Virus genome (UHGV): UHGV-0076257
DNA from: a virus
Reading direction: 5' to 3' (one strand)
Length of the DNA stretch: 33,099 nucleotides
In this document: one piece after another, positions 1 through 33,099 of the stretch
Numbering within the stretch: the stretch's first letter is position 1
How the letters are laid out: every line of letters begins with the position of its first letter
The notes under the pieces: generated by a model
Seen by the model: the letters and a program-made list of their open reading frames with translations, nothing else
Databases searched by the model: none
Told to the model about the DNA's origin: nothing
Translations under genes and position numbers: made by a program

Positions 1-463
1 TATACTCATATTCTTGGGCCACCAGATTTTTTGCAGCTTCTATAGCAGCATCCACGCCCTGTGCCCGCAGTTCCGACAGGAAAGAGTCGGTGGCTGGGGT
101 TTCGATATCGTTAATTTCAGGAAGAATCTCTTCCCATGTGGCGATATCGCCATTCAAATGCCATCCGGCAATTCCACTGGAGTTATCCGCAACACTCCGA
201 ACGGCTTCAATAGCTTCATGCATTGCCGCATTCTCCGCCGCCAGCGCCGAAAACTTCTCGTGTGCCAACTTAACAGCTGCATCAGCCTGCTTAATTGACT
301 CAATCGCTTTCTGGTGGTCTTCGGACAGAGCCGAAATCTTGGCCTCCGCTTCAGCAAATTTACGCACCAGATATTCAGCGTTTGTTTCGTTAACCTTTAA
401 ATCTCGTGGGATGCATTTACCTTTCAGAAAACCATCCATCTCAATTAGTGACATTTGTTTCAT
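1..463 (-). CDS. Hypothetical early-left (ea-region) protein, 3' end truncated by window edge
   Basis: Hand translation of minus strand from ATG at 463-461 gives [16 protein letters not shown]... with no stop through position 2; start overlaps the upstream stop (ATGA). Absent from the ORF track because it is incomplete. Confidence 0.45.
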
Positions 464-624
464 TTCTTCCCACTCCGCCACATCGCATTCAGATATTTGT
501 TTTGATTCACTGATGGAAACGAGTTTTGCTTAAGTAATTCCTCTCTCGATGGCATTGGCTTTACGCGTTGGCGAATAATCATTTCTGCCGGAAGAATGCC
601 GGGATTGTATGCAAGTCCTCTCAT
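460..624 (-). CDS. Hypothetical small protein (54 aa)
   Basis: Hand translation [54 protein letters not shown]; ATGA overlaps with both neighbouring genes suggest translational coupling. Below the ORF-track size cutoff. Confidence 0.35.
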
Positions 625-902
625 GATTTACTCTCAACGAACTGGTCAATAGCCATGCTAAGTGACACACCTAAAGTCTCGATATGCTGCTGAATATCCT
701 GTAGCGTCTGCGCCTGAGATAACAGGATTTCACGGTTGCATAACTCTTTAACCAGATGCTCAAACTTGCTGTAATAACCGATACGACTTAGTGTTTCTTT
801 CCCTGCATTCTCGCCTTCTTTGATAATTCCTCTTTCGCTAAGAATCAGATCGTGTTTGGTTCCGGTGATAACGTATTTGCCGAGGTCGATGTTTAGCTTC
901 AT
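621..902 (-). CDS. Hypothetical protein (93 aa), early-left operon
   Basis: Complete ORF in the track, co-oriented and tightly packed with neighbours; no family recognised. Confidence 0.55.
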
Positions 903-918
903 TGTTAATTATTCCATG

Positions 919-1233
919 TTAATTTATTCGTATGCCTGCTCTTTCTTCATCGAGTTTTTTTAGCTTGTATCGCATAGCCCTTACTGAATAAATTGAGCGG
1001 CAGGTTGCAATTGCTATTTCTTCTGCGGAGAACTTACCGAAAAGTGATACTTCTGCTCTTGTCCAGCGTCTTCCACGAAGTCGGCTAACAATGTCAGCGC
1101 CAATCCTTGTTGCTTTCGCCATAACTGCTTTTTCAGTCCTTTCCAGTTTTTCAGCAATAACTTCAACTGGCATTGTCGCCGATACTTCGCGCAAGAAATC
1201 GACTTCCCATTTCTCCCATGGAGTCTTTTTCAT
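919..1233 (-). CDS. Hypothetical protein (104 aa), early-left operon
   Basis: Complete ORF in the track, co-oriented with the recombination genes; no family recognised. Confidence 0.55.
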   Translation of the reverse strand: MKKTPWEKWEVDFLREVSATMPVEVIAEKLERTEKAVMAKATRIGADIVSRLRGRRWTRAEVSLFGKFSAEEIAIATCRSIYSVRAMRYKLKKLDEERAGIRIN

Positions 1234-1244
1234 AGGCGATACCG

Positions 1245-1733
1245 TTATTTGATAAGAAGTGAAGGTTTCCCAACCTTGAGTTGAGCACCGGGAATATTTA
1301 TTCCTGCTTTTAGTTGGTGCTTGATTGCCAGTTTGTCGGCTTTAATTGTCGTTTCAAACTCAACGTATTCAGGAGGAAGGGCGCTTGAGTCGATTATTTC
1401 TACAATTTCTGACGGTTTGCGGATTGTTACCTGGTGAATACCTGCTCGAATATTTTTCTTGCCAACCATTTCAAGCGATGACGCTATATATGATTTGATG
1501 CTGTCAATCTTATTTTGAATTACTGCGGCTCGCTCATTCAGTGACTTTGCCTCTTCCTTGAGGCGTTCGGCATAACCAGATTCATTTTTAATGACGGAAA
1601 GAAGTTGTTCTATTTTATCGGTAAATTCTCCTTCCATGCCTTCTATTGTGTCAGCAATCATCTCTGGTTCTAAATCTGAATCCATCAATTTTGCGTATTC
1701 ATTGGCAATTTCATATAGTTTGCTCACTGGCAA
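1245..1733 (-). CDS. Gp157-family-like protein (recombination-module associated)
   Basis: 162-aa coiled-coil-rich ORF immediately downstream of recT and overlapping its 3' end by 23 nt; size and position are typical of Siphovirus Gp157-type proteins. Assignment is from memory and context. Confidence 0.5.
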   Translation of the reverse strand: MPVSKLYEIANEYAKLMDSDLEPEMIADTIEGMEGEFTDKIEQLLSVIKNESGYAERLKEEAKSLNERAAVIQNKIDSIKSYIASSLEMVGKKNIRAGIHQVTIRKPSEIVEIIDSSALPPEYVEFETTIKADKLAIKHQLKAGINIPGAQLKVGKPSLLIK

Positions 1734-2622
1734 CCTCCAGTTTCGCTTTGCATTCTATGTAAATGGCTTGTACGTTCTGCTGCAATTTCATTCCAGATGT
1801 CAGGCGATATGCTTCTGCAAAATATCTCTTCAAATCATCCATGTTTTCAGCCTGAGCCATTTCATCACAAAGAAGTTGTGCTTTTTCCGTTATTTCCTGC
1901 TGGCGTTTCCGTTCATCTTCGCGGATATCTTCCTCTGATTTATGCGGCATAACTGGTTCAGTCCACACACCTTCTTCTTCGTTTAGTACGTGAATAGCAC
2001 TATCAAGACGTGATGCCTTAGGCCAATACTTGCTTGCACGCTTTACGACCGTCTTTCGCGCCATCTCATTCCAGTGATTTACCCATGGTCCTTTATCGCT
2101 GAATGCTGCCTTGCTTGTTTTCCTTACAGCCTCAATTTCAGCCAGACTCATCTCTTCCGTTAGATAATCACCTGCTGGCGTCTTAACTGTGCAGTAAACG
2201 CCAACGATATCACCACGATCACCGAAGGCGTTGTATTTATGGGTTGGTGCTTTATCAAGCCCGTTTGACTCATAGGTATCGTTAGCATGAACAAGTTTTG
2301 CCTGACCCCATGAGATAACACCAGACTCCATTGCAATATGGAGCAATCCCATATAGCTGATATCAAGGCAAACCATGCCATCGCGCGGAACCAGATAAGC
2401 CAGTTTGCTTGCAGGGTTTAAGGTGATGCCGATCGCCGCAACATTGATGATGGCGTTCTGTGCGCTGGTTGGATTTGCCAGTGCTGTTTTAGCCAGGTAA
2501 TCATTTTTCTGGAAATACTGAATTGCAAACTGGCTTTCCTTAGCCCATGTCACCGTCTGTTCAGTCAATGCTCCGCAGAATAACTGCTCCTGCTGTTTAA
2601 CGAATTCAACGATATTGCTCAT
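1711..2622 (-). CDS. recT: RecT-family single-strand annealing recombinase
   Basis: 303-aa ORF with segment GPWVNHWNEMARKTVVKRASKYWP closely resembling the conserved RecT core (Rac RecT GPWVTHWEEMAKKT...); sits in the lambdoid recombination slot. Confidence 0.85.
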   Translation of the reverse strand: MSNIVEFVKQQEQLFCGALTEQTVTWAKESQFAIQYFQKNDYLAKTALANPTSAQNAIINVAAIGITLNPASKLAYLVPRDGMVCLDISYMGLLHIAMESGVISWGQAKLVHANDTYESNGLDKAPTHKYNAFGDRGDIVGVYCTVKTPAGDYLTEEMSLAEIEAVRKTSKAAFSDKGPWVNHWNEMARKTVVKRASKYWPKASRLDSAIHVLNEEEGVWTEPVMPHKSEEDIREDERKRQQEITEKAQLLCDEMAQAENMDDLKRYFAEAYRLTSGMKLQQNVQAIYIECKAKLEVASEQTI

Positions 2623-2930
2623 GCTGCTTCTCCATAAATGTGTCTGCGTTTGAATATTGCGAAGGCATATTCAGCCTTAACTCTTTCGGTTATTGCATCC
2701 CAGAACCATTCAGCGGCTTTTTCCTGATAGTTACAATCATCATCTTCCAGCCAGTCGATAGCGTCCTTAGTGTGTTCATCTGGTTTATATGAGCGAAGCA
2801 TTTCGCTTATTGGGTCGCAACGTTTGCAGAGGCGAACAACTTCACTGTTGATTCGCTCGTAATCTTCATCAGTAAAACTTGCGATTATTTGCGATATTTC
2901 ACGCTTATCATTCAGAGTCAGAATCATCAT
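2619..2930 (-). CDS. Hypothetical acidic protein (103 aa) in the Gam/Abc position upstream of recT
   Basis: Complete ORF whose stop overlaps the recT start (ATGA); acidic, Trp-rich. Position matches where lambda gam and P22 abc/arf lie; the function is inferred from position only. Confidence 0.5.
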   Translation of the reverse strand: MMILTLNDKREISQIIASFTDEDYERINSEVVRLCKRCDPISEMLRSYKPDEHTKDAIDWLEDDDCNYQEKAAEWFWDAITERVKAEYAFAIFKRRHIYGEAA

Positions 2931-3015
2931 CTTTCTCCTGTTCTTTGTGCTGATTGAGCATTTTGTTCATCTGACGAATGAATTCTTCGTCTGACCAGTT
3001 ATCTGTAAAACTCAT
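2908..3015 (-). CDS. Possible very small ORF (35 aa)
   Basis: Hand translation MSFTDNWSDEEFIRQMNKMLNQHKEQEKDDDSDSE; its start overlaps the kil stop (ATGA) and its end overlaps the next gene's start. Could be a real coupled micro-ORF or chance. Confidence 0.25.
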   Translation of the reverse strand: MSFTDNWSDEEFIRQMNKMLNQHKEQEKDDDSDSE

Positions 3016-3164
3016 TTCCTGCGATACCACGGAAGGTTGATAGCTGATTTCATCGCTTTATTTGCTTCAAGCCACATTTTTGAATCACCAATAAATCTGG
3101 CTATTACTGCTTTGTTCTGTGCAGCACGAAGCATCTGGTGATTAATGGCTATTTCATTGCGCAT
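3012..3164 (-). CDS. kil: Kil-like host-killing / cell-division inhibitor (50 aa)
   Basis: Hand translation MRNEIAINHQMLRAAQNKAVIARFIGDSKMWLEANKAMKSAINLPWYRRK; the IARFIGDSKMWLEA core resembles lambda Kil (IATFIGDEKMFREA); lies directly downstream of cIII as in lambda. Confidence 0.65.
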   Translation of the reverse strand: MRNEIAINHQMLRAAQNKAVIARFIGDSKMWLEANKAMKSAINLPWYRRK

Positions 3165-3274
3165 AATAAGACCTCAACTCTTTTCCATCCGTCACGTAAT
3201 TTACTGGTGATTCGTTCAAGTAAAGATTCGGAAGGGCAGCCAGCAACAGGCCACCCTGCAATGGCATATTGCAT
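3149..3274 (-). CDS. cIII: CIII-like protein (FtsH inhibitor, stabilises CII)
   Basis: The internal Met of track ORF 3149..3376 gives MQYAIAGWPVAGCPSESLLERITSKLRDGWKR..., matching the lambda CIII N-terminus; AAGGAG ribosome-binding site 6 nt upstream of this ATG. Confidence 0.75.
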   Translation of the reverse strand: MQYAIAGWPVAGCPSESLLERITSKLRDGWKRVEVLLCAMK

Positions 3275-3303
3275 GGTGTGCTCCTTATTTATACATAACG
3301 AAA

Positions 3304-3323
3304 AACGCCTCGAGTGAAGCGTT
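3304..3323 (-). terminator. Intrinsic terminator-like hairpin upstream of cIII (tL-type)
   Basis: Minus strand reads AACGCTTCACTCGAGGCGTT followed by TTTT; 7-bp stem including one G-U pair. Confidence 0.45.
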
Positions 3324-3335
3324 ATTGGTATGCAT

Positions 3336-3361
3336 ATAAAAAGGCCCTCACACTGGAGGGC
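3336..3361 (-). terminator. Intrinsic terminator (tL-type)
   Basis: Minus strand GCCCTC-CAGTGT-GAGGGC hairpin followed by CTTTTTAT. Confidence 0.55.
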
Positions 3362-3480
3362 AAAGAAGATTTCCAATAATCAGAACAAGTCGGCTCCTGT
3401 TTAGTTACGAGCGACATTGCTCCGTGTATTCACTCGTTGGAATGAATACACAGTGCAGTGTTTATTCTGTTGTTAGTGCC

Positions 3481-3505
3481 AAAAATAAAGGCCGACTATG
3501 CGGCC
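3481..3505 (-). terminator. Intrinsic terminator at the 3' end of the 207-aa gene
   Basis: Minus strand GGCCGCATAGTCGGCC hairpin overlapping the stop codon, followed by TTTATTTTT. Confidence 0.5.
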
Positions 3506-4119
3506 TCGGAAGGAAGTCCAATCATCTTATTCAAATCTTCTACCCGTAAAGCAGGAAGTGCTGTACTTGCTTTATCTGCTTCTTTTGGTAGCAATTCTTT
3601 GCTTTCAGGCCAAACTTCAATAAGTCGCTTAACTGTTGTGACTGAGTTCAAAGCAGCCCATACATTTGATTCGATATCCTTTTTCTTGGCTTCAAGTTTT
3701 TGTTGCAATGCGCAGATTTCATCAAACCTTTTTGTTATTTCGTGTTCTGCGCTAAACATGCATTTATCTTTGGTCGGAGTAGGGAGCAATATATCTTCGC
3801 CGTTGCCGTCTTTCCCATATGAATGCCATCCAACCCTTCTGCCAGATACAGTCAGATAAATTGAAGTAGAACTAACATCGTATGAGTAAAATGAACATCC
3901 CATCTTTTCAAGTTCTTCACTTATAGCTACCAACTTGGATGATAACTGATCCACTTCCTCAGTTTTCTTTTTACCGCCAAACGCAATAACTCTGGCGTCA
4001 AGTGCAAGCTGGTTCTTTAACTTTGTTACTTCTTCAAGTTCAGTGAAAACCCCAGACTTAATTAAAGCGTTACGAGCGATTTCCTCTTTCATTCTCGTAG
4101 TTAAGCGGATTGATGACAT
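3496..4119 (-). CDS. Unrecognised 207-aa protein in the N-cIII accessory slot
   Basis: Track ORF 3496..4179 trimmed to the Met at 4119 (MSSIRLTTRMKEEIARNAL...), which has a GAGG ribosome-binding site and avoids overlap with N. Coiled-coil-like N-terminus; no family recognised. Confidence 0.6.
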   Translation of the reverse strand: MSSIRLTTRMKEEIARNALIKSGVFTELEEVTKLKNQLALDARVIAFGGKKKTEEVDQLSSKLVAISEELEKMGCSFYSYDVSSTSIYLTVSGRRVGWHSYGKDGNGEDILLPTPTKDKCMFSAEHEITKRFDEICALQQKLEAKKKDIESNVWAALNSVTTVKRLIEVWPESKELLPKEADKASTALPALRVEDLNKMIGLPSEAA

Positions 4120-4130
4120 ATTAATTCCTC

Positions 4131-4430
4131 TCAAATAAGTGGTTTGCTGCCTAATTTTATTTTCTGGCGACCAACACAAGTCACACCCATTTCACTGCGT
4201 GGCTTGCGGTAGTAAATACGGTTCTGTTTATGCTCGACTTCTTCTGCTTTCTTACAGCGAAGGCTTCCGAGTGATGCTGCTTTATCTGCTCTGACGCAAC
4301 CAGAGAGCTTTAGCGCAATTTTTCGCGCCAGTCGCTGCTCTTGCATTGCCTGTTCACGTTGAGCCTGTCTGCGTGCTCTGCGGCGATTTCTGGCGTTATC
4401 GTCAGCCAGATATGTAATGACTACTGTCAT
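4131..4430 (-). CDS. N: Antitermination protein N (lambda-N-like)
   Basis: N-terminal arginine-rich motif (DNARNRRRARRQAQREQ) and C-terminus YYRKPRSEMGVTCVGRQKIKLGSKPLI resembling lambda N (...WYSKPGERGITCSGRQKIKGKSIPLI); first gene downstream of PL/nutL. Confidence 0.85.
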   Translation of the reverse strand: MTVVITYLADDNARNRRRARRQAQREQAMQEQRLARKIALKLSGCVRADKAASLGSLRCKKAEEVEHKQNRIYYRKPRSEMGVTCVGRQKIKLGSKPLI

Positions 4431-4537
4431 GTTGACCTCCGATGATTGACTTTGGCGGTGACGCGCCGGGTGCTTATCTTCCAGTTGCCGTCGTGCAGCT
4501 GCACTTCACGTCACCCCAAAGCCAACTACTCTTTGGT

Positions 4538-4579
4538 TCCCGCATTTCGGCGGGACAATCCCATCAATGTTAAAGAGCC
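4538..4579 (-). promoter_or_regulatory. nutL site (boxA plus boxB hairpin)
   Basis: Minus strand reads GGCTCTTTAACA (boxA-like) then TCCCGCCGAAATGCGGGA (6-bp stem hairpin) between PL and N; the same boxA/boxB pair recurs on the plus strand after cro. Confidence 0.7.
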
Positions 4580-4624
4580 TGCCAATCTGTTCCGTTTGGC
4601 TACCAGCGTCCTGCTGATGGCTTA

Positions 4625-4708
4625 AATTTAAGATCTCTTTAATTAATGGTCAAGAGTATTTTTGAAGAAAACTTAAATTTTCTTTCGTAACTTAAGTTTG
4701 GCTTTGAT
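4625..4708 (-). promoter_or_regulatory. PL promoter with OL operator sites
   Basis: Minus-strand -35 TTGACC (plus 4648-4653) and -10 TAAATT (plus 4625-4630) with 17-bp spacer; operator-like ATTTAAGATCTCTTTAAT at 4626-4643 and weaker related sites at 4671-4708. Confidence 0.5.
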
Positions 4709-4721
4709 TTTTAAAGGAAAT

Positions 4722-4747
4722 AAAAAAAAGGGGCGAATGCCCCCCTT
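4722..4747 (-). terminator. Intrinsic terminator immediately after the repressor gene
   Basis: Minus strand GGGGGC-ATTC-GCCCC hairpin followed by TTTTTTTT, abutting the c2 stop codon. Confidence 0.6.
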
Positions 4748-5396
4748 ATGGAAGGTTTGCTAGTTTTGCATCGACAACTACGCCGATGATTTTGCAGTTT
4801 CCGTTGATCTCGATCATCGGATATTGTGGGTTAAGTGGTTTTAGAAACTTCCTGCCTGCATCAATAACTAACTTCTTGAAAGTTGCCTCGTTTTCTCCTT
4901 CGAGCTTTGCAACTACCAGTTTCCCGTTACGCGGCTCTACTTCAGGATCGACGAGTATTATCATTCCTTCAGGGATACTGAGACCGGCCGGAGCCGTCAT
5001 TGAGTCTCCCTTCACGTCCAACCAAAACGAATCTTCTGAACAGTCTACGGTTGTATCGTACCAGTTATCTATTGCACGCTTATGATATGGTTCTACAGCT
5101 TCCATCCAGCATCCTGCGCTCACCCAGCTAATCAGAGGGTATGACCCTCTTGGATCATGCCTACTGTGATAGGCAATGTTTGAAAGACTTTCCTCTCCTT
5201 TCATCAGATAGTCAGGGGAACACTTCAACGCATTAGCCAGGGCGAGAAGATTCTCTCCATTTGGCTCTGTCTCAGAGCGTTCCCACTGAGATATGGCAAC
5301 ATTAGACACGCCGACCATCTTTCCAAGTGCGGCCTGCCTGATCTTGAGTTCTTTTCTCCGAGCGCGAATGCGCTCTCCCATCAATTGAGTTTTCAT
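4746..5396 (-). CDS. c2: Prophage repressor, P22 C2 type (LexA-like autocleaving repressor)
   Basis: 216-aa ORF MKTQLMGERIRARRKELKIRQAALGKMVGVSNVAISQWERSE... is, as far as I recall, nearly identical to P22 C2; HTH N-domain plus S24-peptidase-type C-domain (GDSM...K). Confidence 0.93.
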   Translation of the reverse strand: MKTQLMGERIRARRKELKIRQAALGKMVGVSNVAISQWERSETEPNGENLLALANALKCSPDYLMKGEESLSNIAYHSRHDPRGSYPLISWVSAGCWMEAVEPYHKRAIDNWYDTTVDCSEDSFWLDVKGDSMTAPAGLSIPEGMIILVDPEVEPRNGKLVVAKLEGENEATFKKLVIDAGRKFLKPLNPQYPMIEINGNCKIIGVVVDAKLANLP

Positions 5397-5462
5397 AGTT
5401 AAGACATCTTAAATAAACTTGACTTAAGATTCCTTTAGTGGATAATTTAAGTGTTCTTTGAT
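5397..5462. promoter_or_regulatory. OR operator cluster with PR (and divergent PRM)
   Basis: Three 18-bp sites of the P22 type: AGTTAAGACATCTTAAAT (5397-5414), ACTTAAGATTCCTTTAGT (5422-5439), ATTTAAGTGTTCTTTGAT (5445-5462); PR -35 TTGACT 5419-5424 and -10 GATAAT 5441-5446 ahead of cro. Confidence 0.75.
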
Positions 5463-5476
5463 TTCGGAGCGAGTCT

Positions 5477-5662
5477 ATGTACAAGAAAGATGTTATCGAC
5501 CACTTCGGAACCCAGCGTGCTGTAGCTAAAGCGTTAGGCATTAGCGACGCAGCAGTCTCTCAGTGGAAGGAAGTCATCCCAGAGAAAGACGCCTATCGAC
5601 TGGAAGTCGTTACAGCTGGCGCCCTGAAGTATCAAGAAAGCGCTTACCGCAAAGCGGCATAA
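5477..5662 (+). CDS. cro: Cro repressor (P22 type)
   Basis: 61-aa ORF MYKKDVIDHFGTQRAVAKALGISDAAVSQWK... with HTH; first gene from PR, divergent from c2. Confidence 0.9.
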   Translation: MYKKDVIDHFGTQRAVAKALGISDAAVSQWKEVIPEKDAYRLEVVTAGALKYQESAYRKAA

Positions 5663-5668
5663 GCAAAT

Positions 5669-5711
5669 TGCTCTTTAACAGTCATGGTCCTCATTCCCGC
5701 CGAAATGCGGG
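5669..5711 (+). promoter_or_regulatory. nutR site (boxA plus boxB hairpin)
   Basis: TGCTCTTTAACA at 5669-5680 and TCCCGCCGAAATGCGGGA at 5694-5711; the boxB is identical to that of nutL. Confidence 0.7.
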
Positions 5712-5770
5712 AATACAACGCGCATAAGTTGATGCGCATAACTTCTTATTTGTTAAGGAAATACTTACAT

Positions 5771-6064
5771 ATGGTTCGTGCAAACAAACGCAACGAGGCT
5801 CTAAGAATCGAGAGTGCGTTGCTTAACAAAATCGCAATGCTTGGAACTGAGAAGACAGCGGAAGCTGTGGGAGTTGATAAGTCGCAGATCAGCAGGTGGA
5901 AGAGGGACTGGATTCCAAAGTTCTCAATGCTGCTTGCTGTTCTTGAATGGGGCGTCGTTGACGACGATATGGCTCGATTGGCACGACAAGTTGCTTCGAT
6001 TCTCACCAATAAAAAACGCCCGGCGGCAACCGAGCGTTCTGATCAAATACAAATGGAATTTTAA
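5771..6064 (+). CDS. c1: CII-type transcriptional activator (P22 c1)
   Basis: Track ORF 5684..6064 trimmed to the internal Met (MVRANKRNEALRIESALLNKIAMLGTEK...), which has an AAGGAA ribosome-binding site and does not cover nutR; matches P22 C1 / lambda CII family from memory. Confidence 0.88.
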   Translation: MVRANKRNEALRIESALLNKIAMLGTEKTAEAVGVDKSQISRWKRDWIPKFSMLLAVLEWGVVDDDMARLARQVASILTNKKRPAATERSDQIQMEF

Positions 6065-6086
6065 TAACATCCAACGAGGTAATTAT

Positions 6087-6359
6087 ATGCGAAACAAAGG
6101 CTTTAATCCACCTGATACACACAAAGAAGCTAAGCGTTTGCGCTTCCTTCGTTCCATTGATGAAAGAACTCAAATCTCTTTTGTGAAAGTTGCCAGAACT
6201 GAGCTTCTGAAGGCTGAGGCGAGGGCGTTGCTCCCGTCTCTACCAAAAGAGGAGGGATATACGTTCATTCCAAACGCATTTCTGGAAAAGCTGATCAAAG
6301 AAGACATATCCGTAAGTCAGTTTAACGATGTTCTTAAGGTCTTTCGTCAAGGCAGGTAG
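6087..6359 (+). CDS. Hypothetical protein (90 aa) between c1 and the replication genes
   Basis: ATG at 6087 preceded by GAGG; MRNKGFNPPDTHKEAKRLRFLRSIDERTQ...; no family recognised. Confidence 0.5.
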   Translation: MRNKGFNPPDTHKEAKRLRFLRSIDERTQISFVKVARTELLKAEARALLPSLPKEEGYTFIPNAFLEKLIKEDISVSQFNDVLKVFRQGR

Positions 6360-6361
6360 TG

Positions 6362-7309
6362 ATGAGCAATACAGCAAAAATCTACGATTTCAGCGCCGCA
6401 CACGAGCGCAGGAGCAACAGGATGGAGAACCAGAAAACTGGTTACATTCCGTTGTACCGGAGCATTCTGAAACAGTCATGGGCGAAAGATGTTTATCTTC
6501 GCACCCTGTGGGAAAACCTTCTCCTGAATGCCGCCAGAAAGCCATACAAAGCGAATTTCAAAGGTCATGAATGGCATCTGCAACCCGGTCAACTGGTTGT
6601 GACAGCAGCTGATTTAGGTCTTCAGTTATGCGACAGGCATGGCAAGCCGGCAAGCCGTGATCAGGTTGAGCGGATGCTTCAGGTTTTTGTGAAAGAGGGG
6701 ATGATCTCCATTGATGGAGAGAAGCAAAAAGGTCGTGTGATCACCATCACAAATTACCATGAATACGCTCAAAAAATGGACAATTCCACCGCGCATGAAG
6801 CCGCACAAACAACCGCACATGATGCCGCACATGATGAAGCCAGTAATGGCGCGGCTTTCAGCGTACATGCCGCACATGAAAGCGCACATGAAGCCGCACA
6901 AACAACCGCACATCATGAACAAGAAGGTATTAACAAGAATATAAATAATACCCCCCTACCCCCCAATGGGGGAGGCGATGGGCAGGTTAAACCTGAACGT
7001 CGCAAGGCAGAACGAATCGACTACGAATCCTTCCTGAACGCCTACAACACCGAAGTCGGTGACAGGCTTCCACACGCTGTTGCGGTCAACGAGAAACGCA
7101 AACGCCGCCTGAAGAAAATCATCCCGCAACTGAAAACGCCAAACGTGGACGGTTTCAGAGCGTATGTCAGGGCGTTTGTGCATCAGGCCAAGCCGTTTTA
7201 CTTCGGAGACAACGACACGGGCTGGACGGCAGATTTTGATTACCTGCTGAGGGAAGATTCGTTAACGGGAGTTCGGGAAGGGAAGTTTGCAGACAGGGGG
7301 ATTGCATGA
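6362..7309 (+). CDS. Replication initiation protein (lambda O / P22 gene 18 analogue) carrying the putative origin
   Basis: About 315 aa, directly upstream of the helicase with an overlapping stop/start; internal [10 protein letters not shown] peptide repeats encoded by DNA iterons. Track start at 6359 is GTG; ATG at 6362 preferred. Confidence 0.8.
6790..6917. repeat. Iteron-like direct repeats (candidate origin) inside the initiator gene
   Basis: Exact 27-bp direct repeat CATGAAGCCGCACAAACAACCGCACAT at 6794-6820 and 6887-6913, plus several CCGCACATGA units between; an AT-rich stretch follows at about 6918-6950. Confidence 0.6.
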
Positions 7310-8682
7310 AACAGGATATCGAAGCGAGCGTTATCGGTGGCCTGCTGATTGGTGGATTAACACCAATTGCCAGTGACGTTCTGGCAACGCTTGAGCCGGA
7401 AGCGTTTTCAATACCGCTCTACCGGAAAGCCTTCGAGGTTATCCGCAAGCAGGCGCGAAACAGAAACCTAATCGACGCGCTGATGGTTGCCGAGGCGTGC
7501 GGAGAGGAGCATTTCACGTCAATCCTGATGACCAGCAAAAACTGCCCGAGTTCCGCAAACCTGAAGGGATATGCCGGAATGGTCGCGGATAACTATCACC
7601 GCCGTCTGGTGCTGGAAATCATGGATGAAATGCGTGAACCAATTCAGAGCGGAACCATCGACGCATCGAGTCAGGCGATGGATGAACTTGTAAAGCGTCT
7701 TTCAGCCATCAGAAAGCCCCGTGACGAGGTTAAACCTGTACGGTTAGGGGAAATCATAACTGACTACACTGACACGCTTGACAGGCGTCTGAGGAACGGA
7801 GAAGAGTCCGATACCCTGAAGACCGGAATCGAAGAACTTGACGCCATCACCGGAGGGATGAACGCGGAAGACCTGGTGATAATCGCCGCTCGTCCTGGTA
7901 TGGGGAAAACCGAACTGGCGCTGAAGATTGCCGAAGGCGTTGCAAGTCGTGTTATTCCTGGTTCTGACGTCCGGCGCGGAGTATTGATTTTCTCAATGGA
8001 AATGAGCGCATTGCAGATTGCAGAGCGAAGCATTGCCAACGCCGGGAGGATGTCGGTTAGTGTGCTGCGAAATCCTGCAGCGATGGATGACGAAGGCTGG
8101 GCACGTGTTGCTAACGGCATGAGTCAGCTTGCAGATTTGGATGTATGGGTAGTCGATGCCTCGCGGTTATCGGTCGAAGAAATACGATCAATCGCAGAAC
8201 GGCACAAACAGGAAAATCCAAACCTGTCACTCATCATGGCGGATTATCTTGGCCTGATTGAGAAGCCGAAAGCAGACCGCAACGACCTCGCAATTGCTCA
8301 CATCTCCGGAAGCCTGAAGGCGATGGCGAAAGACCTGAAAACGCCTGTTATCTCCCTAAGTCAACTTTCGCGCGATGTTGAGAAGCGACCAAACAAACGC
8401 CCGACAAACGCAGATTTGCGTGATTCAGGAAGCATTGAACAGGACGCAGACTCAATCATCATGCTCTATCGGGAAGCGGTATATGACGAGAGCAGTAGCG
8501 CCGCGCCATTTGCTGAAATCATCGTGACGAAAAACCGTTTTGGCTCGCTTGGTACGGTTTACCAGCGGTTCTGTAACGGACACTTTGTTGCATGTGACCA
8601 GGATGAAGCCAGACAGATTTGCACAGCATCAAATGCACCTGCTGCGCGTGGCAGACGATATGCACAAGGGGCTGACGTATGA
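7306..8682 (+). CDS. DnaB-family replicative helicase (P22 gene 12 analogue)
   Basis: 458 aa with Walker A ([15 protein letters not shown]) and DnaB-like C-terminal domain; follows the initiator with a 4-nt overlap. Confidence 0.9.
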
Positions 8683-8705
8683 CCATCTACATCACTGAGC
8701 TAATA

Positions 8706-8737
8706 ACAGGCCTGCTGGTAATCGCAGGCCTTTTTAT
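8706..8737 (+). terminator. Intrinsic terminator after the replication genes (tR2-like)
   Basis: AGGCCTGC-TGGTAAT-CGCAGGCCT hairpin followed by TTTTATTT. Confidence 0.6.
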
Positions 8738-8754
8738 TTGGGGGAGAGTAAATC

Positions 8755-8961
8755 GTGGTTGAGTTGATTTTCTCTGCATTGAGGATTCTCGGTGCCATGT
8801 GGATGGTGGCGACGTTCATTGTTGTTGCCAGCAGTTTTGTCCGGTTGGTAGGCGAAGGTAAAGACCCGGTGGGTGTGCTTTTCGGTAGCATTTTCCTGTG
8901 GGTGATTATCGGTGTTATGCCTGTTGTCGTAGCAAAAGTGGCGTGGCGTTTTGTGAGTTGA
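8755..8961 (+). CDS. Small hydrophobic membrane protein (68 aa), GTG start
   Basis: Two predicted transmembrane segments (MVELIFSALRILGAMWMVATFIVVASSF... and VLFGSIFLWVIIGVMPVVVA); starts with GTG just after the terminator. Confidence 0.45.
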   Translation: MVELIFSALRILGAMWMVATFIVVASSFVRLVGEGKDPVGVLFGSIFLWVIIGVMPVVVAKVAWRFVS

Positions 8962-8978
8962 ACTGAGGGTAAGTATCG

Positions 8979-9245
8979 ATGGACGAATCAAGAAAGCAGT
9001 TTGAAGAATGGTTTGAAAATTACACCGGATGTGATCCTAAAAATAAAATATACGCCAATATGGTTGAGATGTATTGGCAAGCGTGGCAGGCATCGCGAGC
9101 AGCTATCGAGATTGAGTGTCCTGGAAAAAGAGAGCGTGAGGCATTTTCTACCGATTTCGAGGATGGGGTCACATTTGGTTATAACGACGCAATTAGTGAA
9201 TGCGAAGGACGGATTCGCGCCGCTGGAATCAAAGTGAAGGAGTGA
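8979..9245 (+). CDS. Hypothetical nin-region protein (88 aa)
   Basis: Complete ORF with GAGGG ribosome-binding site; no family recognised. Confidence 0.5.
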   Translation: MDESRKQFEEWFENYTGCDPKNKIYANMVEMYWQAWQASRAAIEIECPGKREREAFSTDFEDGVTFGYNDAISECEGRIRAAGIKVKE

Positions 9246-9247
9246 GT

Positions 9248-9412
9248 ATGAGCGCATACGAAGAAATCATGTTAGCCCTGCGATTCTTTTTCGATGTGGA
9301 AGAAGATGAAAACGTAAATGAGATTATCGGGCAAGACCATGACCCGATAGGGACTATTGCAGCTGCACTTGACGATTACAGGAGCGTAAATGGTGAGGAA
9401 ACTAACGTTTGA
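9248..9412 (+). CDS. Hypothetical small acidic protein (54 aa)
   Basis: Track ORF 9200..9412 trimmed to the ATG at 9248, which follows AAGGAG; MSAYEEIMLALRFFFDVEEDENVNEIIG... Confidence 0.4.
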   Translation: MSAYEEIMLALRFFFDVEEDENVNEIIGQDHDPIGTIAAALDDYRSVNGEETNV

Positions 9413-9833
9413 ACTAAGAAGCACCATCCATCAGCAGAACGCCATTCAAGCTATCCAGCAAATCCTTCCAGACCCAACCAAACCAATCGTAGTAACCATT
9501 CAGGAACGCAACCGCAGCTTAGACCAAAACAGGAAGCTATGGGCCTGCTTAGGTGACGTCTCTCGTCAGGTTGAATGGCATGGTCGCTGGCTGGATGCAG
9601 AAAGCTGGAAGTGTGTGTTTACCGCAGCATTAAAGCAGCAGGATGTTGTTCCTAACCTTGCCGGGAATGGCTTTGTGGTAATAGGCCAGTCAACCAGCAG
9701 GATGCGTGTAGGCGAATTTGCGGAGCTATTAGAGCTTATACAGGCATTCGGTACAGAGCGTGGCGTTAAGTGGTCAGACGAAGCGCGACTGGCTCTCGAA
9801 TGGAAAGCGCGATGGGGAGACAGGGCGGCATGA
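9390..9833 (+). CDS. ninB: NinB (Orf-family recombination mediator)
   Basis: 147-aa ORF whose sequence (…[52 protein letters not shown]…) is, from memory, near-identical to lambda NinB. Confidence 0.9.
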
Positions 9834-10006
9834 GACGACAGCGACGAAGTATCACCGACATCATCTGCGAAAACTGCAAATACCTTCCAACGAAACGCTC
9901 CAGAAATAAACGCAAGCCAACCCCAAAAGAATCTGACGTAAAAACCTTCAACTACACGGCTCACCTGTGGGATATCCGGTGGCTAAGACATCGTGCTAGG
10001 AAATGA
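9830..10006 (+). CDS. NinE/NinD-like small zinc-finger protein (58 aa)
   Basis: ATG overlaps the ninB stop (ATGA); [29 protein letters not shown]...; I recall this as a lambdoid Nin protein but am unsure whether NinE or NinD. Confidence 0.55.
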
Positions 10007-10350
10007 CAATGGATTATTCACAGTTAAGTGATTTTGAAATTAACAGAATGGTAGGAGACATAATTTTTAAAGGCCTTTGGGCATGTAAGCCGGAAACGTC
10101 AGGGAATAATACCAACAAATGGTATTACGGAAACGCTGATACAACTTTTGAGCCATTAAACCATTTACCTGACTACTGCAATGATCCGAGTGCCTCATGG
10201 CCGATTATTGAGAAACACAGGATTTCTATCTTAGACCAGTTAACTGAATGGTGTGTGGATGCAAACGGCGTAAGACCAATATTTGATACCAGACCTCTCC
10301 GCGCCGCCATGATTGTCTTTCTCATGATGCAGGACGCCAATAATGCTTAG
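10003..10350 (+). CDS. Hypothetical nin-region protein (115 aa)
   Basis: Complete ORF with overlapping stop/start junctions on both sides; no family recognised. Confidence 0.55.
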
Positions 10351-10519
10351 CCCATCCCAATCCCTTCAATACCAGAAAGAAAGCGTCGAGCGGGCTTTAA
10401 CGTGCGCTAACTGCGGTCAGAAGCTGCATGTGCTGGAAGTTCACGTGTGCTCCGATTGCTGCGCAGAACTGATGAGCGATCCGAATAGTTCAATGTACGA
10501 GGAAGAAGACGATGAATGA
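10343..10519 (+). CDS. ninF: NinF-like protein (58 aa)
   Basis: Hand translation [58 protein letters not shown], matching lambda NinF from memory. Below the ORF-track cutoff. Confidence 0.7.
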
Positions 10520-10724
10520 TTACCTGAAATGGTATCTCTGCCACCGCTGGTTAATTAAGTTTGCTGTAAAAGACTGGATGACAGCGGATGCCAACAAGCT
10601 TAAGCAAAGAAAAGACTATTACTACGCCAGAATGAAGGAAAACTACTGCTCAATTCGCACTCGCATATTTATTAAAAAAGACCTTCAGTCAATTCTTCAA
10701 TTGCGAGGGAAGGTAAATGGCTAA
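10512..10724 (+). CDS. Hypothetical nin-region protein (70 aa)
   Basis: Complete ORF overlapping neighbours by a few nt; [22 protein letters not shown]... Confidence 0.5.
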   Translation: MNDYLKWYLCHRWLIKFAVKDWMTADANKLKQRKDYYYARMKENYCSIRTRIFIKKDLQSILQLRGKVNG

Positions 10725-11007
10725 TCTACGCAAAGAAGCACGCGGCAGAGAATGCCAGGTACGTATTTACGGCGTATGCAATGGTAATCCTGAAACTACA
10801 GTTCTGGCACATTACAGGATGGCTGGAATTTGCGGAACGGGAATGAAGCCTGACGACCTGATCGGCGCATGGGCTTGTAGCGCGTGTCACGATGAAATCG
10901 ACCGACGCACCCATAACCTCGACAACAAAGACGCCAGACTTTGCCACCTCGAAGGCGTAATCAGGACGCAGGCGATACTGCTGAAGGAGGGGAAGATTAA
11001 GCCATGA
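10717..11007 (+). CDS. YbcO-like (DUF1364-type) Cys-rich protein
   Basis: 96 aa with several Cys/His, immediately upstream of rusA as ybcO is in the DLP12 prophage; assignment from memory and gene order. Confidence 0.55.
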   Translation: MANLRKEARGRECQVRIYGVCNGNPETTVLAHYRMAGICGTGMKPDDLIGAWACSACHDEIDRRTHNLDNKDARLCHLEGVIRTQAILLKEGKIKP

Positions 11008-11366
11008 ACGAATATCAGTTTGTGCTTCCATACCCGCCGTCGGTGAACACCTACTGGCGAAGACGGGGAAGCCAATACTACATCAGCGATAAAGGCCAGA
11101 AATACCGAAAAGACGTTCAGCAAATCATCCGCCAACTCAAGTTAGACATTTTCACCAAATCACGACTCCGCATCAAAGTAATCGCAGACGTTCCAGACTC
11201 CCGCCGCCGCGACCTCGATAACATCCTGAAAGGTTTACTCGATTCCCTTATCCACGCCGGATTTGCGGAAGACGACGAGCAATTCGATGACATTCGCGTA
11301 ATTCGTGGTGTGAAAGTACCAGGCGGACGGCTTGGAATAAAAATCACCGAACTGGAGAGCGCATGA
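11004..11366 (+). CDS. rusA: RusA Holliday-junction resolvase
   Basis: 120 aa, MNEYQFVLPYPPSVNTYWRRRG... with conserved acidic residues (…RRRDLDNILKGLLDSL…), typical RusA. Confidence 0.85.
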   Translation: MNEYQFVLPYPPSVNTYWRRRGSQYYISDKGQKYRKDVQQIIRQLKLDIFTKSRLRIKVIADVPDSRRRDLDNILKGLLDSLIHAGFAEDDEQFDDIRVIRGVKVPGGRLGIKITELESA

Positions 11367-11551
11367 ACGCCACAATTCAAACGATACCAGAGCTTCTTAT
11401 CCAGACACGAGGCAATCAGACCGAAGTGGCGAGGATGCTTTCCTGTGCAAGAGGAACAGTGCTCAAGTACAACCGAGACAGCAAAGGTGAGCGTCACGTA
11501 ATAGTTAACGGCGTCCTGATGGTCAGACAGGGCAAGAGGGGAAGACCATGA
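11363..11551 (+). CDS. ninH: NinH-like protein
   Basis: 62 aa containing GNQTEVARMLSCARGTVLKY, resembling lambda NinH (GNQTEVARRLKCSRGTVRKY). Confidence 0.75.
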   Translation: MNATIQTIPELLIQTRGNQTEVARMLSCARGTVLKYNRDSKGERHVIVNGVLMVRQGKRGRP

Positions 11552-12171
11552 GACTCGAAAGCGTAGCTAAATTTCATTCGCCAAAAAGCCCGATGATGAG
11601 CGACTCACCACGGGCTACGGCTTCTGACTCTCTTTCCGGTACTGATGTGATGGCTGCTATGGGGATGGCACAATCACAGGCCGGATTTGGAATGGCTGCA
11701 TTCTGTGGTAAGCACGAACTCAGCCAGAACGACAAACAAAAGGCTATCAACTATCTGATGCAATTTGCACACAAGGTATCGGGGAAATACCGTGGTGTGG
11801 CAAAGCTCGAAGGAAATACTAAGGCAAAGGTACTGCAAGTTCTCGCAACATTCGCTTATGCGGATTATTGCCGTAGTGCCGCGACGCCGGGTGCAAGATG
11901 CAGAGATTGTCACGGTACAGGCCGTGCGGTTGATATAGCAAAAACAGAGCAGTGGGGGAGAGTTGTTGAGAAAGAATGCGGAAGATGCAAAGGTGTCGGC
12001 TATTCAAGGATGCCAGCAAGCGCCGCATATCGCGCTGTAACGATGCTAATCCCAAACCTTACTCAACCCACCTGGTCACGCACTGTTAAGCCGCTGTATG
12101 ACGCTCTGGTGGTGCAATGCCACAAGGAAGAGTCAATTGCAGACAATATCTTGAATGCGGTCACACGTTAG
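11548..12171 (+). CDS. Q: Late antiterminator Q (lambda type)
   Basis: 207 aa, MRLESVAKFHSPKSPMMSDSPRATASDSLSG... appears near-identical to lambda Q from memory; followed by a lambda-type PR'. Confidence 0.9.
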   Translation: MRLESVAKFHSPKSPMMSDSPRATASDSLSGTDVMAAMGMAQSQAGFGMAAFCGKHELSQNDKQKAINYLMQFAHKVSGKYRGVAKLEGNTKAKVLQVLATFAYADYCRSAATPGARCRDCHGTGRAVDIAKTEQWGRVVEKECGRCKGVGYSRMPASAAYRAVTMLIPNLTQPTWSRTVKPLYDALVVQCHKEESIADNILNAVTR

Positions 12172-12213
12172 CAGCATGATTGCCACGGATGGCAACATAT
12201 TAACGGCATAATA

Positions 12214-12242
12214 TTGACTTTTTGAATAAAGTTGGGTAAATT
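12214..12242 (+). promoter_or_regulatory. Late promoter PR' (with qut region)
   Basis: -35 TTGACT at 12214-12219 and -10 TAAATT at 12237-12242 with 17-bp spacing, directly downstream of Q as in lambda. Confidence 0.65.
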
Positions 12243-12277
12243 TGACCTAACGATGGATAAATGCACTCGTTAAATAA

Positions 12278-12310
12278 AGCCCTGAGTTAATAGCTCGGGG
12301 CTTTTTGCGT
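12278..12310 (+). terminator. tR'-like intrinsic terminator (end of a 6S-type leader RNA)
   Basis: AGCCCTGAG-TTAATA-CTCGGGGCT hairpin (9 bp including one G-U) followed by TTTTTG, about 40 nt after PR'. Confidence 0.55.
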
Positions 12311-12604
12311 TTTAATCACGACCTTTCTGAAAGCACATCAAGCCAAATACCAGACAGACAAAAATAATCACCTTATCCGCTGTGGCTACGGTGCGGTGTG
12401 CTTTGCATAAAAGAAAACCAGCGCAATGGCTGGCTTCGTGAAAGCGGGTGGCAAGAGGTTGCGCTAACAACCTCCTGCCGTTTTGCCCGTGCATATCGGT
12501 CACGAACAAATCTGATTACTAAACACAGTAGCCTGGATTTGTTCTATCAGTAATCGACCTTATTCCTAATTAAATAGAGCAAATCCCCTTATTGGGGGTA
12601 AGAC

Positions 12605-12928
12605 ATGAAGATGCCAGAAAAACATGACCTGTTAGCCGCCATTCTCGCGGCAAAGGAACAAGGCATCGGGGCAATCCTTGCGTTTGCAATGGCGTACCTT
12701 CGCGGCAGATATAATGGCGGTGCGTTTACAAAAACAGTAATCGACGCAACGATGTGCGCCATCATCGCCTGGTTCATTCGTGACCTTCTCGACTTCGCCG
12801 GACTAAGTAGCAACCTCGCTTATATAACGAGCGTGTTCATCGGCTATATCGGTACTGACTCGATTGGTTCGCTTATCAAACGCTTCGCTGCTAAAAAAGC
12901 CGGAGTAGAAGATGGTGGAAATCAATAA
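12605..12928 (+). CDS. S: Holin, lambda S type (class I)
   Basis: 107 aa beginning [41 protein letters not shown]..., including the dual-start Met-Lys-Met motif; appears near-identical to lambda S. Confidence 0.9.
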
Positions 12929-13388
12929 TCAACGTAAGGCGTTCCTCGATATGCTGGCGTGGTCAGAGGGAACAGATAACGGACGTCAGAAAACCAGAAA
13001 TCATGGTTATGACGTCATTGTAGGTGGTGAGCTATTCACTGATTACTCCGATCACCCTCGCAAACTTGCCACGCTAAACCCCAAACTCAAATCAACAGCC
13101 GCCGGACGTTACCAACTTCTTTCCCGTTGGTGGGATGCCTACCGTAAGCAGCTTGGCCTGAAAGACTTCTCTCCTAAAAGCCAGGATGCTGTTGCATTGC
13201 AGCAGATTAAGGAGCGTGGCGCTTTGCCGATGATTGATCGCGGTGATATCCGTCAGGCTATCGACCGTTGCAGCAATATATGGGCTTCACTGCCGGGCGC
13301 TGGTTATGGTCAGTTCGAGCATAAGGCTGACAGTCTGATTGCAAAATTCAAAGAAGCTGGCGGAACGGTCAGAGAGATTGAGGTATGA
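12912..13388 (+). CDS. R: Endolysin, lambda R type (lytic transglycosylase)
   Basis: 158 aa, [39 protein letters not shown]..., matching lambda R from memory; overlaps the S stop. Confidence 0.9.
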
Positions 13389-13852
13389 GCAGAGTAACCG
13401 CGATTATCTCCGCTCTGGTTATCTGCATCATCGTTTGCCTGTCATGGGCTGTTAATCACTACCGTGATAACGCCATCGCCTACAAAGAACAGCGAGATAA
13501 AAAAGTCAGTGAGCTGAAGCAGGCGGCCGCCACCATTACTGACATGCAGCAGCGCCAGCGTACTGCTGATGCACTCGATGCTAAATACACGAAGGAGTTA
13601 GCTGATGCGAAAGCTGAAAATGATGCTCTTCGGCGCAAGCTTGATAATGGTGGCAGGGTGCTCGTCAAAGGAAAATGCCCTGTGCCATCCTCAGCCGAAA
13701 CCTCCAGCGCCTCCGGCATGGGCAATGATGCCACCGTCGAACTCTCTCCAGTTGCTGGACGAAACGTTCTCGGTGTCCGGGACGGAATTATCCGCGACCA
13801 AACAGCACTGAGAACGCTTCAGGAGTACATCAGGACGCAATGCCTTCGATGA
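13385..13852 (+). CDS. Rz: Rz i-spanin
   Basis: 155 aa with N-terminal transmembrane helix ([23 protein letters not shown]) and coiled coil; the N-terminal half is lambda-like and the C-terminal half diverges. Confidence 0.85.
13605..13811 (+). CDS. Rz1: Rz1 o-spanin lipoprotein (embedded in Rz, +1 frame)
   Basis: [22 protein letters not shown]... has a lipobox (VAGC) and a Pro-rich mature part; nested wholly inside Rz as in lambda. Confidence 0.75.
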
Positions 13853-14014
13853 TAGCGATAATTTTACTCATCATCCTTCACATCTGGCTCTGTAGACAGG
13901 GTGGTGATCACTTCTGGAGTGAATCCAGATTAAATATCTCATTGCTGATGCTTGATATTGAGCATCTGGCGCGCGGTAAGGGGCTGCGTTGAGATAAGAG
14001 CCAGTCATCACAAA

Positions 14015-14039
14015 ACCAGGATTTAGCCTCGCATTCGCG
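14015..14039 (+). terminator. Intrinsic terminator downstream of the lysis cassette
   Basis: AGCCTCGC-ATTC-GCGGGGCT hairpin (one G-U pair) followed by TTTTTT. Confidence 0.5.
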
Positions 14040-14195
14040 GGGCTTTTTTACATCTGCAGTAAACCGCGCATCGCAGCGCGTAACAATCCCGAGTCTTTCA
14101 GAAAGCTGAGCCTGAGAACTGCCGTATATGGTGGCGACCATCTCGGGGCGGCTTTTCTGTGCGAACAGGCTCATCTTTCTAAAAGGTAAGACGCT

Positions 14196-14717
14196 ATGAA
14201 TATCGTTCCACTGAATTACAAAGGCGAACCTATCCGCTTCAATACTGATGGCTGGATTAATGCCACTGATATTGCAAAACGTTTCGGGAAGCGTCTGGAT
14301 CACTGGTTGTCCAATGCTGAAACTCTCGAATACGTTAGAGCTCTGGATGAGGTTTATTCAGGTGAGCCATCGAAAATTCTACATACCCGTGATTCCGGGT
14401 ATGTAAAAACAAGCAAGGCACGAAAGGACAGGGGCGGCGGAACATGGCTGCATCCAAAGTTATCAGTTGCCTTTGCAAGATGGTGCGATCCGAAATTCTC
14501 CGTATGGTGCGACCTGCACATTGATAGTCTGCTTCGCGGTGAACTGACTGAGCAGCAGAAATATGAGCAAGCATGTCGCATTCGCGATGACCGGAAATCA
14601 AAAGCCAGCAATGGGGCAAGAGAGATGGCTCGCTGGCGATGGGATAAGCCGGTTATTGAAGCAAATGTTGAGTACTGGCGCGAGCAACTGCAGTTGACTC
14701 TCGATATCGCGTGCTGA
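14196..14717 (+). CDS. KilA-N domain protein
   Basis: 173 aa; N-terminal segment (…GEPIRFNTDGWINATDIAKRFGKRLDHWLSNAETLEY…) fits the KilA-N/APSES-type DNA-binding fold pattern. Confidence 0.65.
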   Translation: MNIVPLNYKGEPIRFNTDGWINATDIAKRFGKRLDHWLSNAETLEYVRALDEVYSGEPSKILHTRDSGYVKTSKARKDRGGGTWLHPKLSVAFARWCDPKFSVWCDLHIDSLLRGELTEQQKYEQACRIRDDRKSKASNGAREMARWRWDKPVIEANVEYWREQLQLTLDIAC

Positions 14718-15074
14718 TGGCAAACGCAAAACTGCGTTATCGGAAAAATCAAAGCATTACGAGAACTGAGCAACGGCTATCCATTACAAAGCCCATCTAC
14801 GGATGGGCTTGATAATGAAACCGGAATTTATTCTGGGCAACCAGTTACGGCAGTACAGCGAAACAACCCAAGCCAGAAAGTGGGGAAATAACACTGGCAG
14901 CCACTGAAAGATGAACCTCCTGCCTTATGGCAAAAAAGATTCTTTGTGGTGGCGGACTGATGGAAAGACATCGGTTATTGCAGAGACCATTCAATGAGTG
15001 GTCTCGACAATGGCTTATACCCTACACGGGATAACTTAACTGATATCCCTTTTAACGGATAAACGGAGCCAACA

Positions 15075-15317
15075 ATGGCAGAGATTATTCCCATGACTGA
15101 AGAACAGAAATTCCAGTTAGAGATTTACAAGCTGGTCATGAACCAGAACGCAGCTGCAGAGGAAGCATTTCAGTTCATTGGCACTGACGAACTGAAGCTT
15201 GAGCTATTCAAAATTCACTTCCAGTCAGGCGGCGCTAATTCAGATATCACGACCCGCACTATCGAAGCGGTGCGTAAATCGAAGGAAGCGTTAGACCTGT
15301 TCACCACCGGAGCATAA
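15075..15317 (+). CDS. Hypothetical protein (80 aa) upstream of the terminase genes
   Basis: Complete ORF with GGAG ribosome-binding site; no family recognised. Confidence 0.5.
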   Translation: MAEIIPMTEEQKFQLEIYKLVMNQNAAAEEAFQFIGTDELKLELFKIHFQSGGANSDITTRTIEAVRKSKEALDLFTTGA

Positions 15318-15319
15318 AC

Positions 15320-15760
15320 ATGGCGCGCCCAACAAAGTATCAAGAGGCGTATGCCGAACAGGCACGCAAACTGTGCTTGCTGGGCTACACCGATGCAGAG
15401 CTTGCTGATTTCTTCGAAGTCAGTGAGTCAACTATTAACAAGTGGAAGCTTGATTATCCTGAGTTTTCGGAGTCCATAAAAAAGGGTAAGGCCGTCGCTG
15501 ATGCAGAAGTTAGTGACCGTCTTTATCAACGCGCTATGGGCTTCGTGGCTCCAGACATCGATATTCGTGTTATTGAAAACAGAATTGTCGAAACTCCTCT
15601 TGAGAAGTATTACCCGCCTGATACAACAGCTGCCATCTTCTGGCTTAAGAACCGACAGAAGGATAAATGGCGCGACAAGGTTGATCACGAGCTAACAGGC
15701 AAAGACGGCGGCGCAATCCAGATTGAAACATCACCGATGAGCACTCTATTCGGAAAATGA
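15320..15760 (+). CDS. Terminase small subunit (Sf6 gp1-like)
   Basis: 146 aa with N-terminal HTH-like region; C-terminus TGKDGGAIQIETSPMSTLFGK matches what I recall of the Sf6 gp1 C-terminus; immediately upstream of the large terminase. Confidence 0.8.
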   Translation: MARPTKYQEAYAEQARKLCLLGYTDAELADFFEVSESTINKWKLDYPEFSESIKKGKAVADAEVSDRLYQRAMGFVAPDIDIRVIENRIVETPLEKYYPPDTTAAIFWLKNRQKDKWRDKVDHELTGKDGGAIQIETSPMSTLFGK

Positions 15761-17169
15761 CCTCGATTAATCCTATCTTTGAACCGTTCATTGAGGCGCA
15801 TCGCTACAAAGTCGCCAAAGGCGGTCGAGGTAGCGGTAAGTCATGGGCAATTGCTAGGCTGCTTGTTGAAGCGGCGCGTCGGCAGCCTGTGCGCATACTT
15901 TGCGCTCGTGAGCTGCAAAACAGTATCAGCGATTCGGTAATTCGGTTGCTTGAAGACACCATAGAGCGGGAAGGGTATTCGGCTGAGTTTGAAATTCAGC
16001 GTTCAATGATTCGTCATCTAGGAACGAATGCTGAATTCATGTTCTACGGCATCAAAAACAACCCGACGAAGATTAAATCGCTCGAAGGTATTGATATCTG
16101 CTGGGTGGAAGAAGCGGAAGCGGTAACGAAGGAATCATGGGATATCCTGATACCAACCATCCGCAAGCCGTTTTCCGAAATATGGGTGAGCTTTAACCCG
16201 AAGAACATACTCGACGATACCTATCAGCGATTCGTCGTAAATCCTCCCGATGATATTTGTCTGCTGACGGTGAACTACACCGACAACCCGCACTTTCCTG
16301 AAGTTCTCCGTCTGGAGATGGAAGAGTGCAAACGCAGAAATCCGACACTGTATCGTCATATCTGGCTTGGTGAGCCAGTAAGCGCAAGTGATATGGCAAT
16401 CATCAAACGTGAATGGCTTGAAGCCGCAACCGATGTGCACAAGAAACTCGGATGGAAAGCGAAAGGCGCTGTTGTTTCTGCACATGACCCGTCAGATACA
16501 GGGCCAGATGCTAAAGGTTACGCATCGCGTCACGGTTCGGTGGTTAAGCGCATTGCCGAAGGTCTGCTGATGGACATCAACGAGGGTGCTGACTGGGCTA
16601 CTTCGCTGGCGATTGAAGACGGTGCTGACCATTACCTGTGGGATGGTGATGGTGTTGGTGCCGGGCTACGCAGACAGACAACGGAAGCATTCTCCGGTAA
16701 GAAAATCACCGCCACGATGTTTAAGGGCAGCGAATCGCCATTCGATGAAGATGCGCCTTATCAGGCCGGAGCATGGGCTGATGAAGTCGTACATGGCGAC
16801 AACGTTCGCACTATTGGCGATGTATTCCGCAATAAGCGAGCGCAATTCTATTACGCGCTGGCTGACAGGCTGTATCTGACATATCGGGCGGTTGTTCACG
16901 GTGAGTATGCAGACCCAGACGACATGCTGAGTTTCGACAAAGAAGCGATAGGCGAGAAGATGCTGGAGAAGCTGTTTGCAGAACTTACGCAGATTCAGCG
17001 CAAATTCAATAACAACGGGAAGCTGGAGCTTATGACTAAGGTCGAAATGAAGCAGAAGCTCGGTATTCCATCTCCTAACCTGGCTGATGCGCTGATGATG
17101 TGTATGCATTGCCCGGCATTGGTCCGCGAAGAAACAGAAATATACGTTCCCTCATCCTCCGGTTGGTAA
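15757..17169 (+). CDS. Terminase large subunit
   Basis: 470 aa with Walker A (VAKGGRGSGKSWAI) near the N-terminus and acidic nuclease-domain residues; length matches Sf6/P22-like TerL. Confidence 0.9.
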   Translation: MTSINPIFEPFIEAHRYKVAKGGRGSGKSWAIARLLVEAARRQPVRILCARELQNSISDSVIRLLEDTIEREGYSAEFEIQRSMIRHLGTNAEFMFYGIKNNPTKIKSLEGIDICWVEEAEAVTKESWDILIPTIRKPFSEIWVSFNPKNILDDTYQRFVVNPPDDICLLTVNYTDNPHFPEVLRLEMEECKRRNPTLYRHIWLGEPVSASDMAIIKREWLEAATDVHKKLGWKAKGAVVSAHDPSDTGPDAKGYASRHGSVVKRIAEGLLMDINEGADWATSLAIEDGADHYLWDGDGVGAGLRRQTTEAFSGKKITATMFKGSESPFDEDAPYQAGAWADEVVHGDNVRTIGDVFRNKRAQFYYALADRLYLTYRAVVHGEYADPDDMLSFDKEAIGEKMLEKLFAELTQIQRKFNNNGKLELMTKVEMKQKLGIPSPNLADALMMCMHCPALVREETEIYVPSSSGW

Positions 17170-17171
17170 AC

Positions 17172-19298
17172 ATGGCAGAGACATTAGAGAAAAAACATGA
17201 GCGGATCATGCTCAGGTTTGACCGCGCCTATTCTCCACAGCAGGAAGTGCGCGAAAAGTGCATTGAAGCTACGAGGTTTGCTCGTGTCCCCGGAGGTCAA
17301 TGGGAAGGAGCAACGGCGGCTGGAACTAAGCTTGATGAGCAGTTCGAGAAGTATCCTAAGTTTGAAATCAATAAGGTAGCAACTGAACTTAACCGCATCA
17401 TTGCAGAATACCGCAATAACAGAATCACCGTTAAGTTTCGTCCTGGTGACAGAGAGGCAAGCGAAGAGTTAGCCAATAAATTAAATGGTCTGTTCCGTGC
17501 TGACTACGAAGAAACTGATGGCGGTGAGGCTTGCGATAATGCATTTGACGACGCTGCTACTGGTGGTTTCGGTTGCTTCCGTTTGACGTCGATGCTGGTC
17601 AATGAATACGACCCCATGGACGATCGTCAGCGTATTGCTATTGAACCAATATACGACCCGTCGCGCTCTGTGTGGTTTGACCCTGACGCTAAGAAGTACG
17701 ACAAATCTGACGCGTTGTGGGCGTTCTGCATGTATTCGTTGTCACCTGAAAAATATGAGGCTGAATACGGAAAGAAACCTCCTGCTTCTCTGGATGTAAC
17801 GTCTATGACCAGTTGGGAATATGACTGGTTTGATGCAGATGTTATTTACATAGCGAAGTATTACGAAGTTCGTAAAGAGTCTGTTGACGTTATCAGTTAT
17901 CGACATTCAATCACTGGAGAGATTGCAACATACGACAGTGATCAGGTCGAAGATATTGAAGATGAACTGGCAATAGCTGGATTTCAGGAAGTTGCAAGGC
18001 GCTCAGTGAAGCGGCGTCGTGTGTATGTATCAGTAGTGGATGGTGATGGTTTCCTTGAGAAACCTCGACGTATTCCTGGTGAGCATATCCCCCTCATCCC
18101 GGTTTATGGAAAACGCTGGTTCATTGATGACATTGAGCGTGTCGAAGGACATATTGCAAAAGCAATGGATCCACAGCGTTTGTACAACCTTCAGGTATCA
18201 ATGCTGGCTGATACTGCAGCGCAAGACCCCGGTCAGATCCCTATAGTTGGCATGGAGCAAATACGTGGACTTGAGAAGCACTGGGAGGCTCGCAACAAGA
18301 AACGACCAGCGTTCTTGCCGTTGCGCGAAGTGAGAGATAAATCTGGCAACATCATCGCTGGAGCTACCCCGGCAGGATATACACAGCCTGCGGTTATGAA
18401 TCAGGCATTGGCTGCATTACTACAGCAAACCAGTGCTGATATTCAGGAGGTTACAGGCGGCAGTCAGGCCATGCAGCAGATGCCAAGTAATATTGCTCAG
18501 GAAACGGTTAACAACTTGATGAACAGAGCAGATATGGCTTCGTTTATCTATCTGGACAATATGGCGAAAAGTCTTAAACGCGCTGGTGAAGTATGGCTGT
18601 CAATGGCGCGTGAAGTGTACGGTTCAGAACGTGAAGTGCGCATCGTTAACGAAGATGGAAGTGATGATATCGCTGTCCTGAGCGCACAGGTTGTTGACAG
18701 GCAAACAGGGGCTGTTGTTGCGTTAAATGACCTTTCTGTCGGTCGATACGATGTGACGGTTGATGTTGGACCAAGCTACACAGCACGACGTGATGCAACG
18801 GTTTCTGTACTGACAAATGTCCTTAGCTCTATGCTTCCAACAGACCCAATGCGCCCGGCAATTCAGGGTATTATTCTGGACAATATCGATGGCGAAGGCC
18901 TTGATGACTTCAAAGAGTACAACCGAAACCAACTGCTGATATCTGGTATTGCAAAACCACGCAATGAGAAAGATCAGCAGATTGTTCAACAGGCGCAAAT
19001 GGCAGCACAAAGCCAGCCAAATCCTGAAATGGTTCTCGCTCAGGCGCAAATGGTAGCAGCGCAGGCAGAAGCGCAAAAAGCAACTAACGAAACTGCTCAA
19101 ACTCAAATCAAAGCATTTACTGCCCAGCAGGATGCGATGGAGAGTCAGGCAAACACTGTCTATAAACTGGCCCAAGCCAGAAACATCGATGACAAAGCAG
19201 TGATGGAGGCAATACGCCTTCTGAAAGATGTCGCCGAGTCACAACAACAGCAATTCCAGTCACCACCACAGTCTCCGGCAGACTTAATGCCGAGTTAA
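17172..19298 (+). CDS. Portal protein
   Basis: Track ORF 17100..19298 trimmed to the ATG at 17172 (MAETLEKKHERIMLRFDRAYSP...), giving 708 aa; follows TerL; Gln-rich C-terminal barrel-like tail typical of P22-like portals. Confidence 0.88.
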   Translation: MAETLEKKHERIMLRFDRAYSPQQEVREKCIEATRFARVPGGQWEGATAAGTKLDEQFEKYPKFEINKVATELNRIIAEYRNNRITVKFRPGDREASEELANKLNGLFRADYEETDGGEACDNAFDDAATGGFGCFRLTSMLVNEYDPMDDRQRIAIEPIYDPSRSVWFDPDAKKYDKSDALWAFCMYSLSPEKYEAEYGKKPPASLDVTSMTSWEYDWFDADVIYIAKYYEVRKESVDVISYRHSITGEIATYDSDQVEDIEDELAIAGFQEVARRSVKRRRVYVSVVDGDGFLEKPRRIPGEHIPLIPVYGKRWFIDDIERVEGHIAKAMDPQRLYNLQVSMLADTAAQDPGQIPIVGMEQIRGLEKHWEARNKKRPAFLPLREVRDKSGNIIAGATPAGYTQPAVMNQALAALLQQTSADIQEVTGGSQAMQQMPSNIAQETVNNLMNRADMASFIYLDNMAKSLKRAGEVWLSMAREVYGSEREVRIVNEDGSDDIAVLSAQVVDRQTGAVVALNDLSVGRYDVTVDVGPSYTARRDATVSVLTNVLSSMLPTDPMRPAIQGIILDNIDGEGLDDFKEYNRNQLLISGIAKPRNEKDQQIVQQAQMAAQSQPNPEMVLAQAQMVAAQAEAQKATNETAQTQIKAFTAQQDAMESQANTVYKLAQARNIDDKAVMEAIRLLKDVAESQQQQFQSPPQSPADLMPS

Positions 19299-19311
19299 CC
19301 AGGAGTAATCA

Positions 19312-20196
19312 ATGGAAAACGAACTGATCATCGACGGTCAGGTTATTGGCCTGTCTGAAACACAGGAAAATGCAGAAGAAACCATCATCCAAACAGAGTC
19401 ACAGCCTGAGAATGAAAGCCAGGATGACAACGGTAAAGAGGTGGCAACTGAGCCTGAAAAAACCGAAGAGACACCAGAAGATTACGCCTTGCGTATTGGT
19501 GATGAAGAAATTCAGCTTAACGCTGACGATGATGATCACATTGACGGGCAACCTGCACCGCAATGGGTGAAAGATCTTCGCAAAGGCTTCAAAGAAACAC
19601 AGAAAGAAAACCGTGAGTTGCGCCGCCAGCTTGAGGAAGCATTAGCCAAGCCTGCGGAACATCAGCAACCACAACCAGACGCTATTCCACCAAAACCGAC
19701 TCTTGAGTCGTGTGATTATGACGAACAGGCGTTTGAACAGGCATTGACTGATTGGCATGAGAAAAAAGGCCGTGTCGAACAGCAGCAGCAACAAAAACTA
19801 CGTCAGCAACAGGAATACCAACAGCGTTTCCAGCAAAGGGTAGAAGCGCATAAACAACGGGCAGCAAAACTTCCTGTGAAAGATTATCAGGAAATGGAGG
19901 CCATTGTTCTTAGTGAGCTACCACCAATTCAGCAGGAAATCATCATTCACTGTGCAGACGAAGGCTCTGAACTACTCGCCTATGGCTTAGGTAAGAGCCA
20001 GCAATTACGCCAGCGTGTAGCCGCTGAGACAGATCCAATTCGCGCAGCATTCCTCTTGGGGCAGATTAGCAAACAGGTAAGCCTTGCTCCAAAACCAAAG
20101 AAAGCCATCAAGCCAGAGCCGGAAGTACGTGGTGGCGGTGCTGATGCGAAACAAGACGAATTCAACAAATTATGCCCCGGCGCAAAAATCGAATAA
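19312..20196 (+). CDS. Scaffolding protein
   Basis: 294 aa, highly acidic, Gln/Glu-rich and helical; lies between portal and coat. Confidence 0.8.
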   Translation: MENELIIDGQVIGLSETQENAEETIIQTESQPENESQDDNGKEVATEPEKTEETPEDYALRIGDEEIQLNADDDDHIDGQPAPQWVKDLRKGFKETQKENRELRRQLEEALAKPAEHQQPQPDAIPPKPTLESCDYDEQAFEQALTDWHEKKGRVEQQQQQKLRQQQEYQQRFQQRVEAHKQRAAKLPVKDYQEMEAIVLSELPPIQQEIIIHCADEGSELLAYGLGKSQQLRQRVAAETDPIRAAFLLGQISKQVSLAPKPKKAIKPEPEVRGGGADAKQDEFNKLCPGAKIE

Positions 20197-20207
20197 GGAA
20201 AAGATAA

Positions 20208-21479
20208 ATGCCTAACAATCTCGACAGTAACGTCAGTCAAATCGTTCTGAAAAAATTCCTTCCGGGTTTTATGTCAGATTTAGTTCTGGCGAAAACCGTA
20301 GACCGTCAGTTGCTGGCAGGTGAAATCAACTCCAGCACTGGCGATAGCGTTAGCTTTAAACGTCCGCATCAATTCTCATCCCTCCGTACTCCCACTGGTG
20401 ATATTTCAGGGCAAAATAAAAACAACCTGATCTCAGGTAAAGCTACGGGGCGTGTAGGTAACTACATCACTGTTGCTGTTGAATATCAGCAACTGGAGGA
20501 AGCGATCAAGCTTAACCAACTGGAAGAAATTCTCGCGCCGGTTCGCCAGCGAATCGTTACCGACCTTGAAACAGAGCTTGCTCACTTCATGATGAATAAC
20601 GGTGCGTTGTCACTTGGTAGCCCCAATACTCCAATCACCAAATGGTCTGATGTTGCGCAGACGGCATCTTTCCTGAAAGACCTCGGCGTTAATGAAGGTG
20701 AAAACTATGCTGTAATGGATCCATGGTCTGCACAGCGACTTGCTGATGCGCAGACTGGTTTGCACGCTTCAGATCAATTGGTTCGTACTGCATGGGAGAA
20801 TGCGCAGATTCCAACCAATTTTGGCGGCATTCGCGCACTGATGTCTAATGGGCTTGCCTCTCGTACGCAGGGGGCATTTGGCGGAACACTGACAGTCAAA
20901 ACACAGCCAACTGTTACCTATAACGCAGTTAAAGACTCATACCAGTTCACTGTAACATTGACCGGAGCGACAGCCAGCGTTACAGGTTTTCTGAAAGCTG
21001 GTGATCAGGTTAAATTCACCAATACCTACTGGCTGCAACAGCAGACCAAACAGGCGTTGTATAACGGAGCCACACCAATTAGCTTCACTGCAACGGTTAC
21101 TGCTGATGCTAATTCAGACAGCAGTGGCGATGTGACGGTTACGCTTTCTGGTGTTCCGATTTATGACACTACAAACCCGCAGTACAACTCTGTAAGTCGT
21201 CAGGTAGCGGCAGGCGATGCCGTATCTGTGGTAGGCACTGCTAGCCAGACAATGAAGCCAAACCTGTTCTATAACAAGTTCTTCTGTGGACTTGGCTCTA
21301 TCCCACTACCGAAACTGCACAGTATTGATTCTGCTGTTGCAACATATGAAGGTTTCTCCATCCGCGTACATAAATACGCAGATGGCGATGCCAACGTGCA
21401 AAAAATGCGCTTCGACTTACTGCCTGCATATGTGTGCTTTAACCCTCACATGGGCGGTCAGTTCTTCGGTAATCCGTAA
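20208..21479 (+). CDS. Major capsid (coat) protein
   Basis: 423 aa following the scaffold gene and followed by a terminator hairpin; size matches Sf6-type coat. Confidence 0.85.
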   Translation: MPNNLDSNVSQIVLKKFLPGFMSDLVLAKTVDRQLLAGEINSSTGDSVSFKRPHQFSSLRTPTGDISGQNKNNLISGKATGRVGNYITVAVEYQQLEEAIKLNQLEEILAPVRQRIVTDLETELAHFMMNNGALSLGSPNTPITKWSDVAQTASFLKDLGVNEGENYAVMDPWSAQRLADAQTGLHASDQLVRTAWENAQIPTNFGGIRALMSNGLASRTQGAFGGTLTVKTQPTVTYNAVKDSYQFTVTLTGATASVTGFLKAGDQVKFTNTYWLQQQTKQALYNGATPISFTATVTADANSDSSGDVTVTLSGVPIYDTTNPQYNSVSRQVAAGDAVSVVGTASQTMKPNLFYNKFFCGLGSIPLPKLHSIDSAVATYEGFSIRVHKYADGDANVQKMRFDLLPAYVCFNPHMGGQFFGNP

Positions 21480-21483
21480 TAAC

Positions 21484-21504
21484 AAGGGGGCTTACGCCCC
21501 TTTT
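21484..21504 (+). terminator. Terminator-like hairpin after the coat gene
   Basis: GGGGC-TTAC-GCCCC followed by TTTT. Confidence 0.5.
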
Positions 21505-21522
21505 ATGTTTTAAGGAAACAAT

Positions 21523-21708
21523 ATGGATCGCATGAGTGTATTCCTTGCCGCAGATAACGAATCAGGACATGTACAGGCCGTTATCGCAGAAAAAGACTTC
21601 CAGTTTTTCGAAAAGTTGGGCTTTGTTGCCTCAGTTGATGAATTGAAACCGACCAGTAAGCGAGGTCGTAAGGCGGCAGACAATGGCAACAGTACTGACA
21701 AAGGGTGA
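21523..21708 (+). CDS. Hypothetical small protein (61 aa)
   Basis: Complete ORF between coat and the gp4 homologue; overlaps the next gene by 26 nt. Confidence 0.4.
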   Translation: MDRMSVFLAADNESGHVQAVIAEKDFQFFEKLGFVASVDELKPTSKRGRKAADNGNSTDKG

Positions 21709-22165
21709 GATCGTCCTTTTTGCGCTTCGTAAGTTTGCTATTGCTTCTAATGCATCGCTGACTGATGTTGAGCCGCAATCAATTGAAGATGGTGTAAATG
21801 ATCTGGAAGATATGATGTCCGAGTGGATGATTAACCCCGGCGACATTGGTTACGCTTTCGCAACTGGAGATGAGCAGCCATTACCTGATGATGAGTCAGG
21901 TCTTCCAAGAAAATACAAACACGCAGTAGGCTATCAGTTATTGCTGAGAATGCTATCTGATTACAGCCTTGAGCCAACTTCGCAAGTTCTCAGTAACGCC
22001 CAACGCTCATATGATGCCTTGATGACCGACACTCTGGTTGTTCCTTCAATGCGACGACGTGGAGATTTTCCTGTAGGACAGGGTAATAAATATGACGTGT
22101 TTACATCTGACCGATATTATCCAGGCGATCTCCCTCTGATTGATGGCGATATCCCAAACGCATAG
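21683..22165 (+). CDS. Head-completion / tail accessory factor (P22 gp4 homologue)
   Basis: 160 aa; segment ASLTDVEPQSIEDGVNDLEDMMSEW resembles what I recall of P22 gp4; position after coat. Confidence 0.7.
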   Translation: MATVLTKGEIVLFALRKFAIASNASLTDVEPQSIEDGVNDLEDMMSEWMINPGDIGYAFATGDEQPLPDDESGLPRKYKHAVGYQLLLRMLSDYSLEPTSQVLSNAQRSYDALMTDTLVVPSMRRRGDFPVGQGNKYDVFTSDRYYPGDLPLIDGDIPNA

Positions 22166-22173
22166 GTGAATAA

Positions 22174-23592
22174 ATGCCTATTCAGCAACTTCCGCTTATG
22201 AAAGGTGTCGGCAAAGACTTTCGAAACGCCGACTATATCGACTATCTGCCAGTGAATATGCTGGCAACCCCCAAAGAAATCCTTAACATCAGCGGATATC
22301 TTCGCTCATTCCCGGGCATTGCCAAACGCTCTGATGTAAACGGTGTATCGCGCGGAGTCGAGTACAACATGGCGCAGAATGCTGTTTATCGCGTGTGTGG
22401 TGGCAAGCTCTACAAAGGAGAAAGTGAAGTCGGTGATGTTTCCGGAAGTGGTCGTGTATCAATGGCGCATGGTCGGACATCACAGGCGGTAGGCGTTAAT
22501 GGTCAACTGGTCGAGTATCGCTATGATGGCACGGTTAAAACCGTATCAAACTGGCCTGCAGACAGCGGATTCACGCAGTATGAGTTAGGTTCGGTCCGTG
22601 ACATTACGCGTTTACGTGGGCGTTATGCGTGGTCAAAAGACGGTACTGATTCATGGTTTATCACTGACCTTGAAGACGAATCGCATCCTGACCGTTACAG
22701 CGCACAATATCGCGCAGAATCGCAGCCGGACGGCATCATCGGCATAGGTACATGGCGAGACTTCATCGTCTGCTTTGGTTCATCGACGATTGAATATTTC
22801 TCCCTGACTGGTGCAACCACCGTTGGTGCCGCTTTGTATGTCGCACAGCCATCACTGATGGTGCAGAAAGGGATTGCCGGAACCTACTGCAAAACGCCGT
22901 TTGCTGATTCGTATGCGTTCATCAGCAATCCGGCAACAGGTGCGCCGTCTGTATACATCATCGGCTCCGGTCAGGTGTCACCAATCGCCAGCGCGAGCAT
23001 TGAGAAAATCCTCCGCTCCTACACTGCTGATGAACTGGCTGATGGCGTGATGGAATCGTTGCGGTTTGATGCTCATGAGTTGCTGATTATCCATCTTCCG
23101 CGCCACGTCCTCGTATACGACGCATCTTCAAGCGCCAATGGTCCGCAATGGTGTGTGTTGAAAACAGGCCTGTATGACGATGTGTACCGCGCTATCGACT
23201 TCATTTACGAAGGCAATCAGATAACGTGCGGCGATAAGCTGGAATCGGTTATCGGCAAATTGCAGTTCGATATCAGCAGCCAGTACGACAAGCAACAGGA
23301 ACACCTGTTGTTTACTCCGTTGTTCAAAGCGGATAACGCAAGAGTGTTCGACCTTGAGGTTGAATCTTCAACTGGCGTTGCGCAGTACGCTGACCGCCTG
23401 TTCCTCTCTGCAACCACTGACGGAATCAATTACGGACGTGAGCAGATGATTGAACAGAATGAACCGTTCGTTTACGACAAACGCGTTTTGTGGAAGCGTG
23501 TCGGGCGAATAAGGAAAAATGTCGGCTTCAAATTGCGCGTTATTACTAAGTCACCTGTCACTCTCTCAGGCTGCCAGATAAGGATTGAGTAA
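22174..23592 (+). CDS. Tail hub protein (P22 gp10 homologue)
   Basis: 472 aa, the same length as P22 gp10, and in the same position in the gene order. Confidence 0.75.
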
Positions 23593-24293
23593 TGGCTGAT
23601 TCGAATCTCAACACCCCTGTTATTGTGCAGGCGACGCGGCTCGATACATCAATCCTTCCACGCAATATATTCAGCCAGTCTTACCTGCTGTATGTCATTA
23701 ATCAGGGGGCTGATGTCGGCGCAATTGCCGGGAAGGCAAATCAGGCTGGTCAGGGCGCTTACGATGCTCAGGTGAAAAACGATGAACAGGACGTCGAACT
23801 GGCTGATCACGACGCAAGAATCACCGCAAACACAAAAGCGATAAATCTACTTGAGGTCAGGTTAACAACTGCCGAAGGGAAGATAGTCGTACTGCGTAGC
23901 GATGTTGATTACTTGCTGGATGAGGTTATCGATATTCAGGCGCATCTGGTCACTGTTGACCAAAGACTGGATGACGTAGAAAACGATGTCTCTGGCATTA
24001 AGAGTGATTACGTATCGAAAACCGTAACCGAATTGCAGTCTCTTGAGTCACCGCTGGATGTAAAAACATCATATTCAGTTGATGGAATTCAGGTTGTTGG
24101 AGCAAGAAATACCGGATGGACTGCAGCCACAGGTACGCCACTTCTTGGCTCATTCAACGCTAACCAGTCATACACGGTCGGCACTACGTACACACAATCC
24201 GAAGTCGCAGCTCTCGCTACAGGTTTGCAGCAGGCGCGGCAGCGTATTCTGGCGCTTGAAACAGCACTTAGATTACATGGGCTGATTGACTGA
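23592..24293 (+). CDS. Tail needle (P22 gp26 homologue)
   Basis: 233 aa; N-terminus [35 protein letters not shown] and C-terminus [21 protein letters not shown] match the P22 gp26 pattern; trimeric coiled-coil heptads. Confidence 0.85.
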
Positions 24294-24748
24294 TGATTAC
24301 ATTCAAACCAACGCGAAACATCGACCTGATAGAAGCCGTAGGAAATCACCCTGACATTATCGCTGGTAGCAACAACGGTGATGGATACGACTACAAACCT
24401 GAATGCCGTTACTTTGAGGTGAACGTGCACGGGCAGTTCGGCGGAATTGTTTACTATCAGGAGATTCAGCCGCTAACCTTTGATTGCCACGCCATGTACC
24501 TGCCAGAGATTCGTGGATTCAGCAAGGAAATCGGGCTGGCGTTCTGGCGATACATTCTGACTAACACCACCGTTCAGTGCGTCACATCGTTCGCCGCACG
24601 CAAATTCCGCCACGGGCAGATTTACTGCGCAATGATTGGCCTTAAGCGTGTAGGAACCATCAAGAAATACTTCAAAGGCGTGGATGACGTGACGTTTTAC
24701 AGCGCCACACGCGAAGAACTAATCGACTTCCTGAATCACGGGAGATAG
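24293..24748 (+). CDS. P22 gp14-like protein (ejection/assembly accessory)
   Basis: 151 aa in the gp14 position between needle and ejection proteins. Confidence 0.55.
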   Translation: MITFKPTRNIDLIEAVGNHPDIIAGSNNGDGYDYKPECRYFEVNVHGQFGGIVYYQEIQPLTFDCHAMYLPEIRGFSKEIGLAFWRYILTNTTVQCVTSFAARKFRHGQIYCAMIGLKRVGTIKKYFKGVDDVTFYSATREELIDFLNHGR

Positions 24749-24750
24749 CC

Positions 24751-25446
24751 ATGTTATATGCATTTAAGCTGGGCAGAAAACTGCGCGGCGAGGAACCTTA
24801 TTGCCCTGAAAAAGGCGGCAAAGGTGGCAGTTCTGATAAAAGCGCAAAGTATGCAGCAGAAGCTCAGAAGTATGCCGCAGACCTGCAAAATCAGCAGTGG
24901 CAGACGATCATGAAAAACCTTGCTCCGTTCACGCCGCTTGCGGAGCAGTATGTTAACCAGCTTCAGAACCTTTCCAGTTTAGAAGGACAGGGTCAGGCAC
25001 TTAATCAGTATTACAACTCTCAGCAGTATAAAGACCTTGCAGGTCAGGCTCGTTACCAGAGTCTTGCTGCTGCGGAGGCTACGGGAGGACTTGGTTCGAC
25101 AGCCACAAGCAATCAACTGGCTACGATCGCGCCGACTCTCGGTCAGTCTTGGTTATCAAACCAGATGAGCAATTACAACAATCTGGCAAACGTTGGGCTT
25201 GGTGCTCTGCAAGGACAGGCAAACGCCGGGCAGACGTACGCCAACAACATGAGCAGCATTGCACAGCAAAGCGCAGCACTTGCCGCTGCTAACGCCAATA
25301 AACCATCAGGCCTTCAGACAGCAATTAGCGGCGGAGCTTCAGGAGCTATGACTGGCGCTGCTCTTGGCTCTATTGTTCCCGGACTTGGCACTGGATTAGG
25401 TGCGGCAATTGGCGGCGGACTTGGCCTGCTTGGCTCGTTGTTTTAA
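24751..25446 (+). CDS. Ejection protein (P22 gp7 homologue)
   Basis: 231 aa, Gln/Ala/Gly-rich with a Gly-rich hydrophobic C-terminus; first of three ejection proteins by position. Confidence 0.7.
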   Translation: MLYAFKLGRKLRGEEPYCPEKGGKGGSSDKSAKYAAEAQKYAADLQNQQWQTIMKNLAPFTPLAEQYVNQLQNLSSLEGQGQALNQYYNSQQYKDLAGQARYQSLAAAEATGGLGSTATSNQLATIAPTLGQSWLSNQMSNYNNLANVGLGALQGQANAGQTYANNMSSIAQQSAALAAANANKPSGLQTAISGGASGAMTGAALGSIVPGLGTGLGAAIGGGLGLLGSLF

Positions 25447-25455
25447 GGGGTAATC

Positions 25456-26832
25456 ATGGCTACTTGGCAAGGATCAAATGGCGGATTGTTGGCTGGTATC
25501 GGCGGCGTCAACTCAAACGCTCCGAGCGTAAATGACATCGGCAATACGCTTCAGCTTATCAGGCAGAACAATGATATTGAGCGTTCAGGCGCTAACAATG
25601 TTGGGCTGACTGCTTTGCAAGGCCTTTCAGGTATTGCAGGGGTGTTTCAGCAGGAAAAGCAGGCTCAGCGGCAGAAAGAATTTCAGCAGGCGTACGCTAA
25701 TGCTTATGCGTCTGGTGATCGCGGTGCTTTGCGTCAGTTGGCTACTCAATATCCAGACCAGATTGAATCCGTTCGTAAAGGCATGGGATTCATTGATGAA
25801 GACCAGCGCAATTCTATCGGCACATTAGCGGCTGGCGCACGCCTTGCGTCATCTTCTCCAGAAGCAATGCAATCATGGCTGCAAAATAACGCCAAGGAAC
25901 TGGCGCGCGTCGGTGTTGATCCTAATAACGTTGCTCAGATGTATCAGCAGAATCCATCAGGATTTGGTGAGTTTGTTGATCACCTTGGAATGGCCGCGCT
26001 TGGTCCGATTGATTACTTCAATGTTCAGGACAAGATGGCTGGTCGTGAAATTGACCGAGGCAGGCTGGCAGAGACAATCCGCAGCAATCAGGCTGGCGAG
26101 GCACTTCAGGCGAGAGGGCAAAACCTTTCCTATCAGTCAGCAATGACTGGACACGGACTTGCAGCAGAAAGACTGGCACTTGATAAGCAGAAATTCGGTT
26201 TTGAAGTACAACAGGCACAAAAGAAGGCCGATGAACTTATTAATGCTGCGCCAAAACTATCCGTGAACATGGAAAAGGCTATAGAAAAATCAGCAGGTGA
26301 TGCGGCAGCTAGTCGTAATGCTGCCGATTCAATGACAACGCTTGCTGACACGCTGGAGAAGGAGAAGCCAACTCCTGGTTTGTTCGGTAACGCTGAAAAT
26401 ATGTTCTCTAAGCTTACGGGGCAAGATAACTACCTCCGAGATATGCGGATTAGATTCAACCAACTAGCCAATGCGCAGGCAACCAAGCTTCTCCCTCCCG
26501 GCCCTGCATCAGATAAGGATATTGAGTTTGCAAGGAAAGGCATTCCAAGCGAAACGGATAATCCAATGGTTATGGCTCGATGGTTAAGGGGTATGGCAAA
26601 AATGGAAAGTAATAACGCGAAATTCAACGAGTTTAGGTCAGAGTGGATGAGTGCAAACGGCAGCCCAGGACAATCTGATCGCAACCGAAACATCATGGGG
26701 ATGGATGTTAAGAAGGGTGAATCATTGAACTCTGCGGCAAAACGTTTTCTTTCCTCAAGTTATGGCGATAGCCAACCTCAACAGCAATTGTCCGATGACG
26801 AATTAATTAGCAAATATCTCGGAGGGCAGTAA
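25456..26832 (+). CDS. Ejection protein (P22 gp20 homologue)
   Basis: 458 aa, second ejection-protein position; low-complexity Ala/Gln-rich. Confidence 0.7.
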
Positions 26833-28742
26833 TGGCCTATAGTCGTGAACAGTTGATGACGGCGTTAAGGAATGCTGATGCTGCCGGCGATACTGAGGGA
26901 GCACGTCGCATTGCTCAGATGCTGTCTTCTGGTGATCAATCCACTCAAAACCAATCGCAGCCTGTAGAACAGCAAGATGGATTTATGTCTGACCTCGGCG
27001 AAGCAGTAAAAGAAACTGGTCGCGGACTGGTGCAGGCTGGTGTAAATGTGGCAAATATACCAGCATCAGTTGCCGATGCTGTAACAAGCGCGGCGGCATG
27101 GGCTGGCGGTAAACTCGGTATTGGCGATGGAACATATCAACCAGCGCCACGAGTAACAACTCAGGGATTAGAGCAGGCGTTTGGACTTCAGCAAGGTGCT
27201 CTGACTCCACAAACGACAGAAGGTAGGGTGTTTGCGGAGGCATTGCCTTACCTGGCTACTCTTGGCGTTGGCGGCGCTTCAACTCAGGCGCCAACACTTG
27301 CTGGTAGGGTTACTCAAGGTGCAACTCGTCTTCTCGCCGAAAATGCAGTCGGATCACTTGCCGCAAACAGTGAGAAAAATGATGCGGGAAAACTGGCAAC
27401 AGATATAGGTATTGGCATGCTAACAGGTGGTGCTGTTAATACTGTTGCAAAAGGGATTGGGCGTGGAATAACAGCCTTCAAAGGCGATATCGCACCAGAA
27501 GTAGCGAAAAAAATTGCCACCTCAGAATCAATGGGCGTGATACCAATGACATCTGATGTTATCCCGCCGAAAAATGCTTTCACTCGTGGTCTTACTCAGG
27601 ATGCTGAGGGGGCTTTGCTCGGGACAGGTTCAAAGCGTGCGGAGCAATATGCAAAAAGAAGTCAGCTAGTTAAAAAACAGCTTGAGAAATATGGTGAATA
27701 TAGCCCATCAGTTGTTGTTGACGATCTGTATGGTTCTCTGAAGTCAAGGAAGGATTCAGCCGGAAGCGTTATTGAAGACATTACAACTAAAATGGGAGAT
27801 ACACCTGTTGACACATCAAAATCCATTAAGGTTATCGACAACGTGCTTACCAGGGCTAACAGGCTTGGGAAAGTGGCAAATAAGGATTTGATTAGCGGGC
27901 TATCCGATTTGCGAGAAGAACTTGCTAAACCAGATGTAGATTTTGGACTATTGAGAGAGTTGCGGTCAGCATTAAGGGAAAGTATTCAGGGAGATGCCAT
28001 GGTTTTTCCTAATAGCGCGAAAGCCGCAACTGATGCTGTGGAGAGGGCAATGGGTTCAGATTTGAGGAATAACGCAGCACGGTATTTGGGGGCTGGAGAG
28101 GCTGCCAGATACGTCAAAGCAAACTCTGACTACTCCAACGTCTTCAATAAGGTTCTCAATAAAAGGATTGCGAACAATCTCAACAAAGCTAAAAAAGAGT
28201 TTACTCCAGAGCTAATAGACAGCGTTGTATTCAGCAGAAAACCATCAGATATTAAGAGGATATGGCCTGCTCTTAGTGAAGATGGAAAGAACGCTATGCG
28301 TGCTGCTTATATTAGCAAGATTGCAGAAAAGGCAGGAGACTCGCCAACAAAATTTCTTACCGAGTTAAATAAGTTGAAGTCGCAATCTGACGGTCAGATC
28401 TATAACACGATATTCAGTGGGAGACACATGAAAGAGCTTGATGCTCTTCATGAAGTTCTACAGCAAACAGCAAGGTCAGACGCCGCAAATGTAGTAACAC
28501 AGACAGGACAATCGCAAGCTAACAGGATTAGAACGATTGGCGCAACTGCGACTCTTGGGGCAACACTGGCGCTTGAAGCAGGTTTCGGTGCAATCATGCG
28601 CTTGTACGAGTCCAAAGCAGCAAGGAATACGCTCTTACGTCTGGCAAACACTAAAGCTGGAACGCCAGCCTATGAAAGAGCGTTAAGTAACGCTGCAAAT
28701 GCCGTCAGGCCGCTGTTTGCTACTGAGGCAACACAGCAGTAA
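26832..28742 (+). CDS. Ejection protein (P22 gp16 homologue)
   Basis: 636 aa, third ejection-protein position, overlapping stop/start with the preceding gene. Confidence 0.72.
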
Positions 28743-28766
28743 CGTATGGGAAATTGGATTCAATCG

Positions 28767-29156
28767 CTAACATTTTCTTTTTACTTTTCCAACAAAAGCT
28801 TTGGTTGAATCCATATTTCCATAACCGGAAATGGTTTTTGACATTAAAACTGTTCCAGTAGGATGTATTACCCATGAGTCGATAACGCGTTGAGTTTCGC
28901 CATTCGCGCCGATTCCTATGATGGAGTTTTTAGACAATGCTTTGTAAGCCATGCCGCCCGCATCTGTCCCAGAATATGTGATGCTGGCATCTTCACCGCT
29001 TGTCTTAATGATGAATGTTCCACTAAAACCATCTTCTTCCGGATGGAAATTATTTCGTTCTGAATAGCTTATTCCGCGCATATCTCCAACGACCCAGCAC
29101 TCTGCTGTAGCCCCAAAAGATATGAATAAGAACATAGCAGCAAGAAATTGCTTCAC
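28767..29156 (-). CDS. Secreted protein with N-terminal signal peptide (129 aa), probable moron
   Basis: Track ORF 28767..29372 trimmed to the GTG at 29156, which lies 3 nt after AAGGAGG; MKQFLAAMFLFISFGATA-EC... is a Sec-type signal peptide; Gly/Ser/Thr-rich mature part. Confidence 0.5.
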   Translation of the reverse strand: MKQFLAAMFLFISFGATAECWVVGDMRGISYSERNNFHPEEDGFSGTFIIKTSGEDASITYSGTDAGGMAYKALSKNSIIGIGANGETQRVIDSWVIHPTGTVLMSKTISGYGNMDSTKAFVGKVKRKC

Positions 29157-29186
29157 ACCAACCTCCTTAGTTTTGCGCAGGATACC

Positions 29187-29552
29187 ATGAAAAAAGTTAA
29201 CATTGGAAACGTACCAAAGATGCTCGTTCCGCTCTTTGAGAGCGGTACAATTGTGTTTTGTAGAGACTTTCCAGAATGGCAACGCCTGCATCAAAAACTT
29301 GGTGTGGACGTGCAGGACTCGGATGCCAACGGAGCGTCTCATACAATGAGCAGCGAGAATGGTGTTTTGCATGTGATAGGCGTGTTCAATGGCAAACTAT
29401 CTACTATTGCCCATGAGTGCGCTCACATGGCATTCGATATCTGCTCAAGGGTAGGTGTTGATGTTGAACCAGGAAGAGCCAACGAGACTTACTGCTACTT
29501 AATGAGCAGGCTTGTTGAGTTCTGCGAGCGACATATCAAAAAGCCGGAGTGA
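29187..29552 (+). CDS. Small HExxH-motif protein (putative zincin-like), 121 aa
   Basis: Track ORF 29148..29552 trimmed to the ATG at 29187, which follows AGGA; contains TIAHECAHMAFD (HExxH). No family confidently recognised. Confidence 0.45.
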   Translation: MKKVNIGNVPKMLVPLFESGTIVFCRDFPEWQRLHQKLGVDVQDSDANGASHTMSSENGVLHVIGVFNGKLSTIAHECAHMAFDICSRVGVDVEPGRANETYCYLMSRLVEFCERHIKKPE

Positions 29553-29564
29553 CCGGCTTGATTA

Positions 29565-29744
29565 TTACTTTTTGCTGTCTGGAGTTCGCTTATCCAATAC
29601 CCAGCCATGACCTGGCTTTGTTGTTGGCGGAAGCCTTTCGTTGTCCTTGACGGTGGCAAAATTGTCTTTCTTACCGCCGCGTGGGCCAACTTCTTGGTAT
29701 ATTCCGCCGTTTTTTCCTGTGTTTTCACCTGGTTTTTTCGCCAT
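29565..29744 (-). CDS. Hypothetical small basic protein (59 aa)
   Basis: Track ORF 29565..29759 trimmed to the Met at 29744, which follows GAGGT; MAKKPGENTGKNGGIYQEVGPRGGKKDNF..., Gly/Lys/Pro-rich. Confidence 0.4.
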   Translation of the reverse strand: MAKKPGENTGKNGGIYQEVGPRGGKKDNFATVKDNERLPPTTKPGHGWVLDKRTPDSKK

Positions 29745-29833
29745 GATATACCTCAACATACACCCGTTATTGGGCGATTAAATATTGATCTCATTTTATG
29801 AGTAGTCAATATGGTCCAAAAAAGGCAAAAATT

Positions 29834-29856
29834 AACCCACCGTCAGGTGGGTTTTT
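29834..29856. terminator. Bidirectional terminator-like hairpin at the 3' end of the mnt-like gene
   Basis: AACCCACC-GTCA-GGTGGGTT flanked by an A-run on one side and TTTTTTG on the other; overlaps the last codons of the minus-strand RHH gene. Confidence 0.5.
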
Positions 29857-30217
29857 TGTTGTCATCACCAAGATATTTCTGCTTATATTCCTCTGAAAGA
29901 GGAATTGATCTTTCAACCATGCTAATAAGTTTATCTACTTGTTTTTTCTGTTTTTCTATGATTTCTAAAAGTTGAGGTATAAGTTTTTCATGCTCGATTT
30001 TATCATATTTTCTGTTTATCGCATCTAGTTGTTCTTTAAACTGCTGAACGATAGGACCATCCTCCGGCCCAAAATCACGACAAACACGAATCGCCAACTC
30101 AAGCAGAGTGACAATCTCAGCATTCATAGAACGATTATTTTGTTTTGATGACGCTTCAATTATTTTTTTTAATTCAACAGGAAGCCTAATCCGAAGTTGA
30201 GGGTCTTCTCTACTCAT
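29843..30217 (-). CDS. Ribbon-helix-helix repressor, Mnt/Arc family, with C-terminal extension (124 aa)
   Basis: N-terminal LRIRLPVELKKIIEASSKQNNRSMNAEIVTLLE fits the RHH beta-strand plus helix pattern (compare P22 Mnt ...NGRSMNSELL...); divergent from the arc/ant operon. Confidence 0.65.
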   Translation of the reverse strand: MSREDPQLRIRLPVELKKIIEASSKQNNRSMNAEIVTLLELAIRVCRDFGPEDGPIVQQFKEQLDAINRKYDKIEHEKLIPQLLEIIEKQKKQVDKLISMVERSIPLSEEYKQKYLGDDNKKPT

Positions 30218-30260
30218 ACCATTAGTCCAAACAGGAAAAATTCACAATAAGTAAATTATG

Positions 30261-30323
30261 CCCCACGGTGGGGTTGACTTCAATGACGCACGGTGTGACA
30301 ATTTCAATTGCCCCACAGTGGGG
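30261..30323 (+). promoter_or_regulatory. Pant-like promoter flanked by two palindromic operators
   Basis: CCCCACGGTGGGG at 30261-30273 and CCCCACAGTGGGG at 30311-30323 bracket -35 TTGACT (30274-30279) and -10 GACAAT (30297-30302) with a 17-bp spacer that itself contains CACGGTG. Confidence 0.6.
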
Positions 30324-30340
30324 CTATTTAAGGAGTGGAG

Positions 30341-30508
30341 ATGGAAAAAGCAAAAGACATGTATCAACGCAAGGTTCGTTTCCCAGAGGATGTAAGGAAG
30401 GCGATTGAAAGAAATGGAGAAAAAGAGTGTCGACAGTTCAACACGGAACTTATTTATCAATTGAGAAAAGTGTACGGACTGATTGGAGAGAAGAATGCTA
30501 GGACATAA
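30341..30508 (+). CDS. arc: Arc-like RHH repressor (55 aa)
   Basis: Hand translation MEKAKDMYQRKVRFPEDVRKAIERNGEKECRQFNTELIYQLRKVYGLIGEKNART; GGAG ribosome-binding site; first gene of the ant operon. Below the ORF-track cutoff. Confidence 0.55.
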   Translation: MEKAKDMYQRKVRFPEDVRKAIERNGEKECRQFNTELIYQLRKVYGLIGEKNART

Positions 30509-30581
30509 AAATAGTGAAGCCCGGCAGTGCGCGAACACAAACCGGGCCTCTATGTCAGTAACCGTATGCAAGGAAACTAAC

Positions 30582-31208
30582 ATGAATATTGTAGCAAAAT
30601 CAGATTACAACTTCCACGGAGTTGAGTTGGTGCCCACCCGTGATATGCATGGTGTTTGGTTTACATCATCTAATATTGCATCTGCACTTAAATACGCAAA
30701 TAGTCGTGCAGTAACAATGATTTATAACAAGTATAGCGATGAGTTTAGCGCCGGAATGACTCAGGTACTCGAAGTGAGTACCTCAGGAAATTATCGCAAA
30801 AAAGTGCGAGTTTTCTCACTACGCGGTGCCCACCTAATCGCGATGTTTGCTCGCACTCCGGTAGCCAAAGAGTTCCGCCGCTGGGTGCTGGATATTTTGG
30901 ATCGGCAGGCAGAATGCTCACCGATTGCAAAACAGTTTACTGACGAAGAACTGGTTAATCTCTGCTACTTACAATTGTGGATGGAGAAGAGTCAACAAAT
31001 GTGCAAACACATCTACCCAGGAATGAAGCAAATTTGTTCTGAGCTTTCAGGAAGGATTTACGATATCGCATATGAGACTCGCTATATGTCAGAAGAAACC
31101 AAGAAATCACTTCTTCGTGAAATGAAGAATCTTGATACCAACAATTTTGTCGTAAAGAACGCTCAGCCAATGCTGGCAAAACTGCGCGGCGAGGAATGGA
31201 TTCATTGA
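30582..31208 (+). CDS. ant: Antirepressor, Bro-N/AntA-type N-terminal domain
   Basis: Track ORF 30483..31208 trimmed to the ATG at 30582, which follows AGGAAA; the RVFSLRGAHLIAMFARTPVAKEFRRWVLDIL segment fits the Bro-N pattern. Confidence 0.72.
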   Translation: MNIVAKSDYNFHGVELVPTRDMHGVWFTSSNIASALKYANSRAVTMIYNKYSDEFSAGMTQVLEVSTSGNYRKKVRVFSLRGAHLIAMFARTPVAKEFRRWVLDILDRQAECSPIAKQFTDEELVNLCYLQLWMEKSQQMCKHIYPGMKQICSELSGRIYDIAYETRYMSEETKKSLLREMKNLDTNNFVVKNAQPMLAKLRGEEWIH

Positions 31209-31296
31209 TTGGTGCGCCGGACGGCGCAAAAAGAAAACCGCCAGTGTGCTGCTGGCGGCCTATGTCACACCCTTACTACCACATAAGGAATGCCTA

Positions 31297-32025
31297 ATGA
31301 CTTTTAAGAATGTAGCAAACATCGGATCCGTTGTCACGGATAAAACCATTGACAGCCAGCGCCTGCTTGAGATGGTAAATCAGGCTCGTAGACAGTGCGG
31401 TGAGCCGGAGGTTCGTAATAACAAATTCATCGAGAAAATTGAAGATGAATTGGATGGAGAGCACTACACAAAAAGTGTAGTGCAAAAAGCGAACAAAACT
31501 TCGATGGTTATCATTGAGATGTCAATCAAGCAAGCATTGCGAGTTGCCGCTCGCGAGTCAAAAGCCGTTCGCCGCTCACTGGTAGACCAACTTGAAAGTA
31601 TGCAAGAAGCGCACATTAAAAGCGGTAAATCAGCGAGTGGACTTGTTGAGTATCGTCAAGCGCGAACATTGAAAATGACGGTTGAAGCTGTTACCAATCT
31701 GTTCGATCTGATGCCAAATCTTGCGCCTGAGGCAAAGCAGACAGCGGCAGCAAGTATAATCAACCCGCTTGTTGGTTTTAATGCAATACCTCTTCCGGCA
31801 ATAGAAGAGCATTACTACTCAGCAGGGGAGGTTGCAGAGCAGCTTGGAGTAACGGCCAACAAGATTGGTCGCATTGCTAACGCAAACAACCTCAAAACTG
31901 AGCAGTACGGGAAGTTCTTCCTGGATAAATCGGCGCATTCCAGCAAACAGGTAGAGGCGTTCCGTTACAATTCTGAAGGCGTTAAAGCACTACAACACCT
32001 GCTACATGGCTCAAATGTGGCGTAA
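31297..32025 (+). CDS. Hypothetical protein in the ant operon (possible antirepressor C-terminal-type module), 242 aa
   Basis: Track ORF 31246..32025 trimmed to the ATG at 31297, which follows AAGGAA; co-oriented with ant and followed by a terminator; family not confidently recognised. Confidence 0.5.
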   Translation: MTFKNVANIGSVVTDKTIDSQRLLEMVNQARRQCGEPEVRNNKFIEKIEDELDGEHYTKSVVQKANKTSMVIIEMSIKQALRVAARESKAVRRSLVDQLESMQEAHIKSGKSASGLVEYRQARTLKMTVEAVTNLFDLMPNLAPEAKQTAAASIINPLVGFNAIPLPAIEEHYYSAGEVAEQLGVTANKIGRIANANNLKTEQYGKFFLDKSAHSSKQVEAFRYNSEGVKALQHLLHGSNVA

Positions 32026-32043
32026 CATTTTATAATGAAAACT

Positions 32044-32068
32044 AAACCCGCTTAATCGCGGGTTTTTT
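32044..32068. terminator. Bidirectional intrinsic terminator between the ant operon and the second RHH gene
   Basis: AAACCCGC-TTAAT-CGCGGGTTT hairpin followed by TTTTCT; overlaps the stop of the minus-strand gene. Confidence 0.55.
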
Positions 32069-32309
32069 CTTTCCTTAGAATTTCAGCCGCAACTTCTTTT
32101 ACTCGTTCCGAGATTAATGAGGCCAGCCTCTCTTCTTCATCACGATACCCGCTTACAGGTGATGGTTTGGAGAGTGATTCTTCCATCGTAGCCACAATTT
32201 CGGAATTGATAGACCTGTTATTCATTTTTGCACGCTGCTTAATCTTAGCGTGCAACTCGTGTGTAAGCCTCAAGTGGAACTGCGCCTCATCGTATTTGCT
32301 GTACATCAT
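32052..32309 (-). CDS. mnt: Mnt-type RHH repressor (85 aa)
   Basis: Track ORF 32052..32705 trimmed to the internal Met (MMYSKYDEAQFHLRLTHELHAKIKQRAKMNNRSINSEIVATMEESLSKPSPVSGYRDEEERLA...), which closely resembles P22 Mnt (...NGRSMNSELLQIVQDALSKPSPVTGYRNDAERLA...). Confidence 0.72.
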   Translation of the reverse strand: MMYSKYDEAQFHLRLTHELHAKIKQRAKMNNRSINSEIVATMEESLSKPSPVSGYRDEEERLASLISERVKEVAAEILRKEKTRD

Positions 32310-32441
32310 CAATGCCTCACCAAATGGGTGGAATGGCATCGTAAAACCTACTGTACAAATCAACAATCGTACCGTTTCGGTATGTAATAAATGCCAACCG
32401 TAGCCATGCTGCGGCGATTCCTTGTATCTGGAGCAAATTAA

Positions 32442-33099
32442 ATGACAGACATTACAGCCAATGTTGTAGTAAGTATGCCTTCGCAACTCTTCACTATGGC
32501 TCGTTCTTTTAAAGCCGTAGCCAATGGCAAAATTTATATCGGTAAAATTGACACTGACCCTGTAAATCCTGAAAACCAGATTCAGGTTTATGTAGAGAAC
32601 GAAGACGGTTCTCACATTCCTGTTTCGCAACCAATAATCATTAACGCTGCTGGATATCCGGTATATAACGGACAGATTGCCAAATTCGTAACCGTGCAAG
32701 GCCATTCTATGGCTGTTTATGATGCGTATGGTACACAGCAGTTCTATTTTCCTAATGTGCTGAAGTATGATCCTGATCAGTTACGGCAGCAATTAGAAGA
32801 CCCAGATGGAGCGAATAAATACCCAAAACTTCAGATAGCAAGATGGAGAGACAGTTATGATGTAAGAGGTTGGGGGGCTATTGGTGATGGTGTTCATGAT
32901 GATACATCAGCTCTATCAGAATTACTTTCTGTTGCAACAGGTGGTGAAAAGATAGATGGGCGAGGGCTTACTTTTAAAGTATCAACTCTTCCAGATGTCA
33001 GTCGATTTAAAAATGCTCGTTTTTTATTTGAGAGAATACCGGGCCAGCCTCTTTTTTATGCTTCTGAAGATTTTATCCAGGGAGAGTTATTTAAAATTA
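32442..33099 (+). CDS. Tailspike protein, 5' partial (P22 gp9-type head-binding domain fused to a different receptor-binding domain)
   Basis: [43 protein letters not shown]... matches the conserved P22-like tailspike N-terminal domain up to ...NVLKYDPDQ; what follows ([15 protein letters not shown]) looks like a pectate-lyase-type beta-helix start. Runs off the window end. Confidence 0.85.

Follow-up and report, generated by a model that had tools for sequence, protein, structure and literature searches.

A 207-codon gene directly behind the N-type antiterminator gene of a P22-like coliphage or prophage is, by its sequence, a routine member of the Nmad5 family, which has already been catalogued together with this exact protein. 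The best explanation of its product, held tentatively, is a non-enzymatic, immediate-early binding protein tied to intermediates of phage DNA replication or recombination, whereby the gene itself would be dispensable and exchanged as a cassette. The stretch of DNA analyzed (33,099 nucleotides, hereafter the window) is of the Lederbergvirus type, with Gally, vB_EcoP-611R6, Kapi1, HK620, CUS-3 and Sf6 as its closest records. The main argument for a link with DNA metabolism is that relatives of the gene recur beside replication and recombination genes in unrelated gene orders.

Gene integrity and family membership

The reading frame (4119-3496, minus strand) is intact over its 207 codons, from an ATG at 4119-4117 to a TAG at 3498-3496, and encodes a protein of 207 aa (23.1 kDa, pI 6.2); its GC content is 40% versus 47% for the window. 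A GAGG ribosome-binding site can be read at 4127..4130 (minus strand), 7 nt before the ATG, and the stop codon (TGA, 4133-4131) of the preceding N-like ORF (4430-4131) is separated from this ATG by exactly 11 nt. An earlier reading made from the sequence only had given the frame, the GAGG site and the 11-nt distance correctly, both in coordinates and in description. The mechanical list of reading frames also holds a longer version of 227 aa that begins with TTG at 4179 and overlaps N. It was set aside, the ATG start being preferred because it has the ribosome-binding site and because the homologues begin with MSS or MTS. The intact 207-codon frame is kept in 76 of 80 close loci, and the pN/pS ratio over 62 alleles is 0.32; therefore, judged from these sequences, the gene is genuine and under moderate purifying selection. 

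In Pfam, the protein falls into PF18757 (Nmad5, "nucleotide modification associated domain 5") with an E value of 1.2e-71 and 241.5 bits against a cut-off of 27, and residues 4-203 align with positions 1-206 of the 206-position profile, i.e., over the full length. Its sole PHROG match is phrog_1965 (E 5.9e-84), which carries the annotation "unknown function", and the proteins 95-100% identical to it in NCBI and UniRef are named "Nmad5 family putative nucleotide modification protein". With the family of PF18757, PHROG 1965 and RefSeq it shares the length, the predicted fold and the C-terminal signature WPE..EL.P...LN..IGLP, the databases containing proteins 97-100% identical to it. The view that the gene was unrecognised and free of any known motif was, thus, wrong, considering the full-length PF18757 match and a RefSeq name present in thousands of genomes. 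The homology search that had been suggested with it did find the family, but not a characterized housekeeping homologue.

The same DNA at ≥95% identity is present in 2252 of 5426 complete E. coli genomes (~40%), in up to six places per genome; the gene ranks with the commonest prophage genes of this species. It is also carried by mEp235, HK542, HK244, Kapi1 and PhiR12 and by numerous Stx1- and Stx2-converting phages. When 1.84 billion representatives were searched with a profile, 2305 relatives were obtained at E ≤ 1e-3, counted as clusters at 50% identity, nearly all of them single-domain proteins of ~200 aa, with lengths that nearly all fell between 185 and 235 aa. The family was found in 379 phage records and is common in virulent phages, such as Dhillonvirus, N4-like phages and Yuavirus. 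PADLOC and NCBIfam gave no match for the protein, and searches of PDB sequences, whether started from the single protein or from a profile of 45 sequences, returned coiled-coil noise only (E ≥ 0.28). Likewise, no similarity to a known anti-restriction, exclusion or anti-defence protein was detected in the PHROG, BFVD and Foldseek/PDB searches.

Predicted early-left transcription and cassette exchange

On the minus strand, the genes and sites are ordered as cI terminator, pL, nutL, N, Nmad5, a hairpin, a folded spacer, two hairpins, cIII and kil, and beyond kil follow an ORF of unknown function, RecT and Sipho_Gp157. The cI terminator (4747-4726) was called in a consensus scan, and downstream of it lies a pL-like sigma-70 promoter at 4625..4653 (TTGACC, 17 nt spacer, TAAATT), the position of which agrees with the pL annotated in HK542. 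A putative nutL at 4539..4578 would consist of a boxA-like element, GCTCTTTAAC, at 4578-4569 and a boxB-like hairpin, CCCGC-CGAAAT-GCGGG, at 4554-4539; in mEp235 and HK542, Nut boxA and boxB are annotated at the equivalent site upstream of N. The N-type antiterminator gene (4131..4430, 99 aa) was identified by phrog_271 (E 3.9e-36), with a Pfam N_peptide match below threshold, and its counterpart is annotated as N in mEp235, HK542 and HK620. On the distal side, a cIII mRNA thermoregulator at 3229..3287 (RF01804, 88.5 bits, E 1.6e-20) was the sole return of Rfam across the region. It is accompanied by the genes cIII (3149..3274, 41 aa, Pfam Lambda_CIII, E 4e-20) and kil (3012..3164, 50 aa, Pfam Lambda_Kil, E 1.7e-20, phrog_2055), all on the minus strand. 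Apart from these early genes, the ORFs scanned in the window include NinB, NinX, YbcO, RusA, Q, KilA-N and Arc-type regulators, and the window carries a DnaB-type helicase and an O-like initiator.

The first terminator-like hairpin with a T-run after pL (tL1-like, 3479..3507) has the Nmad5 stop codon in its loop, and the consensus scan placed here, at 3507-3488, a terminator-like site of 7 pairs followed by TATTTTTGG. Next comes a strongly structured spacer (3380..3470) with a perfect 14-bp stem, a folding energy of -37.1 kcal/mol and a z-score of -6.95. HK542 has the 5' arm of this stem annotated as "boundary sequence 4", and GCACTGTGTATTC matches boundary sequence 4 of EF120458. Two more terminator-like hairpins (3361-3344 and 3323-3304) precede cIII. 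The stretch 2900-5000 contains 8 terminator-like sites versus 2.2 ± 1.4 in shuffled sequences. Since the three hairpins taken singly are modest in energy (-11.0, -10.7 and -10.3 kcal/mol) and in z-score (-1.5, -1.2 and -2.8), they are treated as consensus-level calls with a putative terminator role. At this level the hairpin and T-run at the end of the ORF and the two hairpins before cIII, proposed previously, were all found again.

The same scan detected no other terminator-like site on the minus strand between pL and 3507-3488 and no promoter-like site between pL and the Nmad5 ORF. In the absence of a terminator between N and Nmad5 an immediate-early product is expected, and the lack of an intervening promoter leads to the expectation of repression in the lysogen. 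As read from the sequence, Nmad5 should, therefore, share the immediate-early transcript with N and be silent in the lysogen. In Klebsiella and Serratia prophages, homologues that are 42-58% identical form the first gene after the repressor, and there is no N gene. A role as an N-specific partner was rejected, the family being carried without N by these prophages and by non-lambdoid phages.

Breakpoints were mapped by comparing the window with 80 IMG/VR loci whose copy is ≥95% identical. Towards N, homology is lost at 4140-4220, and on the other side at ~3460, 3340 and 3260, with 17 loci breaking at ~3460, in coincidence with "boundary sequence 4" of HK542. These breakpoints lie at the edges of the ORF and the terminator; therefore, as far as the alignments tell, the mobile unit is the ORF plus its terminator. 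Another 80 loci were fetched by the N protein alone (≥96% identical), 56 of them with enough downstream DNA, and Nmad5 was present in 8 of these 56. Elsewhere, the first gene of the slot is phrog_1636 (28 of 72 loci), Ral (phrog_1055), phrog_2471 or the membrane protein phrog_3054, with Ea10-like (phrog_646) and phrog_1376 proteins located further into it. The order N-Ral-Nmad5 was seen in 2 loci, and in Kapi1 a phrog_14587 "anti-restriction protein" (Kapi1_017) follows Nmad5. Taken together, the variability of the slot, the breakpoints and the GC contrast support the sequence-only reading in its proposal of an accessory slot after N and of acquisition as a cassette. Ral, the phrog_14587 protein, Ea10 and other occupants share this variable interval on the pL transcript, and Ral can even adjoin Nmad5. 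However, Ral is a protein of 66 aa with its own PHROG, no homology to Ral or phrog_14587 was found, and the occupants of the slot have no sequence similarity to Nmad5, so that position is the sole link.

Predicted structure, gene neighbourhoods and a proposed binding role

The AlphaFold2 model, built with 23 homologues (pLDDT 85, pTM 0.70), comprises three helices within residues 8-72 and a beta-hairpin at 86-100; a long helix spans 127-158, and four short helices lie at the C-terminal end, with a low-confidence linker at 184-191. The "coiled-coil-like N-terminus" described earlier is consistent with the predicted helices 8-22, 24-47 and 50-72. The structural search that had been suggested provided a model but did not link it to a characterized fold: Foldseek against PDB gave nothing at E ≤ 1e-3, and BFVD returned family members only (best an Nmad5 protein, TM up to 0.75, E 4.6e-13). 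Conserved across the family are R5, L6, I14, A18, K21, G23, R43, G48, G49, G93, V153, T162, L166, W170, P171, E172, E175, L176, P178, L188, P189, L196, N197, G201, L202 and P203. The C-terminal signature T..L...WPE..EL.P ... LP......LN...GLP and R5/K21/R43/G48, which are conserved at 80-100% in alignments of 148 and of 45 sequences, are all present in the window protein. In the model, the conserved residues look like packing or binding positions rather than a catalytic set. The protein is highly charged and without a long hydrophobic stretch; with a pI of 6.2 it is not an acidic DNA mimic. Its tail, L-x-x-L-x-V-x-D-L-N-x-x-I-G-L-P, may resemble the helix that opens a SAP/HeH motif. As the sequence stops at this point, the putative resemblance is a lead only.

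Gene neighbourhoods were examined in 76 diverse IMG/VR loci whose Nmad5 copies are 25-45% identical to each other. In ~40 of the 76, the order is phrog_6784, a DUF2800 PD-(D/E)XK nuclease, an Enc34-type SSB (T7 gp2.5-like), Nmad5, a variable reverse ORF and an A-family polymerase. Four or five more loci have a repressor, Nmad5, phrog_6784, DUF2800 and SSB, from which it follows that Nmad5 stays with the nuclease/SSB group and not with the polymerase. Other arrangements are Nmad5, DUF7173, AAA_24 (Sak4-type), DUF669 and helicase in one lineage, as well as Nmad5, ParB-HTH and helicase. In lambdoid Ead/Ea22 contexts, Nmad5 is followed by a small ORF, with a DinI-like gene within two genes downstream. 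In named phages, the gene stands directly before replication protein O (Vibrio phage Athena1), upstream of thymidylate synthase (TS) and PolA (Yuavirus PAE1), in the series PolA, x, ThyX/TS, Nmad5, ..., AAA_24 (N4-like phages), and between an RNase_T exonuclease and a DnaD_N-like gene (Vibrio phage douglas 12A4). In Dhillonviruses it is an isolated gene within the head module, encoded on the opposite strand; in a marine contig (L259/L260) it adjoins a Tad2-like gene; and in the PolA prophages a hotspot of variable reverse-strand ORFs lies next to it. The recurrence in unrelated gene orders is what points most strongly to a connection with DNA metabolism.

The order nuclease-SSB-Nmad5-PolA is not found in this window, which is without PolA or an Enc34-type SSB. 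The Enc34-type SSB is present in 1295 phage records versus 379 for Nmad5, and the Jersey-like phages have the SSB, mostly without Nmad5. On this basis a core role of Nmad5 in the SSB/PolA module was rejected, and it is regarded as an optional part of the SSB module. It was also observed that the early operons of many phages consist mostly of replication genes, by which adjacency may be positional and not functional.

The only relevant experiment found in the literature concerns the Dhillonvirus homologue (PMC11846954); no papers were found on phrog_1965, IPR040835 or PF18757. In Dhillonviruses SM_S22 and SMA8, escape from Tmn maps to a single substitution in nmad5, K296E and K216E, respectively, and its reversion brings back the sensitivity to Tmn. 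Deletion of nmad5 is viable and gives no escape, and cloning of the gene was not possible, apparently owing to its toxicity (PMC11846954). The SM_S22 protein (CDS6) matches PF18757 with an E value of 1.2e-55 and is 31% identical to the window protein over the C-terminal 100 residues; its K296 aligns with R165 here, inside the conserved T-x-K-[KR]-L-x-x-W-P-E. For the homologue, these results show that the gene is dispensable, that the C-terminal module is a functional surface and that escape is a change and not a loss of function, albeit they leave the wild-type homologue as neither a proven trigger nor a proven inhibitor. Although it belongs to the same family and its escape residue aligns with R165, the Dhillonvirus protein differs in that its gene is located not in an early operon but on the opposite strand within the head module of a virulent siphovirus, and in that it is longer as annotated. 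Toxicity, dispensability and gain-of-function escape are, thus, phenotypes of the Dhillonvirus homologue and apply to the lambdoid protein by analogy only.

The proposed binding role would then unfold as follows. Upon infection or induction, pL would fire, and N and Nmad5, as read from the layout, would be co-transcribed before the first terminator, so that the protein would appear as early as N with no need for antitermination. The 23-kDa product is predicted to be an elongated helical bundle with a beta-hairpin, whereby a small C-terminal helical module would hold nearly all family-invariant residues (T162, L166, W170-P171-E172, E175-L176, P178, L196-N197 and G201-L202-P203). With no catalytic-looking set of residues and no enzyme-like fold, it would most likely act by binding. 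As the family, judged by synteny, is present both in phages with their own A-family polymerase and in lambdoids that depend on the host replisome, the partner should be common to both; candidates may be ssDNA or SSB-coated intermediates or a conserved host DNA-processing protein. In this way, early phage DNA transactions would be channelled or shielded. The conserved C-terminal module would serve as the functional surface that, in the experiments with the Dhillonvirus homologue (residue equivalent to R165), altered the outcome of host immunity.

Several observations do not fit well with a role in DNA metabolism. Nmad5 is not core to the SSB/PolA module, and it stands alone in the Dhillonvirus head module, where its deletion is viable. 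Moreover, the slot occupied here is common to anti-restriction genes, and a Tad2-like gene is its neighbour in the marine contig.

Alternative roles and the product name

A possible, although rather unlikely, alternative is a dedicated counter-defence or host-takeover protein, i.e., an immediate-early inhibitor that would neutralise a host immune system or sensor by binding to it, the genes next to Nmad5 in other phages being incidental. Its expected synthesis before the first terminator would suit a protein needed at once, and the setting is suggestive: a variable slot common to Ral, with N-Ral-Nmad5 in 2 loci, a phrog_14587 anti-restriction gene alongside, cassette-like breakpoints, the low GC relative to the window, the Tad2-like neighbour in L259/L260 and the hotspot bordered in PolA prophages. 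Furthermore, the Dhillonvirus homologue is both dispensable and toxic, and one substitution lets it defeat Tmn, yet the wild-type homologue does not block Tmn (PMC11846954). Against such a role, the protein is not similar to any known anti-defence protein and its pI is not that of an acidic DNA mimic. In at least four unrelated phage lineages it adjoins polymerase, SSB and thymidylate-synthase genes, and over ~2300 clusters at 50% identity its signature is strongly conserved, a constancy not usually seen in an inhibitor that evolves fast. The anti-defence function suggested by the sequence-only reading is, hence, a reasonable guess, but unproven. DNA-metabolism and counter-defence roles would overlap if the job of the protein was to hide intermediates from host sensors or nucleases. 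With the same low likelihood, Nmad5 might represent a large unrecognised immediate-early counter-defence family that shields replication or recombination intermediates from host sensors, such as the membrane KAP-NTPase Tmn. If so, the C-terminal module would be an interaction surface, explaining how a single charge reversal switches Tmn sensitivity, and the "nucleotide modification" label in ~40% of complete E. coli genomes would be a misnomer. Other apparent connections with host immunity were discarded: the "NMAD" domain of DefensePredictor is Nmad2 and not Nmad5; Ksap1, the Avs2 trigger of SECphi18, is a 74-aa protein encoded elsewhere in the genome; and the RAZR triggers are a portal protein and Gp77.

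It is improbable that Nmad5 inhibits RecBCD or another exonuclease as a functional analogue of lambda Gam or P22 Abc2. Its location in a pL operon with RecT/Erf-type recombinases, its proximity to exonuclease and SSB pairs elsewhere and its elongated helical shape, as in Gam, would agree with such a function. However, hhalign assigned probabilities of only 0.2% both against lambda Gam and against the window's own Sipho_Gp157. Besides, Abc2, gp157 with RecT, or Gam is present in all 56 loci sharing the N allele, with or without Nmad5 (Abc2 in 5 of 8 loci with it and in 37 of 48 without), and mEp235 has both Nmad5 and Abc2; a substitute for these inhibitors was, thus, rejected. The Sipho_Gp157/Gam-type proteins are likewise helical, of ~160-200 aa and located beside recombinase and SSB genes, but they have no detectable homology to Nmad5, and the window carries both Nmad5 and Gp157. 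Presumably, Gp157 often holds the position upstream of AAA_24/Sak4 where Nmad5 sits in one lineage.

Participation in a pathway of nucleotide or DNA base modification, as the family and RefSeq names imply, is very improbable. The Nmad5 family was reportedly defined in a computational study by Iyer et al. in 2013. In M6-like phages (SN1), Nmad5 is listed in a thymidine-hypermodification cassette beside aGPT-Pplase and a kinase, and thymidylate-synthase-type genes are located near it in PAE1 and in N4-like phages. In comparison, no TS, hydroxymethylase, kinase, aGPT-Pplase or other modification gene was found among the ORFs scanned in the 33-kb window, the relatives of which are ordinary P22-like phages. 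Most family members, including those of Klebsiella, Serratia and most IMG/VR contexts, are located away from such genes, and the predicted helical fold is without an enzyme-like set of residues. The enzyme table of the M6 hypermodification paper covers gp51-gp54, and the term "Nmad" is absent from the whole paper (PMC8989533). Nmad5 is called "a DNA modification enzyme" in the Tmn study, on the basis of a 2013 computational paper and not of an assay (PMC11846954). The presence of hypermodification genes of the M6/SN1 type in the same replication cluster explains the name of the family; the window copy differs from this naming context in being without the nucleotide-modification neighbours. Such neighbours are a contextual feature and not a sequence criterion, and the family membership stands. 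Overall, the product name is probably a misnomer based only on the neighbourhood in a few hypermodifying phages, and, from the model and the gene context, a nucleotide-modifying enzyme is unlikely in this phage.

In lambda and P22, exclusion genes occupy the same N-cIII interval. The least probable role here is that of a factor for superinfection exclusion or defence made by the prophage, comparable to SieB or P22 gene 17; an exclusion factor had also been offered by the sequence-only reading. Such a role agrees with that location and with the RNA-seq of lysogens, where Kapi1_018 is missing from the list of undetected Kapi1 genes. Against it, the scan showed no promoter-like site from pL to the gene, a start 11 nt after N makes repression with pL expected, there is neither a PADLOC match nor a long hydrophobic stretch or membrane segment, and virulent phages (Dhillonvirus, N4-like, Yuavirus) commonly carry the family. 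The Kapi1 PICI and transcriptome papers hold nothing specific on Kapi1_018, and the preprint on an accessory-gene screen does not mention the gene.

The gene is an inexpensive and well-defined target for functional work, as its product would be made with N before the first terminator and as it recurs beside SSB, polymerase or recombinase genes in unrelated phages. Should Nmad5 turn out to act in counter-defence or as a new accessory of replication, the annotations of thousands of genomes would have to be changed.

The spacer downstream of Nmad5 and the start of cIII

On the minus strand, the spacer that follows the Nmad5 terminator and precedes the next two hairpins (3361-3344 and 3323-3304) folds into a very stable RNA structure at 3380-3470 (-37.1 kcal/mol, z -6.95). 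Its core is a perfect 14-bp stem, whose arms, GTGTATTCATTC and GAGTGAATACAC, pair without a mismatch. The 5' arm of this stem is identical to the sequence annotated as 'boundary sequence 4' in HK542 (EF120458). Rfam returned no match for the structure. In many loci homology breaks at about 3460 or about 3340, and because of these breakpoints the structure may serve as a linker for recombination or as a site of RNA processing. Further along the same strand, the mechanical ORF list gives cIII as a 75-aa, TTG-started frame (3149-3376) spanning the terminator-like hairpins. This version was rejected, since the true cIII start falls at 3274 according to the thermoregulator found with Rfam and the Pfam hit.

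Neighbors and gene ends of Nmad5 homologs

In prophages where Nmad5 lies upstream of PolA (L133-L147 and L177), the reverse-strand ORFs between the two genes vary, making this interval a hotspot. Its ORFs, which include an 89-aa membrane protein and a 229-aa ORF without a Pfam or PHROG match, look like moron or defence insertions. On a 75-kb marine phage contig (L259/L260), the gene at 4451-4933, directly upstream of Nmad5, has a Tad2-like Pfam match (Thoeris anti-defence 2).

The Nmad5 CDS of the Dhillonvirus Escherichia phage SM_S22 (3796-4800), annotated as 334 aa, shares about 200 nt with the scaffolding gene on the other strand, and its Pfam domain begins only at residue 81; the SMA8 homolog is 80 residues shorter than that of SM_S22 (PMC11846954). 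The real start of the SM_S22 protein is probably near residue 80. In records of Stx2a-converting phages (e.g., LC616058), the match to the window Nmad5 begins at residue 34, with 95% identity over residues 34-207, and two places per record match; these phages may therefore carry a version with a different N-terminus or a second, incomplete copy.

Accessory genes of the window and of loci with the same N allele

The window encodes two Arc/Mnt-type ribbon-helix-helix proteins on the minus strand (32052-32705 and 29843-30217), one of them unusually long (217 aa), whose Arc domain spans residues 140-185. ORFs 28767-29372 (201 aa) and 31246-32025 (259 aa) had no Pfam match. The region is probably the immI/late accessory region.

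Among the loci fetched by the N protein (L179-L256), the commonest gene directly after N (28 of 72 loci) was phrog_1636, a 156-aa protein with no assigned function, which co-occurs with Nmad5 in some loci and is a further uncharacterised immediate-early candidate. The early-left operons of all 48 listed loci lacking Nmad5 carried either Abc2 (37 loci) or RecT + Sipho_Gp157 (11 loci), in no case both. This pattern is consistent with Gp157 taking the role of Abc2 (RecBCD modulation) in RecT-type modules, a reading to which its PHROG label, 'Mu Gam-like end protection', also points.

Follow-up and report, generated by a model that had tools for sequence, protein, structure and literature searches.

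In phage T7, the RNase III hairpins (R1.1 and its relatives) have an upper stem of about 10 bp set on a lower stem, with an internal loop between the two, and the upstream RNA keeps the hairpin, which protects its 3' end. REPs stabilise the upstream mRNA against 3' exonucleases inside operons. A promoterless integron cassette carries its attC site at the 3' end and in its own orientation; such a site combines a conserved paired base with an unpaired spacer and a stem of variable sequence. In T4-type phages, stem-loop motifs called PeSLs (promoter-early stem-loops) border variable cassettes in hyperplastic regions, and are composite terminator/promoter units (PMC2839356, PMC4122927). In the P22-like prophage BTP1, the late genes are transcribed as a single long polycistronic operon (PMC7067206), and the P22 moron pid lies on the opposite strand with a promoter and a terminator of its own (PMC3573128, PMC8835761).

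We analysed a stretch of 33,099 nucleotides of the virus genome UHGV-0076257 (the window), which represents a P22-like (Lederbergvirus-type) phage or prophage, and found that the gap between its KilA-N and DUF2560 genes contains two copies of a hairpin element that belongs to a large covarying family. The element is apparently undescribed, since neither its sequence nor such hairpins were found described in the papers searched.

The late-operon junction and its two hairpins

The features of the region, all on the + strand, are as follows.

12605-12928, + strand, holin gene (ORF list)
12912-13388, + strand, lysozyme gene (ORF list)
13385-13852, + strand, Rz gene (ORF list)
13840-13992, + strand, Sf6 gene 65 homologue, 50 aa (ORF list)
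14025-14050, + strand, canonical intrinsic terminator, AGCCTCGC-ATTC-GCGGGGCT plus a T run
14196-14717, + strand, KilA-N domain gene, 173 aa, complete (Pfam)
14718-15074, + strand, gap between KilA-N and DUF2560
14723-14738, + strand, 6-bp stem-loop, AACGCA-AAAC-TGCGTT, directly 3' of the KilA-N stop
14782-14817, + strand, hairpin copy 1 (element 14783-14816), covariance model score 54.6 bits
14818-14846, + strand, spacer A', found after copy 1 in most phages
14847-14972, + strand, segment B, non-coding, about 95-99% conserved
14973-15015, + strand, hairpin copy 2 (core 14977-15011), covariance model score 54.5 bits
15016-15064, + strand, segment C, weak terminator-like stem
15065-15068, + strand, Shine-Dalgarno sequence GGAG
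15075-15317, + strand, DUF2560 (P22 orf80) gene (Pfam)

The genes for the small terminase, the large terminase and the portal lie 3' of DUF2560, all on the + strand, and by this gene order, from holin to portal, the gap belongs to the late operon, with the lysis module on its left and the packaging module on its right. The gap is an internal late-operon junction at which optional accessory ("moron") cassettes stack, with KilA-N as the accessory gene 5' of hairpin copy 1 and DUF2560 as the conserved right-hand neighbour of the junction. The strong terminator at 14025-14050 is located 3' of the Sf6-gene-65-like ORF and 5' of the KilA-N cassette. The original prediction had offered, as one reading of the gap, regulatory DNA ahead of the packaging operon; this finds only loose support, in the sense of an internal junction of the late operon, but a promoter scan of the + strand from 13700 to 15500 found no sigma-70-like site, and no -35 partner stands 16-18 nt from the GATAAT hexamer. 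Parts of the gap DNA are present at 90-99% identity in about 200 phage records. Of 5426 complete E. coli genomes, 2552 (47%) likewise contain parts of it, and among the full-length matches listed, RefSeq annotation places no feature under the gap. A scan of genome contigs for DUF2560 returned seven loci only.

A perfect 9-bp hairpin, AAGCCCATC-TACG-GATGGGCTT, with no adjacent T-run on either strand had been pointed out in the gap, and both statements are correct: the hairpin occupies 14789-14810, the + strand continues with GATAATGAAACC, and the minus strand continues with TGTAATGG, which is only weakly T-rich. This hairpin is the upper stem of copy 1 (14789-14797 paired with 14802-14810, loop TACG), below which lie a CA/GA internal loop and a lower stem, C-ATTA/TAAT-G. 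Copy 2, which the original prediction did not include, is a paralogue of copy 1; in the loci L030 and L063, the matches to 14771-14817 and to 14977-15320 overlap each other, indicating that 14977-15011 resembles the hairpin region. Its lower stem, ATTG/CAAT, is lengthened by G.U and G-C pairs, and is followed by the CA/GA internal loop, the upper stem GAGACCAUU/AGUGGUCUC and the loop CAAUG. The two copies have the flanks ATTRCA and GAYAAT in common, and their stems differ by compensatory two-sided changes. Both are extended imperfect palindromes (CATTACAAAGCCCATC/GATGGGCTTGATAATG and ATTGCAGAGACCATTCA/TGAGTGGTCTCGACAAT) and GC-rich, with 5-6 G-C pairs in a stem of 9-10 bp. With their flanks, the predicted RNA folds reach -23.5 kcal/mol (z = -5.7) for copy 1 and -24.2 kcal/mol (z = -5.2) for copy 2, as against -17.4 kcal/mol for the minus strand of the latter. 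Perfect 9-bp hairpins occur at three places in the 33-kb window versus a shuffle mean of 0.6 (maximum 4), and the perfect stem of copy 1, taken alone, exceeds chance only weakly; we accept copy 1 as real because of the covarying family and the second copy at 14977-15011.

The rest of the gap consists of pieces with distributions of their own. The stem-loop at 14723-14738 is part of a 65-nt tail specific to the KilA-N cassette, and spacer A' carries a 57-58 bp insertion at 14830/14832 in some relatives. In P22 and Sf101, segment B begins immediately 3' of the rha stop codon. A structure is predicted for it, the fold of the entire gap having z = -5.7, and covariation within the segment was not detectable because divergence is too low, its sequences being 97-99% identical. 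In segment C, GGGATA(A) at 15028-15033 recurs in inverted form as TATCCC at 15044-15049, with TTTT after the second repeat; the segment is optional, being missing from a Citrobacter relative. A', B and C are non-coding spacer that travels with the junctions.

A covarying hairpin family at cassette ends

The original prediction had proposed a covariance analysis of the hairpin, and we found that pairing is indeed kept through compensatory changes. The element consists of ATTRCA, a stem of 9-10 bp, a loop, the return stem and GAYAAT, and is 34-38 nt long in total; at its base, (C)ATTRCA...GAYAAT(G), the outer ATTR and YAAT also pair, and the CA/GA internal loop is retained. Across about 200 loci the stem sequence is entirely replaced and the pairing retained, with 98-99% of cells paired. 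Related loci yielded 30 unique variants with at least five stem types, in the alignment of which 99% of cells are paired and 7 of the 13 pairs show two-sided changes, a level of covariation reached by none of 500 shuffles, with slid registers giving 28-51% pairing; because sequences within a type are closely related, such cell counts overstate the number of independent events, and the statistics ignore kinship. When changes within types were counted from canonical pairs, with wobble-to-canonical changes excluded, about seven kept the pair versus two that broke it.

A covariance model built from the 30 variants gave two hits in the window, at the two copies, the next best scoring 18.9 bits, and two hits in the whole Sf6 genome. 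It also found the element in an Stx2 phage, mEp043, FSL SP-016, ES18 and Ayreon. In a Citrobacter prophage whose DUF2560 is 45% identical, the hairpin is kept and has new compensatory pairs. No copy was found in the K-12 cryptic prophage regions DLP12 and Qin, and published K-12 RNase III maps were therefore not usable.

Since the first list of variants had been pre-filtered for pairing, we ran an independent scan of viral contigs with the pattern CCATTACA-N22-26-GATAATG, which fixes the flanks only; conservation of the flanks is thus partly imposed by the search patterns. The outcome was bimodal, with at least 8 of about 10 inner pairs in 61 of the 121 matches and 0-7 in the remainder, and this split was unchanged when Watson-Crick pairs alone were counted. 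Pairing in the scan was 98.6%, versus 73.7% with partners shuffled and 39.8% in the chance class. Altogether 32 unique true elements were recovered, among them the new stems GGGCGGT/ACTGCCC, GAGCCATCT/AGATGGCTC and GGGCATCAC/GTGGTGCTC.

Other details of the family extend the structure outward. The left and right stem bases covary (ATTG with CAAT), most variants have a U.G pair at stem position 14/25, and the base 5' of the element is C or T, with G as the base 3' of it in every context not retrieved via the GATAATG pattern. As the outer flanking bases pair, the lower stem has at least 5 bp, and often 6-8 bp. Overall, 5-8 bp of lower stem are followed by a 2x2 internal loop and 9-10 bp of upper stem, capped by a loop that differs among variants in both length and sequence. 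One variant, that of L063, resembles a chimera of types 1 and 2.

We found that the element usually begins 2-9 nt 3' of the stop codon of unrelated accessory genes, KilA-N among them. In 43 of the 61 matches, the stop of an upstream ORF of 40 or more codons lies within 9 nt of it, and in 25 of the 61 the spacing is exactly 2 nt. All three stop codons are used, and about 30 different proteins are encoded upstream, including Rha, gp49/66, the 85-aa phrog_875 protein of Stx phages, homologues of Acb2/Tad1 and DUF2560, and many of unassigned function. A major tail protein gene lies upstream of the element in one case. In multi-gene cassettes the hairpin follows the last gene only, and the next start codon lies at a variable distance of 24 to 63 nt from the element. 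Nearly all inspected contexts lie between the lysis cassette and the terminase genes, with several terminase types represented. In the window, 65 nt separate the KilA-N stop from copy 1, and 126 nt of non-coding DNA precede copy 2; by these distances neither shows the placement 2 nt after a stop.

BLAST comparison with 88 related loci revealed recurrent breakpoints at 14771-14782, 14817, 14830/14832, 14840-14847, 14972-14977, 14996, 15033 and 15061, of which the clusters at 14771-14782, 14817 and 14972-14977 coincide with hairpin edges. The same hairpin type occurs with at least 12 different flanks on the left and at least 12 on the right. The DNA from 14778 on follows an HNH/regulator/85-aa cassette in Dewey, the 85-aa ORF also in Stx2 phages, gene 65 in Sf6 and Rha in ES18. 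In other phages, cassettes such as Sf6 gene 66 (Pfam Phage_gp49_66) are inserted directly left of copy 2, the P22 pid moron adjoins copy 2 on the right, and extra genes beside 14972-14977 comprise a Huey gene labelled anti-CRISPR in its record and a 90-aa ORF in BIS08P22.

The element also has a preferred strand. It runs in the local coding direction in 43 cases and opposite to it in 2, whereas chance matches to the pattern divide 29:26. Among stem cells that are not Watson-Crick pairs, 48 are G.U versus 1 A.C. In 61 of 70 unique variants, with membership defined strand-symmetrically, the RNA fold of the + strand is the more stable (mean -13.3 versus -9.8 kcal/mol; Wilcoxon p ~1e-9, a value that is indicative only, because the variants are related). 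The G.U asymmetry, the fold stability, the co-orientation and the transcription of the operon favour a structure in the sense-strand transcript; a hairpin in sense-strand single-stranded DNA may also be compatible, G.T pairs being tolerated in folded single-stranded DNA. Of the suggestion that the gap holds a structured RNA or protein-binding site, the part concerning the hairpin is supported, through the covariation, the G.U asymmetry and the co-orientation with genes.

Possible functions of the element

Our main reading, to which we assign a probability of about one half, is that the element acts as an RNA stem-loop at cassette 3' ends, in protection or processing, and also as portable homology for cassette exchange. 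The RNA function, and that of RNase III especially, is suggested by architecture and placement. In the long late polycistronic transcript, the element would fold into a stable stem-loop that would stop exonucleases moving 3'-to-5', and/or would be cut at its internal loop by an RNase specific for double strands, for example RNase III; by an alternative route, the protected end would arise after endonucleolytic cleavage downstream. The mRNA of the upstream cassette would thereby gain a defined, protected 3' end, and its fate would be uncoupled from that of its neighbours. Because the same 35-bp sequence is present at many junctions, it would supply short homology for the swap, insertion and deletion of cassettes, through which phage or host recombination would act. 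A simple exonuclease barrier does not account for the conserved sequence of the base and for the internal loop, and this counts against the protective role in its plainest form.

The original prediction had regarded the gap as lacking a credible ORF and had raised the possibility that it is the decayed C-terminal portion of a longer KilA-N gene. The former observation stands, as the longest ORF in 14718-15074 has at most 49 codons; the 31-codon ORF starting in TGATG, to which attention had been drawn, is present at 14717-14812 and is broken by a stop codon in the relative L002. It is highly improbable, in our view, that the gap is decayed coding sequence, from KilA-N or another gene, or encodes micro-proteins, and that the hairpin is accidental. 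There are short ORFs of 30-35 codons, some of them annotated in Dewey and, as orf25, in P22, and segment B could be a relic. However, substitutions among relatives are distributed by codon phase as 14/10/12 (14847-14972) and 5/7/5 (15012-15074), that is, with no 3-base periodicity, single-base insertions/deletions occur at four places, and the frames are disrupted by variants and cassette insertions, on which grounds we rejected the small ORFs as genes. In the control gene, DUF2560, 39 of 47 variable sites are third positions, a control inflated because the loci had been chosen for identical protein. KilA-N has 173 aa in all four close relatives, and its C-terminus gives a weak, sub-threshold Pfam match that reaches the end of the profile; the gap DNA is also found in phages without KilA-N, where it follows unrelated genes. 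Full-length KilA-N in relatives and gap DNA behind unrelated genes do not support a KilA-N remnant, and the covariation of the hairpin argues against an accidental origin. We also regard as unlikely a weak terminator or attenuator, which would stop RNA polymerase unmodified by the late antiterminator and so insulate cassettes and packaging genes. Its location after gene ends would fit, the Ayreon record annotates the element as a terminator, types 1 and 3 are followed by the mildly U-rich UUGAUAAU or UUUGAUAAU, and segment C supplies a second stem with TTTT; but no U-run lies directly 3' of either stem in the window (GATAATGAAACC after copy 1, GACAATGGCTTA after copy 2), a terminator scan called neither copy, and type 2, to which copy 2 of the window belongs, is followed by GACAAUGG. 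A terminator would moreover be redundant in L002, L060 and L087, where the element lies directly 3' of a canonical GC-stem-plus-T-run terminator, and the conserved A/U-rich lower stem and the internal loop are not terminator features. In Ayreon, a GC-stem-plus-T-run sequence nearly identical to the window's terminator at 14025-14050 directly adjoins a hairpin element.

That the hairpin is primarily a DNA-level recombination site appears possible though doubtful. It would then be either a folded strand or cruciform to which a recombinase or junction nuclease binds, as in attC, or a conserved linker comparable to the T4 PeSLs or the HK620/Sf6 boundary sequences; in both versions it would owe its existence to the mobilisation of cassettes, with any RNA structure incidental. 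The mosaic joints at the hairpin edges, the many left and right neighbours of one hairpin and the chimera-like L063 variant would all be expected of such a site, as would a co-oriented position at the cassette 3' end and a layout of conserved base, unpaired spacer and covarying stem, and the G.T wobble fits folding of single-stranded DNA. A plain homology linker, however, needs no hairpin and leaves the compensatory changes and the strand asymmetry unaccounted for; for a site-specific crossover, the right end would be predicted to segregate with the downstream neighbour, whereas ATTG covaries with CAAT, and the attC consensus boxes are missing and no dedicated recombinase is linked. The 43:2 co-orientation with transcription, in turn, is a direct prediction of the RNA model. 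A special form of the DNA alternative, which we consider quite improbable, is that the hairpins are integron-like cassette-capture sites without a recognisable integron integrase, folded as sense-strand single-stranded DNA and joined at the base of the stem; a structure-specific enzyme of phage or host would then build an accessory/anti-defence array between the lysis and packaging modules. Recognition by a specific protein, with the hairpin as an RNA or DNA binding site, a translational operator or a device coupling stop and AUG, also seems improbable. The lower-stem sequence, the CA/GA internal loop and the U.G pair at 14/25 are conserved, and the last bases, AAT plus G, form an AUG; but conservation of the flanks stems partly from the search patterns, the loops are unconserved in length and sequence, and the phages that carry the element differ in regulators, terminases and virion types, with no common phage partner evident. 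The AUG opens no conserved ORF, for which reason it was rejected as a start codon, and the downstream genes have their own Shine-Dalgarno sequences and starts.

Several other candidates were set aside. A pac or cos site was rejected by inference, the element being found with Sf6-type, P22-type and HNH-associated terminases, and reading of the sequence gave no match to the consensus of an IHF site or DnaA box. The EHEC sRNAs AgvB and AsxR and STnc6030 of BTP1 are located elsewhere in the prophage. The pid terminator has a different stem, about 60 nt away on the other strand, and the hairpin lies outside the pid transcript. An Rfam 15 cmscan of 13300-16000, with E up to 5, yielded nothing relevant, its sole match being a chance-level AbsR28 on the terminator (14012-14064).

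Significance and comparison with described systems

These results explain prophage DNA that is very common yet unannotated, and identify a compact motif found where accessory cassettes end in the late operons of lambdoid phages, among many temperate phages that infect enteric bacteria. As the neighbours include an Acb2/Tad1 anti-CBASS homologue, the gp49/Sf6-66 family, Rha/KilA-N regulators and many proteins of unassigned function, the hairpin could help to find further genes for anti-defence or host takeover. If the RNA reading is true, late-gene control in P22-like and lambda-like phages would also include intercistronic processing or stabilisation; should the DNA reading be true, the element would provide a concrete sequence basis for mosaicism at the junction.

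The region of the element is a known moron insertion site of P22, the pid locus (PMC3573128, PMC8835761). Like a Rho-independent terminator, the element has a GC-rich stem after a gene end, but it is without the U-tract. It resembles the boundary sequences of lambdoid phages (bsq in the Sf6 record, NC_005344) in being a short conserved stretch at mosaic joints, although none of these is annotated at this place, and they are not defined by a hairpin or covariation. With attC it shares the conservation of structure over sequence and the single-strand preference. Unlike attC, the element is 34-38 nt rather than at least 57 nt long, its favoured strand is the sense strand, the RYYYAAC/GTTRRRY boxes are missing and the flanks are ATTRCA/GAYAAT; no integrase gene adjoins the element in any locus inspected. 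REP/BIME sequences are likewise imperfect palindromes of about 35 nt, intergenic and located after gene ends, whereas the element lacks the REP consensus, occurs as two copies per phage in one region, has no link to a RAYT transposase and is absent from the DLP12 and Qin regions of K-12.

The RNase III sites of T7 match the element in their dimensions, with about two helical turns, and likewise form intercistronic families in polycistronic RNA after coding regions; the element differs in having no sequence similarity to them, a symmetric 2x2 CA/GA loop, and hosts among phages unrelated to T7. The closest published parallel is the PeSL, which, like the element, is repeated at the borders of variable cassettes and is thought to provide points of homologous exchange between otherwise unrelated sequences. 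Unlike PeSLs, however, the element has neither a promoter-like site nor a U-run, resides in the late operon of temperate lambdoid phages, and has covariation and strand asymmetry indicative of selection on an RNA structure.

The KilA-N cassette and its upstream terminator

A strong intrinsic terminator lies at positions 14025-14050 of the window, downstream of the gene-65-like ORF. In phage Ayreon (about positions 1150-1216 of locus L087), a near-identical sequence, consisting of a GC stem plus a T run, is followed directly by ATTGCC and a hairpin element. By comparison with this arrangement, the KilA-N cassette of the window looks as if it had been inserted between terminator and hairpin. The KilA-N coding sequence itself contains a 13-pair inverted repeat, TTTTACATACCCG...CGGGTATGTAGAA (14377-14408), with a perfect 10-bp stem at its core, which was terminator-like on the minus strand in a terminator scan.

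Repeats between hairpin copy 2 and the DUF2560 gene

To the right of hairpin copy 2, GGGATAA alternates with its complement TTATCCC at positions 15015, 15028, 15044 and 15056 (block 15015-15062). The stems that these copies could form would exclude one another, and a TTTT comes after one of them. The Citrobacter relative (L100) lacks this block; in other phages (mEp043 and the loci L111, L153 and L163), the hairpin has related GGNTATCCCC motifs on its 3' side. The left arm of copy 2 (14977-14992) is similar (81%) to the opening 16 nt of DUF2560 (15075-15090), and ACAATGGC is present twice, at the right edge of copy 2 (15007-15014) and at the DUF2560 start (15072-15079). These similarities may have been left by earlier recombination at the start of DUF2560. 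In P22, an annotated gene, orf25 (L085 1650-1727, equivalent to NC_002371.2 40329-40406), starts inside the loop of the copy 2 hairpin. It is not conserved, the equivalent frame in the window being 16 codons long, and is probably not a gene.

Variant and possibly distant hairpins

One related locus (L063, 2404-2437) carries a hairpin variant, AAAGACC...GGGCTTGACAAT, in which states of types 1 and 2, two stem-sequence classes of the element, occur together; the mixture leaves two mismatches, A.G in the stem and A.C in the lower stem. The variant is either a recombinant of two element types or the product of two point mutations. Elsewhere in the window, a hairpin at 29535-29575 (AAAGCCGG-AGTGA-CCGGCTT) has flanks, ATCAAA/GATTAT, loosely like those of the element family and is followed by a T run. 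It matched the covariance model of the element weakly (12 bits), and could be either distantly related or simply an ordinary terminator.

Genes upstream of the element in other loci

In the incomplete locus L108 (IMGVR_UViG_3300025728_000383), one element, with a stem (GGGCGGT/ACTGCCC) unrelated in sequence, is located downstream of a major tail protein gene rather than of a post-lysis accessory gene. In L018 (IMGVR_UViG_3300045988_027816), the gene directly upstream of a hairpin element (gene at 1923-2207) encodes a homologue with the Acb2/Tad1 hairpin domain (Pfam PF24729, E = 3.5e-18); a known anti-defence family therefore has a homologue in the post-lysis cassette region.

Follow-up and report, generated by a model that had tools for sequence, protein, structure and literature searches.

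A Hex-like gene next to gene 16 of a P22-like genome

The stretch of DNA analysed here (33,099 nucleotides of the virus genome UHGV-0076257, hereafter the window) is a mosaic P22-like (Lederbergvirus-type) genome carrying genes 20 and 16, Arc/Mnt-like and antirepressor-like ORFs, and a repressor that we take to be P22 C2-like. An earlier note, made from the sequence alone, had drawn attention to a minus-strand ORF directly after the last ejection-protein gene, in the position that P22 uses for sieA, and had suggested for its product a periplasmic function, for example of the superinfection-exclusion type. The features of this locus are the following:

26832..28742, plus strand: gene 16, encoding the ejection/DNA-transfer protein (636 aa), the convergent neighbour, 52% identical to P22 gp16
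28767..29156, minus strand: Hex-family gene, 129 codons, GTG start, TAG stop at 28769-28767
28770..29102, minus strand: mature domain (111 aa, 11.9 kDa, pI 7.0, GRAVY -0.31), predicted to be a small up-and-down beta-barrel
29099-29097 and 28772-28770, minus strand: Cys20 and Cys129, respectively, at the two ends of the mature domain
29103..29156, minus strand: predicted Sec (SPase I) signal peptide, codons 1-18, MKQFLAAMFLFISFGATA, with predicted cleavage at ATA/E (direct reading, family statistics, AlphaFold2)
29162..29168, minus strand: Shine-Dalgarno sequence AAGGAGG, separated from the GTG by 5 nt; P22 sieA and Emek orf129 have the same sequence
29157..29187, minus strand: 31-nt leader TGGTATCCTGCGCAAAACTAAGGAGGTTGGT (TGGTATCCTG..CAAAACTAAGGAGGTTGGT), common to P22 sieA, the Hex-like gene and Emek orf129 in a three-way alignment
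29187..29217, minus strand: counterpart of 'P sieA', placed by coordinate transfer from P22-pbi (AF527608, 13861-13891)
29187..29552, plus strand: divergent 121-aa ORF with a HECAH motif (PHROG 1365), between the Hex-like gene and the mnt terminator
29541-29559: terminator-like hairpin corresponding to 't mnt' of P22-pbi

The Hex-like gene is convergent with gene 16, and only 24 bp lie between it and the end of the latter, as expected from the earlier description. The same direct convergence with gene 16 is found in nearly all of 80 related loci from IMG/VR.

On the minus strand the start region of the gene reads ...CAAAACTAAGGAGGTTGGTGTGAAGCAATTT... (also given as ...CAAAACTAAGGAGGTTGGTGTGAAGCAATTTCTTGCT...), with AAGGAGG at 29168-29162 followed by a 5-nt spacer and the GTG at 29156-29154; the translated 129-codon product is MKQFLAAMFLFISFGATAECWVVGDMRGISYSERNNFHPEEDGFSGTFIIKTSGEDASITYSGTDAGGMAYKALSKNSIIGIGANGETQRVIDSWVIHPTGTVLMSKTISGYGNMDSTKAFVGKVKRKC. 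All 129 codons are intact in the window copy and in each of the 80 IMG/VR copies. The start codon is GTG in 67 of these loci, 65 of which retain an intact AAGGAGG, so that the ORF, ribosome site and start codon originally described are borne out both by direct reading and by the related loci. In the remaining 13 loci this codon is ATG and the sequence upstream of it is unrelated; there the peptide is MKLIIAMAFLVFSFSVSA, different but equally signal-like. The GTG start is further supported by AAGGAGGTTGGTGTG, which is identical in P22 sieA. Two other starts were considered and rejected. The downstream ATG (Met8, giving 122 aa), named in the earlier note as the start that would undermine its reading and used by RefSeq PGAP on the E. 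coli copies, is disfavoured by the ribosome-binding site, by the N-termini of homologues and by the lack of conservation of Met8 (V8 in allele P0005). A mechanically called ORF from an ATG at 29372 (201 aa) includes an extension without homologue support, and again the ribosome-binding site favours GTG. The RefSeq start on most Hex-like copies is the wrong codon, which weakens the apparent signal peptide.

The gene is under purifying selection. The dN/dS of its mature part in the IMG/VR loci is 0.21 when pooled and 0.13 between two allele groups. Truncated, frameshifted or 3'-replaced alleles do occur (e.g. P0012, with 134 aa and 642 member sequences, and H51-H54).

Exact replacement of sieA

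In the P22-pbi annotation, sieA is located between gene 16 and orf59a/mnt. The window is 99.1% identical to P22 over window positions 29154-29600, the identity resuming inside the start codon, and in megablast searches the same 99.1% identity from 29154 rightwards extends to HK620 and many relatives. The Hex-like gene is an exact cassette replacement of P22 sieA, start codon for start codon, in full agreement with the position originally assigned to it. Everything that serves sieA ahead of the start codon in P22, namely, the annotated promoter region, the leader and the ribosome site, has thus been retained. Among deposited phages, megablast found the gene only in Salmonella phages ST-35 and vB_SemP_Emek. 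Emek departs from the window and P22 upstream of the leader, whereas downstream of the GTG it is P22 that departs from the window and Emek, which identifies the leader as the joint of cassette exchange.

The 'P sieA' counterpart was not called by a simple sigma-70 consensus scan of the window, and its assignment as a promoter therefore derives solely from the P22-pbi annotation. Given the retained sequence, P sieA is probably active in this phage and the Hex-like gene is probably expressed in the lysogen. The 121-aa ORF separates the gene from the mnt operon in the window. In none of the 80 loci did tblastn with type A P22 SieA as a query detect a P22-type sieA homologue at up to 4.5 kb from the gene. 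According to Leavitt et al. (PMC10883804), only 22 of 66 P22-like phages carry sieA; the Hex-like gene fills the sieA slot in part of the P22-like phages that lack it.

Homology to Hex of phage 434

The homology search proposed in the earlier note led to the Hex family of phage 434. Apart from its matches in Emek and ST-35, a tblastn search against phage genomes (2.3 Gb) matched residues 1-129 of the window protein to 434 Hex with 27% identity (E-value = 1e-4). The matched gene sits immediately downstream of cI in 434, lambda imm434, Sf6 (gene 38), HK446, HK633 and Sf101, and in phage 434 records the gene at this position is annotated as 'repressor protection protein', that is, Hex. Comparison of the window protein with 434 Hex by hhalign gave a probability of 98.4% (E-value = 9e-15, 128 columns), and both proteins match PHROG 2651, a group of unknown function, with E-values of 9e-61 (window protein) and 1.4e-58 (Hex). 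Judging by these comparisons, the window protein is a full-length remote homologue of 434 Hex and Sf6 gp38. Hex reads MIRIAALLSILLTTSANS/ECWIV...VGTCNQ and the window protein ...GATA/ECW...KRKC (the slash marks predicted cleavage), and the latter displays the complete architecture of the family: about 125-135 aa, a signal peptide, Cys followed by an aromatic residue at mature positions 2-3, and a Cys near the C-terminus.

Relationships within the family are distant. A word-indexed protein search yielded only close relatives, and the Hex family as such came to light only when 1.84 billion representatives were searched exhaustively with HMMER; it consists of 126 clusters at 50% identity, nearly all 120-140 aa long. 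Residues C20, G28 and G123 are invariant, while D42, W95 and C129 are nearly so (C20 and C129 counted in 69 sequences). Neither the window protein nor Hex has a match in Pfam, NCBIfam or PADLOC, and a pattern search of genome contigs produced 42 matches with no true relative among them. GenBank annotation records only the similarity of Emek orf129 to Sf6 gene 38, and one phage record labels its Hex homologue 'PagP'. The gene thus belongs to a known but barely characterised family.

Signal peptide and predicted fold

The N-terminus of the window protein, MKQFLAAMFLFISFGATA/ECW, has K2 in the n-region, an 11-residue hydrophobic core (F4-F14; mean Kyte-Doolittle value about 2.5) and Ala at both -3 and -1. 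Based on the (-3,-1) rule, family-wide statistics and a separate helix in the AlphaFold2 (AF2) model, it is predicted to be a canonical Sec signal peptide, in keeping with what the earlier note had proposed. The statistics were collected from 109 full-length family members. A net positive n-region is present in 103 of them, the 9-residue hydrophobicity maximum has a median of 2.8, Ala occupies -1 in 79 and A/S/V/T occupies -3 in 89. The residue preceding the Cys is mostly E, S, Q, A, D or N, also K (Glu in the window protein); the family therefore has no lipobox and its members are not expected to be lipoproteins. The last Cys lies at most four residues from the C-terminus in 98 of the 109.

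Variation between the two allele groups bears on the same point. The synonymous sites of the signal-peptide part are saturated (9.7 of 11.8 differ) while those of the mature part differ at only 8 of 72.5, that is, the coding part of the signal peptide has been swapped for an unrelated one whereas the mature part is still about 96% identical. This implies a recombination joint at the border between signal and mature parts. That two unrelated coding sequences supply an N-terminus of the same type is good evidence that the N-terminus is translated and needed. Taken together, these sequence features suggest that the protein is exported.

AF2, run on 69 sequences, produced a confident model (pLDDT 93.1, pTM 0.80) in which residues 2-15 form a separate helix followed by a small barrel, so that the structure prediction is consistent with the earlier reading. 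The mature protein is predicted to be a small eight-stranded beta-barrel. Since the first and last strands are neighbours in such a barrel, a Cys20-Cys129 disulfide closing it is likely. The hydrophilic character of the mature protein and its KRKC terminus favour a soluble over a membrane barrel. The fold search retrieved no functional relative, with no BFVD match above a TM-score of 0.5, and a sequence-profile search of PDB returned only noise.

Distribution and gene neighbourhoods

Of 5426 complete E. coli genomes, 147 carry the Hex-like gene, in every case on the chromosome, and it also occurs in Salmonella phage and prophage sequences. Its surroundings in the 80 close loci fall into several arrangements. 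In 43 of them the gene is co-oriented downstream of mnt, either directly (27), via a Rap1a/Tai-family gene (13) or via two other ORFs (3). The second of these configurations places a T6SS immunity gene (PF18602, E-value = 1e-14; the NCBI name agrees) directly upstream of the Hex-like gene. In 31 loci, including the arrangement of the window, an opposite-strand gene intervenes, and a promoter of the sieA type would therefore be needed; the remaining six have no recognised upstream reference gene.

In more distant genomes, family members directly follow cI in 434, Sf6 and lambdoid prophages of Cronobacter, in the latter with a gap of 8 bp. Diverged P22-like elements carry relatives at 52%, 48% and 37% identity that are co-oriented behind mnt and convergent with gene 16, and a relative with 29% identity is convergent with a gene-16 homologue of 1362 aa. 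The recognisable slots, P_RM, P_mnt and P_sieA, are prophage-expressed, known to be so for the first two and annotated as such for P_sieA. Other cargo of the sieA slot is also directed to the envelope, namely, SieA (inner membrane), the Rap1a/Tai-type periplasmic immunity protein and a lipoprotein. A Serratia marcescens prophage, one of the diverged P22-like elements that use the slot next to gene 16, encodes two tandem paralogues (hhalign probability 99.9%). Some members are found outside recognisable prophages: in an atp/metA interval, in an integron-like array and in an Aeromonas islet; they hint at a more general periplasmic function. The possibility that the Aeromonas member is the immunity half of a toxin pair was dropped, as its 172-aa upstream neighbour is membrane-like and has no toxin-like match.

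Published data on Hex

Hex owes its name to 'heterologous exclusion' of P22 in Salmonella: as cited from Susskind and Botstein 1980 in PMC3564112, S. Typhimurium lysogens of lambda imm434 exclude P22, whereas hex- prophages do not. The biochemical study of Hex (Shkilnyj et al., PMC3564112) took a different direction. Deletion of hex raised spontaneous induction about 30-fold, in recA+ hosts only, and 'sHex', a stable 61-residue fragment (E43-N103 of a 158-residue reading) purified and refolded through guanidinium chloride, inhibited RecA-stimulated cleavage of the 434 and P22 repressors in vitro; over-expressed full-length Hex halted growth. The words signal sequence, membrane and periplasm have zero occurrences in the text of that paper.

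After translation of the 158-codon frame, the first residue of sHex (E43) turns out to be E19 of the 134-aa ORF, which is the first residue after the predicted cleavage site ANS/E. The fragment ends at N79 of the 134-aa ORF, in the middle of the predicted barrel, and thus comprises only its first half. It would follow that sHex has the N-terminus of a signal-peptidase product and that over-expression is toxic because an exported protein is over-produced. What half a Hex barrel does in vitro may not reflect the physiological role, and a cytoplasmic role as RecA antagonist fits the predicted signal peptide poorly. In short, the published model of Hex ignores a conserved export signal, which casts doubt on the mechanism proposed in it. 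In the open-access texts searched, we found no paper that connects Hex with a signal peptide, with Sf6 gp38 or with the sieA slot. Likewise, the open-access literature yielded no statement that the Emek orf129/Sf6 gp38 family includes 434 Hex, is exported or alternates with sieA, nor that it recurs in prophage-expressed slots next to ejection genes.

Possible function of the Hex-like protein

The reading that we favour, at roughly even odds (a probability of about 0.5), is that the prophage expresses the window protein as an exclusion factor which, from the periplasm, keeps the DNA of P22-like phages from entering. According to this scenario, the prophage makes the protein from the inherited sieA promoter and leader; the small soluble Hex-family protein is exported by Sec and cleaved after ATA18; and its mature part folds into an eight-stranded beta-barrel whose first and last strands are probably stapled by the Cys20-Cys129 disulfide. 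In the lysogen it would act from the periplasm as a superinfection-exclusion factor against P22-like phages, as a non-homologous functional substitute for the inner-membrane SieA. The step most likely to be targeted is trans-envelope DNA delivery, through the gp7/gp20/gp16 conduit, the needle or the gp4 wall hydrolase, and a host envelope factor is a further candidate. Both the exclusion activity and its target are our inference.

Several lines of evidence lead to this reading. The homology to Hex spans the full length of the protein, and Hex is reportedly required for exclusion of P22 by lambda imm434 lysogens of S. Typhimurium. The swap with sieA is precise, no P22-type sieA was found nearby, and the slot next to gene 16 has been reused by diverged relatives. 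Family members stand behind lysogenic promoters, after cI or, in 43 of the 80 loci, after mnt. The signal peptide and the terminal Cys pair are conserved, and the signal part has been exchanged while the mature part was kept. The start of sHex coincides with the predicted cleavage site, and cells over-expressing full-length Hex ceased to grow. Finally, the neighbouring cargo of the slot is envelope-directed, and SieA itself acts on gp16/gp20-dependent delivery (PMC10883804). The exclusion-type function suggested in the earlier note thereby gains support at the level of sequence, through homology to a gene of heterologous exclusion.

Other readings have to be weighed against these data. The protein might be a moron, periplasmic protective cargo unrelated to phage entry, such as an orphan immunity protein or inhibitor directed against a T6SS wall-degrading effector, a lysozyme or a bacteriocin, or else a ligand-binding barrel that raises fitness. 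Its place directly after a Rap1a/Tai-family T6SS immunity gene in the mnt operon of 13 of the 80 loci would suit such a role, as would the members located outside recognisable prophages and in the integron-like cassette array. We regard it as unlikely, since phage exclusion is the one genetic phenotype known in the Hex family (PMC3564112), the replacement of sieA is precise, and the linkage to gene 16 remains tight across diverged elements. Moreover, no cognate toxin gene was found beside any member, the Aeromonas neighbour being a membrane protein without a toxin signature, and at E-values up to 1 the protein has no Pfam match to MliC, PliC, Ivy or an immunity family. It also lacks the profiles and motifs of these periplasmic lysozyme inhibitors, which the earlier note had offered as one example of its possible function and which accordingly found no backing. 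As the window's repressor looks C2-type in our reading, the context leaves room for the role published for Hex, in which the protein would bind a C2-type repressor in the cytoplasm, slow its RecA-stimulated autocleavage and stabilise the lysogen. The recA+-dependent 30-fold rise in spontaneous induction upon hex deletion and the inhibition of 434 and P22 repressor cleavage by the 61-residue fragment speak for it (PMC3564112). It is nonetheless improbable for the window protein: a cleavable signal peptide and terminal Cys pair conserved in more than 100 members argue for export, a matter on which PMC3564112 is silent, with no mention of signal sequence, membrane or periplasm; the active fragment was a guanidinium-refolded first half-barrel that starts exactly at the predicted signal-peptidase site; many family members have no adjacent repressor; and identity to Hex is only 27%.

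An outer-membrane location was considered as well: the protein could be a small beta-barrel like Ail, Lom, OmpX or PagP that changes the cell surface, acting as a virulence factor or masking a receptor, and the 'PagP' label of one Hex homologue points that way. We consider this very improbable. The mature protein has only 111 aa, its strands are mostly 5-9 residues long and do not qualify as membrane-spanning, it is hydrophilic (GRAVY -0.31), and it ends in KRKC instead of the typical aromatic residue and has a conserved end-to-end Cys pair. There is no match to an outer-membrane-barrel profile in Pfam, and soluble barrels (Cap15, NHBA, avidins and designed barrels) score equally well. Least probable of all, in our opinion, is a decaying or silent remnant without current function in this phage. 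Truncated, frameshifted and 3'-replaced alleles (P0012, H51-H54) show that decay occurs in the family, but the window copy and 80 of 80 IMG/VR copies are intact, dN/dS is 0.13-0.21, and the ribosome-binding site and start codon are conserved.

Some observations were counted against the exclusion reading itself. Being only 27% identical to Hex, the window protein may not share its specificity, and the one biochemical study devoted to Hex places its action in the cytoplasm (PMC3564112). Members exist outside prophages, the fold search revealed no functional relative, and P sieA was missed by the promoter scan.

A broader proposal, which we put forward tentatively and at somewhat less than even odds, is that the proteins of the Hex family are widespread exclusion factors, namely, exported, disulfide-stapled soluble barrels of the periplasm, which block the DNA entry of P22-like phages, alternate with SieA at one locus and follow cI or mnt elsewhere, the RecA-antagonist mechanism of 434 Hex being an in-vitro artefact or an indirect effect. 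How DNA of P22-like phages passes across the periplasm, and how prophages block this passage, is only partly understood; SieA was linked to the gp16/gp20 conduit only in 2024. The Hex-like gene supplies a second, unrelated and soluble protein at the sieA locus, homologous to the determinant of a decades-old exclusion that has had no mechanistic explanation. One testable question can thus cover both the old Hex phenotype and the cargo that many E. coli and Salmonella prophages carry in the sieA slot. The gene is common; since it is small and escape mutants should be easy to select, the target of Hex-type exclusion is directly accessible to experiment.

Comparison with known exclusion systems

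The closest counterpart is 434 Hex (also Sf6 gp38 and the proteins of HK446, HK633 and Sf101), which resembles the window protein along its full length, in size (134 versus 129 aa), in the signal peptide followed by ECW, in the C-terminal Cys, in the predicted barrel and in its prophage-expressed position. The two differ in context: hex follows cI on the P_RM transcript, whereas the window gene is preceded by the sieA leader and lies after gene 16 in the immI region. As relatives are found behind mnt, behind tail-fibre genes and elsewhere, a position downstream of cI is a trait of the founding member and not of the family. In addition, the P22-exclusion phenotype is known for Hex only (PMC3564112), the window protein being connected to it by sequence, and the published RecA/repressor mechanism of Hex is cytoplasmic and hard to square with export signals.

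With P22 SieA, the gene shares the slot, the leader, the ribosome-binding site, the GTG and the annotated promoter region. Both are prophage cargo adjoining ejection-protein genes and lie between gene 16 and gene 9 of a P22-like prophage, where the Hex-like gene, too, would be expressed. The proteins, however, have no sequence similarity, diverging immediately past the shared start codon. SieA (types A-C) is an inner-membrane protein with three TM segments and no signal sequence, which blocks DNA injection through gp16/gp20 and is thought to disturb the gp7/gp20/gp16 conduit (PMC10883804). The window protein instead has one N-terminal hydrophobic segment with an AxA site and a hydrophilic mature part predicted to be all-beta.

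A precedent for the proposed periplasmic site of action is the HXS 'gatekeeping' system, in which a periplasmic effector reportedly interferes with phage DNA entry (Nat Commun 2026, PMC13128918). HXS consists of several bacterial genes and relies on a His-x-Ser repeat effector matured by an rSAM enzyme; it differs in architecture and has no homology to the window protein. The periplasmic T6SS immunity proteins Rap1a/Tai4 (PF18602) are likewise small and Sec-exported, but belong to a different Pfam family and have no sequence match to the window protein, being its neighbours in related prophages and not its relatives.

Cor (phi80/N15/HK022), Llp (T5) and Imm and Sp (T4) are small envelope proteins, encoded by phages or prophages, that halt superinfection during adsorption or DNA entry. 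Cor and Llp are outer-membrane lipoproteins blocking FhuA, while Imm and Sp are membrane proteins. None of the four is homologous to the window protein, and the lipobox with Cys at +1 found in Cor and Llp is absent from it (Glu precedes Cys20). In a Pantoea prophage, a Hex-family member follows the tail-fibre genes close to where the phage-like genes end, a position that is also occupied by cor.

Start annotation and mosaic structure of the Hex-like gene

In a comparison of window 29103-29156 with comparison locus L087, synonymous sites in the signal-peptide codons of the Hex-like gene were saturated when the GTG allele group was set against the ATG allele group, the two sets of related prophages with unrelated signal-peptide coding sequences, whereas the synonymous-site difference between the same groups in the mature part is just ~11%. 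This disparity places a recombination joint at the signal/mature border, besides the joint at the leader. For the E. coli copies, PGAP places the start at an internal ATG, yielding a protein of 122 aa (RefSeq; L005 6001-6369 and L006 5000-5368) from which the n-region of the signal peptide is cut off. With this start, automated annotation probably overlooks the export signal.

The published stable fragment of phage 434 Hex, sHex (E43-N103 in 158-aa numbering; PMC3564112), can be placed on the following region:

L003 2429-2905, phage 434 Hex region

The N-terminus of sHex coincides exactly with the signal-peptidase site predicted for the 134-aa ORF, and the fragment extends over no more than the first half of the barrel predicted for Hex. 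The sHex paper makes no mention of a signal sequence.

Among E. coli matches (hits H51-H54 and protein P0012, with 642 member sequences), there is a common allele in which the last ~50 nt are replaced, and which lacks both the last strand of the predicted barrel and the C-terminal Cys. In strain WCHEC050613, this allele resides in a rearranged prophage with a truncated gene 16 and fragments of mnt. The 3′-replaced allele is probably a decayed copy.

A Serratia marcescens prophage carries tandem Hex-family paralogues between mnt and gene 16:

L096 6001-6387, first Hex-family paralogue
L096 6420-6806, second Hex-family paralogue (hhalign 99.9%)

The two have diverged from each other, and such duplication followed by divergence would be the pattern expected of an arms-race gene. 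Another member of the Hex family, encoded on a 9.4-kb metagenome contig (L102), has four Cys and lies within a run of ~15 small same-strand ORFs with short and regular spacers, which resembles an integron cassette array.

Neighbouring genes and other cargo

An ORF of 121 aa is located between the Hex-like gene and the mnt terminator:

window 29187-29552, +, 121-aa ORF

An AGGA ribosome site precedes it by 4 nt; its product contains an HExxH-like motif, HECAH, and matches PHROG 1365 (E = 1e−39). The ORF occupies the sieA-orf59a interval, which is without annotation in the P22-pbi record (AF527608), overlaps the annotated P sieA and has its 3′ end at the mnt terminator. At the same place, the HK620 record notes a possible 'HkcD'.

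Other genes neighbour the Hex-like gene in related elements:

L079 6171-6506, Rap1a/Tai-family gene (IMG/VR P22-like prophage)
L103 3905-4240, Rap1a/Tai-family gene (E. coli WCHEC050613)
L009 2002-2454, predicted lipoprotein gene, 150 aa (MKKLLIISIVVLSGC...), in the mnt-Hex-like interval of a diverged P22-like element
L002 3326-3775, opposite strand to the Hex-like gene, SocA/Panacea-domain antitoxin-like gene (phage Emek)

Thirteen of the 80 related prophages have the Rap1a/Tai-family T6SS immunity gene, which separates mnt from the Hex-like gene and encodes a protein with its own signal peptide and a match to PF18602 (E = 1e−14). The mnt operon of these prophages carries it as an orphan immunity gene. 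The L009 gene for the predicted lipoprotein is another envelope-directed cargo gene of the same slot. Upstream of the Hex-like gene, Emek-type loci have a gene that matches PF13274 (SocA/Panacea; E = 8e−25) and is more defence-type cargo in the immI region.

The immI region of the window includes these ORFs:

window 29843-30217, −, Arc/Mnt-type ribbon-helix-helix ORF
window 30335-30508, Arc-like ORF
window 30483-31208, antirepressor-like ORF
window 31246-32025, antirepressor-like ORF
window 32052-32705, −, Arc/Mnt-type ribbon-helix-helix ORF

With this gene content, the region looks duplicated or expanded compared to that of P22.

Follow-up and report, generated by a model that had tools for sequence, protein, structure and literature searches.

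Minimal zinc metallopeptidases are represented by the minigluzincins proabylysin and projannalysin (MEROPS M95), archaeal enzymes of ~100-110 residues that consist of a catalytic domain only, place the ligand downstream of HExxH on the following helix, and have been studied to model families M48 and M56. We know of no phage context for them. ImmA-family HExxH metalloproteases cleave repressors, and their genes are normally co-oriented with the adjacent HTH repressor gene. Furthermore, metallopeptidase (MPTase) domains have been described in the polyvalent proteins of phages and plasmids (Iyer et al. 2017, PMC5512222). A comparable gene layout has been described in phi80, where the late operon is broken up by a gene that runs in reverse from a promoter of its own, beside a small, lytic-only sense gene (PMC11364771). 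In this defence and counter-defence system, Tai/Ati, TaiEcA has 204 aa, and AtiEcA, of 76 aa, is proposed to bind its cognate Tai and is not a protease (PMC11364771).

Here, we analyzed hkcC, which is located in the window, the whole stretch of 33,099 nucleotides of viral DNA (Table 1). An earlier note on this DNA had described a 121-aa plus-strand open reading frame with an HExxH motif, and this frame is present. Its product was 100% identical to HkcC of P22 and HK620 by tblastn and matched phrog_1365 over its full length (E 1.4e-39). The gene is single copy; tblastn of the window found no second one. In P22/HK620-type phages, this 25-year-old gene is listed as "unknown", and no functional study of hkcC, orf59a, YjzC or phage zinc-protease counter-defence was found in the literature. 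Exactly 12 bp (29553-29564) separate the hkcC stop from that of the convergent gene, as had been claimed. The 30 bp given for the divergent gene was only roughly right; the gap is 27 bp if GTG 29159, which GGAGG precedes, is the start codon, and 51 bp if it is ATG 29135, the start used by RefSeq in the near-identical prophage of E. coli PK13.

Table 1. Positions of the features at and around hkcC in the window
Feature	Position	Strand	Remarks
Divergent moron gene, small secreted protein	28767..29159	-	phrog_2651, E 9e-61
hkcC ribosome-binding site AGGA	29179..29182	+	4 nt ahead of ATG; read from sequence
hkcC CDS	29187..29552	+	ATG start, 121 aa plus TGA; predicted minimal gluzincin-type metallopeptidase
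P-sieA-equivalent position	29187..29217	-	in 5' end of hkcC; only by alignment to P22-pbi (record 13861-13891)
HExxH codons H76-E77-C78-A79-H80 (HECAH)	29412..29426	+	on predicted helix 71-88
N99-E100 codons	29481..29486	+	E100 (29484-29486) putative third zinc ligand; starts predicted helix 100-116
orf59a intrinsic terminator hairpin AAGCCGG-loop-CCGGCTT	29541..29559	-	GC-rich, straddles hkcC stop codon; z = -2.7
orf59a (hkcD in HK620)	29565..29744	-	59 aa, YjzC-like, convergent with hkcC; phrog_3202, E 1.3e-31
orf59a sigma-70-like promoter TTGACT-N17-AATATT	29781..29809	-	consensus scan
Bidirectional terminator hairpin	29834..29853		overlaps 3' end of Mnt-like ORF, parting it from orf59a promoter
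Arc/Mnt-family ribbon-helix-helix repressor gene	29843..30217	-	start of immI region; PF03869, E 3e-7

The tight packing in opposite orientations had also raised the suspicion that one of these frames is not real. When copies of the hkcC cassette were compared, pN was 0.25-0.43 for hkcC and 0.04-0.34 for orf59a, in the latter far below pS, and synonymous sites were saturated (pS 0.69-1.0). Since synonymous sites are saturated while pN is lower, hkcC and orf59a are real coding genes, and together with the phrog matches this rejects the suspicion. By these sequence criteria, hkcC, orf59a and the upstream secreted-protein gene are all three real and under purifying selection. The packing itself is ordinary moron architecture.

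Next, we analyzed the active site and the fold. The stretch TIAHECAHMAFD corresponds to residues 73-84 of HkcC. In an alignment with 84 relatives (24-74% identity), H76, E77, H80 and E100 were the only invariant columns. HExxH was kept in 256 of the 261 family members of at least 100 aa, 193 of which share the spacing HExxH-x18-NE. E100 sits 20 residues past H80, which we take to be the same spacing as that from the second His to the Glu of thermolysin (H146/E166). AlphaFold2 with the 84 sequences gave a confident model (pLDDT 93.9, pTM 0.86), and the five models agreed (93.6-93.9). Its elements are E11-13, E21-25, H28-37, E49-56, E59-66, H71-88 and H100-116, that is, a strand-strand-helix-strand-strand core, then the HExxH helix (pLDDT around 98), then a helix from E100. 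The zincin metallopeptidase core, as described in PMC5512222, fits this predicted fold.

The earlier note had taken HExxH for the zincin signature and proposed structure prediction as a check. Both the conservation of the motif in relatives and the model bear this out: HExxH lies on a predicted helix, and the invariant Glu, the putative third ligand E100, opens the following one, as in the zincin superfamily. These predictions support the view that HkcC is a zincin of the gluzincin type, with a conserved helical HExxH and a downstream helix Glu. HkcC would be a soluble 121-residue protein, essentially a bare zincin catalytic core, in which two short strands, a backing helix and a beta-hairpin precede the active-site helix and the second helix. 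H76, H80 and E100 would hold one zinc, and E77 would act as the general base, as in gluzincins. Such chemistry would make HkcC a site-specific metallopeptidase of small size.

A profile search collected 551 cluster representatives of the HkcC family at E<=1e-3 (50% identity clusters), mostly of 110-140 aa. The viral structure library gave 17 matches to HkcC at E<=1e-3, nearly all small phage proteins; in the wider list, a few matches were named SprT-like, PolyVal metallopeptidase or metalloprotease. The sole match of the family profile among PDB sequences was myroilysin, at E 0.05 and over the HExxH helix, and a matching solved structure did not emerge. Against the Pfam, NCBIfam and PADLOC models, HkcC had no meaningful match, only spurious lantibiotic ones (E 0.14 and 0.025). 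HkcC resembles the zincin superfamily in its predicted active-site arrangement and differs in that no Pfam model matches it. PhageMetallopep (PF18894) was likewise without a Pfam match. PF18894 genes adjoin HkcC family genes at two loci (L100 and L106), but no homology to them was detected; when the family profile was aligned by hhalign with the PF18894 protein of L106, the probability was 1.4%. HkcC follows the same minimal-scaffold idea as the minigluzincins, but no sequence relationship to them was detected. The polyvalent-protein MPTases resemble the HkcC family in being phage-borne and in accessory conflict-type regions; however, they are domains of giant multidomain proteins, whereas HkcC stands alone with 121 aa. 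Taken by its profile, the HkcC family is a large, uncharacterized, phage-associated family of ~120 residues with a complete zinc-protease active-site signature.

We then analyzed the partner gene and the regulatory signals. The orf59a product matched PF14168 at E 0.0017, below the cutoff, and partners 61-81% identical to it adjoin hkcC homologues in diverged backgrounds. On the minus strand, its terminator hairpin is followed by the T-rich tract TTTGATAT; in HK620, this terminator is annotated as the bidirectional tORF59A. A hairpin with stems of differing sequence was observed at the same position in seven diverged cassette copies, and the same promoter hexamers, equally far from the start codon, in six of eight. 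A possible conserved 5'-UTR hairpin upstream of orf59a had just 4 pairs, with a covariation term of -0.44 kcal/mol. The hairpin farther upstream is followed on the plus strand by TTTTTGTT, and its HK620 equivalent is annotated as tMNT. Transcription of the leftward moron gene would start within hkcC, at the P-sieA-equivalent, which the consensus promoter scan did not detect. The moron product has a signal-peptide-like N terminus (MKQFLAAMFLFISFGATA). Its slot is occupied by sieA in P22 and by hkcB in HK620, such that the occupant varies and is not part of the cassette. In this arrangement, orf59a is a self-contained opposite-strand unit that has a promoter of its own, and the last codons of HkcC lie in the orf59a terminator hairpin. 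From the comparison of copies, hkcC and orf59a travel as an interlocked cassette of ~620 bp.

Genes of the hkcC clade (43-100% identity) followed by a convergent orf59a at a gap of 5-30 bp were found in the window, P22, HK620 and SE1. This layout recurs in prophages of Morganella, Klebsiella, Rosenbergiella, Xenorhabdus and Proteus, in a Pasteurellaceae prophage and in two metagenomic contexts. In the hkcC clade, both genes move together between unrelated temperate phages. A close-alignment search of the viral collection returned only P22-like copies that were 99-100% identical. The contexts comprise P22-like late operons, siphovirus tail operons and the early replication operon of the Pasteurellaceae prophage; here, the host is a late operon of the P22 type, with hkcC between injection gene 16 and the tailspike gene. 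The gene always reads in the direction of the long lytic operon hosting it. The sister clade occupies the lysis-to-terminase slot, and in virulent N4-like and phiKMV-like phages, family copies also occur in regions of small genes and of DNA metabolism. Most genes neighboring HkcC family members are unannotated. At some loci, a sister-clade gene has a Tad2-like gene (L011 and L107) or an Acb2/Tad1-like gene (L013) at a distance of one or two genes.

The promoter scan found no plus-strand promoter consensus directly upstream of hkcC. Given this and the placement on the sense strand of lytic operons, hkcC would therefore be made by read-through transcription in lytic growth and not in the lysogen. 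HkcC may serve as an effector in conflict or counter-defence, with a specific protein of the host or of a resident prophage as its cleavage target in lytic development. The explanation that we tentatively favor, at somewhat short of an even chance, is that HkcC is a lytic-phase minimal metallopeptidase in phage-host or prophage conflict, and not an ImmA-like regulator of immI. We infer the conflict role from context, namely gene neighborhood and guilt by association in known accessory-gene hotspots. The earlier note had offered an anti-defence protein as an alternative, which the gene neighborhood makes plausible. A point against the favored explanation is the strict linkage to orf59a in the hkcC clade, which could indicate that the phage, and not the host, encodes the relevant substrate.

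This linkage also admits a self-immunity pair. Here, Orf59a would be an effector expressed in the lysogen, for example in superinfection exclusion or defence, and HkcC its lytic-only antagonist, which spares the phage's own lytic cycle; we consider this possible, albeit unlikely. Equally doubtful is its mechanistic part, that HkcC removes Orf59a, probably by cleavage, in a non-contiguous operon like that of phi80 TaiEcA/AtiEcA. In favor of the pair, the convergent orf59a persists after hkcC-clade genes across diverged prophages whose synonymous sites are saturated, and the phage database holds 53 records with a close hkcC (>=~70% identity) against 53 with a close orf59a (>=~60%). The conserved promoter and terminator of orf59a point against the lytic operon. 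Furthermore, orf59a homologues occur without hkcC (L114-L119), hkcC-clade genes almost never without orf59a, and one orf59a homologue adjoins GmrSD and HEPN genes. The reverse orf59a with its own signals and the sense hkcC alongside reproduce the phi80 layout, for which Tai/Ati is the experimental precedent (PMC11364771), and the hkcC sister clade sits in the same lysis-to-terminase slot. However, blastp and the family HMM gave no significant match to phi80 orf63 or orf64, so that homology to Tai or Ati was rejected; moreover, AtiEcA is a proposed binder of its Tai, whereas HkcC is a predicted protease. Because most of the wider HkcC family lacks orf59a (among others, the copies of virulent N4-like and phiKMV-like phages and the Orf-129 clade), the general function of the family cannot depend on it. 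The linkage may also be purely physical, the orf59a terminator being inside hkcC. Furthermore, 11 of 80 IMG/VR loci, which belong to one P22-like lineage and all have the same junction, keep an intact hkcC beside a different gene for a 74-aa membrane protein. Further points against the pair are that the exclusion that maps here in P22 is explained by SieA alone (PMC10883804) and that no defence phenotype is known for orf59a.

A related proposal, to which we give slightly less credence still, is that hkcC and orf59a form a previously unrecognized mobile lysogeny/lysis switch cassette, in which a YjzC-like effector is proteolytically removed upon read-through. The 59-aa prophage effector would be expressed constitutively, and HkcC would be produced only upon lytic read-through.

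Turning from the pair to the enzyme itself, HkcC could be an SprT/Spartan-like DNA-associated protease that clears proteins bound or cross-linked to phage DNA, although we regard this as improbable. PF10263 matched 14 of the 84 relatives weakly, around the HExxH helix (best E 1e-4, none shown reaching the family cutoff), and some homologues carry the name "SprT-like family protein", both in public annotation and among the entries of the viral structure library. The copy in a phiKMV-like phage sits between DNA ligase and RNA polymerase genes. In contrast, HkcC of the window showed no PF10263 match at E<=1 in Pfam, and the family profile, compared by hhalign with E. coli SprT (YggI), reached a probability of 4.7% with the active site unaligned; SprT membership, for which the earlier note had suggested a search, was thus not borne out. 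In addition, 121 residues leave no room for a zinc-ribbon or DNA-binding extension, and the third ligand of HkcC would be the invariant Glu, whereas in Spartan/Wss1-type enzymes it is a His.

Slightly less probable again is a role in the virion, in which HkcC would act as a virion-associated or assembly protease for ejection or tape measure proteins, or would itself be packaged and injected, akin to the metallopeptidase domains of polyvalent proteins. Consistent with this, hkcC follows the injection-protein genes 7, 20 and 16 in P22-like phages and lies just ahead of the tape-measure gene in siphovirus prophages. The viral fold search gave a "PolyVal Metallopeptidase" match (E 6e-3), and phage zincin domains have been proposed for such roles (PMC5512222). 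However, this position is not general: the sister clade precedes the terminase gene, the Pasteurellaceae copy belongs to an early replication operon, and the virulent-phage copies lie among small or DNA-metabolism genes. Sf6 has injection-protein genes similar to those of the window, yet it apparently lacks hkcC, because no Shigella phage record appeared in the tblastn of the phage collection. Finally, HkcC is, to our knowledge, not among the known P22 virion proteins.

The proximity of immI had suggested to the earlier note an ImmA/IrrE-type protease beside the repressor/antirepressor circuitry. Such an enzyme would cleave Mnt, Arc or C2 and thereby control antirepressor synthesis or prophage induction, which we consider very improbable. 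HkcC resembles ImmA/IrrE proteins (PF06114, COG2856) in that both would be small HExxH metalloproteases, borne by mobile elements and directed at the product of a neighboring gene, and repressor cleavage by ImmA-family enzymes provides the model. An Arc/Mnt-family gene lies two genes off in the window, P22, the Proteus siphovirus prophage L104 and the Morganella prophage, and in L104 the Ant gene comes next after it. However, HkcC differs from ImmA/IrrE in profile and in surroundings. Peptidase_M78 (PF06114) showed no match to the window protein at E<=1 and matched only one of the 84 relatives, at E 0.099. The neighbor is not an HTH repressor gene; it is a ribbon-helix-helix gene on the opposite strand, with orf59a in between. 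This Mnt/Arc association is not conserved either, since the Arc/Mnt-family gene is absent beside hkcC of HK620 and in most siphovirus contexts. HK620 has hkcC and orf59a with only mnt and ant remnants, SE1 has both genes with no arc or ant annotated, and hkcC has no adjacent repressor in the Klebsiella, Rosenbergiella and JGI siphovirus loci or in the Pasteurellaceae early operon. The constant neighbor of the hkcC clade is orf59a, not a repressor gene. Because the cassette persists where immI is missing or degraded, the ImmA-like regulator of immI was rejected; as the compared loci indicate, the placement of hkcC by immI is incidental, and hkcC lies outside the immI repressor circuit. Lastly, we dismiss the notion that hkcC is not a functional gene and that its DNA is kept only for the promoter and terminator signals overlapping both its ends, even though several P22 records annotate here those signals and no CDS, as it is contradicted by protein conservation down to 24% identity across hundreds of clusters, the pN values against saturated synonymous sites, the invariant catalytic tetrad and the confident fold prediction.

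The favored reading of HkcC as a lytic-phase conflict protease bears on one of the best-studied phages, in which hkcC and orf59a are among the last genes left unexplained since the P22 genome was sequenced. It also corrects a tempting misreading, as proximity to immI does not make HkcC an ImmA-like regulator. The confident catalytic signature and a defined family, comprising at least 551 clusters at 50% identity and matching no Pfam model, make a testable enzyme of an orphan gene, in a phage system whose genetics are excellent. The counter-defence genes seen here next to HkcC family members are nucleotide-signal sponges. If HkcC acts on a host defence protein or on Orf59a, a proteolytic mechanism would be added to the counter-defence repertoire. 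If the switch cassette is true, it would be a protease-based mechanism of self-immunity or counter-defence, and the general role of the large HkcC family would be that of phage "effector-erasing" proteases.

As a P22-like (Lederbergvirus) phage or prophage, the window falls in the E. coli HK620/Sf6 type, and its plus-strand gene hkcC faces the convergent minus-strand gene orf59a (hkcD in HK620). Along its whole length the product, HkcC, matched phrog_1365 (E 1.4e-39), and by tblastn it was 100% identical to the equivalent P22 and HK620 region. The ORF is already known and named; its entry reads 'unknown' in the records, and several P22 records carry no annotation of it. It forms with orf59a the two function-unknown genes of the P22 'ant moron' (PMC2629481, PMC4837284). 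Across eight diverged copies of the pair, pS was saturated (0.69-1.0), whereas pN was 0.25-0.43 for hkcC and 0.04-0.34 for orf59a. The phrog matches and these values led us to reject the suggestion in the earlier note that one of the three packed ORFs is perhaps spurious, and it is very improbable that hkcC is a non-gene. The close spacing described there was confirmed, with exactly 12 bp between hkcC and the orf59a stop, and 27 or 51 bp to the divergent secreted-protein gene depending on that gene's start choice.

Coordinates of features in the window and, where a locus is named, in related loci
Feature	Coordinates	Strand	Remarks
Gene 16, injection protein	26832-28742	+	
Small secreted-protein moron	28767-29159	-	phrog_2651, E 9e-61; slot of sieA in P22, hkcB in HK620
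hkcC	29187-29552	+	ATG start, 121 codons, AGGA ribosome-binding site
Shared coding/terminator segment	29538-29559		AAA AAG CCG GAG TGA (KKPE*) doubles as A-run and 5' stem of orf59a terminator
orf59a intrinsic terminator hairpin	29541-29559		straddles hkcC stop codon
orf59a, YjzC-like	29565-29744	-	phrog_3202, E 1.3e-31
orf59a promoter-to-start region	29745-29809	-	TTGAC(T/C)-N17-AATATT at fixed distance from start; likewise in L095, L097, L098, L103, L104
orf59a promoter	29781-29809	-	TTGACT-N17-AATATT
Strong bidirectional terminator hairpin	29834-29853		AACCCACC-loop-GGTGGGTT, T-runs both sides; overlaps Mnt-like ORF 3' end, just ahead of orf59a promoter
Mnt-like Arc-family repressor	29843-30217	-	124 codons (P22 Mnt, 83 aa)
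immI part unlike that of P22	30335-32705		
Arc	30335-30508	+	57 aa; then antirepressor-type genes
BRO-N/P22_AR_C antirepressor-type protein	30483-31208		
259-aa protein	31246-32025		without Pfam match
ORF containing second Arc-family ribbon-helix-helix gene	32052-32705	-	Arc domain, residues 140-185; at the matching place in the related PK13 prophage, RefSeq has an 84-aa protein
Exchange slots flanking hkcC	L015 3782-~3990 and 4380-4604	-	
orf59a homologue without hkcC	L114-L116 3001-3180		68% identity
Neighbour genes (sponges, PF18894)	L011 4665-4940; L013 4619-4900; L107 3360-3692; L106 4376-5014; L100 1330-1968		

A profile run against 1.84 billion representatives collected 551 HkcC-family clusters (E<=1e-3), mostly of 110-140 aa. 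STxAHECAH...ANET was invariant in close homologues (43-98% identity), and in an alignment of 84 relatives (24-74% identity, mean column identity 14%) only H76, E77, H80 and E100 were invariant. Of the 261 members with 100 aa or more, 256 had HExxH, and those lacking it included three truncated or chimeric entries. The spacing HExxH-x18-NE, found in 193 members, places the Glu 20 residues past the second His, equal to the distance in thermolysin. AlphaFold2 supplied with 19 sequences gave a pLDDT of 83 and confidence in just two of five models; with 84 sequences, all five models agreed (pLDDT 93.6-93.9, pTM 0.86). The predicted elements are strands 11-13 and 21-25, helix 28-37, a hairpin (49-56/59-66), helix 71-88 bearing HExxH, and helix 100-116, which begins with E100. 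This layout matches the zincin metallopeptidase core, in which an N-terminal helix and a small sheet accompany the HExxH helix and the Glu helix (PMC5512222). Together, the conserved HExxH...E and the predicted core point with good confidence to HkcC being a bare gluzincin-type catalytic core, for which we infer metal binding and catalysis. The earlier note's reading of HExxH as a zincin signature is thus supported, as the site is conserved in the family and lies on a predicted helix followed by the invariant Glu helix. Separately, three database 'homologues' (P0027, P0028, P0030) are chimeric or frameshifted: in one, the C-terminal half of HkcC is preceded by an N terminus of Phage_rep_O type (PF04492), a second contains a P22_AR_C domain, and the third has frameshifts at its two ends. 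All three probably reflect recombination or assembly errors and were left out of the alignments.

The gene had been placed beside the immI circuitry, the Mnt/Arc/antirepressor region, but it is not tied to immI. HK620 keeps hkcC and orf59a with only remnants of mnt and ant, and SE1 has mnt but neither arc nor ant annotated. Furthermore, genes of the hkcC clade with 43-63% identity turn up in phages of very different types. Siphovirus prophages (Klebsiella, Rosenbergiella, Xenorhabdus, Proteus and a JGI metagenome) have the gene between tail-tube or chaperone genes and the tape-measure gene, a Pasteurellaceae prophage has it after replication genes O/P, and metagenomic contigs have it adjoining a gene for a PF18894 metallopeptidase. 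In every such context the gene runs in the same direction as the operon around it, and, exceptions aside, a convergent orf59a homologue (61-81% identity) follows after a gap of 5-30 bp. Among the phage-database records, 53 carry a close hkcC, of ~70% identity or more, and 53 a close orf59a, of ~60% or more. The exceptions with hkcC alone were a Moraxella copy, a frameshifted Arsenophonus copy and one recombinant P22-like lineage (11 of 80 IMG/VR loci, single junction), in which the place of orf59a is taken by a gene for a 74-aa membrane protein.

orf59a stands as a unit of its own, with a promoter 35-40 nt upstream of the start in six of the eight diverged copies and a terminator, a hairpin at the hkcC stop in all eight, with differing stem sequences. 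Because this terminator lies over the end of hkcC, the recurrent C-terminal KKP(E/A) of HkcC is partly its partner's A-run and stem, and probably reflects a dual coding/terminator constraint rather than protein function. This physical interlock alone could explain much of the co-inheritance of the pair. Downstream of the promoter lies a short conserved element (TTTAATCGCCCAATAACGGG and variants) able to form a 4-bp hairpin; covariation is weak, with a term of -0.44 kcal/mol and one pair in which both partners change. The element may be an operator or belong to the 5' UTR. Given the bidirectional hairpin ahead of the promoter, orf59a of the window is probably not simply co-transcribed with mnt; in the P22 annotation, the mnt terminator lies after orf59a. 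Genes like orf59a also occur without hkcC, as in a Salmonella bongori-type prophage accessory region where the homologue adjoins GmrSD_N and HEPN genes or a HigB/HTH toxin-antitoxin pair, which hints at Orf59a-type proteins in defence-rich islands.

The P22 late operon reads through the hkcC region to gene 9, and a promoter scan found no plus-strand promoter consensus ahead of hkcC; HkcC is therefore most simply a lytic-phase read-through product. By contrast, orf59a and the upstream moron would be expressed from the prophage. In P22-pbi, the sieA promoter is annotated within the first 30 bp of hkcC. The opposite-strand packing, considered unusual before, is thus classic moron architecture: the regulatory ends of the antisense genes on either side lie within the sense-strand gene. 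The flanking minus-strand slots are exchange points for small secreted or membrane proteins. The upstream slot holds sieA, hkcB, the phrog_2651 protein or, in some IMG/VR prophages, other small membrane proteins, and the downstream slot holds orf59a or, in those prophages, the 74-aa membrane protein. Since hkcC stays 99-100% identical between them, it is a conserved linker between variable morons.

A sister clade (35-44% identity to HkcC) comprises Orf-129 of ST64T and phage L, epsilon34 gp70, mEp021 gp49 and many enterobacterial prophage genes. They have no orf59a and occupy the slot that separates the lysis cassette from the small terminase gene. Two independent loci of this slot have a Tad2-like gene at a distance of one or two genes, and one locus has an Acb2/Tad1-like gene that close; Rha, DUF2560 or PF18894 genes are further neighbours. 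Across this slot and some hkcC cassettes, the known anti-defence sponge families directly beside HkcC-family genes were Tad2-like PF11195 twice and Acb2/Tad1 PF24729 once, and PF18894, a second putative metallopeptidase, appeared twice. More distant members occur among small or DNA-metabolism genes of virulent N4-like and phiKMV-like phages. Every family context inspected was phage or prophage. Because the sister clade lacks orf59a and some members reside in virulent phages, the family-wide function is independent of orf59a, lysogeny and immI.

Our results show or strongly indicate that HkcC is a soluble, minimal zincin whose HExxH...E site is intact and whose gene lies on the lytic-sense strand, in accessory regions. 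It would bind zinc and cleave a specific protein during lytic growth. Its likeliest role is that of a conflict or counter-defence effector, a full statement that is tentative and falls a little short of an even call. The chief rival is that, within the hkcC clade, Orf59a is the substrate or partner of HkcC, which would make the cassette a protease-based analogue of phi80 TaiEcA/AtiEcA, in which a prophage defence gene in reverse orientation and its late-expressed counter-defence neighbour prevent autoimmunity (PMC11364771). The two cassettes share the non-contiguous operon layout, with unrelated proteins, and we regard this rival as unlikely.

ImmA/IrrE-type proteases had been named as a precedent, and searches with ImmA/IrrE and SprT-like models had been suggested. 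SprT-like models matched 14 of the 84 relatives weakly (best E 1e-4) and Peptidase_M78 matched one (E 0.099), whereas Pfam, NCBIfam and PADLOC scans of the window HkcC gave no meaningful match, and hhalign of the family profile against E. coli SprT and a PF18894 protein was negative. Among all PDB sequences the profile found only myroilysin (E 0.05), across the HExxH helix. In a viral predicted-structure library, many phage proteins of ~110-150 aa matched (query-normalised TM-score up to 0.78), nearly all 'uncharacterized'; a few bear the names SprT-like, PolyVal metallopeptidase or metalloprotease. The family appears to form a branch of the zincin superfamily that no searched model covers, outside every family tested; an ImmA-like protease, a SprT-like DNA-associated protease and a virion-processing protease are each highly doubtful identities for HkcC.

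What is new here is a confident enzymatic classification of HkcC at the predicted level, the delineation of a large family covered by no searched model, the recognition of hkcC and orf59a as an interlocked mobile cassette independent of immI, and the anti-defence neighbourhood of the sister clade. HkcC can thus be counted as a new member of the zincin metallopeptidases, and a new system-level role for it is plausible.

Follow-up and report, generated by a model that had tools for sequence, protein, structure and literature searches.

Two juxtaposed regulatory modules in the probable immI region of a P22-like phage

The immI region of phage P22 is a textbook case of how ribbon-helix-helix (RHH) proteins recognize DNA and of how an antirepressor controls lysogeny. 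The annotated P22 record agrees with the original prediction for the present locus in giving P22 a single mnt together with arc and ant. The window analyzed here, a 33,099-nucleotide stretch of viral DNA (UHGV-0076257), instead contains two Mnt-family genes and two genes annotated as antirepressors. Is this a rewired antirepressor circuit in which either repressor could gate ant, as was proposed, or a combination of known parts? Two Mnt-family RHH genes and operator-like palindromes were borne out by our analysis, while dual gating, a split Ant, and rewiring were not.

Make-up of the region

All five genes (124, 55, 208, 242, and 85 aa) were recovered in the open reading frame listing at the coordinates given in Table 1. 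We consider it probable (roughly 0.6) that an HK620/Sf6-type P22-like phage of E. coli has its "ant moron" (immI region) here, made up of two juxtaposed modules, a P22-immI-like mobile antirepressor cassette (module A) and a stand-alone mnt (module B). Because it is built from two known kinds of module, the layout reads as a recombinant variant of the classic circuit and not as a rewired one. Module A contains a Mnt-position repressor, a three-site control region, an Arc-like gene, a sar-like RNA, Ant1, and Ant2 with what appears to be its own antisense RNA.

Table 1 Features of the region, with positions in the window
Feature	Position	Strand	Description
Module A	29834-32065		mobile immI-type cassette
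Terminator-like bidirectional hairpin	29834-29853	both	3' end of the 124-aa gene; P22-shared sequence, conserved left flank of the cassette
RHH124	29843-30217	-	Mnt-position repressor, 124 aa; Pfam Arc E=3e-7, residues 2-40
Putative promoter of the 124-aa gene	30255-30283	-	TTGAAG, 17-nt spacer, CATAAT
O2	30261-30273		upstream palindrome CCCCACgGTGGGG; ends 1 nt before the Pant -35 hexamer
Pant-like promoter	30274-30302	+	TTGACT (30274-79), 17-nt spacer, GACAAT (30297-302); promoter prediction and P22 comparison
Middle pseudo-palindrome	30284-30300		TGACGCACgGTGTGACA; within the Pant spacer and -10; candidate Arc-like operator
O1	30311-30323		downstream palindrome CCCCACaGTGGGG; about +2 to +14 of Pant
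Arc-like protein	30341-30508	+	RHH protein, 55 aa (MEKAKDMYQRKVRFP…)
sar1	30505-30596	-	putative sar-like antisense RNA gene for ant1; extended -10 TGCTACAAT at 30596-30588
Ant1	30582-31208	+	antirepressor homologue, 208 aa, Bro-N + P22AR_C
sar2	31226-31337	-	putative second sar-like antisense RNA gene, for ant2
Ant2	31297-32025	+	242 aa, PHROG 1726 "anti-repressor"
Bidirectional intrinsic terminator	32044-32065	both	serves both the ant operon and Mnt2, which converge on it
Module B	32052-32442		stand-alone mnt gene and own control region
Mnt2	32052-32309	-	canonical Mnt homologue, 85 aa, RHH + Mnt C-terminal domain; Pfam Arc E=3e-15
Putative weak Mnt2 promoter	32338-32366	-	TTGTTG, 17-nt spacer, TACGAT; inferred from manual collinear alignment
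Candidate Mnt2 operator	32368-32384		CGTACCGtttCGGTATG, 17 bp; at the Omnt position of P22 and phage L
Tailspike gene	starts 32443		

Consistent with P22 immI, the region lies between a gene 16 homologue and the tailspike, and a Mnt-type maintenance-repressor gene diverges from an arc-ant operon over one shared control region. Other common features are a CCACnGTGG-core palindromic operator at an equal distance from the Pant -10, a small Arc-like gene placed first in the operon, a predicted antisense RNA of two-hairpin shape over the ant start region, and an Ant with a P22AR_C domain. In contrast to the one Omnt and one Oarc of P22, the window has two outer palindromes and a central site, and the predicted repressor promoter lies back-to-back with Pant, with a candidate operator in its spacer, whereas in P22 Pmnt and Pant overlap face-on. 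The repressor has a tail unrelated to the Mnt tetramerization domain, the N-terminal domain of Ant is Bro-N, and the window contains in addition Ant2, accompanied by a second putative antisense RNA, and one more mnt gene. On the left, positions 29700-29860 were 95-96% identical to P22/ST160, and the last codons of the repressor gene (…KKPT; …KKTT in P22) fall inside this shared flank.

The right half of the region (sar1, Ant1, Ant2, Mnt2, and the head-binding domain of the tailspike) showed 94-99% DNA identity to E. coli 55989 and MS10495 and to JEP4, all of which differ from the window by a sharp-edged swap of the regulator module and by an extra 73-aa ORF. Like the window, the 55989 and MS10495 prophages carry three Arc-family genes, but their regulator allele comprises a 106-aa RHH protein and a 57-aa Arc with different operators; JEP4 has a C2-type repressor in its regulator module. 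The full combination of module A and Mnt2 is rare and was found in one IMG/VR contig (L143) and in none of 5426 E. coli genomes.

Repressor and control region of module A

The 124-aa protein (RHH124), one of the two predicted Mnt-family proteins, holds the true mnt position. Residues 2-43 form a Mnt-like RHH head with the sequence S-R-E-D-P-Q-L-R-I-R-L-P, including the Mnt-type N-terminal arm and strand, and residues 3-43 aligned to PDB 1MNT (E=0.0016 in a PDB sequence search; 97.6% probability by hhalign). Neither method aligned 1MNT beyond residue 43, and no Mnt C-terminal tetramerization domain was found there. Residues ~55-115 form an unrelated helical tail, whose helices in the AlphaFold2 prediction (55-70, 73-104, and 109-115) differ from the Mnt C-terminal domain; searches with the tail by Foldseek against PDB, PDB sequence search, and hhalign matched RHH alone. 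The tail probably supplies oligomerization of RHH124. In the prophage, RHH124 would be bound on both CCCCACnGTGGGG palindromes via Arg2, Gln6, Arg8, and Arg10 of its Mnt-like beta-strand.

As the original prediction had described, two exact 13-bp copies of CCCCACnGTGGGG flank the -35 and -10 elements of a promoter, which is predicted to be of the sigma-70 type. The copies, CCCCACGGTGGGG (O2) and CCCCACAGTGGGG (O1), were the sole exact matches in the 33 kb window, with 0.47 matches of at most 2 mismatches expected by chance, and no P22-type operators were found elsewhere in the window. Position and core sequence support their reading as operators. O1 sits exactly where P22 has Omnt (AGGTCCACGGTGGACCT), with the same CCACnGTGG core and its center likewise 15 nt past the -10 hexamer. 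From this position, overlapping the Pant start as in P22, O1 would block Pant in the way that Omnt does. Since O2 adjoins the Pant -35 and occupies 13 of the 17 spacer bases of the repressor's own putative promoter, we propose that it acts as a second lock on Pant and provides negative autoregulation.

Promoter predictions were not above the shuffled background (8 found vs 8.1 expected). The -10 of the putative 124-aa-gene promoter (AAATTATG on the + strand) was near-invariant among the 81 unique promoters of the cassette family described below. A P22-style Pmnt wholly overlapping Pant was rejected for module A, as manual inspection revealed no acceptable hexamers and the predicted back-to-back promoter fits better. 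RNA hairpins or terminators were also considered for the palindromes, neither of which is followed by a T-run, and were rejected because a 6-bp stem with a 1-nt loop is unable to fold. A literature search with the operator sequence returned human genome-editing papers alone.

The middle element is centered at 30292, 25 bp from each outer center, and showed no variation in any of the family loci examined ahead of the pattern search. By analogy with Oarc of P22, it is a candidate operator of the Arc-like protein. After infection, transcription from Pant would yield the Arc-like protein, which would probably bind this pseudo-palindrome in the spacer and switch Pant off.

The sites might also be read the other way, with the Arc-like protein (or both proteins) on the CCCCAC palindromes and RHH124 on the center, in which case all three related sites would make up a single cooperative array for a pair of RHH proteins with similar specificity. 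The strand Y-Q-R-K-V-R-F-P of the Arc-like protein is similar to P-Q-L-R-I-R-L-P of RHH124, the sequence of the central element, GCACgGTGT, is a variant of that at the outer sites, the 25-bp center spacing of the window is paralleled by 24-26 bp from the middle element to O1 in other loci, and Arc, RHH head, and promoter are always inherited together. With the Arc-like recognition strand (Q-R-K-V-R) so similar and always co-inherited with the promoter, comparative data are unable to separate Arc from Mnt sites, and the natural chimeras L014 and L023 are uninformative because head, Arc, and promoter changed together. We nevertheless regard the reversed or shared assignment as unlikely, given that O1 has the exact position and core of P22 Omnt, that the P22 Arc operator is located in the Pant spacer like the central element here, and that Mnt of P22 and L has an R-[DE]-D-P arm and Arg10 in common with RHH124 but not with Arc. 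The assignment of RHH124 to the outer palindromes and of the Arc-like protein to the center is therefore preferred.

The twin-operator promoter is widespread. Using the exact O2 plus middle element as the search pattern, with O1 left out, we obtained matches in 13 species genomes and 104 viral contigs; the promoter recurs at 131 loci with 81 unique promoters, from Proteus to Pantoea. O1 (at most 2 mismatches) was present in nearly all of the 131 loci, 49-52 bp from O2 and with unconserved flanks, a range of spacing that speaks against looping with strict helical phasing. The promoter was always paired with the same RHH head, whatever the tail, in proteins of 86-95, 116-126, and 142-153 aa. Citrobacter P0018 has the 124-type tail with a different head, a different Arc, and no CCCCAC sites. 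From these sequences, the operators appear to track the RHH head and not the tail.

The cassette is mobile and was found in tail-gene clusters of lambda-like and other phages. Enterobacterales prophage cassettes, such as those of E. coli CFSAN018748, Yersinia pestis, and phage TL-2011b, share with the window the RHH head, Arc, and the O2-center-O1 promoter, with a sar-like element and an antirepressor gene downstream; TL-2011b is outside the 131-locus set because its upstream operator is degenerate (CCTCACcGTGTGC). Unlike the window, these cassettes lie in siphovirus- or myovirus-type tail clusters instead of a P22-type moron, mostly differ in C-terminal tail (142-153 aa class) and in Ant type (P22AR_N, long Bro-N), and none has Mnt2. 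The twin-operator design is thus the conserved standard of a widespread family, and the proposal of local rewiring does not hold. Literature searches on immI and antirepressors gave no description of the CCCCAC twin-operator cassette.

Antirepressor genes and putative antisense RNAs

Ant was previously thought to be split into a Bro-N gene and a separate 242-aa gene, which the domain content contradicts. Ant1 is intact and keeps the two-domain plan of P22 Ant (P22AR_N + P22AR_C), with Bro-N replacing P22AR_N, and aligned to P22 Ant in the C-domain alone (29% identity). Ant2 has no similarity to P22 Ant and is a regular second gene of such cassettes, present at 47 loci. Searches of Ant2 against Pfam at E<=10 and against NCBIfam gave nothing meaningful, and it has no Pfam domain.

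Each antirepressor gene is accompanied by a putative cis-antisense RNA. The predicted sar1 RNA runs from ~30581 to ~30505 and, like P22 sar, has two hairpins and would cover the start codon region of ant1. In silico, its fold matched P22 sar (z=-5.4). The extended -10 promoter and the terminator of sar1 were conserved across the arc-ant intergenic regions inspected (45/78 unique sequences). An Rfam scan of 28000-33099 at E<=1 gave no match to a sar family and only chance-level matches (RyhB and isrK on a terminator, SymR on the sar1 region). The predicted sar2 promoter consists of a -35 GTGACA (31337-31332) and an extended -10 TGcTACATT (31317-31309), and the RNA (~31302 to ~31226) would span the ant2 ATG and Shine-Dalgarno sequence, ending in a terminator stem at 31261-31235 followed by a T-run. 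Across loci, the sar2 promoter was conserved, and the terminator showed three compensatory pairs, down to 40% Ant2 identity. The two sar-like RNAs would damp translation of Ant1 and Ant2, respectively.

The lone mnt gene and implications of the locus

As originally described, the 85-aa gene is convergent on the ant operon, which it meets at a bidirectional terminator, and its start is 133 bp from the tailspike start. Mnt2 is homologous to Mnt over its full length, with residues 7-78 aligning to residues 3-74 of 1MNT (E=9e-16). Its closest relatives are mnt genes, those of Sf101 (62%), L/ST64T (51%), and P22 (45%); in Sf101 and L, mnt is the sole immI gene and diverges from the tailspike. Such mnt-only ant morons are known in L/ST64T, Sf101, and IME10 (Villafane et al. 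2008, PMC2629481; phage L genome, PMC8022706). Their Mnt proteins are 51-64% identical to Mnt2, and like module B they have mnt reading away from the tailspike and a P22-collinear promoter/operator remnant in a short intergenic region. In the window, by contrast, a complete, unrelated arc-ant cassette precedes the lone-mnt module.

In a manual alignment, the putative Mnt2 promoter lines up with P22 Pmnt and overlaps what is left of a rightward Pant (ATGGCA, 17 nt, CAAATC), a degenerate sequence whose -10 beside the palindrome is poor. The candidate Mnt2 operator CGTACCGtttCGGTATG takes the place of AAGACCACcGTGGTCTT in phage L and is unique in the window, where a search for further Mnt2-type operators found none. 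It is imperfect (6/7 pairs), with a central spacing unlike Omnt, and is of the GTACC-N5-GGTAC type compared with the CCACnGTGG type of P22 and L; Sf101 and VSe13 keep its TACC…GGTA core alone. Mnt2 most likely regulates only itself and any rightward transcription that may persist into the tailspike, not the ant operon.

The earlier idea of a dual input was that the twin-operator Pant responds to both Mnt-like repressors, either of which could keep the antirepressor genes off. The two proteins are both Mnt-family RHH proteins with a common Gln6 and Arg10, and their genes occur in one moron, an arrangement that recurs identically in L143. We nonetheless find it very unlikely. The recognition residues of Mnt2 differ (Q6/H8/R10, with His instead of Arg at position 8), it lacks the S-R-E-D-P arm with Arg2, and its own palindrome occupies the P22-collinear position, none of that type being present at Pant. 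Inheritance of the gene is also not tied to the CCCCAC promoter: in E. coli 55989/MS10495 and in JEP4 it accompanies wholly different Pant/operator alleles (another mnt/arc allele and a C2-type repressor, respectively), in Sf101 and VSe13 an Mnt2-type gene is present with no arc-ant operon, and only 2 of the 131 twin-operator loci (the window and L143) have it. The sequence, including the convergent orientation, thus argues against repression of the adjacent Pant by Mnt2.

Could Mnt2 and its control region have survived, without function, from an older immI whose arc-ant cassette was replaced, with module A alone active? The phage L genome paper considers this for the lone mnt of that phage (PMC8022706), the remnant of the rightward promoter is degenerate, and mnt was unexpressed in the transcriptome of Kapi1 lysogens, although the Kapi1 gene may not be of the Mnt2 type (PMC12922286). 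Against this, the Mnt2 ORF is intact, the protein is 95-100% identical between E. coli and Salmonella phages compared with ~87% for the gene and adjoining intergenic DNA, and 64 of 5426 complete E. coli genomes retain the gene together with the intergenic region and its palindrome. A relic is thus possible, though rather doubtful, and we favor a self-regulating Mnt2.

A broader and decidedly speculative reading, which we think has little chance of being right in full, is that the CCCCAC cassette is a distinct, widespread Enterobacterales immI lineage. It would have a fixed Mnt-like head and three-site promoter, interchangeable C-terminal domains (at least three length classes) as possible oligomerization or signal-sensing modules, and its own sar-type RNA for each of two antirepressor genes, and the window would be the first case stacked on a second, independent Mnt module controlling transcription into the tailspike. 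If the tails are sensing modules, different prophages would tie antirepressor release to different cues.

For annotation, "Arc family DNA-binding protein" genes in such morons are best treated as separable modules, and it is unsafe to assume that a "second mnt" controls ant. With the putative second antisense RNA, the sar paradigm would come to include an operon with two antirepressors. The window appears to hold a natural variant of P22 immI, a Mnt head of shifted specificity (GCCCCAC here vs GGTCCAC in P22) paired with two candidate operators, one on each side of the promoter, and with a probable oligomerization tail of another kind, in a promoter design conserved across many genera. The cassette family is thus a ready set of natural head, tail, and operator combinations in which the evolution of RHH specificity and cooperativity may be studied.

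The ant moron region and its recombinant structure

The phage is P22-like, of the HK620/Sf6 type, and HK620 and related E. coli podoviruses matched ~60% of bases 8100-33099 at 95-97% identity. Between its gene 16 homologue and tailspike gene lies the region that Villafane et al. (2008) named the 'ant moron' and found to change rapidly, sixteen genomes falling into ten types (PMC2629481). An ORF check recovered every element listed in the original prediction in its place. That observation is confirmed, and its interpretation, a rewired circuit in which either of two RHH repressors could gate a split ant, found partial support. Recombination has stacked two parts here, a mobile twin-operator immI cassette (module A) and a lone-mnt module (module B), and by analogy the region would work like P22 immI. 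It departs from strict P22 immI in the tail of its Mnt, in the N-terminal domain of its Ant, and in lacking the single mnt and single ant of P22. A literature search found no paper describing the twin-operator cassette. To the left lie three small moron genes, conserved but of unknown function, that 55989-type prophages also carry.

Features of the region and its boundaries
Feature	Coordinates	Strand	Remarks
Gene 16 homologue	26832-28742		Left boundary
Three moron genes	28767-29744	-, +, -	PHROG 2651 (-), PHROG 1365 (+), orf59a-like PHROG 3202 (-)
Module A	29834-32065		immI-type cassette
RHH124, 124-aa ORF	29843-30217	-	Pfam Arc match, residues 2-40
Predicted RHH124 promoter	30283-30255	-	TTGAAG-17-CATAAT, O2 within spacer
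O2, upstream palindrome	30261-30273		CCCCACGGTGGGG
Pant	30274-30302	+	Predicted promoter; TTGACT, 17-nt spacer, GACAAT; between the two palindromes
Middle pseudo-palindrome	30284-30300
O1, downstream palindrome	30311-30323		CCCCACAGTGGGG
Arc-like gene	30341-30508	+
Predicted sar1	30581 to ~30505	-	Two-hairpin fold
Ant1, 208-aa ORF	30582-31208	+	Bro-N + P22AR_C
Putative second sar-like RNA gene (sar2)	31226-31337	-	Facing ant2; GTGACA, 17-nt spacer, TGcTACATT at 31337-31309
Ant2, 242-aa ORF	31297-32025	+	PHROG 1726
Module B	32052-32442		Lone-mnt module
Mnt2, 85-aa ORF	32052-32309	-	Full-length Mnt homologue; PDB 1MNT, E=9e-16, residues 7-78
Module B palindrome	32368-32384		CGTACCGtttCGGTATG
Tailspike gene	start 32443		Right boundary

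The right half of the region (Ant1, Ant2, Mnt2, and the tailspike head) is as in phage JEP4 and the P22-like prophages of E. coli 55989 and MS10495, but the regulator allele differs. The two prophages carry a 106-aa RHH protein and a 57-aa Arc with operators unrelated to those of the window, while JEP4 has a C2-type repressor, and the swap begins and ends abruptly. The full arrangement recurred in one IMG/VR contig (L143) but was not found in the phage and E. coli collections, in which no place covered at least 80% of the query. JEP4 (L001, 4529-4750) and the 55989-type prophages (L002, 3766-3987) have a 73-aa ORF between ant2 and Mnt2 that is missing from the window (32025-32052), where a single bidirectional terminator serves both genes. 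At the other end of the cassette, the C-terminal end (…NKKPT) and 3' flank of RHH124 are common to P22 mnt (…YKKTT), which makes RHH124 the positional mnt allele and puts the recombination joint within its last codons.

Of 5426 complete E. coli genomes, only 2 carried a 99% identical copy of the 641-bp regulator core (29860-30500); in both it lies between genes L and K of a lambda-type tail cluster, with a P22AR_N-type Ant after it. Other members of the cassette family sit in tail clusters of further siphovirus- or myovirus-like prophages. Given its insertion inside lambda-type tail clusters, the cassette behaves as a moron moving between unrelated virion modules. Examples of such insertions are those in E. 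coli CFSAN018748 (L005, 3484-5142), where the cassette sits between L and K, and in Yersinia pestis (L019).

The three-site promoter and its predicted repressors

The predicted twin palindromes are exact copies around Pant, and they are the sole exact ones in 33 kb. In the annotated P22 control region, TTGACA is followed by 17 nt with Oarc inside, TATATT, 6 nt, and AGGTCCACGGTGGACCT (Omnt). O1 and Omnt have a CCACnGTGG core in common, and the O1 centre lies exactly 15 nt past the -10 hexamer, as in P22. The centres of O2, the middle pseudo-palindrome, and O1 are spaced 25 bp apart. By analogy with P22, RHH124 is predicted to bind O1 and O2, and Arc the middle site. No P22-style Pmnt fully overlapping Pant was found in module A; the -10 hexamer of the predicted leftward promoter is near-invariant across the twin-operator family.

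The alignment of RHH124 with P22 Mnt was confined to the RHH domain (residues 2-43), where RHH124 retains Arg2 and Arg10 but has Gln6/Arg8 in place of His6/Asn8. Work by Knight and Sauer reportedly established that these N-terminal residues set Mnt/Arc specificity, which fits a shifted half-site, GCCCCAC compared with GGTCCAC in P22. The tail (residues ~50-124) was predicted to be helical at 55-70, 73-104, and 109-115 (mean pLDDT 70), with no match in the PDB or to the Mnt tetramerisation domain. As to whether this C-terminal extension has homologues, full-length ones were found in E. coli, Salmonella, and Citrobacter, in ~17 clusters whose members are 124-129 aa long and 66-98% identical.

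Relatives found via protein all share one layout: O2, an invariant element ATGACGCACGGTGTGACA, and O1. A scan with the exact pattern of O2 and the central element, with O1 left out of the pattern, recovered 13 species genomes, including Proteus, Xenorhabdus, Yersinia pestis, Pantoea, Kluyvera, and Raoultella, and 104 IMG/VR contigs. Almost all of the 131 loci so obtained, which hold 81 unique promoters, had O1 with at most two mismatches, 49-52 bp from O2 and with poorly conserved flanking bases; this variation in distance argues against strictly phased looping. All 131 loci encoded both the repressor head MSREDPQ[LF]R[IV]RLP and the Arc sequence M[EQ]KAKDMYQ[RK]K[VI]R[FI]P, and repressor lengths fell into classes of 86-95, 116-126, and 142-153 aa. 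The head MSREDPQLRIRLP and the three-site promoter are constant and the C-terminal domain is exchanged (L008-L143; window 29843-30217). Citrobacter P0018 has a 124-type tail on another head, and there all three promoter elements are absent and Arc is also different. Together with the constancy across the 131 loci, this case indicates that the operators are inherited along with the head and Arc and independently of the tail. Since Arc is always co-inherited, the comparative data fit either protein at either site; a reversed or shared arrangement of RHH124 and Arc is nevertheless considered unlikely, and the P22-like position and core of O1 favour the assignment of RHH124 to the flanking operators.

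In phage TL-2011b (L006, NC_019445, 3500-3620), translation of the RHH repressor gene gives MSREDPQLRDQTSR*, and the CDS in the record starts again at an internal MNAEIV, pointing to a frameshift or else to an error of sequencing or annotation. The upstream operator of this phage is degenerate (CCTCACcGTGTGC). In MS10495 (L002, 1990-2060), which has the alternative mnt/arc allele of 55989-type prophages, symmetric elements ACCAACTTG … CAAGTTGGT bracket Pant, and a GGTTCTAGAACC palindrome lies at the Pant start site. Flanking operators may be a recurrent design.

Antirepressor genes and predicted antisense RNAs

The proposed split of Ant was not borne out. P22 Ant combines P22AR_N with P22AR_C, whereas Ant1 combines Bro-N with P22AR_C (29% identity to P22 Ant in the C-terminal domain); it is an intact, domain-swapped antirepressor homologue. 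Ant2 showed no similarity to P22 Ant, and neither Pfam nor NCBIfam gave a domain. Its family is PHROG 1726 'anti-repressor' (E=7e-101), with homologues after the first ant gene in 47 of the collected loci.

The predicted sar1 RNA has the same two-hairpin fold as the annotated P22 sar (z=-5.4 vs -4.0 for P22), and an extended -10 element, TGCTACAAT, precedes it in the position of P22 Psar. Among the 45 arc-ant intergenic sequences inspected, out of 78 unique ones, most had an element of this type with varied terminator stems, whichever Ant type came next. P22 has one sar only, while the window has a putative second one facing ant2. The predicted sar2 transcript would span the start codon (ATG) and Shine-Dalgarno sequence of ant2 and stop at a canonical predicted terminator (31261-31235 and a T-run). 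Across 19-20 unique loci, its promoter hexamers are kept down to 40% Ant2 identity, and its terminator stem has three compensatory pairs. No Rfam family covers sar1 or sar2.

The lone-mnt module

Among phages, Mnt2 is closest to the mnt products of IME10/Sf101 (62-64%), ST160/SE1 (56%), L/ST64T (51%), and P22 (45%). In Sf101 and L, the immI region has no gene but mnt, which is transcribed away from the tailspike gene. The Mnt2-tailspike intergenic region corresponds base for base with the control regions of P22 and L: hexamer, 17 nt, hexamer, 6 nt, and 17-bp palindrome. The palindrome is AAGACCACcGTGGTCTT in phage L; its collinear counterpart is the sole such site in the window, and the TACC…GGTA core is retained in JEP4, MS10495, Sf101, and VSe13. 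A weak predicted leftward promoter, TTGTTG-17-TACGAT, lines up with P22 Pmnt, and the rightward -10 by the palindrome is degenerate. The original prediction was that either repressor could gate ant; nothing was found linking Mnt2 to the module A promoter.

Mnt2 may be a relic, a possibility that the authors of the phage L study raised for L mnt (PMC8022706). A Kapi1 lysogen did not express its own mnt (PMC12922286), which may or may not be homologous to Mnt2. However, the Mnt2 protein is 95-100% identical between phages with ~87% DNA identity over the gene and adjoining intergenic region, and the two occur together in 64 of 5426 E. coli genomes, which argues for retained function. An imperfect palindrome or hairpin, ATGCC TCACC AAATG GGTGG AAT GGCAT (32314-32339), lies over the Mnt2 Shine-Dalgarno sequence, with CACTT…AAGTG between the same TGCC/GGCA arms in phage L; possible roles are a hairpin in the 5' UTR and a second binding site.

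The leads of most use are the three-site promoter, conserved while the repressor tails can be swapped, and the putative second RNA of the sar type.
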